Part shown: in pieces, positions 1 to 32,000 of the stretch
Layout: every line of letters starts with the position of its first letter
How positions within the stretch are numbered: position 1 is the stretch's first letter
Source of the DNA: an uncultured Chloroflexia bacterium
GTDB taxonomy: Bacteria > Chloroflexota > Anaerolineae > Anaerolineales > Anaerolineaceae
Direction of reading: 5' to 3'
Assembly: GCA_963704755.1 (NCBI GenBank)
Contig: OY969938.1
Span: 1,590,001 to 1,622,000 of the forward strand
DNA length: 32,000 nt
Notes under the pieces: generated by a model
Seen by the model: the letters and a program-made list of their open reading frames with translations, nothing else
The model's database searches: none
What the model was told of the DNA's origin: nothing
Made by a program: the position numbers and the translations under genes

Positions 1-374
1 GCAATCAAAACGCCTATGGCACTCACCCAGGCCGAGCGGCCCGAGAAAATCAAATCCAGCCCCACGCCCACCAGCAGCAGCGGCCACAGGCGCAGCAGCA
101 GGCTGAAAGCGCTGATCTGCAGGTAGCCAAAATTTGCCAGCAGGAATGCCGTGCCAAAGCCCAGCGAAATGATGCCCCAGACCCAGCTATCACCGCGGAA
201 CAGGCTGTCCAGCCCACCCAGGATGAAAATTAAGGGCCAAAGGTTTATAAATACGTCCCACAAGTTCCCTGTGATGTACCCCAGGGTGTTCAACAGCAGA
301 ATCACACCCACTGTTATCAGCAGGAGGGGCCAAAAAATACTGTGTCGCCTGATCCGATTGTTTTGGATTGACAT
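1..374 (-). CDS. LiaI/LiaF-TM-like (DUF5668-type) membrane protein, N-terminal part; 3' end lies beyond the window
   Basis: Minus-strand frame is open from ATG 374..372 (AGAAGGA 6 nt upstream) to the window edge. It is absent from the ORF track because it has no stop. Translation MSIQNNRIRRHSIFWPLLLITVGVILLLNTLGY..LWPLIFILGGLDSLF..LWPLLLVGVGLDLIF carries three 'WPxxLIxxG' hydrophobic motifs. Confidence 0.6.
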   Translation of the reverse strand, partial: MSIQNNRIRRHSIFWPLLLITVGVILLLNTLGYITGNLWDVFINLWPLIFILGGLDSLFRGDSWVWGIISLGFGTAFLLANFGYLQISAFSLLLRLWPLLLVGVGLDLIFSGRSAWVSAIGVLI

Positions 375-455
375 ATCCAGTCCTTCTCTATTCACAGGCT
401 GCCCGAAAGTTCCTTTCCGGCAGCCTAATGATTCTCATCCTTAGCGCCGGTTCAC

Positions 456-1094
456 TCAGCGTTGGACCGCCCGAACAATCAGGTAGCCGCCAACCACGAT
501 CAACGCCAGCGGCCAGATATAGACGGCCCAATTCAACGATCCCATCATCACGATCAAAGCGACCGCCGCCAGGGCCAGTGCCGGGTAAATCGGCCAGCGC
601 ATCGGAATACCGCCGTCTTTGAACAGCATCAGAGACGCAAAAGTCGCCGAAAGCCCCAGCAAAAAGACCCAGGCCGAGTCCGTGATGAACGGGTCGAGCA
701 AGATCAGCAGCACCAGGCTGAACATGGTGCCCATGGGGATCAAAGCCCACCAGTAGTTCCTGCGCATCAGGAACACCGCCAGGAATGCACAACCGATCCC
801 GCCCAGGACAATCGCGCCGCCCAGATAGTCGGCAAGGCGCGGGAAGACATCATCGAGGCCAATCAAGATCCCGATACCCAGCAAGGTAAACCCGGGAATG
901 ACGGCCCACCAGGCCGAGCGGTCACTGGCCGTGACCAGCAAAAAAGCACCCCCACCTGCGACGAATAACACCGCCCAGAACAACCCGGCCAGGCTAAGCG
1001 ACAAAAACGTATCCAGAAAGGCCACCAGGCCGAGCAAAATCAACGTACCACCTACAATGTAACGCCACCGATGCGAATTCAAACTGGAATTCAT
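456..1094 (-). CDS. polytopic membrane protein, LiaF-TM-like motif at C-terminus
   Basis: 212-aa ORF with AAGGAG 7 nt upstream of ATG 1094. About 6-7 hydrophobic segments; ends ..IWPLALIVVGGYLIVRAVQR. Confidence 0.7.
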   Translation of the reverse strand: MNSSLNSHRWRYIVGGTLILLGLVAFLDTFLSLSLAGLFWAVLFVAGGGAFLLVTASDRSAWWAVIPGFTLLGIGILIGLDDVFPRLADYLGGAIVLGGIGCAFLAVFLMRRNYWWALIPMGTMFSLVLLILLDPFITDSAWVFLLGLSATFASLMLFKDGGIPMRWPIYPALALAAVALIVMMGSLNWAVYIWPLALIVVGGYLIVRAVQR

Positions 1095-1125
1095 CAGAAA
1101 ACTCCTTCTACTTGATCATACTTAC

Positions 1126-1935
1126 TCACGCGCTAACGACTTCGATCGACCCAACGCCGGCCTCGATCGAAATTTCTACTTTATTTTCCGCATTTACAAA
1201 ATCCGGGAACTCGTAAGCATAGCCATTATGCGGGAAACGGTTCTGATCGATCTTCAGGCCGATCAAACCACTCTGCACGCGAATGCGCCCGGCGACACCT
1301 TGAGGCACCATCAGGACAACCGAGGCTGCCCCCGCGTGGACCTCGACGCTGGTCTGGCCGGCCCGAGCCGGCAAGGTAAGCCGGGTTGAGCTGGCGCCCG
1401 TTTCCAACACCAGTTTACGCACCTGCACGTCACGCAAATCGATCACGCCTTCGCCCGCCCCGGTATGGAAGGCCAGGTCCATGGGCATACTGTTAGACAG
1501 GTGCACGTTCCAGCGAAAACCATCGCCGGGACCCCAATTCCACCACAGCCGCTGGGCTTCGGCGCGCAGCTTGACCCGCGCCGTCGTGCCATAGCGGTCC
1601 AGCGAATGGACCACCCCACCTCCAAAAGTCCCATCCAGGATATTCCCAACCGCCGCCAGCGAACCAACCGCCAGTGTACCGGCGCCGTGGTGGAACTCAA
1701 TATAAGCATCGACTGCATTTTCCTGCGGGATCGCCAGAGAGGTCGATTCCATTTGCCCGCCCATTTGCCCGCGGGTCACGGCCGGCCGCAAGAAAATCCA
1801 CAACCCCGCCAGGATCAAGAAGAACGGCCAAAAATAAGCCCAGGCGTTCCAGGCCAGAAAGCCCATGGTTTGCAGCAAAAGCAGTACTCCCAATACGACG
1901 ATGATCAATCCCCAGAAAAAACGATTCGTACGCAT
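1126..1935 (-). CDS. LiaF-like protein: two N-terminal TM helices plus beta-rich C-terminal domain (LiaF_C/DUF4097-like)
   Basis: ORF 1126..1989. Preferred start is ATG 1935 (GGAGA 6-7 nt upstream), giving MRTNRFFWGLIIVVLGVLLLL..FWPFFLILAGLWIFL. A ~200-aa domain of repeated short strands follows, ending IEAGVGSIEVVSA. Confidence 0.7.
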   Translation of the reverse strand: MRTNRFFWGLIIVVLGVLLLLQTMGFLAWNAWAYFWPFFLILAGLWIFLRPAVTRGQMGGQMESTSLAIPQENAVDAYIEFHHGAGTLAVGSLAAVGNILDGTFGGGVVHSLDRYGTTARVKLRAEAQRLWWNWGPGDGFRWNVHLSNSMPMDLAFHTGAGEGVIDLRDVQVRKLVLETGASSTRLTLPARAGQTSVEVHAGAASVVLMVPQGVAGRIRVQSGLIGLKIDQNRFPHNGYAYEFPDFVNAENKVEISIEAGVGSIEVVSA

Positions 1936-2035
1936 AATCCATCTCCATTTATCTTTGAAGAATGACACTTTGGAACTACTCAAGCCCATGGTAAAGGGTT
2001 CTTATCCACCGGGCCGCGCAGTCACGATTTTTTTA

Positions 2036-2407
2036 TTAATGCACCAGAATCCCCAGGCCGGCCAGCATTAAGATGAAAGGCCAGCCCAGCAACCAAACCT
2101 GCCCGGCGCCACCGATCACCTGGAGCGCAAGCAAAATACTCACGGCAAATAATCCGCCCGCCAAAATAACCGGCCCGGGGATCGACCGGGCCAGGCTATA
2201 AATCAGTAATGCTATCGATACCATTGCCAACAAAACCGGAATAACCAGGGCTGTTGCATGCCAGGGGATACCGGCCAGGATGGCTATCGAAAACCACCAT
2301 GCTCCCATCATCAATAGCAGGGCGATCAAGTTCATCCGGGCGGTTTTTTTTCTCATCATCTCCAGGCCAAAAACAGTCTTTTCATGGAATTGCTCAGACT
2401 TGTGCAT
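2036..2407 (-). CDS. small membrane protein (3-4 TM), LiaF-TM-like motif
   Basis: 123-aa ORF, hydrophobic throughout; ends ..GWPFILMLAGLGILVH. Start is uncertain (ATG 2407 or the MMRKK.. ATGs near 2359). Confidence 0.6.
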   Translation of the reverse strand: MHKSEQFHEKTVFGLEMMRKKTARMNLIALLLMMGAWWFSIAILAGIPWHATALVIPVLLAMVSIALLIYSLARSIPGPVILAGGLFAVSILLALQVIGGAGQVWLLGWPFILMLAGLGILVH

Positions 2408-2512
2408 GAAGTTCTCGAATTTGAGGCCCTCAGCAAATCGACCGGGCAGTTACCTTTTCTTTCCGTTAAGACTATATAACGAAACCCGGCCGGATTAGTT
2501 GCAAATTAAAGA

Positions 2513-2571
2513 GATTCCCAAAAGATGGGTTTGCGAGCGTGAGACGCTCGCAAACCCATCTTTTGGGAATC
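2513..2571. repeat. perfect 27-bp-stem palindrome (5-nt loop) between divergent genes
   Basis: gattcccaaaagatgggtttgcgagcg-tgaga-cgctcgcaaacccatcttttgggaatc, read directly. Confidence 0.9.
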
Positions 2572-2603
2572 GGGCCGCAGCACTGCATCTTCAAAAACGC
2601 CTC

Positions 2604-2631
2604 TTGACTTAAACCAATTATTTACTATAAT
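2604..2631 (+). promoter_or_regulatory. sigma70-type promoter for the cysK leader
   Basis: TTGACT (2604..2609), 16-nt spacer, TATAAT (2626..2631). About 370 nt upstream of the cysK ATG. Confidence 0.55.
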
Positions 2632-2677
2632 CAAGACGATTATTATGATGTTTGTGATAAAAAACCGGAGATTCGAA

Positions 2678-2819
2678 ATGCTCTTTTGCGTGTGTCTAAG
2701 GCGGGGCTGCTTTTAGCCGCTGCCTGAGACTGTTCAAATAACGATAACAGCTAGCAGACCAAGGCAGTGGTCAACAGCCCCGCAGAAACCGTTCGCGTGG
2801 TAGATGACTACTGCTTTTT
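2678..2819 (+). promoter_or_regulatory. candidate leader peptide (MLFCVCLRRGCF, 3 Cys in 12 codons) plus alternative helices and terminator-like hairpin
   Basis: GGAG 2667..2670 lies 7 nt before ATG 2678; stop TAG 2714..2716. Long helix: 2701..2709 pairs with 2775..2783 and 2716..2724 with 2763..2771. Hairpin GTGGTAG-atga-CTACTGC (2797..2814) is followed by T5 (2815..2819). Confidence 0.3.
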
Positions 2820-3007
2820 ATATCTGCTGGCTTTATTTTATTAATCGTAACTATTCAGATCTATGCGCGAAGTCCCCGAATTTCAAGTGGTGAGGGGCTT
2901 TCGGCAGCGCGGCCCCCTGAATTCGGGTTCTCAACCGTTCGTCTGAGCAGTTACACCTCATCGATCATAAGAAAACCGGTACTCAGCAACTGAGTCGGAG
3001 GAATTAT

Positions 3008-3940
3008 ATGAAAATCGCTAATGACGTTACCGAACTGGTCGGCAACACACCCCTTGTCCGCTTGAATCGCATCACGAACGGCGCAGTAGCCGAAATTGCT
3101 GCCAAGCTCGAATTCTATAACCCGGCCCACAGCGTCAAAGACCGGATTGGCGTTGCCATGATCAATGCGGCCGAAAAAGATGGCCTGATCAAGAAGGATA
3201 CCATTATCGTCGAGCCCACCAGCGGTAACACCGGCATCGCCCTGGCCTTCGTTTGCGCTGCCCGCGGGTATGCCTGCACCCTGGTCATGCCGGACACGAT
3301 GAGCCGCGAACGCAAAATGCTGCTGCGTGCCTATGGCGCGAACCTCATTTTGACCCCCGGCAGTGAAGGAATGGGCGGAGCAATCCGCAAAGCCGAAGAG
3401 CTGGTGGCGAGTGACTCGCGCTATTTTATGCCGCAGCAGTTCAAGAACCCGGCCAACCCGGAGATCCACCGTAAGACCACTGCCGAAGAAATCTGGCGCG
3501 ATACCGACGGCAAAGTTGATTTCCTCGTCGCCGGCGTCGGCACAGGCGGGACCATCACCGGCATCGGCGAAGTGCTCAAGGCGCACAAGCCTTCCTTTAA
3601 AGCCATCGCTGTGGAGCCGGATGCCTCGCCGGTCCTTTCGGGCGGGCAAAAAGGCCCTCATCCTATCCAGGGCATCGGCGCCGGTTTCATTCCCGACGTT
3701 TTGAACACCCATGCCTATGAGGAAGTCATTCGGGTCAAGGCTGACGATGCTTTCCGTACAGCCCGTGAAATGGCCACCAAAGAAGGGCTGTTGGTGGGTA
3801 TTTCCTCGGGCGCGGCTACCTGGGCAGCTTTGCAGGTCGCTCACCGGCCAGAAAATGCCGGGAAACTGATCGTGGTGATTATCCCCTCCTTCGGCGAACG
3901 CTACCTGAGTACCCCCCTGTACTCAGACCTGGCCGAGTAA
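3008..3940 (+). CDS. cysK: cysteine synthase A (O-acetylserine sulfhydrylase)
   Basis: 310 aa, GGAGG RBS. Hallmark PLP-enzyme motifs: [40 protein letters not shown]. Confidence 0.95.
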
Positions 3941-4037
3941 CCGGCCGGCCAACATCCTGGAAGGCTGAATACAGGCTGACGGCGCAGCTTTCCCGGAGGT
4001 GTGGCGCGTTTTGGTTCTATAGCAGGAAGGATTTGAC

Positions 4038-4808
4038 ATGATTAAAGCAATCCGGATCATACGAGAAGACATCCGCGCTGCCCTGGAGCGAGACCCGGCG
4101 GCCCAGGGCGGATTGGAAATATTTCTGGCCTATGCCGGTCTGCACGCTTTATGGGGCCATCGCCTGGCCCACTGGTTGTGGAACCATAAAATGAAGCTGG
4201 TCGCGCGCAGCCTGGCCCAGGTCACCCGCTTTCTGACCGGCATCGAAATCCACCCGGCTGCTCGAATCGGGCACGGGCTGTTCATCGACCATGGCATGGG
4301 CGTAGTTATCGGCGAAACCGCCGAAATCGGCGACAACGTGACCCTCTACCACGGCGTCACCCTGGGTGGGGTCAGCCTGGAAAAAGGCAAACGCCACCCC
4401 ACCCTGGAAGATAACGTGGTGGTTGGAGCCGGGGCCAAAGTACTGGGGAACATCGTCATCGGCGCCGGCAGCCGCGTGGGTGCGAACGCTGTGGTGGTCA
4501 AATCGGTGCCGCCCAATTCGGTGGTGGTCGGCGTGCCGGGCCAGGTATTGGCGCGCAGCAAACCTGCCCACGAGACGCCCGACCTGGACCACAACCTCAT
4601 GCCGGATGCCATTGGCCAATCGCTGCTTTCGGTGATGGCCCGCATGGACGCCCTTGAAAATCAATTGCACAGCCAATCCCTGGAGAGCGGCGGAAAGAAC
4701 GGGAACGGGAACGGGAATGGGCATAAAGAAGGCAACATTCTGCAACATCCCACCCTGGTCCACTCTCCCGATCACGGGGTGTGGCACGGAGAAGATTTTT
4801 CTATCTAA
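4038..4808 (+). CDS. cysE: serine O-acetyltransferase with extended C-terminal tail
   Basis: 256 aa. N-terminal SAT helix region ([27 protein letters not shown]), hexapeptide repeats ([40 protein letters not shown]) and an (NG)4 linker; ends ..GEDFSI. Confidence 0.9.
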
Positions 4809-4823
4809 GGATCAGTAATAATG

Positions 4824-4883
4824 GCGGGATTCTGGTATCCGGGCAGGGCTTTGCACTACCCGGATACCAGAATCCCGCTTTTT
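4824..4883 (+). terminator. rho-independent terminator after cysE
   Basis: 20-bp perfect stem gcgggattctggtatccggg / cccggataccagaatcccgc followed by TTTTT. Confidence 0.85.
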
Positions 4884-5018
4884 AATATAAAAACCTTTGG
4901 CTACCCCGGGGGTTAAGACAGTTAATAAACGGCTTAATCCTTCATGGTAAAATAACTCCGTTATAGCGAGTAAGTTTGCCCCTGGCGAACCATTCCTTGC
5001 ATTTATAAAATAAAAAGT

Positions 5019-5130
5019 AACTGCTCAGCCTACCTGGGAAGAACCCCAAATTCGAGGCGTTTGCGCGGACGAAGCCCCTACAAACACCTCGAATTTGGGA
5101 CCCTTTAACTGGAGCTTGAGTAATTACAAT
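5019..5130. repeat. dispersed repeat family, full copy with internal 19-bp hairpin (5045..5063 / 5081..5099)
   Basis: Shares aactgc[t/c]cagccta[c/a]ctgggaagaacccc and downstream segments with 16595..16675. Confidence 0.7.
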
Positions 5131-5156
5131 GAAAATTCTATTCCCCTGGAGGAATC

Positions 5157-5378
5157 ATGGTAAATCCGGATTTGCTTGAAATTTTGCGCTGCCCGGCGTG
5201 TGTACGTGAAAAAGAAGGCCTGCTGGATATGCACGAAGGAAGCTGGCTGATTTGCCAGGACTGCGGGCGCAAATACCCCATTGTGGACGATATCCCGGTG
5301 ATGTTGATTGATGAAGGCGACAAATGGACCGCTACCGCGGTCGATGACCTGCCGCTGCCTCCGCCCCCCATGCATTAA
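5157..5378 (+). CDS. Trm112/YcaR (UPF0434) family zinc-ribbon protein
   Basis: 73 aa. LLEILRCPACV..LICQDCGRKYPIVDDIPVML matches the Trm112p-like pattern; GGAGG-like RBS (ctggaggaatc ATG). Confidence 0.75.
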   Translation: MVNPDLLEILRCPACVREKEGLLDMHEGSWLICQDCGRKYPIVDDIPVMLIDEGDKWTATAVDDLPLPPPPMH

Positions 5379-5432
5379 GGATTATAATAAGCGCATTCTG
5401 TGATTGGTATTGATCTTGCACCCTGAAGTTGC

Positions 5433-6881
5433 ATGCTCATATCCGAACTACGCGCTCAGAAGAAGAAGATGGCAAATCGAACCCCTCGCATGGCTGTAAA
5501 ACGCGCCCAACTTGACCGCTTGACGTTAATCGTCCTGGCTGTTTTTTTAGTCCTGGCGGTCGTTACGGGTATCGTCCTTTTCAATGTCTCCCGTGACATA
5601 TTCAAAAGTTGGACCAGCACTCCCCTCAAAGGGATTGCCGTTTCCAACCCCACCGCCGAAGCAACAGTAGAAGGAACGCCATTCCCGGCCACCATCCCGT
5701 TGCAGCAGGTCGGCGGACCGACCCCCGATCCCTGGGACGGAAAGAACCGGGTTACGATCCTGATCATGGGCCTGGATTATCGCGATTGGGAACAAGGCGG
5801 GCCTTCCCGCACCGACACGATGATCTTGTTCACCATCGATCCGGTCACGAACACGGCCGGCATGCTGTCGATCCCGCGGGATATGTGGGTCAACATTCCT
5901 GGTTATGGCTATTACAAGATTAACCAGGCATACTACTTTGGAGAGCTATATAAGCTCCCCGGTGGTGGTCCGGCCCTGGCTGTAGAGACCGTCAAGCAGT
6001 TCCTGGGCGTGGATATCAATTATTACGCCGAGATCGACTTCAGCGCCTTCGTCAAGTTCATCGACGAGATCGATGGGGTCAAGATCAATATTCCCGACGA
6101 AATCACCGTGTACACCATCGGTGGCGATAGAGCCGTCAAGCTCGAGCCAGGCGTTATTACCTTGCCGGGCGACATTGCCCTGGCCTATGCCCGTAACCGC
6201 GAGACAGCCGGATCCGATTTCGACCGGGCCAAACGCCAACAGCAGGTCATCATGGCCGTTCGGGATCGTGTGCTCAGCTTCAACATGCTGCCCAAGCTAA
6301 TCACGCGTGCGCCGGCTTTGTATAACGAGCTTTCTTCCGGGATTAGTACCAATATGACCCTGGATGAAGCCACCAAACTAGGGTGGTTGGCCATTCAGAT
6401 TCCACAGGCCAACATTACCCAGGCTCAGCTTGGGCCTGACCAGGTGGAGTTTGGCAAGTCGCCGGATGGGCTGGATATCCTTATCCCCATTCCCGACAAG
6501 GTCCGCCAGGTCCGCGACCAGATTTTTTCCTCGGGAACACCGGTAGGCCCGGTTGCGGTCACTCAGGACCTCAACACCCTGGTGCAAGATGAGCAGGCGC
6601 GTATTTCGGTCCAAAACGGCTCCGGGCAGGACGGGATCGCCGGCACGACCAGTACCTGGCTCAGCGGCAAGGGCTTGAACGTGGTGGACCAGTCCAACGC
6701 CGACTACACCGATACCACCACTTTCTACGTGTACAATGGGAAACCCTATACCCTGAAGTACCTGGCTCAAATCATGGGGATCGACAACCCGCGAGTATAC
6801 AATCGCTACGATCCCACCGCCGCCTATGATATCGCCGTCGTCCTGGGGAGCGATTGGTTCAATAGCAATCCCATGCAGTAG
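5433..6881 (+). CDS. LCP (LytR-CpsA-Psr) family cell-envelope phosphotransferase with LytR_C-like C-terminal domain
   Basis: 482 aa. N-terminal TM anchor, then the LCP core (ILIMGLDYR..SRTDTMILFTIDP..MLSIPRDMWV..ALAYARNRE..DFDRAKRQQQV). Start could also be ATG 5469. Confidence 0.85.
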   Translation: MLISELRAQKKKMANRTPRMAVKRAQLDRLTLIVLAVFLVLAVVTGIVLFNVSRDIFKSWTSTPLKGIAVSNPTAEATVEGTPFPATIPLQQVGGPTPDPWDGKNRVTILIMGLDYRDWEQGGPSRTDTMILFTIDPVTNTAGMLSIPRDMWVNIPGYGYYKINQAYYFGELYKLPGGGPALAVETVKQFLGVDINYYAEIDFSAFVKFIDEIDGVKINIPDEITVYTIGGDRAVKLEPGVITLPGDIALAYARNRETAGSDFDRAKRQQQVIMAVRDRVLSFNMLPKLITRAPALYNELSSGISTNMTLDEATKLGWLAIQIPQANITQAQLGPDQVEFGKSPDGLDILIPIPDKVRQVRDQIFSSGTPVGPVAVTQDLNTLVQDEQARISVQNGSGQDGIAGTTSTWLSGKGLNVVDQSNADYTDTTTFYVYNGKPYTLKYLAQIMGIDNPRVYNRYDPTAAYDIAVVLGSDWFNSNPMQ

Positions 6882-6916
6882 GTCAGTTAATAGAAAATAG
6901 AGAGTAGAGATTAGTT

Positions 6917-6945
6917 ACGGGTGCCCCAATAGGGCACCCGTTTTG
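6917..6945 (+). terminator. rho-independent terminator after the LCP gene
   Basis: acgggtgccc-caata-gggcacccgt followed by tttt. Confidence 0.75.
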
Positions 6946-7329
6946 ATTAGATACGCAATAGATACCAAGGCCAATTAATGGTTGCCCATCAGCATGGCAA
7001 CAAGTGAATCCATATACATGTCCTGCCGGCCGCGCCTCTCACCTAACCTCTCCCCGAAGGGGCGAGGGATTTAGCACGACCCAGACCAAAGTGACCCGAT
7101 CCCGAAAACGCCAAAACAGATCAATCCGATTCCCATTCATCCGTTTCCCTCCAGCGAGCAGGCCTTAACGCCTTCCCCCTCCCAGGGAGAAGGTTGGGAT
7201 GAGGGTAGATGCCCCAAACCTCAGCAGCGATAATACAAATCCAATACTTCGTTAACACTCTTCTTGTATTGCCGCGCTATGGTTAATACCGAATGAAACT
7301 CAGAACCCCTGAGGAAAGGAGCAGCAGCA

Positions 7330-8319
7330 ATGTCTAAAATAATTGGAATCGACCTGGGAACCACAAACAGCGTAGTCGCAGTGATGGAAGGTGGCGACCC
7401 GGCCGTTATTACAACAGCAGAAGGTTCACGCCTGTGCCCATCGGTGGTTGCCATTACGAAGAATGGAGAGCGCCTGGTTGGCCAGACGGCAAAACGGCAG
7501 GCGGTCATTAACTCAGAAAACACGGTATATTCAATTAAACGTTTTATGGGCCGCCGGTACGATGAAGTAGAAGCTGAACGCAAAATGGTGCCCTACAATG
7601 TGGTCCGCGGACAGGCCGGGGACGCGCGGGTAAAACTCCCGCAAAATAACCGCGAATACACCCCGCAGGAAATCTCGGCCATGATTCTGTCCAAGCTCAA
7701 AGCGGACGCCGAAGCCTACCTGGGCGAGCCAGTCACCCAGGCCGTCATCACTGTGCCGGCTTACTTCAACGACAGCCAGCGCCAGGCCACCAAAGACGCC
7801 GGCAAAATTGCCGGCCTGGATGTACTGCGAATCATCAACGAGCCGACCGCATCGGCATTAGCCTACGGGCTCGACAAACGCAAGAACGAGAAAATCCTGG
7901 TCTTCGACCTGGGCGGTGGTACGTTCGATGTGTCCGTCCTGGAAGTCGGCGAAGGCGTTTTCGAAGTCAAGTCCACCAGTGGGGATACCCACCTGGGTGG
8001 TGATGATTGGGATCAGCGCGTCGTCAATTGGGCGGCTGATGAATTCAAGAAAGAGCAAGGCATCGACCTGAAGAACGACCGCCAGGCGCTCCAGCGCCTG
8101 CGCGAAGCCGCCGAAAAGGCCAAGATCGAGCTTTCCACCATGATGGAAACCGAGATCAACCTGCCTTACATTACCGCGGACGCCAACGGCCCCAAGCACC
8201 TGCAAGTGCGCCTGAACTCGCTCGCGCTTCGAGCAAATGACCCAAGACCTGGTCGAGCGCTGCCGGGTACCTTTCGAATCGGCGTTGAAAGACGCCGGGC
8301 TGAGCGCCGGGCAAATTGA
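7330..8319 (+). CDS. dnaK: chaperone DnaK (Hsp70), N-terminal fragment; true frame ends near 8215
   Basis: [18 protein letters not shown].., [10 protein letters not shown] and AAGGAG RBS. After ..KHLQVRL the ORF runs into nonsense ([12 protein letters not shown]..). Confidence 0.95.
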
Positions 8320-9226
8320 CGAGGTCGTCCTGGTCGGTGGTTCTTCGCGTATGCCCATGGTGCAAAACCTGGTCCGCCAGTTGACCAACAATAAAGAGCC
8401 GAACAAAAGCGTTAACCCGGATGAAGTTGTGGCGGTCGGCGCCGCGATCCAGGCCGGTGTATTGGGCGGCCAGGTCAAAGATGTCCTGCTCCTGGACGTG
8501 ACCCCGCTCTCCCTGGGCGTGGAAACGATGGGCGGTGTGATGACCCCGGTCATCGAACGCAACACGACCGTACCTGTGCGCCGCTCGCAAATCTTTTCGA
8601 CCGCAGAAGATAACCAGTCGGCTGTAGATATTCACGTCCTGCAAGGCGAACGACCGATGGCCAGCGACAACAACAGCCTGGGCCGCTTCCGCTTGGACGG
8701 TATCCCGGCGTCTCCGCGGGGTATGCCCCAGGTCGAAGTTACCTTCGATATCGACGCCAACGGCATCCTCAACGTGACCGCCAAAGACAAAGCCTCCGGC
8801 AAAGAACAGCACGTGACCATCACGGCTTCAACCAACCTCAACAAATCCGACATCGAGCGCATGGTGGCCGAAGCCAAGCAAAACGAAGCCGACGATCAGC
8901 GCAAACGTGAGCTGGTCGAAGCCCGTAACCTGGCCGACAATACCATCTATCAGGCAGAAAAATCGCTGGCCGAGCTGAACGGCAATGTCCCCGCGGACCT
9001 GCGTGGGCAGATCGAGGCTCGCATCAACGACCTGCGCCAGACGGTGAACGGCAATTCGAGCGATAGCATCCGCCGCCAGACCGAAGACCTGCAGCAGCTC
9101 GCCGGCCGGCTGGCTCAAAGCAGCCAGGCCGCGGGTCAGCAGACATCTCAGGACCACGGCCCGCGCGGCAACGGTGGTGAGACCCCGGAAGGCGAAGTGG
9201 TTGAAGGCGACTTCACTGACGCCTGA
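8237..9226 (+). CDS. dnaK: chaperone DnaK (Hsp70), C-terminal fragment (frame +1 relative to 7330..8319)
   Basis: This frame is open from 8216 and reads [47 protein letters not shown].., the substrate-binding domain and lid. Confidence 0.95.
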
Positions 9227-9271
9227 ACAACAGCGTAACACCAAGCCTGGAGTAATTGTTCCAGGTGGCAA

Positions 9272-9307
9272 AAAAGCCCCGGCCAGCCAGCCGGGGCTTT
9301 TATTTTT
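9272..9307 (+). terminator. rho-independent terminator after dnaK
   Basis: aaaagccccgg-ccagccag-ccggggctttt, then a T-rich run. Confidence 0.8.
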
Positions 9308-9353
9308 CGTTCTTGCCTGTAAAGAAAACCAACAAAACTGTCGATTCGCCATA

Positions 9354-10642
9354 CGTGGTGCCTCAAAATAAAATGTTACTTTGGGATAATCGTTGCCTCA
9401 AATAGAAATGTTACCGGAGAATTCTTAACAATTGATTGACCTTTTTATTGATACTGGCCTGTAAGGACACAGGGTTCAGATGAACATATTGGGCAGTAAG
9501 ACTGGCCTTGACTTTCAGGGGAAGAGAGTCCTGGGCTAAGACCCGGCGATAGGGGGTCTTGGCCAGATCATACTTACGGATCGTCTTGCCGTCAACGGTT
9601 TCTTTAGCAATCAGTTTGAGAACTGGCTGGAAAAAATTGATGTAAAGACGCAAATCGGAGTAAATGGATTTGAGCAAGGCAAGTTCTTGTGGGGTTTCGA
9701 AGCGGTCATAGCCAATGGTATGTCGAACAACCGACCAATTCTTCTGTTCCACATGAGCCTGATCATTCTTGTGGTAAGGCCGCGAACGCGTAAAGGTAAT
9801 GAGTTCGCTCTGGCAGTATCGCAAAAGTGTATCGTTGATGAATTCACTGCCATTGTCTGAATCCAATCCCAAAAGAGGAAAAGGCAGGTTATGGCGCAAT
9901 TCCTCAATGGCTTGAGAGACAGCTGTCTGGGTTTTGTTGGCCAGGCCCAGGCACTCGGTCCAGCCGGTGGCTAAATCGGTTGCAGTGAGGGTATTGAGGT
10001 AGGTACCCTCGGTGGTTGTACCACAATGGGCCACCAGGTCGATTTCCAGAAAGCCTGGCTTCTCGTCCTCCCAAGGGGTAAAGGTGCGGATGGGAATGGC
10101 TTGTTTGAGCAAACTGCCCGGTTTGGTAGTCCCAAGCCCACGTGGGGTGGGGGCGAGGCGTGCCTTTTTCAAACAGCGATCTATGGTGGCCCGGCTCAAG
10201 CTCAACAAAAGCGCTTTGGTTTCCTCGCTCAACTCTATTTCCTGCCAGCGCTCTAAAACATCCACCATTTCAGGAATAAAAGGCTGTAGTCGTTTTGAGC
10301 AGATGCACCCACTAACTTCCCAAATCTTTTCCAGAGCCACGACGACTTCCCCGTTGTATTTCTTCCGTCGCCCGGCTTTCTTCAACCCCTTTGGCTTGGA
10401 ACCATGCTTCAACAGCCGAATAGCGTATTTACGATGATATCCGCTTGTGGCGATAAATTCATCCAGAATCTGTTTCTTCTCGGCTTTCCTGGCTTTCAAA
10501 TAGCGCGGACGAATGCTTTCTAGCATCTCCCGCCGACTGCGTTGACTCATCATGAGCTCCCTCTGCGGTGCTTTATTCCGCGTTAGGGTAACATTTATTT
10601 TGAGCCAACGTTATTTCGCAAAGTAAGATTAATTGTGAGGCA
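9354..10642 (-). mobile_element. insertion sequence (~1.29 kb) with a single rve/DDE transposase; family IS481/ISNCY-like, uncertain
   Basis: Imperfect inverted ends 9359..9415 and 10587..10642, each built from two TGCCTCAAAATAAATGTTAC-like sub-repeats. Flanked by 10-bp direct repeats ATTCGCCATA (9344..9353, 10643..10652). GC is lower than in the flanks. Confidence 0.8.
9411..10553 (-). CDS. DDE (rve integrase-core) transposase
   Basis: 380 aa. N-terminal HTH-like region (ILDEFIATSGYHRKYAIRLL). Catalytic candidates are D in EIDLVAHCG, D in LDSDNGSEFIN and E in HVEQKNWSVVR, about 35 aa later. Confidence 0.85.
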   Translation of the reverse strand: MMSQRSRREMLESIRPRYLKARKAEKKQILDEFIATSGYHRKYAIRLLKHGSKPKGLKKAGRRKKYNGEVVVALEKIWEVSGCICSKRLQPFIPEMVDVLERWQEIELSEETKALLLSLSRATIDRCLKKARLAPTPRGLGTTKPGSLLKQAIPIRTFTPWEDEKPGFLEIDLVAHCGTTTEGTYLNTLTATDLATGWTECLGLANKTQTAVSQAIEELRHNLPFPLLGLDSDNGSEFINDTLLRYCQSELITFTRSRPYHKNDQAHVEQKNWSVVRHTIGYDRFETPQELALLKSIYSDLRLYINFFQPVLKLIAKETVDGKTIRKYDLAKTPYRRVLAQDSLPLKVKASLTAQYVHLNPVSLQASINKKVNQLLRILR

Positions 10643-10652
10643 ATTCGCCATA

Positions 10653-10681
10653 TTGACATAGCCTGGGATGCCATCTATACT
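10653..10681 (+). promoter_or_regulatory. near-consensus sigma70 promoter directly abutting the IS right-hand direct repeat
   Basis: TTGACA (10653..10658), 17-nt spacer, TATACT (10676..10681). Confidence 0.5.
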
Positions 10682-10900
10682 CATTAAAGTTAGACCTTCT
10701 GACAACAAAGATTAAGTTTTAAGCGGGGGCAATCATCAAAATTTCTTATCCATATCCAATCAAATAATAAATCACTCAGACTAACGAGGAAAGATTCCCG
10801 GGTATCGATGCCGCGGGTTTGAACTATGCGTACATCGAACAAGGAATAGAAGCATCTACTTACCAATAAGTACCCAAAAATCATCCAGGGGCAGGTTTCA

Positions 10901-11476
10901 ATGAACACAGATTTTTGGACGTCACCCATGGCATGGGGGGTCATCGTACCGCTGGCTATACTGGCAGATATCTTTCTCATGCGCAAAATTGCAGCCAGGC
11001 GCAGGCAAAATATAAATTCCACCGAGGTGAGCGGGACCGTTTACGTCCTGCACCGGCCTTCAGTACTGCTATCCTGGCTGCGCAAAGCCGGACTGGGGAT
11101 CGTTCATTCTTTGCCCGTCCGATGGATCATGATGCTGGTCCGGGTAACAGGCAAAGCCATTTCCTGGATAATCACAAAATTTTCCATTTTGACCAGGAAA
11201 AGGATTGTTTTACCGGGCCTGATTACCCACAATGAACCTGTTCCGCTGCGGAAGTCACCAGAGACCAGGATAAATCTCACTATGAAAATTCAAACGCTTA
11301 CTTCCTTTCACAGCGCTATTCCATTAAAACTCACCCGACTTATTTCAAAAGACAGTTCGTTGTATATCGAAATTGGGATGATCCTTGCCTGGGCTTTATG
11401 GATCGGGAAAAATTACATTAAACTTCAACCCGAGCATGATCATGACCGGAGGAGATTATCCCCTTCAGGTTTATAA
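10901..11476 (+). CDS. possible N-terminal part of the following membrane protein (frame-disrupted), or partly spurious
   Basis: 191-aa ORF with a TM-like start (MAWGVIVPLAILADIFLMRK) and a TM-like end (GMILAWALWIGK). Overlaps ORF 11385..13178 in another frame. AT-richer region. Confidence 0.35.
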   Translation: MNTDFWTSPMAWGVIVPLAILADIFLMRKIAARRRQNINSTEVSGTVYVLHRPSVLLSWLRKAGLGIVHSLPVRWIMMLVRVTGKAISWIITKFSILTRKRIVLPGLITHNEPVPLRKSPETRINLTMKIQTLTSFHSAIPLKLTRLISKDSSLYIEIGMILAWALWIGKNYIKLQPEHDHDRRRLSPSGL

Positions 11477-13178
11477 CAGTGTCATTTGGGAATGGTTTAG
11501 GAATTGTGGGTCCTGCATTTTTTGGAACGGAGCGCTCAACGGCGGCTTTCCGACTTTTGCCGATATCCAGGGATCACAATTACACCCGCTGGTCATCCTA
11601 ACCACACTCATCTGGGGCGTAATAAACGGATCAAAAATGATCATGCTGGTCGTGCTAATGCTTGCCGGCTTTAGCCAGTGGTGGCTTGCCAAAGAGCTGG
11701 GGTTTGGGCGGCTGACGCGGGGCTTAACCGGGATTCTGGCTGTGGTTGGACCACAAATTGGGCCAAAGGCCCAGGGTGGGCTGTTGAACATCGTTCTTGC
11801 CACAGTTATGGCCAGCTTGATGCTACCGTTGATTGTCAGAATGTTCAAGCGCGGGTCTAATCCAAAAATTGTGGTTTCCCTGGGCGTTTTGTTAGCACTT
11901 TTAATCTTCTCGGGCCAGGGGTATATCCAACTTTCTTTCCTTTTGGGTATTTGTCCGGTTATTTTCTTCTTATTAAACGAGTTGTTCGAACCCTTCAAAT
12001 TAAAGCCTTTGTGGAAAGATTTCGCAAAGGCTGCCCTGCTGGGCGCTCTATTGGTTGGAATTCTAATCTTGCCTTATCTTCATCTCACGTCAGCCGTAGA
12101 TAAAGAAGGAAACCTTGGGCTGGATTATGGATTATCCATCAGTCAAACATTGCACGCCCTGGTCGGTCACGTTGAATTTGACACGGCCTGGCAACTGTAT
12201 ATCGGCTGGATTCCCCTTATTTTGTTCGGAGTGGGACTTTTGTTTTCCCGAAAAGAAGATCGCAAGACGGTTTGGGCACTGGCCATCTCGGCGATATTGA
12301 TTTTATTTTGCTCCACCAATGATTTCCTGAAAATTGCATACCAGGTTGTTCCATCCATCGATCGGGTTCGCTTTCCCGACCTTTTGGCCGGCTTGAGCAT
12401 TCCCTTAATCCTGGCCGTGGTGGGATTTGGAATAGAAAATTTGACTCAATTACACCTTGAAATGCGTAATGTGCTTTCTGCCCGCTGGGTCAACCTGTTT
12501 CCAATCCTGGCAATAATTTTCCTGGGAATTTATGGCTTCAGTGCGATCCGATTAAAACAAGAAAACGCTATGGGAATGTATCTGGTTCGCATCGATGACA
12601 GTGCAGACATCGATTTCCTGTTCGATACACCAGACGTTCAATGGATTTCGGGCCTGGAAGACGACCATAGTTTCGATCTGCGCTTTTTATTGGCTGGTTA
12701 TAATCAAGTCGGGGTTTATCGGCCCTTCTACTGGATGGACCGTACCCAACCCGGTCCTTTCCTAAACCTGTTTTTCGAGGTTCCTCCCGAAACCGAACCT
12801 GTATACAAAACTTACCAAAACCTATGGCTGGTCAAAGACACGCAAAACATTTTCGCCGGAGTTGACGCCAACGCTCAGCAAACCCCCTGCACCGCCGACA
12901 ACACCGGCGGGTGGATCAGCGTCGTTTGCGACACAAACGACCCGGGTGTATTGACGGTCAAAGAGTTCTTCTGGCCGGGCTGGAAATTACGCATCGACGG
13001 CCAACCGGCTACACTCTACCACAACGGCGATTGGCTGGCCGCCATGGCCCAGCCCGGAACCCACACCTACGAATTCCTCTACGACCCCCTGGACGTGAAG
13101 CTCGGTGCGTTGATGACCTTGATCGGCATCATCACCGCGGTGATCTGGCTGCGCAAAAAACCAGAAGTCACTTATTAA
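11385..13178 (+). CDS. large polytopic membrane protein, YfhO-like / GT-C-type putative glycosyltransferase
   Basis: 597 aa from a TTG start, with more than 10 hydrophobic segments. C-terminal FFWPGWKLRIDGQPATLYHNGDWLAAMAQPGTHTYEFLYDP plus a final TM helix resembles the YfhO-family C-terminus. Assignment is by pattern only. Confidence 0.6.
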   Translation: MPGLYGSGKITLNFNPSMIMTGGDYPLQVYNSVIWEWFRNCGSCIFWNGALNGGFPTFADIQGSQLHPLVILTTLIWGVINGSKMIMLVVLMLAGFSQWWLAKELGFGRLTRGLTGILAVVGPQIGPKAQGGLLNIVLATVMASLMLPLIVRMFKRGSNPKIVVSLGVLLALLIFSGQGYIQLSFLLGICPVIFFLLNELFEPFKLKPLWKDFAKAALLGALLVGILILPYLHLTSAVDKEGNLGLDYGLSISQTLHALVGHVEFDTAWQLYIGWIPLILFGVGLLFSRKEDRKTVWALAISAILILFCSTNDFLKIAYQVVPSIDRVRFPDLLAGLSIPLILAVVGFGIENLTQLHLEMRNVLSARWVNLFPILAIIFLGIYGFSAIRLKQENAMGMYLVRIDDSADIDFLFDTPDVQWISGLEDDHSFDLRFLLAGYNQVGVYRPFYWMDRTQPGPFLNLFFEVPPETEPVYKTYQNLWLVKDTQNIFAGVDANAQQTPCTADNTGGWISVVCDTNDPGVLTVKEFFWPGWKLRIDGQPATLYHNGDWLAAMAQPGTHTYEFLYDPLDVKLGALMTLIGIITAVIWLRKKPEVTY

Positions 13179-13184
13179 TGTAAG

Positions 13185-13238
13185 GCGAGCCTAAAAACAC
13201 AGTCCCGGCAATAGCCGGGACTGTGTTTTTAGGCTCGC
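13185..13238. terminator. perfect 25-bp-stem palindrome between convergent genes (putative bidirectional terminator)
   Basis: gcgagcctaaaaacacagtcccggc-aata-gccgggactgtgtttttaggctcgc. Confidence 0.6.
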
Positions 13239-13248
13239 ACTGGCTTGC

Positions 13249-13974
<726 letters not shown>

Positions 13975-14025
13975 TTATTTCCAAGAGCCGTTCTGATAAC
14001 AGCTCCCCAGGGCTTGAGTAGTAAC

Positions 14026-14057
14026 AAAGAGCCAACCGATTTTGGTTGGCTCTTTGA
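14026..14057 (-). terminator. 13-bp-stem hairpin between tsf and pyrH (possible intercistronic attenuator)
   Basis: caaagagccaacc-gatttt-ggttggctctttg. On the minus strand only a weak CTTTGTT tract follows. Confidence 0.4.
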
Positions 14058-14066
14058 GGAATGACT

Positions 14067-14675
14067 TTATTCCCGAGTGGTTTCACCCAGCTCCCAGCGG
14101 GCAAACCGCCGGATGATGACGTTTTCTCCAGTGGAAACCACAATTTCGTTGAACAAATCCTGGACTGTTTTGGCTTCGTCGCGAATGTATTTCTGGCGCA
14201 TCAGCACATTTTCGTCTTTGAATTTGTTGAGCGAACCCTCGATGATGCGGGGAAGAATCGCCTCCGGCTTACCTTCTTCTTTGGCCTTTGCAGCAGCAAT
14301 AGCGGACTCGTGGTCCAGTGCTTCTTGGGGGATATCCTCTTCGCGGGTGTAGAGCGGAGCTGTGGCTGCAATTTGCAGGGCCAGCTCGTGGGCGAATTCG
14401 CGGAATTTGTCACTGCGGCCGACAAAATCGGTCTCGCAATTGACTTCGATCATTACGCAAACCCGGCCGCTGCCGTGAGAGTAAATATCAATTATGCCTT
14501 CTGATGCTGCACGATCGGCCCGTTTGGCTGCGGTTGCCAGGCCTTTTTCACGCAAGTAATCAACAGCTTTATCGTAATCGCCGTCGGCTGCTTCCAACGC
14601 TTTACGGCAATCGAGGATACCCGCGCTGGTTGCCTCGCGCAGTTTTTTGATCATGTCGGTGGTAATCGTCGCCAT
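14067..14675 (-). CDS. tsf: translation elongation factor Ts (short form)
   Basis: 202 aa. MIKKLREATSAGILDCRKALEAADGDYDKAVDYLREKG (UBA-like N-terminus) and VNCETDFV. Confidence 0.95.
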   Translation of the reverse strand: MATITTDMIKKLREATSAGILDCRKALEAADGDYDKAVDYLREKGLATAAKRADRAASEGIIDIYSHGSGRVCVMIEVNCETDFVGRSDKFREFAHELALQIAATAPLYTREEDIPQEALDHESAIAAAKAKEEGKPEAILPRIIEGSLNKFKDENVLMRQKYIRDEAKTVQDLFNEIVVSTGENVIIRRFARWELGETTRE

Positions 14676-14714
14676 TTATCTTACCCTTTTCATTGTAGTG
14701 TAACTGTGACAGTC

Positions 14715-15668
14715 TTATTTCTCGTCACTTTTTTCTTCGCCAGCCTCATCAACGGTTTCAGCGTTTTCGGCATCACCGGCAATTTCAGTCACATCGGCGT
14801 CAGCGCCTTCGTCTTCGTCCTCATCCCGTTCGGGCCGGGCAATTTTGGCCAAAGTGGATTTGCCTAACAAATCTGCGTCGTCCAGATCGTCTTCTTCAAG
14901 CATCTGGCGGCGTGGTCCGCGTGCGGCAGGCGTATTGCCCGCTGCTGCGGCGGCGGCTTCAGCTTCAAGCTCTTCGTCTTTGCGCATGGCTTTGCCTTCC
15001 AAAACGGCGTCGGCGACCTTGCCGACCAGCAGTTTGATGGCCCGGATGGCGTCATCGTTGGAAGGGATCACATAGTCCACGCCGTGAGGATCGCAGTTCG
15101 TATCCACCAGGGCGATGACGGGAATTTCTTTTACATTGGCTTCATGCACACCGGTCAATTCACGGGAAACATCGATCACGAAGATCAATTCCGGCAGGTG
15201 TTTCATGTTGCGGATACCGCTCAAACGCACCTCGAGACGGGCAATCTCACGCCCAATCATCAAGGCTTCTTTTTTGGTTAGGCGGTTGATCTCGCCGCTG
15301 TCGCGCAGCCCTTCCAGGCGTTCCAATTCCTTGATCCGCTCCAGAATGGTGACCCAGTTGGTGAGCGTCCCCGGCAGCCAGCGCTCGGTTACGTAAGGCA
15401 TACCGCAGCGGGTTGCCTCTTCTTTGATCGTCTCCTGGGCCTGGCGTTTGGTACCGACGAAAAGAACGGTGCCGCCTTCGGATACGGTCTTGCTGACCAC
15501 CTGAAAGACCGTGTTGATCGACTTGACAGTCTGCTGTAAATCAATGATGTGAATCCCATTCCGTTCGGTGAAGATGTACGGCCGCATGGACGGGTTCCAC
15601 TTGTTGGTGCGATGGCCAAAATGGACACCACTTTCCAACAGGGCTTTCATAGAAATGATGGAAGCCAT
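14715..15668 (-). CDS. rpsB: 30S ribosomal protein S2 with long acidic C-terminal extension
   Basis: ORF 14715..15716. Preferred start is ATG 15668 ([26 protein letters not shown]..), with AAGGAG upstream. The last ~90 aa are rich in Ala, Asp and Glu. Confidence 0.93.
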
Positions 15669-15852
15669 AATTCTACTAATCTCCTTTGCGTTAGTCCTCC
15701 GCCCCCTTCTCTCCATATCTGCACCGGCCTCTTGGCCGGCACGCCAGGTATGGTCCAGGAGCGTGCGAGTTAATATTGCCTGTTCCCTCGGAACAGCCGG
15801 TCAAGTATATCATGAGTCTGGAAAAAGCGTCCAGTGCTCAAACAAGCAAATA

Positions 15853-15994
15853 CAGGGCGATTGCAGCCTGCCTGCTTTTCGAGGGCAATTCCCCAAAGAA
15901 TGGGTTTTTGAGTGTTATTGTAGGGCGTAGCCCCACAATGACACTCAAAATTATCTCTCTGTTGGGACTAAATTGGCATGATGCGCTTGCCCTG
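15853..15994 (+). mobile_element. MITE-like structured repeat, copy A (142 bp)
   Basis: Flanked by the 10-bp duplication CAAGCAAATA (15843..15852, 15995..16004). Ends are CAGGGCGATTGC / GCGCTTGCCCTG. Aligns over its full length with 19635..19776 (reverse) and 26418..26560. Confidence 0.85.
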
Positions 15995-16103
15995 CAAGCA
16001 AATATCTGAGGATACTGGCGCGATTAAACCACACAATCACCCTCTCGTTCGCGGTATCTGAGCAGTTAACCCGGGCTAATTAAAAAGAAAAAGCTTTTTG
16101 ATC

Positions 16104-16132
16104 TTGACAAATATGGTAATATTCATTAAATT
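16104..16132 (+). promoter_or_regulatory. candidate promoter for the small Cys-rich protein gene
   Basis: TTGACA (16104..16109), 17-nt spacer, TAAATT (16127..16132). Confidence 0.4.
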
Positions 16133-16193
16133 TAGGTTATATCCAAAAGCCGTCTATGGAGCGTTCAGGTAGATTTGTCACCCGAACAAATCC

Positions 16194-16210
16194 CCAAAAA
16201 TAATTTTTGG
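16194..16210. promoter_or_regulatory. 17-bp perfect palindrome CCAAAAATAATTTTTGG (possible operator) in the 5' UTR
   Basis: Read directly. The half-site CCAAAAATAAT recurs at 16240..16250, 25 nt before the ATG. Confidence 0.3.
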
Positions 16211-16274
16211 CCATCTTGCCTCATTCTTCAGCGGGTTTGCCAAAAATAATCCCTTATCGGTTAAAGGAGTCGTC

Positions 16275-16475
16275 ATGAGCATTTACGAAGAGGAACAAAG
16301 CACTTGCGCTTGTGGAGGCACGTGCAGTTGTGGACAAGGCCACACTGACGAGGCCGAAGAAATCGAGCTGACCCGCGAAGAATACGTTCTCCGCCTGGAG
16401 CAATACCTGCGCGATCTGCATGCTGAAATCGTACTGGTAGAGCGTGAGCTGGAAATGCTAAAAGAACCGGCCTGA
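16275..16475 (+). CDS. small acidic protein with N-terminal CxC-x3-CxC..H motif and helical C-terminal half; function unknown
   Basis: 66 aa, AAGGAG 6 nt upstream, own terminator. Motif is STCACGGTCSCGQGH, followed by a heptad-like EEYVLRLEQYLRDLHAEIVLVERELEMLKE. Confidence 0.65.
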   Translation: MSIYEEEQSTCACGGTCSCGQGHTDEAEEIELTREEYVLRLEQYLRDLHAEIVLVERELEMLKEPA

Positions 16476-16509
16476 ACCCGGGTCGATTTTTGCCAGAAAA
16501 GTAGCCTGT

Positions 16510-16542
16510 AAGGACCGCCTCAACGACGGTCCTTTTTGTTTT
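16510..16542 (+). terminator. rho-independent terminator
   Basis: aaggaccg-cctcaacga-cggtcctt followed by tttgtttt. Confidence 0.75.
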
Positions 16543-16594
16543 GGCCAGCGCCTCCGGTATTCCGTGGAAGAGTACGCTTTCATAAAGAATCTGG

Positions 16595-16675
16595 AACTGC
16601 CCAGCCTAACTGGGAAGAACCCCGCAAACACCTCAAATTCGCGGTCTTTATAATAGAGTACCGAGTAGCTACAAG
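16595..16675. repeat. dispersed repeat family, shorter copy lacking the left hairpin arm
   Basis: aactgcccagcctaactgggaagaacccc + gcaaacacctcaaattcgcgg + ctttataatagagtaccgagtagctac parallels 5019..5130. Confidence 0.65.
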
Positions 16676-16878
16676 AAACTCATTATTCCGCGCCGGCATG
16701 AAGTAGAATTAACCCGCAGGCGGATTCCCGTCCACAGAACGAACGCAATCTCCAATCGCCGCCTGAGCGCAGAATTCCAGTCTTCATAAGCTCTTCGTTT
16801 CGCGGTTCTGCACCAGAAGTGGGAAACAAAGCATATCATCACAGGCAAAGCCATTATTATTGAGGCAAAGAGGAAACC

Positions 16879-17664
16879 ATGCATATTCTGGTAACAAACG
16901 ACGACGGCGTCTATGCCCCCGGGCTGCTGGCGCTGGCCCGGGCCATGCGCCCATTTGGAAAAATATCGATCCTGGCGCCTGACCGCAACTGGTCCGCCTC
17001 GGGCCATGTAAAAACCCTCGACCGCCCGCTGCGGGTGAAAGAAGTTCACCTGACCGGCGGAGAAGATATCAAAGCCTACGCCAGTGACGGCGCCCCCTCG
17101 GATTGTGTCGCCCTGGCGGTGTTGGGTGTTCTATCCGAACCGATTGACCTGGTGGTGTCCGGCATCAATCCCAACAGCAATGTGGGCTACGACCTGACCT
17201 ATTCCGGAACGGTAACCGCCGCCATGGAAGGGGCCATTTCAGGCCTGCCCTCGCTGGCATTCTCTTTAGATACCGGTGAAAACGGCGAAAAAGAGCCCCT
17301 GTTCGAGGAGGCTGCCCAGATTGCCGCCGAGGTCACCCGCGTCGTCCTGGGCCGCTACCTGCCCAAGAACGAGCTGCTCAACGTCAATATCCCTAACCTG
17401 CCGGCGGAGAAAATCCGCGGAATCATGGTCACCCGCCAGGGGTTACGCATCTACCGTGACGCGCTGATCCGCCGGGAAGACCCGCGCGGAAAACCTTATT
17501 ACTGGATTGGCGGCGATGCCCCCACCGGCGTGGCCGAGGAAGGCACCGATATCGGCGCCCTGGTCAACGGTTACGTATCCATTTCTCCCATCCAACTCGA
17601 CCTGACCGCTTACCAGACCCTGGACCAAATCAAAGATTGGCCCTGGCCGGTGTTGAAAGGGTAG
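16879..17664 (+). CDS. surE: 5'/3'-nucleotidase SurE
   Basis: 261 aa. MHILVTNDDGVYAPGL.., APDRNWSASGH, GINPNSNVGYDLTYSGTVTAAMEG. Confidence 0.95.
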   Translation: MHILVTNDDGVYAPGLLALARAMRPFGKISILAPDRNWSASGHVKTLDRPLRVKEVHLTGGEDIKAYASDGAPSDCVALAVLGVLSEPIDLVVSGINPNSNVGYDLTYSGTVTAAMEGAISGLPSLAFSLDTGENGEKEPLFEEAAQIAAEVTRVVLGRYLPKNELLNVNIPNLPAEKIRGIMVTRQGLRIYRDALIRREDPRGKPYYWIGGDAPTGVAEEGTDIGALVNGYVSISPIQLDLTAYQTLDQIKDWPWPVLKG

Positions 17665-18063
17665 CATCTGGCTCTCCATAGATTTTCATCCGGGTCCGGT
17701 AAGTTCGAATGGCCCCGACCAGATCCAGGGCTTTTCCCGGTTGAGCCGAGCAGATACGTCCTTCTTTTTCAGGATTGTTATACAATAATAAAGGAATTGC
17801 TCAAGTCCGTGCAAGCCATCCCCGAACGTGCAGTATTCGCGCGGGTTAGCGCGCACGGCAATGCAATTCATAACCATCTACCCGCGATCGTGCATATACC
17901 TTTCTGCGGATTGGTCCCGGGTTAACCCGCAGGCGGCGGGGATCGTGATTGCTTCTCTCTTTAAGATCGGGCCGTGCTACTATTGGATTCGCCTGATGAA
18001 GTAAAACTTGTAACGGCATGGCCTGAGTAGTTACCCAACCATTTTATAAGGAGAAGGAAACAG

Positions 18064-18480
18064 ATGAACACCGTGCGTGACTGGATGAATGACCTTGTAA
18101 TATACATTGACCCAAATAGCCCGGTAATCGATGCCTTGAGCATCATGCGCCGCCGCTACATCAACAGTGTCATCGTGAAAAAGACCCAGGAAAATCCGGA
18201 ATATGGCATAGTCACTTCGATCGACATCTGTGACAAAATTGTGGCCCAGGGGCATGATCCGGCTAAAATCAGCGTCAGAGAGATCATGAGCTCACCGTTG
18301 ATCACCGTGCTGCCGGAGATGACCATCGACGAATGCGCCCGGGTGATGAAAGAAAACCGCATCCACCACCTGCCCGTCGCCAACAAGAACGGGGTCGTGG
18401 TTGGGATGATCTCCTCGAATGATTTCCTGGTCATTGCCGAAACCCTGGGACGCGGACCAGGCGAACACGTCCTTTCGTAA
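18064..18480 (+). CDS. CBS-pair domain protein
   Basis: 138 aa, AAGGAG RBS. Two CBS motifs (VRDWMNDLVIYIDPNSPVIDAL.., VREIMSSPLITVLPEMTIDECARVMKENRIHHLPV). Confidence 0.8.
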   Translation: MNTVRDWMNDLVIYIDPNSPVIDALSIMRRRYINSVIVKKTQENPEYGIVTSIDICDKIVAQGHDPAKISVREIMSSPLITVLPEMTIDECARVMKENRIHHLPVANKNGVVVGMISSNDFLVIAETLGRGPGEHVLS

Positions 18481-18613
18481 ATCAATTAAGTCGTGACAAT
18501 TCTTACAGGTGTTGCAGTGGATCCAATCCCACCGCAACGCCTGTAATGCCGTTCCTTGGGCACAAGAGAAAATTAAAAGGTTTTACCGGCGCATCGGGTA
18601 TAATTCAGGCACC

Positions 18614-19606
18614 ATGCGTCGATTTCAATTCAAAATTTTGCTGGCCTGGCTTGCCCTGGCCGTGGTTTTCCTGGCCGGGTTTTCCGGCCTGTACCAACCC
18701 GTCAAAGCGGACGCCGGCTCCCCTTCGGATGTCATCGGCGCAGTCAACGGGCTGCGGACCGGCTATGGCCTACCGGCCCTGATCGTGGACCCCATATTAA
18801 TGAGCACTGCCCAGGCCACGGCCGACACCATGGCCTCTTCGGGCAGTTGCAGCCACATCGGCAACGTCAGCGGGCGGGTGGCCGCCGCCGGCTATGGCGG
18901 TGGGGCCCAGGTGTGGGCCACTGAAAATATCGCCTGCGGGCACAACCTCTCGGTGGATACCGCCGTATATCAATATTGGTCGGATGCCGACCACATGCTG
19001 CCGATGACTGATAGCAATTATGTTCATGTCGGCGCCGGGGTGACTGTGGTCGATGGCTATGTCTATTATGTGCTGCACGCTGCCTTTACCTCGGGGGGAT
19101 CGTATTCATCCGGGAGCAGTTCAGCCATTGTGGGTACATCCGCGCCTTTACCGACCTTCGCTATCATCAAGCCGGTCGAAACCGTCACACCTCTGGCGGA
19201 TGGCTCGATTATCCACGAAGTAGAGGATGGCCAGACCCTGTGGAGCATCGCCATGGCCTACGGCGTCAAGGTAGCCGACCTGATCTCGCTGAACAATCTG
19301 GGCAGCAACCCGCTCCTGATCGTCGGGGATAAACTCATCGTGAAGGCTTCGTCCACACCAACCCTCACTCCTACCATTACCGACACCCCCCTGCCCCCCA
19401 CGCGCACTCCGACCCGCACGCCGACACCAGTCACGCCCACTGCCACCCGCACCCCCACGTTAACCCCGACCGCCACACCCAAAAAGCTGATCGACATCAA
19501 ACCACCTGCCTGGTGGGGTGATGATCGTTCGATTGGCATGGGTATCCTGGCCATCAGCGGTGTGGGTATTCTGGCCATCGCTTTCGTCTCATTCCGCAAA
19601 AAATAG
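18614..19606 (+). CDS. secreted CAP/SCP (YkwD-like) domain + LysM domain protein with Pro/Thr linker and C-terminal TM anchor
   Basis: ORF 18509..19606. Preferred start is ATG 18614 (MRRFQFKILLAWLALAVVFLAG.., signal-like). CAP-like VNGLRTGYGLPAL..TENIACG..YWSDADHM..YVHVGAGV. LysM HEVEDGQTLWSIAMAYGVKVADLISLNNL. PT-rich 19360..19480. Confidence 0.8.
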   Translation: MRRFQFKILLAWLALAVVFLAGFSGLYQPVKADAGSPSDVIGAVNGLRTGYGLPALIVDPILMSTAQATADTMASSGSCSHIGNVSGRVAAAGYGGGAQVWATENIACGHNLSVDTAVYQYWSDADHMLPMTDSNYVHVGAGVTVVDGYVYYVLHAAFTSGGSYSSGSSSAIVGTSAPLPTFAIIKPVETVTPLADGSIIHEVEDGQTLWSIAMAYGVKVADLISLNNLGSNPLLIVGDKLIVKASSTPTLTPTITDTPLPPTRTPTRTPTPVTPTATRTPTLTPTATPKKLIDIKPPAWWGDDRSIGMGILAISGVGILAIAFVSFRKK

Positions 19607-19634
19607 CTAAACCGGCTATCCCTCCTTGAACCGG

Positions 19635-19776
19635 CAAGGCAATCGCATCATGCCAATTTAGTCCCAACAGAGAGATAATTTTGAGTGTTATTATGGGGTG
19701 TAGCCCCCCAATAACACTCAAAACCCCATTCTTTGGGGGATTGCCCTCGAAAAGCAGGCAGGTTGCAATCGCCCTG
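19635..19776 (-). mobile_element. MITE-like structured repeat, copy B (142 bp, inverted orientation)
   Basis: Flanked by CTTGAACCGG (19625..19634) and CTCGAACCGG (19777..19786). About 13 substitutions versus copy A by hand alignment. Confidence 0.85.
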
Positions 19777-19924
19777 CTCGAACCGGCCGGATCCGTTCCG
19801 AGAGGATGCGAATTGAGGTACACTTATTATCAGATCAGCCCAAGGGGGACATCTTGTGCAAGCCCGAATTGTTGCGCAAGATGTACATTTAGGATGGGAA
19901 TTGTTCATAGAAGGAGAATCGCTA

Positions 19925-20398
19925 ATGAAAGTCCGTGAATTCATGAAGAAACGGGTCATCTCAATACACTCTGACGAGAGTATCGAGACAGCAGCCGAGC
20001 TATTCCGGAATCACCATATCGGCACCTTGCCCGTCGTCGACGCCGAAGGGCATTTGGTTGGCATTCTCCGCCTGCGTGACTTATTGACGCTGGTCATGCC
20101 CGACTTTATCAAACTGGTCAACCACTTTGAATTCGTCCATGATTTTGGGGCTATGGAATTTCGCAGTCCCTCTCTCGAGCAGTTACAACGCCCGGTTTCT
20201 GAAATCATGAACGAACCCATCTCCGCTGAAGCTGATAGCGGACTGCTGCGCGCAGCCGCTTTGAACCGCCAGAACAATTTAATCGACTTGCCGATCGTCG
20301 ATACAAATAACATCCTGGTCGGACTGGCCTCCCACGTAGATATCGGTATCGCCTTGATGTCACATTGGGGTATCTCTCCTAACAAGCAAAAAGAATAA
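19925..20398 (+). CDS. CBS-pair domain protein, immediately upstream of the permease
   Basis: ORF 19856..20398. Preferred start is ATG 19925 (AGGAG upstream): MKVREFMKKRVISIHSDESIETAAELFRNHHIGTLPVVD.. A second CBS motif is present (VSEIMNEPISAE..IDLPIVD). Confidence 0.8.
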   Translation: MKVREFMKKRVISIHSDESIETAAELFRNHHIGTLPVVDAEGHLVGILRLRDLLTLVMPDFIKLVNHFEFVHDFGAMEFRSPSLEQLQRPVSEIMNEPISAEADSGLLRAAALNRQNNLIDLPIVDTNNILVGLASHVDIGIALMSHWGISPNKQKE

Positions 20399-20411
20399 CA
20401 AGTTAATTTAT

Positions 20412-20804
20412 ATGCTCATTCCCGGAATTATTTCCTCCATTATTTTTTTCGGCTGCCTGTACCTGATTTTTACCGAAAAAATTAACCGGTCTATTGTTGC
20501 CATGGTTGGGGCAGCATTAATGGTTATCGTCGGTCTGGCCTTTCACTTTTACACTGAGGACCAGGCTACTGCCACCATGGACGTCAATACCCTGGGATTA
20601 TTGTTGGGGATGATGATCCTGGTGTCTCTGCTAGAGCCGACCGGTTTTTTTCAGTTCCTGGCCGTTTGGGTAGCCCGCTTTTCAAAAGGCAACCCGGTGC
20701 GTTTGTTAATTCTACCTGGGAGCGGTGACGACGGTTATTTCCATGTTCCTCAACAACGTCACTACCGTAGTTTTGATTGCTCCGGTCACCATCTTGATTT
20801 GTGA
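20412..20804 (+). CDS. ArsB/NhaD-superfamily permease, N-terminal fragment (true frame leaves this ORF near 20715)
   Basis: TM-rich up to ..GNPVRLLIL. The +1 frame 20716..20832 then reads LGAVTTVISMFLNNVTTVVLIAPVTILICEILGINPQVF, a typical motif of this family. Confidence 0.8.
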   Translation: MLIPGIISSIIFFGCLYLIFTEKINRSIVAMVGAALMVIVGLAFHFYTEDQATATMDVNTLGLLLGMMILVSLLEPTGFFQFLAVWVARFSKGNPVRLLILPGSGDDGYFHVPQQRHYRSFDCSGHHLDL

Positions 20805-20834
20805 AATCCTGGGGATCAATCCCCAGGTGTTTTA

Positions 20835-21704
20835 ATGTCCGAGGCGCTGCTTTCGAACACCGGCGGCCTGGCTACCCTGGTTGGCGATCCGCCCAACGTG
20901 TTAATCGCCTCGGCAGCCAACCTCTCCTTCCTGGACTTCCTGACCCACACCCTGCCGGTTGTAGTTGTGGTCTGGTTCGTCGCCCTGGCACTTTTGCGCT
21001 ACCTCTTCCGCAACGACCTGAATAAGGTTCCCGACAATACCGAGGCAATCGAACAATTAAGCCCGGCGGAAGTGTTCGAAGACCGCAAATCGGCCATAAA
21101 AGTCCTGATCGTTATTGTCGCCACCGTCGTTTTTTTCCTGTTGGGTGAAGTGTTGAACCTGCGCCCGGCCACGGTCGCTCTGACCGGCGCCGCCGCGGCC
21201 ATGATTTGGATCAGACCTAACATTCAAGAAACCCTCAAGCGGATCGATTGGGATGTGCTGCTCTTTTTCGCTTCCTTGTTCATTATGGTCGGGGGTATGC
21301 AGCAAGCCGGGGTGATGCACGCCCTGGCCAACCTGATCGGCGCAGCGAAAAACTTGCCGACCATGGTGATCGGTTTGGGTTTGATGTGGGTGGTGGCTTT
21401 CCTCTCGGCCATAATCGACAATGTGCCGATCACGATTGCCCTCATCCCGGTAGTGGCCGACCTGGCTACCACCGGCATCAATCCGCTGCCCTTGTGGTGG
21501 GCCCTGGCTATTGGAGCCGGCCTGGGCGGTAATGGCACCATTATCGGCTCGACTGCCAACGTGATCGTCGCCTCACTTTCCGAGCGCACCCGTAACCCAA
21601 TCACCTCGGTGATCTGGAATAAGAATGGCTTTCCCATCATGCTGGCAACCTGTGCCGCTGCCAGTGTGATGTACATCATTTTGTTCCCACTCATGTCTCA
21701 CTAG
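20835..21704 (+). CDS. ArsB/NhaD-superfamily permease, C-terminal fragment
   Basis: MSEALLSNTGGLATLVGDPPNVLIASA.. and ..SAIIDNVPITIALIPVV.. are conserved repeat motifs of the family. 289 aa, TM-rich. Confidence 0.85.
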   Translation: MSEALLSNTGGLATLVGDPPNVLIASAANLSFLDFLTHTLPVVVVVWFVALALLRYLFRNDLNKVPDNTEAIEQLSPAEVFEDRKSAIKVLIVIVATVVFFLLGEVLNLRPATVALTGAAAAMIWIRPNIQETLKRIDWDVLLFFASLFIMVGGMQQAGVMHALANLIGAAKNLPTMVIGLGLMWVVAFLSAIIDNVPITIALIPVVADLATTGINPLPLWWALAIGAGLGGNGTIIGSTANVIVASLSERTRNPITSVIWNKNGFPIMLATCAAASVMYIILFPLMSH

Positions 21705-21808
21705 ATTCTTATCAAAATTCCTGGGATCGTTCGTTCCAGGATAGAAGAATAGAATTCGTTTTCGCCTTTTTGTGTATTTTCTGGTATCCGGCGCTCTTAT
21801 CGCCCCCG

Positions 21809-21817
21809 TGCTATAAT
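21809..21817 (+). promoter_or_regulatory. extended -10 promoter element (TGcTATAAT)
   Basis: TGCTATAAT lies 38 nt upstream of ATG 21855. No clear -35. Confidence 0.4.
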
Positions 21818-21854
21818 GCGCGGTACAAATAAATCACATCAAAGAGATGCACCT

Positions 21855-22784
21855 ATGCGATTTCTAATCACCGGCGCTGCCGGCTTTCTGGGAACAGCCC
21901 TTGCCAACCGCTTAATTAATGAAGGCCATACCGTCCGTGGGTTGGATGATCTTTCTACCGGCGATCCGGCCGGCCTATCGCCCGACGTCCACTTTACCCG
22001 CGGTGACGTCAACGACCGGCCCAAGCTCTGGACCCTGCTGCAGGAAGTGGACTGCGTATATCACCTGGCTGCCCGGGTACTGGTCCCCGAATCGATACTC
22101 TACCCACGCGAGTACAACCAGGTCAACGTCGGCGGCACGGTCAGCTTGATGGAAGCCATGCGCGACGTGGGTGTACGCCGGGTGGTTTTCATCTCATCCG
22201 GTGCAATCTATGGAAACCAGGAAGTGCAGCCGGTTCGGGAGGACGCCATCCCGCAGCCCGGCTCACCCTATGCCGTCTCGAAATTGGCGGCAGAATATTA
22301 CGTCAAGACCATCGGATCGCTGTGGGGCATCGAAACCGTCTGCCTGCGAGTGTTCAACGCCTACGGGCCCGGACAGCACCTGCCGCCGGTACATGGACCG
22401 GTTTTACCCAGCTTCTTGCGCCAGTCGGTTCAAAATGCTACACTCATCGTCAACGGAGACGGCACCCAGACCCGCGATTACGTCTATATCGATGACGTGG
22501 TCAACGCGATGGTCGCCGCCGCCACCGCACCCGATGTAAACCGGTTGACGATCAACATTGGCAGCGGGCAGGAAACCAGCGTGCGTGCCCTGGTCAAACA
22601 CGCCATCGAGGCCACCGGCGGGAATCCCGAGGTGGTTTACAACCCGCAAAGCGAAGGTGGCCCGGCCCGCCTGTGCGCTGACCTGACCTTGGCCGCCGAA
22701 AAATTGAATTATCACCCCTCCATTTCACTCGAAACTGGCATCCGCCTGACCCTGGATCGGGACCCACGCATGCAGCCACGCTAA
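21855..22784 (+). CDS. NAD-dependent sugar-nucleotide epimerase/dehydratase (extended SDR)
   Basis: ORF 21816..22784. Start is MRFLITGAAGFLGTAL (GxxGxxG); catalytic YAVSK; 309 aa. Substrate cannot be assigned from the sequence alone. Confidence 0.85.
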   Translation: MRFLITGAAGFLGTALANRLINEGHTVRGLDDLSTGDPAGLSPDVHFTRGDVNDRPKLWTLLQEVDCVYHLAARVLVPESILYPREYNQVNVGGTVSLMEAMRDVGVRRVVFISSGAIYGNQEVQPVREDAIPQPGSPYAVSKLAAEYYVKTIGSLWGIETVCLRVFNAYGPGQHLPPVHGPVLPSFLRQSVQNATLIVNGDGTQTRDYVYIDDVVNAMVAAATAPDVNRLTINIGSGQETSVRALVKHAIEATGGNPEVVYNPQSEGGPARLCADLTLAAEKLNYHPSISLETGIRLTLDRDPRMQPR

Positions 22785-22808
22785 AACCACCTATTCCATA
22801 AAAACAAA

Positions 22809-22934
22809 ATGGATTTCCATAAGTCACCCAAAAATCTAATCGTCGCCAGTATTCTTGTGCTGGGATTTTTGCTGGCGGGGTGTAAGCCCCAGGTGAACTC
22901 AAGCCATCCCCGAAACCGGGACCTACCTGGTTGA
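22809..22934 (+). CDS. lipoprotein signal peptide fragment belonging to the following ORF (frame-disrupted)
   Basis: ATG 22809: MDFHKSPKNLIVASILVLGFLLAGCKPQVNSS.., with lipobox LLAGC. Stops at 22932..22934, while the downstream ORF's frame is open from 22897. Confidence 0.55.
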   Translation: MDFHKSPKNLIVASILVLGFLLAGCKPQVNSSHPRNRDLPG

Positions 22935-22962
22935 TGCACTCTTCCGCGAATTTTACGGCTCG

Positions 22963-24270
22963 TTGGGGGGCAGCGACGTCCTCGGCCCGGCTATCTCGGC
23001 CCTGTTCACCTTGCAGGATGAACAATGCCAGTACACGCAGAACGCCTTGATGTGCTTCGACGCCCAGGCTCAGGGAATCGACCGCTACCACCTCTACTCC
23101 CTGGGTGATGCGATGAACATTGCCAATCCTGAAAAGGACGGTGCAGCCATAGAGGGCGGCAGCGAGGGGATTCCCATTTTCGACGAGTTCGACGCGCTGT
23201 ACAACAAGCTAAACGGCCCGCTTTACGTCGGCTTACCCCTGGCCCAGGCTCGCTTCAACCCCAACCGCAGCCGCATTGAACAGTATTTCGAGAACGTGGG
23301 CTTCTACCGCGATATTGATTCTCCACGGGGAGAAGTTCACTTGCTATCCTATGGTGTATACGCCTGTTCGAGCGATTGCCGCTTCCCCGTGCCGGAAAGC
23401 TCGGTCGTCGTCCCCAGCCCGGCTATTCTGCAGCAGCCCTTCCAGGCGCAGGTCGTACGCCTGGGCGGCCCGGATGTGTTCGGCATGCCCCTGACCGAAC
23501 CCTTTACCGCCACTGACGGCAACCTGGAACAGGTTTACGAGAACGCCGTTTTCTACGCCTCAGCCGACGACCCGGCGAACGTCCATTTACGGAATGTCCC
23601 TCTGCTTCTGGGCATGCAGCCAGCAACCTTGATATCGCAACTATATGGTGAAGAACAAGGCATGGTGTTCTACCCCCTGGAGGGAGACAAGGGGCACCAT
23701 GTGCCGGTCGCCCTGGACCGGTTTATCGCCAGCCATGGCGGTATGGAGATCTCCGGCAAACCGATCGGCGAAGTGGAGCAGGATAAGGATGGCCAATACA
23801 ACCAGTGTTTCGAGAATTATTGCCTGACCTTTAGCAACAGCAGCGATGCAGATACCACGATTCACTTGCAGCCCCTCGGACGCGCCTATATGCTGGCCTT
23901 CAAAATTCAATCCACGCCCGGGCTGGCCAGCCAGATCGACCCCACCACGGTTTCCATGGTCGTCCACGCCGCCACGCCGCGCATCCCGGCCAACAAACCC
24001 CAGCAGTTCGAGTTGATCGTCGTCCGCTCCGCCGACCAGCAGCCCGTCCCCAACGTAACCCCCAATTTGATCCTGGCGCTGCCTTCGGGCCAGGAATTGA
24101 GTTACGCCTTCCCGCCCACCGACGGTCAAGGGCGCACTACCCTGACCATTGCCCCCCTACAGCCCGAACCGGCCAACGGCAAGGTCATTTCCTTCAAGGC
24201 CTGCCTGGACAACCCCAACGGCGACCCGGTCTGCGTGTCCGAAAGCTATTTGATCTGGAATTATCAGTAG
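22963..24270 (+). CDS. secreted protein with four LGFP-like repeats and a C-terminal beta-rich domain
   Basis: 435 aa. The recurring module G(G)xxxxGxP(L/I)..(D/N)..xQx(F/Y)EN(A/V/Y).. occurs four times (LGPAIS..QYTQNALMCF, VGLPLA..QYFENVGFY, FGMPLT..QVYENAVFY, SGKPIG..QCFENYCLTF). Confidence 0.65.
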   Translation: MGGSDVLGPAISALFTLQDEQCQYTQNALMCFDAQAQGIDRYHLYSLGDAMNIANPEKDGAAIEGGSEGIPIFDEFDALYNKLNGPLYVGLPLAQARFNPNRSRIEQYFENVGFYRDIDSPRGEVHLLSYGVYACSSDCRFPVPESSVVVPSPAILQQPFQAQVVRLGGPDVFGMPLTEPFTATDGNLEQVYENAVFYASADDPANVHLRNVPLLLGMQPATLISQLYGEEQGMVFYPLEGDKGHHVPVALDRFIASHGGMEISGKPIGEVEQDKDGQYNQCFENYCLTFSNSSDADTTIHLQPLGRAYMLAFKIQSTPGLASQIDPTTVSMVVHAATPRIPANKPQQFELIVVRSADQQPVPNVTPNLILALPSGQELSYAFPPTDGQGRTTLTIAPLQPEPANGKVISFKACLDNPNGDPVCVSESYLIWNYQ

Positions 24271-24322
24271 GGAGAGAGAAGAGAGAATAGAGAGTAGAGA
24301 ATGGTGATAAGGGATTAGTAAC

Positions 24323-24367
24323 AAGTAATAAGTAAGAAGTAATAAGTAAGAAGTAATAAGTAAGAAG
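24323..24367. repeat. 15-bp tandem repeat x3 (aagtaataagtaaga) inside a C-depleted tract
   Basis: Read directly. The surrounding 24271..24390 contains a single C (24322). Confidence 0.85.
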
Positions 24368-24421
24368 GAAGAAAAAGAAGAAGAAAGAAGCGGGAAATAA
24401 ATATTTAGCTGTTCCAAAGAA

Positions 24422-24480
24422 AAAGGGTGTTTATAATGTTTTTGTGTGCGATGCACACAAAAACATTATAAACACCCTTT
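24422..24480 (-). terminator. perfect 28-bp-stem palindrome (3-nt loop); terminator for the minus-strand LysM lipoprotein gene
   Basis: aaagggtgtttataatgtttttgtgtgc-gat-gcacacaaaaacattataaacacccttt. On the minus strand it is followed by TTCTTTGG. Confidence 0.7.
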
Positions 24481-24517
24481 AAAAGTTCGTTTGGCTATGC
24501 GAGCGGCGCCTCTTACC

Positions 24518-25609
24518 TCAAGGCGTCGCTTCGGGGGAAGCTTGCTCCATCTGCGGGATCGCCTCGGAGAACACCTGCACACTGGCAATGGGACTGCCGG
24601 TGGAATAGACCACGAAGCTGTAATCCATACTACTGCCGGCAGAAAGCGGCTGGCCAGGCTCCCAGGTGCGTAAGCCGATAATGTGCCCGTCCTGATCGTA
24701 AGCCACCCCGGCCACCGTGACTACCCCGGCCGCGGGCTGGCCGTCGCCCAACTGGACCGTCCCGCTGACCTCAGCCGAAAGGCCATCGGCGGCAATTTTT
24801 ACCTGGGGGGTATCTTCGCTCAGCGCCAGGTAACGGCCGGCGTCGGTCGGGATCGGCAGCGCGCTCAGCAGTTCGACGCTGGCGTCAAAATTTTGCGGCG
24901 CCGGCGCGGCGAAAAACGCCGCCAGGGGCAAAGACCCGCCGGCCGGGAGCCGGTTCAAGGGCGGATAAGCTTCCTGGGTGACCAATGCGCCGCTGTCCTT
25001 GTCCAGCAAGTGGATGGCAGCCGAGACCCCTTCCACGTCGAAAGCCTGCGAATTGCCGGCGCTGGTAAAGCACCACAGCCCGTCCGAAGCCGTACCGGTG
25101 CACACCGGCTGGTCCAGGTGCAGGCTGACCGGGGTCGGTTGGGGCGGATTCTTGGGATCGATCGTCGGCGTGTATTGCGGCGCAGGGATCAGCAGGGTGG
25201 TACCGACGGTCATGGCCCGCGGGTTGACGGTGGGGTTGGCGGTGAGCAGGTCGTCCAGAGTGACGCCGTAGCGAAAGGCAATACCCCACAAATCCTCATT
25301 TTTGGCCACCACATGGGTGCGCGGGGTAGGCGTCGCCGAGGGCAGCGGCGTGGGGGTATCCGGGTTGGTCGGAGTAGGCGTCAGCGTACGGGTGGGGCCG
25401 GCATAGGGCACCAGCGTCCCCGGCCGGGTAGCGCTGGCGGTCGGCTGGAGCGGCGTGGGCTCTGCCGGGCTGCAAGCGCCCAACAGCAGCGCAGTCAGGA
25501 TAATCATTGATCCGAGAAGGGAACGTCCCGGCAACAGCCAGGTGCGCCCCGCCTTTTTTGGGAATTTACAGTTCACGATACGGGAATTTTTTCCTCTCCC
25601 GGCGCTCAA
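24518..25609 (-). CDS. lipoprotein with Pro/Thr linker, LysM domain and C-terminal domain of unknown function
   Basis: 363-aa ORF (TTG at 25609; real start is uncertain, possibly ATG 25507). Lipobox LLLGAC. LysM: HVVAKNEDLWGIAFRYGVTLDDLLTANP. Confidence 0.75.
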   Translation of the reverse strand: MSAGRGKNSRIVNCKFPKKAGRTWLLPGRSLLGSMIILTALLLGACSPAEPTPLQPTASATRPGTLVPYAGPTRTLTPTPTNPDTPTPLPSATPTPRTHVVAKNEDLWGIAFRYGVTLDDLLTANPTVNPRAMTVGTTLLIPAPQYTPTIDPKNPPQPTPVSLHLDQPVCTGTASDGLWCFTSAGNSQAFDVEGVSAAIHLLDKDSGALVTQEAYPPLNRLPAGGSLPLAAFFAAPAPQNFDASVELLSALPIPTDAGRYLALSEDTPQVKIAADGLSAEVSGTVQLGDGQPAAGVVTVAGVAYDQDGHIIGLRTWEPGQPLSAGSSMDYSFVVYSTGSPIASVQVFSEAIPQMEQASPEATP

Positions 25610-25742
25610 TGCCGCATGACTTTCTCAAGAAAAAGGTTGCATCGCGACCCTGGTGCGCAGCATGCCCCTTGGACAAAAAGCAGCCAGGGTTCGCGATGAC
25701 AAAATTCTTGGTTCCTGTCAAGAGAACTTGAGAACGCCATAC

Positions 25743-26141
25743 TCAATGAAGCAGGTCGGTGCGATCCTGCAAATTTCCGGCCAGGTAAGCGGCCAAAGCT
25801 TCCGGGATAAATTCCAACTCGGTAACGATCGGCTGGATGTTGAAAGTCTTCATACTTTCGTAAGCACCCCGGCCCATACCACCGCAGATAAGCACCTGGC
25901 AGTCCGCGATGACCTCGGCCATGCTTTTGTGGACGTCCTGAGAGGCCTGGTCGAACCCATGAGGTTGGCCCATGACGTGCTCGTGGGCTCCGCCATGCGG
26001 GCCGTGCTCATGGCCTGGCTTGGCGCGAATCTCTTGCTGGGCAACTTTGCTATCCTCGACCGTCAGAACCAGGTAATTTTTTGCACGACCAAAATGCCGG
26101 CTGATCGATTCGCCGTCATCCGTAACGATTGCGATTTTCAT
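25743..26141 (-). CDS. NifB/NifX-family (dinitrogenase FeMo-cofactor biosynthesis-like domain) protein with His-rich insert
   Basis: ORF 25743..26237. Preferred start is ATG 26141 (GGAG 6 nt upstream): MKIAIVTDDGESISRHFGRAKNYLVLTV..CQVLICGGMGRGAYESM. Insert is KPGHEHGPHGGAHEHVMGQPHG. Confidence 0.7.
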   Translation of the reverse strand: MKIAIVTDDGESISRHFGRAKNYLVLTVEDSKVAQQEIRAKPGHEHGPHGGAHEHVMGQPHGFDQASQDVHKSMAEVIADCQVLICGGMGRGAYESMKTFNIQPIVTELEFIPEALAAYLAGNLQDRTDLLH

Positions 26142-26417
26142 ATTTGTCTCCAGAAACCAGCACAACTTGTTGTTTTTCTGCCCGTGTTTGTGGGCAGTGA
26201 TTTTTGAACGGATTAGAATTCCGGTTGCTTGAGGCACTTTTCCCGCGTGCCTGCTTTAAAGTCAGGGAAATTTCCCGATCTGCCCGGGTAAGGGTATTCG
26301 AACAGGTTTTCCCTGGCCAGAATGAAGGGTCTTCATCTGGCAATACTTGCATTTTATCACCGAAAATGGCGCTTTTCAGGCACGCGAATTCCCGCCTACA
26401 ATCACCCTACTCCTTCG

Positions 26418-26560
26418 CAGGGCGATTGCAGCTTGCCCGCATTTCGAGGGCAATTCCCCCAAGAATAGGTTTTTTGAGTGTTATGGTGGGGCTACGCCCT
26501 ACCATAACACTCAAAATTATCTCTCTATTGGGACTAAATTGGCATGATGCGATTGCCCTA
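26418..26560 (+). mobile_element. MITE-like structured repeat, copy C (143 bp)
   Basis: Flanked by the 10-bp duplication TACTCCTTCG (26408..26417, 26561..26570). Aligns over its full length with copies A and B. Confidence 0.85.
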
Positions 26561-26644
26561 TACTCCTTCGTTTATGGACTTGACAAGAACAACAATTAGA
26601 ACGACAATAGAATAAATTTTCTATACACAGAGTAGATATGCGCC

Positions 26645-27085
26645 ATGACCCGTTTGATCATCTTCCCCAACGAAAGCGCCCAGGTAACCCTGGACAGCTC
26701 CATACCCGCCAGCGAACTGGTTCAGGCCATCAATAATGGAAAATGGCAGCCTCCTGGACAGGCCGGTGATATACCCTTAGGCATACGCCTGCAAGCCGTC
26801 CGCCTGGGACGCAGCACCGTGCTGGCTTACTTGCCCAACGAACCGGCTAACGCAGCCGGCAGCGCCGCCCGCTCGGTCACGCTTACCCCGCGCCAACTGG
26901 CCATCTTGCAGTGCCTGGCAGAAGGCCTGACCGTTCAACAGGTCAGCTTGCGGTTAGGGCTGTCGCGCCGCACCGTCTTCTTGCACCTGGCCGCTATCCG
27001 CCGCAACCTGAACGCCGTGACCACCCAGGAAGCCCTGTTACGGGCTGCCGCGCTGGGCCTTTGCCGCCTGCCGCCACGTCAATGA
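26645..27085 (+). CDS. LuxR/GerE-type HTH transcriptional regulator with uncharacterised N-terminal domain
   Basis: 146 aa. C-terminal LTPRQLAILQCLAEGLTVQQVSLRLGLSRRTVFLHLAAIRRNL matches the GerE HTH pattern. Confidence 0.75.
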   Translation: MTRLIIFPNESAQVTLDSSIPASELVQAINNGKWQPPGQAGDIPLGIRLQAVRLGRSTVLAYLPNEPANAAGSAARSVTLTPRQLAILQCLAEGLTVQQVSLRLGLSRRTVFLHLAAIRRNLNAVTTQEALLRAAALGLCRLPPRQ

Positions 27086-27170
27086 CCCATCGCCTGGCCG
27101 GTCGCGGAAATTTGTATCCACCCTTCCCAAACTGGCAGTGCAGCGACAAACACCACGCCGGTTTCAGGTT

Positions 27171-27200
27171 GATGGCTTTCTCAAGAAAGCCATCATTTTA
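27171..27200 (+). terminator. hairpin after the LuxR-type gene (weak terminator)
   Basis: gatggcttt-ctcaag-aaagccatc followed by atttta. Confidence 0.45.
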
Positions 27201-27213
27201 GGCCGCCGAATAG

Positions 27214-27242
27214 TTGACAGCATCTGGCAGGCAAGGTATCCT
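27214..27242 (+). promoter_or_regulatory. promoter directly in front of xseA (predicts a leaderless or near-leaderless mRNA)
   Basis: TTGACA (27214..27219), 17-nt spacer, TATCCT (27237..27242). ATGs at 27247 and 27253. Confidence 0.45.
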
Positions 27243-27246
27243 ATCC

Positions 27247-28491
27247 ATGCACATGGACCAGCTCACCTTTTTCGTACCGCCATCCATAACCGTCAGCGAA
27301 CTAACCCATTATTTACGCCAGTTGTTGGAAAGCGACGACATCTTGCGAGACGTGTGGGTTCAAGGGGAAATATCCAACCTGTCTCGCCCGAGCTCCGGTC
27401 ACCTTTACTTTACACTCAAAGACACCAGCGCGGCCTTGCACTGTGTTATCTGGCGCACGACCGCCCAGCATATCCGCGCGGAAATCCAGAATGGGTTGGC
27501 TGTAGAAGCCCACGGCCACCTCAGCCTGTACGAACGCGACGGCCAGTACCAGCTTTACGTGGATGCCTTACGCCCGGCCGGCGCCGGCACGCTTTACCAG
27601 GAATTCCTGCGCCTCAAAGCCCGCTTAGAGGCAGAGGGGCTTTTCGATACCGAGCGCAAGCGCCCTATCCCCGCCCTGCCGCAGCGGATTGGCATCGTCA
27701 CTTCGGCCACCGGGGCAGCTTTACAAGATATGTTGAACACCCTGCGCCGGCGTTACCGCCTGGCCCGGGTGATCCTTGCGCCGGCAGCCGTCCAGGGCGA
27801 CGAAGCGCCGGCCCAGATTGTAGCCGCCATCGAACGCCTGAACCGCGTCGCTGCGCCGGATGTGATCCTGGTCGCCCGCGGAGGCGGCTCATTGGAAGAC
27901 CTGTGGGCTTTTAACGACGAAGGCGTGGTCCGGGCGATCGTTGCATCCCGCGCGCCGGTGATCAGCGGAGTGGGCCACGAGACCGATTTCACCCTGGCCG
28001 ATTTTGCCGCCGATCTGCGCGCTCCTACCCCGACCGGCGCCGCCGAGCTGGCCACGCCTAACACAGCCGATTTACAGCTCACGCTGCACGACCGGCTGGA
28101 GCGGCTGGATGAATTAATGGACACTTCGCTCGAGCGTGCCAGGCGCGACTACCGCGAGTTGTCGAACAGCCTGCAAAGATATTCGCCCTTTTACCAGATC
28201 CAGACCGGACGCCAGCAACTGGATGGGCTGGTGAACCGGCAGTTGCTGGCCGCATCCAACGACATCCGCCTGCGCCGGGTCAACTTGAACGGGATTTACA
28301 GCCGTCTGCGAGCCCTGGATCCGCTGGCCGTTTTGGGCCGCGGCTACGCGGTAGTGCGCGGACCGGATGGCAAGATATTGGCCAGCGCCCAAAATGCCGC
28401 AGCCGGCGACGATATCTCCGTCCGCCTGGTCGACGGTGAACTCGAAGCCCGGGTCACCCAATCCCGCCCAATCCCAGACCGTGGAACATAA
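27247..28491 (+). CDS. xseA: exodeoxyribonuclease VII large subunit
   Basis: ORF 27214..28491 (its TTG start is the -35 box). Shows ..ITVSELTHYLRQLLESD..VWVQGEISN..SGHLYFTLKD (OB fold) and IGIVTSATGAALQD..ARGGGSLEDLWAFNDE. Confidence 0.9.
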   Translation: MHMDQLTFFVPPSITVSELTHYLRQLLESDDILRDVWVQGEISNLSRPSSGHLYFTLKDTSAALHCVIWRTTAQHIRAEIQNGLAVEAHGHLSLYERDGQYQLYVDALRPAGAGTLYQEFLRLKARLEAEGLFDTERKRPIPALPQRIGIVTSATGAALQDMLNTLRRRYRLARVILAPAAVQGDEAPAQIVAAIERLNRVAAPDVILVARGGGSLEDLWAFNDEGVVRAIVASRAPVISGVGHETDFTLADFAADLRAPTPTGAAELATPNTADLQLTLHDRLERLDELMDTSLERARRDYRELSNSLQRYSPFYQIQTGRQQLDGLVNRQLLAASNDIRLRRVNLNGIYSRLRALDPLAVLGRGYAVVRGPDGKILASAQNAAAGDDISVRLVDGELEARVTQSRPIPDRGT

Positions 28492-28494
28492 CCT

Positions 28495-28737
28495 ATGCCC
28501 AAAAAACCGCTACCTGTTGAAGAACTCACCTACGAACAAGCCCTGGCCGAACTGGAAAACGTCGTCGAAGCGCTGGAGACCGGCCAGCCCAGCCTGGAAG
28601 AATCGCTGGTTTTATTTGAACGGGGGCAGAGCCTGGCCCAACGCTGTGCCGGGCTGCTCGACCAGGCCGAATTGCGCATCCAAACCCTGACCGGACAAGA
28701 GCCAGACCTACCCGTAGAGGATGAGGACCAGGCCTAA
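28495..28737 (+). CDS. xseB: exodeoxyribonuclease VII small subunit
   Basis: 80 aa. TYEQALAELENVVEALETGQPSLEESLVLFERGQSLAQRC. Starts 3 nt after the xseA stop. Confidence 0.9.
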   Translation: MPKKPLPVEELTYEQALAELENVVEALETGQPSLEESLVLFERGQSLAQRCAGLLDQAELRIQTLTGQEPDLPVEDEDQA

Positions 28738-28743
28738 ACCGGA

Positions 28744-29193
28744 ATGTTGGCTGAAATTTTTTCCAACCATGTGCTCATCGCTGCCCTGATCAGTTGGTTT
28801 TTGGGCCAGTTTCTTAAAGTTCCCATCGAATACCTGGTCAAACGGCGCTGGAATTGGGCATTATGGTTTAGCAGCGGCGGCATGCCCAGCTCGCACGCCT
28901 CGCTGATGGTAACCACCACCCTCTCGATTGGGCTATATTATGGCTTTGGCTCGCCGTTGTTCGCCCTGGCTTTTGCCATCTCGATGATCGTGATCTATGA
29001 CGCCACCGGCGTGCGCCGCCAGGCCGGCTACCACGCCCAAAAAATCAACCTGCTCTTCGAAGAATTCTTCAGCGGCCGGCCCATTCCACAAGAGCGGCTC
29101 AAAGAAGTGCTCGGCCACAGCCCACGCCAGGTCGTTGGCGGCATCATCCTGGGTGTGCTGGTCGCCCTGATCGTCTTTGGCATCTGGCCGTAA
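28744..29193 (+). CDS. divergent PAP2 / DUF212 (YuiD-like, acid phosphatase/vanadium-haloperoxidase-related) membrane protein
   Basis: 149 aa. GGMPSSHASL..YDATGVRRQAGYHA..LGHSPRQVVGG pattern with 4 TM segments. Confidence 0.75.
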   Translation: MLAEIFSNHVLIAALISWFLGQFLKVPIEYLVKRRWNWALWFSSGGMPSSHASLMVTTTLSIGLYYGFGSPLFALAFAISMIVIYDATGVRRQAGYHAQKINLLFEEFFSGRPIPQERLKEVLGHSPRQVVGGIILGVLVALIVFGIWP

Positions 29194-29207
29194 TATTGCC
29201 AAAAATC

Positions 29208-29236
29208 TTGACGTTTTAGCCAGTGCGCGGTATATT
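29208..29236 (+). promoter_or_regulatory. promoter for tRNA-Arg
   Basis: TTGACG (29208..29213), 17-nt spacer, TATATT (29231..29236). The tRNA 5' end is 22 nt downstream of the -10 box. Confidence 0.55.
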
Positions 29237-29257
29237 TAACCGGCCAATTCAAGACAT

Positions 29258-29331
29258 GCCCTCGTAGCTCAATTGGACAGAGCGTTTGCTTGCGGAGCAA
29301 AAGGTTACAGATTCGAGTTCTGTCGGGGGCA
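29258..29331 (+). tRNA. tRNA-Arg, anticodon GCG
   Basis: Hand-folded cloverleaf: acceptor GCCCTCG/CGGGGGC, D arm GCTC-AATTGGACA-GAGC, anticodon arm TTTGC-TTGCGGA-GCAAA, variable loop AGGTT, T arm ACAGA-TTCGAGT-TCTGT, discriminator A. A20, C35 and G36 fit Arg identity. No encoded CCA. Confidence 0.88.
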
Positions 29332-29332
29332 C

Positions 29333-29478
29333 TAGTAAGCTATCAATTGGCAGAGAATAGTTCGAGTTCAGCCTCCCTTGAGGGGGTTTTTGTTATCGGG
29401 GGCACTAGTAAATCATCAATTGGCAGGAAATAGTTCGAGTTCAGCCCCCCTTGAGGGGGTTTTTGCTATCGGGGGCAC
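29333..29478 (+). repeat. two tandem 73-bp tRNA-derived units, each ending in the tRNA 3' acceptor sequence TCGGGGGCAC
   Basis: Units are 29333..29405 and 29406..29478. Each carries D-arm-like and T-arm-like stretches plus a C-rich/G-rich hairpin with a T5 run. Confidence 0.85.
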
Positions 29479-29762
29479 TGAGGAAAACGGCAAATCTAGC
29501 GGTTTGGTCGTTTTTTGTTGCCTATGTTTGGGGGTAAGGGATAGAAGAGACGGGTTATGCTGCCCCAAAAAGGGATTGCTGTTGCAGATTTCTATTAATT
29601 GCGTTTTCAGTATTGTGGTAAGAAGATTTTGTTAAATAATCTCTTTACCGAGAGCAAATGATGACCGAATGAGTATAATAAATATTGGGGGGAAAATAAG
29701 AAAACCCTCCGAAAATCCTATAAAAATATCGCTGTTTCGAAATTCTGTGCAATTTGATTAAA

Positions 29763-30446
29763 ATGCATTCTCATCGCTCCCAACAGACTCATTCGTCCAC
29801 GATTAGAAGAGAAGCAGAATGGAAATTAATATCCATCAATCTGTTTTGCATATTCACGCTTCTCCTCACAGACTGCACGATCAAGCCAGCCGCTCAACTT
29901 GCCGCAACAGAACTACCACCATCACCCAGCCCTTCTATTTCAATGCCCATACCGGTTGAGACAAACACTGTTTTCCAAAGACAGTCCCCCACCCTTACCC
30001 CCAATCCGTTGGCGACGAACGATTTTGAATATCACCCAACCGAATACTACCAAGGGCTGCCGGTGATACCTGATCAGCCACTTCTGGTATCTCCTACGGA
30101 TGTTCAACCGCCTTTATTTCCGCAGTCCGATTATGCTTTACATGCTCCCTCCGAGCAAGAACTCAACCGACAAATCTACATGCAGCTTGCCGATGATCGG
30201 AACGATTATCGTTACTTCGAATTCACCTTATTCAAATTTTCGCCAATCGCTTCGACAGGAATTTCTGTTGCGTTTTCAAGATTCGAACAACCTGGACAAA
30301 ATGCGCTGGAGCTACGTGCTGCAAGACCCTCTGGATCCGATCTCCAGCCCAGGATTGAGCACACAGGACGTTTTTGCTTCTTTGTTGGAAGAGGAACTGG
30401 AAACCGGTCAAACCACTATCGATACACTCGCTGCCTGGCTTTATGA
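29763..30446 (+). CDS. N-terminal (signal/anchor + Pro-rich) part of a large secreted protein; probably continuous with the next ORF via a frame disruption
   Basis: ORF 29754..30446 (TTG) with ATG 29763. Hydrophobic segment LISINLFCIFTLLLTDC, then a Pro/Ser/Thr-rich stretch. The tail after about 30240-30300 looks non-protein-like. AT-rich region. Confidence 0.5.
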   Translation: MHSHRSQQTHSSTIRREAEWKLISINLFCIFTLLLTDCTIKPAAQLAATELPPSPSPSISMPIPVETNTVFQRQSPTLTPNPLATNDFEYHPTEYYQGLPVIPDQPLLVSPTDVQPPLFPQSDYALHAPSEQELNRQIYMQLADDRNDYRYFEFTLFKFSPIASTGISVAFSRFEQPGQNALELRAARPSGSDLQPRIEHTGRFCFFVGRGTGNRSNHYRYTRCLAL

Positions 30447-32000
30447 TCGTGGATTCAAAGCGGTAGTATTTGCACCCGTTCAGAATCTGCTTGGGAAGGA
30501 AAAAAACGGGTATGTCTTACAGGTTATGATTGATGCAAATTCGATAGATAATTTCTATCTGTCAAGATTTTATACAGCGGTTTATGCACTCTATCAGGAT
30601 ACAGATAAAAAATTTCATTTGGCCAAAGTTTCCCCGTGGGCATTGCAATATCACAATTGGATAGATATTATCTCGGTTGATGACGTCAATTCCGATGATA
30701 AAGCCGACATTGCCATCAAATCTGAGGGTTTCCCTGGCGGAGGTGACGCTGGCGCGTGTTTCTCGCACGTAGACATCTATAGCTGGAACGATCAGGCGGT
30801 TGGCTTCGTGAACCTTGGGGATGATATTCCTATATTTTATGGCTATCAAGATAACTGTACCAACAACTGGCAATTCGGAAAAGTTGACGAAAATGGCAGC
30901 CAACCGCTCATCGTCACTTCACAGTTTTATTTCGAAAAGAGTGGCTCGCAAGAAGTTGAATGCCCACCGTATCAATTGCAGACTACATATTTTTGGGCCG
31001 GTGAACGTTTTACGAAAGGCGAAGTTAATACATTAGCACTCAATGAGGATACCGACCCGTCCTGTAAAATCGCCTGGGCAGTTAACGGAAATTATCAAAA
31101 CGACCAGGCGCTAGATATTTTGAAATCCGCATTGGAAGATCCCCAAAATGAGCAAGATATTATTGATGCGCTCGGCCCCAACGGGATCGATTATATTCGC
31201 TTCTTATTAGCGATTTGGCTAGATCAGCGCAATGAAGATGCGCAAGCTGACATCTTCCTTCAGGAAATTCCTGAACCGGATCCTACTACAACCGCCATGG
31301 ACTTGCTTCAATTAGCCCAAATTTATCGAGAGGCAAGAAACCATAAAGGAAAGTTAACTGCCTGCCTAAACGTTGATCAAAAATTAGCCCAGGCAGCCTT
31401 GGATATAGAGGGAGATAAATACCTGGCATTATTGCATGCCTTACAGGGGATGCTGGCGCTAAAGGATATCCTGGGATTGGTTCCGGCAGTCTGGGCACAG
31501 AGCTGGTCTTTCAGTATTTGCGATCCGGTACCTACTCTAGAAGCCGAACTGGCAAAAGTAAATCCAATGACAACTGGCGAAATGTCCGCCTGGCTGGTTC
31601 GAAATGATATTCCACCTCAACGAATACAGCAAAGCGATTTGGACGGCGATGGCCGGCAGGATTGGTTGGTGGTCATTCCTGCCCTTCAAAACATCGATCC
31701 AGTATGGTCCATTTATGAAATTTGGGGCTTCCTTCAACAAGACTCAGGGTTGAAGCCTGTTTTCATTGGAAGGGATGATTTAACACCTTCCACATCGATG
31801 CAATGGGAATCGATCACAACGCCGGGGTTACTCCAACCCCAAAACATTCTCCTGGTGGACAACCGACTTTTTATACTCCAGATCAATAACCCTGTTAATC
31901 CGGCAACCGTCGAGAGTTTTCTTCCGAGATACCAGGGATTTCTGTATGATGTCAGTGCTTTTTCCATCTCATCAGATAATGTGAATCCGGAAATACAAGT
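30301..32000 (+). CDS. large secreted protein with FG-GAP/VCBS-like DxDxDG loops; 3' end beyond the window
   Basis: I checked the frame codon by codon: it is open from 30067 to the window end. It is absent from the ORF track because it has no stop. Contains DVNSDDKADIAI and DLDGDGRQDWLVV. The ATG at 30301 may be internal. Confidence 0.7.
   Translation, partial: MRWSYVLQDPLDPISSPGLSTQDVFASLLEEELETGQTTIDTLAAWLYDRGFKAVVFAPVQNLLGKEKNGYVLQVMIDANSIDNFYLSRFYTAVYALYQDTDKKFHLAKVSPWALQYHNWIDIISVDDVNSDDKADIAIKSEGFPGGGDAGACFSHVDIYSWNDQAVGFVNLGDDIPIFYGYQDNCTNNWQFGKVDENGSQPLIVTSQFYFEKSGSQEVECPPYQLQTTYFWAGERFTKGEVNTLALNEDTDPSCKIAWAVNGNYQNDQALDILKSALEDPQNEQDIIDALGPNGIDYIRFLLAIWLDQRNEDAQADIFLQEIPEPDPTTTAMDLLQLAQIYREARNHKGKLTACLNVDQKLAQAALDIEGDKYLALLHALQGMLALKDILGLVPAVWAQSWSFSICDPVPTLEAELAKVNPMTTGEMSAWLVRNDIPPQRIQQSDLDGDGRQDWLVVIPALQNIDPVWSIYEIWGFLQQDSGLKPVFIGRDDLTPSTSMQWESITTPGLLQPQNILLVDNRLFILQINNPVNPATVESFLPRYQGFLYDVSAFSISSDNVNPEIQ

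Follow-up and report, generated by a model that had tools for sequence, protein, structure and literature searches.

A MITE family is present in the chromosome of an Anaerolineaceae bacterium. The element is non-coding and 142 bp long, has 12-nt terminal inverted repeats (TIRs) and 10-bp target-site duplications (TSDs), and occurs in at least five copies. An IS of the ISAs1 family is probably its source, or at any rate what mobilises it.

Copies of the Element and Their Target-Site Duplications

The window, the 32,000-nt stretch of DNA that was analysed, is chromosomal and carries dnaK, an inserted block, pyrH-tsf-rpsB, surE, CBS-domain genes, a gene for a CAP/LysM protein, xseA and tRNA-Arg. 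The RpsB of the host is 76%–81% identical to that of Bellilinea and other Anaerolineaceae MAGs, which identifies the host as an Anaerolineaceae bacterium (Chloroflexota) with Bellilinea as its nearest relative. Three copies of the MITE lie in the window.

15853..15994, plus strand: MITE copy A, 142 bp, covariance model score 164.9 bits
15843..15852 (left) and 15995..16004 (right): TSDs of copy A, CAAGCAAATA/CAAGCAAATA, perfect
19635..19776, minus strand: MITE copy B, 142 bp, covariance model score 158.1 bits
19625..19634 and 19777..19786: TSDs of copy B, CTTGAACCGG and CTCGAACCGG on the plus strand, 9/10
26418..26560, plus strand: MITE copy C, 143 bp, covariance model score 157.8 bits
26408..26417 (left) and 26561..26570 (right): TSDs of copy C, TACTCCTTCG/TACTCCTTCG, perfect

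These are the positions and strands given in the initial annotation, and the end-to-end alignment reported there was reproduced. The copies align over their full length with a pairwise identity of 88%–91%. Copies A and B differ by 13 substitutions, A and C by 16 substitutions and one indel (both counts matching the earlier ones exactly) and B and C by 17 substitutions and one indel. Copy C carries an extra T within a T-run, and its final base is A, not G. With differences of 9%–12% between copies, transposition may be ancient and the element perhaps now immobile.

A 10-bp duplication adjoins all three copies, as had been claimed, and its sequence is different at each; two are perfect, and that of copy B, which reads CCGGTTCGAG/CCGGTTCAAG on the element strand, matches at 9 of 10 positions. 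The chance of a perfect 10-mer at a fixed offset is ∼1e-6 per copy. When the flanks of the three copies were compared, no similarity was detected beyond the 10-mers. Since the flanks are unrelated outside them, the 10-mers are TSDs and not the edges of larger duplications, a possibility raised earlier as an objection to mobility. A reconstructed empty site would read, for example, ...GCTCAAACAAGCAAATATCTGAGG....

The ends of the MITE are CAGGGCGATTGCA and CAGGGCAATCGCAT. The TIR, CAGGGCGATTGC ... GCGATTGCCCTG, spans 12 nt, 10 of which match as a DNA inverted repeat; CAGGGCGATTGC and the reverse-complemented right end, CAGGGCAATCGC, agree at 10/12 positions in all three copies, which bears out the description of the ends as imperfect inverted repeats. 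Six-frame translation yields only 47-codon open frames without start codons, so that the element, at 142–143 bp and with no transposase-coding ORF, is indeed too short to encode a transposase.

Copy A is intergenic, between the divergent rpsB (minus strand) and surE (plus strand). Copy B follows the stop codon of the CAP/LysM gene by 29 nt and precedes a CBS-domain gene by 80 nt, antisense to both. Copy C separates a Nitro_FeMo-Co-domain gene (minus strand) from a divergent LuxR-type gene (plus strand). The orientation of the copies relative to the flanking genes is thus mixed, with no consistent pattern. Relatives show synteny with the window only at the level of genes, the intergenic DNA being too diverged to align, and no further members were found in the 90% clusters of the SurE and LuxR proteins.

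Bacterial MITEs are typically intergenic, 100–250 bp long, flanked by TIRs and TSDs, strongly structured by prediction and present in many copies, and they break short-read assemblies (PMC10969869, PMC2779907, PMC3542288). The element has these features in common with the Correia/NEMIS elements of Neisseria, ERIC, RUP, the MaeMITEs of Microcystis and the MITEs of Anabaena sp. 90. Its sequence is, however, unrelated to any of them, and its TSD is 10 bp, whereas Correia and RUP elements make TA duplications.

Copies Elsewhere in the Genome

Because two reading frames are open throughout the element, the concatenated translated frames could be searched against 5.8 billion predicted proteins. Two matches were obtained, P0001 and P0002, both from the same 4,871,623-bp contig as the window. 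P0001 is a spurious ORF spanning a complete MITE copy. P0002 has its called start inside a MITE copy adjoining a gene for a RAYT-like Y1 transposase (NF047646, E 3.8e-19); the true N terminus of this RAYT-like protein may be disrupted or replaced. An exhaustive phmmer search with the 47-aa frame, covering 1.84 billion representatives, returned P0001 as the sole real match, and the matches to an adhesin repeat (P0009) and a translated tandem repeat (P0010) were judged to be coincidental. The copy number is therefore at least five, three in the window and two elsewhere, the latter detected by an ORF route that picks up none of the three window copies.

An independent short-read assembly (Logan) of run ERR11571143 has contigs that match the window at 100% identity. 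Contig L011 of this assembly begins at 26530 and so contains exactly the last 31 nt of copy C; such a break is expected where a repeat interrupts the k = 31 assembly graph. The additional copies and the break inside copy C show that the element is multi-copy beyond the window; of the high genomic copy number expected earlier, at least five copies are shown.

Other collections gave no further members. A 20-mer of the element had no exact match in 185,579 species-representative genomes, a word from it had none in IMG/VR, and an 18-mer gave nine matches in JGI metagenomes, all by chance and only 18–20 nt long. No match was obtained by blastn of the element against the plasmids of PLSDB, and there was no internal similarity to any plasmid IS. 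In 1.33 Mb of DNA around rpsB, mostly from Anaerolineaceae, no copies were detected with blastn and nhmmer; a covariance model run over 83 of these loci (1.30 Mb) likewise recovered no copy and picked out nothing but generic hairpins, in two contigs (L073 and L093), and no TIR pairs with a TSD were present in the relatives' loci. By these searches, the MITE family is known so far from one Anaerolineaceae genome only.

Termini and Duplication Length Link the MITE to the ISAs1 Family

Plasmid-borne ISAs1-family elements were fetched by tblastn and their ends were extracted, the right ends being given as reverse complements.

ISAs1: left end CAGGGCGGGATCGCACTTTG (begins CAGGGCGGGATCGCA), right end CAGGGCGGGAGCACACTTTG, TSD 10 bp
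ISPa60: left end CAGGGCAATCGCATGAACG (begins CAGGGCAATCGCAT), right end CAAGGCAATCGCATGAAGC, TSD 10 bp
ISRm21: left end CAGGGGAATCGCATTT, right end CAGGGCTATCGCATAT (short-form ends CAGGGGAATCGCAT / CAGGGCTATCGCAT), TSD none detected
ISAs1-family copy of Rhodococcus: left end CAGGGTCCCGGAAAGG, right end CAGGGCCCCGGAAAGG, TSD 10 bp

Read inward, the right end of the MITE (CAGGGCAATCGCATCA) matches the left end of ISPa60 (CAGGGCAATCGCATGA) at 14 of 14 positions. The left end of the MITE is CAGGGCGATTGCAGCC, and the terminal sequence common to the MITE and ISPa60 is CAGGGC.ATCGCAT. YhhI of Escherichia coli K-12 scores 412 bits on the NCBIfam ISAs1 model, and its element has the ends CAGGGAAAGAT... 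and ...ATCTTGCCCTG (CAGGGAAAGAT / CAGGGCAAGAT when both are given inward). The termini of the MITE and its 10-bp TSD thus match those of the ISAs1 family, as represented by ISPa60, ISRm21, ISAs1, ISKpn31 and the E. coli H-repeat/ISEc1, the 10-bp length being measured in three family members. ISfinder lists this family with CAGGG ends and 8- to 10-bp duplications. The end sequence together with the length of the duplication places the element with ISAs1-type transposition. In other respects the MITE differs from these ISs: they are 1.2–1.3 kb long and carry a transposase gene, whereas the MITE is 142 bp long and carries none, there is no detectable internal similarity, and the host of the MITE belongs to the Chloroflexota.

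An origin from an IS4-family subgroup (the IS4Sa, ISH8 or IS231 group) would be compatible with the 10-bp TSD and the CA start, as these groups make 8- to 12-bp duplications and have ends beginning with CA (ISfinder family table). Such an origin is unlikely, because the termini match ISAs1-family ends over 12–14 nt, well beyond the CA, and no IS4-type element is found within the window.

The autonomous partner that the initial annotation had proposed to look for, with CAGGGC.. termini and 10-bp TSDs, was not found in the window or in the relatives' loci. Neither the window nor 1.3 Mb of DNA from relatives encodes an ISAs1-family transposase (NF033564), and a homologue search seeded with YhhI gave only enterobacterial proteins among the matches listed. 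Literature searches turned up no specific reports on the end sequences of ISAs1 or on MITEs derived from it.

The 3′ 45 nt of the MITE were also considered as a remnant of the C terminus of a transposase. Frame 0 of this segment reads ...NTQNYLSVGTKLA (...NYLSVGTKLA), with the stop codon 13 nt from the end; the spacing from stop to end measured in ISAs1-family ISs is 5–28 nt, and the peptide faintly resembles the C-terminal motif of ISAs1 transposases. No protein in the set of 5.8 billion shares three 5-residue words with this peptide. The remnant is thus unsupported, and nothing points to a recent parent sharing this 3′ coding end.

The Central Hairpin and the Question of an RNA Function

Each copy contains a central hairpin of 45 nt.

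15906..15950, plus strand: central hairpin of copy A
19679-19723: central hairpin of copy B
26472-26516: central hairpin of copy C

An interior hairpin of 16 positions had been described; the hairpin is present, and its stem has 21 positions and a loop of 3 nt. In copy A this hairpin runs in the opposite orientation to that in B and C. Compared directly, it shows 8 mismatches with each of the two, and only 3 or 5 after reverse complementation, whereas the hairpins of B and C are closer to each other directly (6 mismatches) than flipped (9). A comparison of repeats likewise gave an inverted match that is 93% complementary (I4) and a direct match of 82% (D2). The loops cgtag (copy A) and ctacg (copy C) are reverse complements, and the claim that the loop differs in every copy is explained by the inversion of the hairpin in copy A. 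GLRPTITLK is encoded by a minus frame in copy A and in the P0001 and P0002 copies and by a plus frame in copy C, and copy B has GLHPIITLK in the plus frame. These peptide frames put the P0001 and P0002 copies in the orientation of copy A, so that both hairpin orientations occur among the five copies.

The sequence around the hairpin is asymmetric and non-palindromic. Only 1 of 31 columns varies in its right arm, which is thus nearly invariant, compared with 9 of 41 in the left arm. The right arm of all three copies contains, on the antisense strand, a promoter-like match (ATGCCA-18-GATAAT, 9/12), which may be a weak outward promoter. It points toward the co-oriented gene in 3/3 cases, two of these sites being divergent, where either orientation would fit.

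Read as RNA, the element strand pairs at all 12 positions of the terminal helix, with two G-U pairs, as claimed. The predicted fold energies of the three copies are −64.6, −66.4 and −71.8 kcal/mol on the element strand and −58.8, −53.0 and −59.0 kcal/mol on the opposite strand, a difference of 6–13 kcal/mol in favor of the element strand; the z-scores of the copies against shuffled controls are −7.6 to −9.1. Three hairpin wobbles are valid on the element strand (copy A position 11, copy B position 15 and copy C position 17) and two only on the other strand (copy A position 17 and copy B position 21), the A-C at position 17 of copy A being the G-T of copy C seen after inversion. As hairpin wobbles occur on both strands, the pairing valid in only one orientation, which had been attributed to both helices, is limited to the terminal helix.

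On the strength of such features a possible RNA-level role had been put forward. The element would then be mainly a functional structured RNA, cis-regulatory or small, that happens to be mobile and whose helices are under selection at the RNA level. The better fold of the element strand, with both strands far below the shuffles, is in line with this reading, as are the two terminal G-U pairs, which become A-C mismatches on the other strand, the near invariance of the right arm, and one compensatory change in the hairpin. This change, T-A in copies A and B to G-C in copy C at hairpin position 14, was present as described, and it is the sole compensatory pair. For the three copies, RNAalifold predicts 53 pairs, of which one has a double compensatory change and 8 are broken in one copy, and its covariation term of +1.01 kcal/mol gives no net support, in a test that has almost no power with three sequences. 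All copies share the same two terminal G-U pairs, which thus represent a single inherited state and an ordinary difference between left and right ends, of the kind also present in the reference ISs. The inversion of the hairpin, seen in copy A and, judged by their peptide frames, in the P0001 and P0002 copies, shows that its complementarity is kept up at the level of DNA; through it the G-U of copy C becomes an A-C mismatch on the element strand. Recombination or template switching between the arms would spread mutations without selection at the RNA level.

The proposed search of Rfam produced nothing relevant: no family of Rfam 15 matched at gathering thresholds, and at E ≤ 10 only miRNA-hairpin matches far below threshold were seen. 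A covariance model of the three copies (R1), another check suggested earlier, recovers those copies (158–165 bits) and otherwise generic long hairpins on both strands, and no copies in the 1.30 Mb of relatives' loci. The hairpins at 4824-4878 and 24422-24480, considered as related elements and rejected, look like ordinary terminators. The mixed orientation relative to flanking genes, with copy B antisense to both neighbors, also argues against an RNA function. An RNA role is therefore unsupported, and the reading of the element as mainly a functional RNA is, like the IS4 assignment, unlikely to be correct. Both helices, central and terminal, are palindromes at the level of the DNA, as is typical of MITEs.

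The inverted hairpin and the conserved right arm are the sole unusual details of this MITE. They might be signs that the hairpin takes part in a functional step, for example as a cruciform or single-strand intermediate during mobilisation, or that an RNA or promoter module under selection is delivered to genes, in which case the element would be more than a passive MITE and a mechanistically distinct ISAs1-related element in the Chloroflexota; we regard this as a rather slim possibility.

The long intergenic palindrome and the copy adjoining a RAYT-like gene are points of likeness to REP/REPIN elements, which are moved by RAYT (Y1) transposases, and P0002 does start in a MITE copy and run into a RAYT-like protein. 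It is very improbable that the element belongs to this class: Y1 transposases generate no TSDs and need no TIRs, and REPINs have neither, whereas 3/3 copies have both; the arms around the hairpin are not palindromic, and the adjacency to the RAYT gene is explained by another intergenic or 5′-proximal insertion. Local segmental duplication or gene conversion of an immobile intergenic module, to which the location of the three window copies within 11 kb would be suited, is scarcely credible given that the 10-bp duplications and the flanks are unrelated from copy to copy, one copy is inverted, and further copies lie elsewhere in the genome.

The Neighboring IS and Other Features of the Window

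One IS is present in the window.

9354-10640, 1287 bp: IS with a transposase ORF at 9411-10553, minus strand, rve domain, ISNCY/IS481-like

Its transposase is ∼45% identical to "ISNCY family" transposases on plasmids, and the 90% cluster of the protein contains three members from the host genome. A second copy, 98.3% identical, at 9878-11173 of an unrelated ENA contig (L093) defines the ends of the IS as CGTGGTGCC...GGCAATTCGCC (start CGTGGTGCCTCA...), and a TGCCTCAAAAT.AAATGTTAC-like motif occurs twice at each end. The IS had been credited with a 10-bp duplication like that of the MITE. The window copy is flanked by ATA and the L093 copy by CCC, so that the TSD is 3 bp long; the apparent 10-mer ATTCGCCATA consists of 7 nt of the right end of the IS followed by the 3-bp TSD, the same heptamer occurring by chance in the left flank. 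The ends of the MITE are indeed unrelated to those of this IS, as stated before. This IS, the only one in the window, was considered as the mobiliser of the MITE and rejected on account of its different ends and 3-bp TSD.

The IS and two ORFs (10901-11476 and 11385-13178) make up a segment of ∼4 kb at 9227-13248 that is inserted between dnaK and pyrH, which are adjacent (∼200 bp apart) in Bellilinea and other Anaerolineaceae. No Pfam or NCBIfam matches were obtained for the two ORFs, and the GC content of the 10001-12000 segment, within the block, is 47.7%. The dnaK gene is itself split into overlapping ORFs in different frames (7330-8319 and 8237-9226) although relatives have it in one frame; a gene for a CitMHS transporter is also split (20412-20804 and 20835-21704). 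These split genes are either pseudogenes or the result of indel errors in the long-read assembly.

A second intergenic repeat, GTAACTGC.CAGCC...GGGAAGAACCCC...AAATTCGAG, occurs at 5008-5127, 16584-16650, 2414-2462 and 2922-2954, and its copy at 5017-5127 is an inverted-repeat element of ∼111 bp. Logan contig L010 begins inside the copy at 16592, and the P0001 ORF crosses a copy beside its MITE. This repeat may be another MITE-like family. A third short repeat lies at 25660-25776, and its translation, ACPLDKKQPGFAMTKFLV, recurs directly beside the MITE copy of P0001.

Two tandem units of 73 nt, 90% identical, follow tRNA-Arg(GCG) in the region 29258-29480. Each unit starts with a copy of the 3′ end of the tRNA, TCGGGGGCA, contains a T-arm-like GTTCGAGTTC and ends with a terminator-like hairpin. 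A third TCGGGGGCA follows the tandem units, and the GC content falls to 45.5% in 30001-32000. The units could be scars of integration at a tRNA gene. Long perfect or near-perfect hairpins with 25- to 28-bp arms and 3- to 4-nt loops occur at gene ends (2513-2571, 4824-4878, 13185-13238 and 24422-24480); the one at 24422-24480, between convergent genes, and the one at 4824-4878, which follows the gene at 4038-4808, resemble intrinsic terminators whose stem is very long. A purine-rich 14-nt tandem repeat (GTAAGAAGTAATAA-like) occupies 24279-24373, directly downstream of the gene at 22963-24270.

Proposed Mobilisation and Implications

For a MITE mobilised by an ISAs1-family IS, we infer the identity of the transposase, and whether it still exists, from the termini and the TSD length. 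An ISAs1-type DDE transposase would be encoded elsewhere in the genome, or would formerly have been present, and would bind both CAGGGC(G/A)AT(T/C)GCA termini. It would cut the target with a 10-bp stagger and insert the 142-bp element there, and gap repair would generate the 10-bp duplications. Any effects on neighboring genes would be incidental, for example through read-through transcripts containing a long stem of the RNase III type or through the weak antisense promoter-like sequence.

The MITE accounts for breaks in short-read assemblies and for spurious ORFs, namely P0001 and the false N terminus of P0002, and it can serve as a marker for strain typing. A new mechanistic question would arise only if the inversion of the hairpin proves to be functional. 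The finding is of modest importance: it adds a previously undescribed MITE family to the Anaerolineaceae, a poorly studied and mostly uncultured group, ties this family to a single IS family, ISAs1, through the sequence of its ends and the length of its duplications, and reveals that the upstream regions of three genes, those of rpsB, a CBS-domain gene and a LuxR-type regulator, have been remodelled by its insertion.
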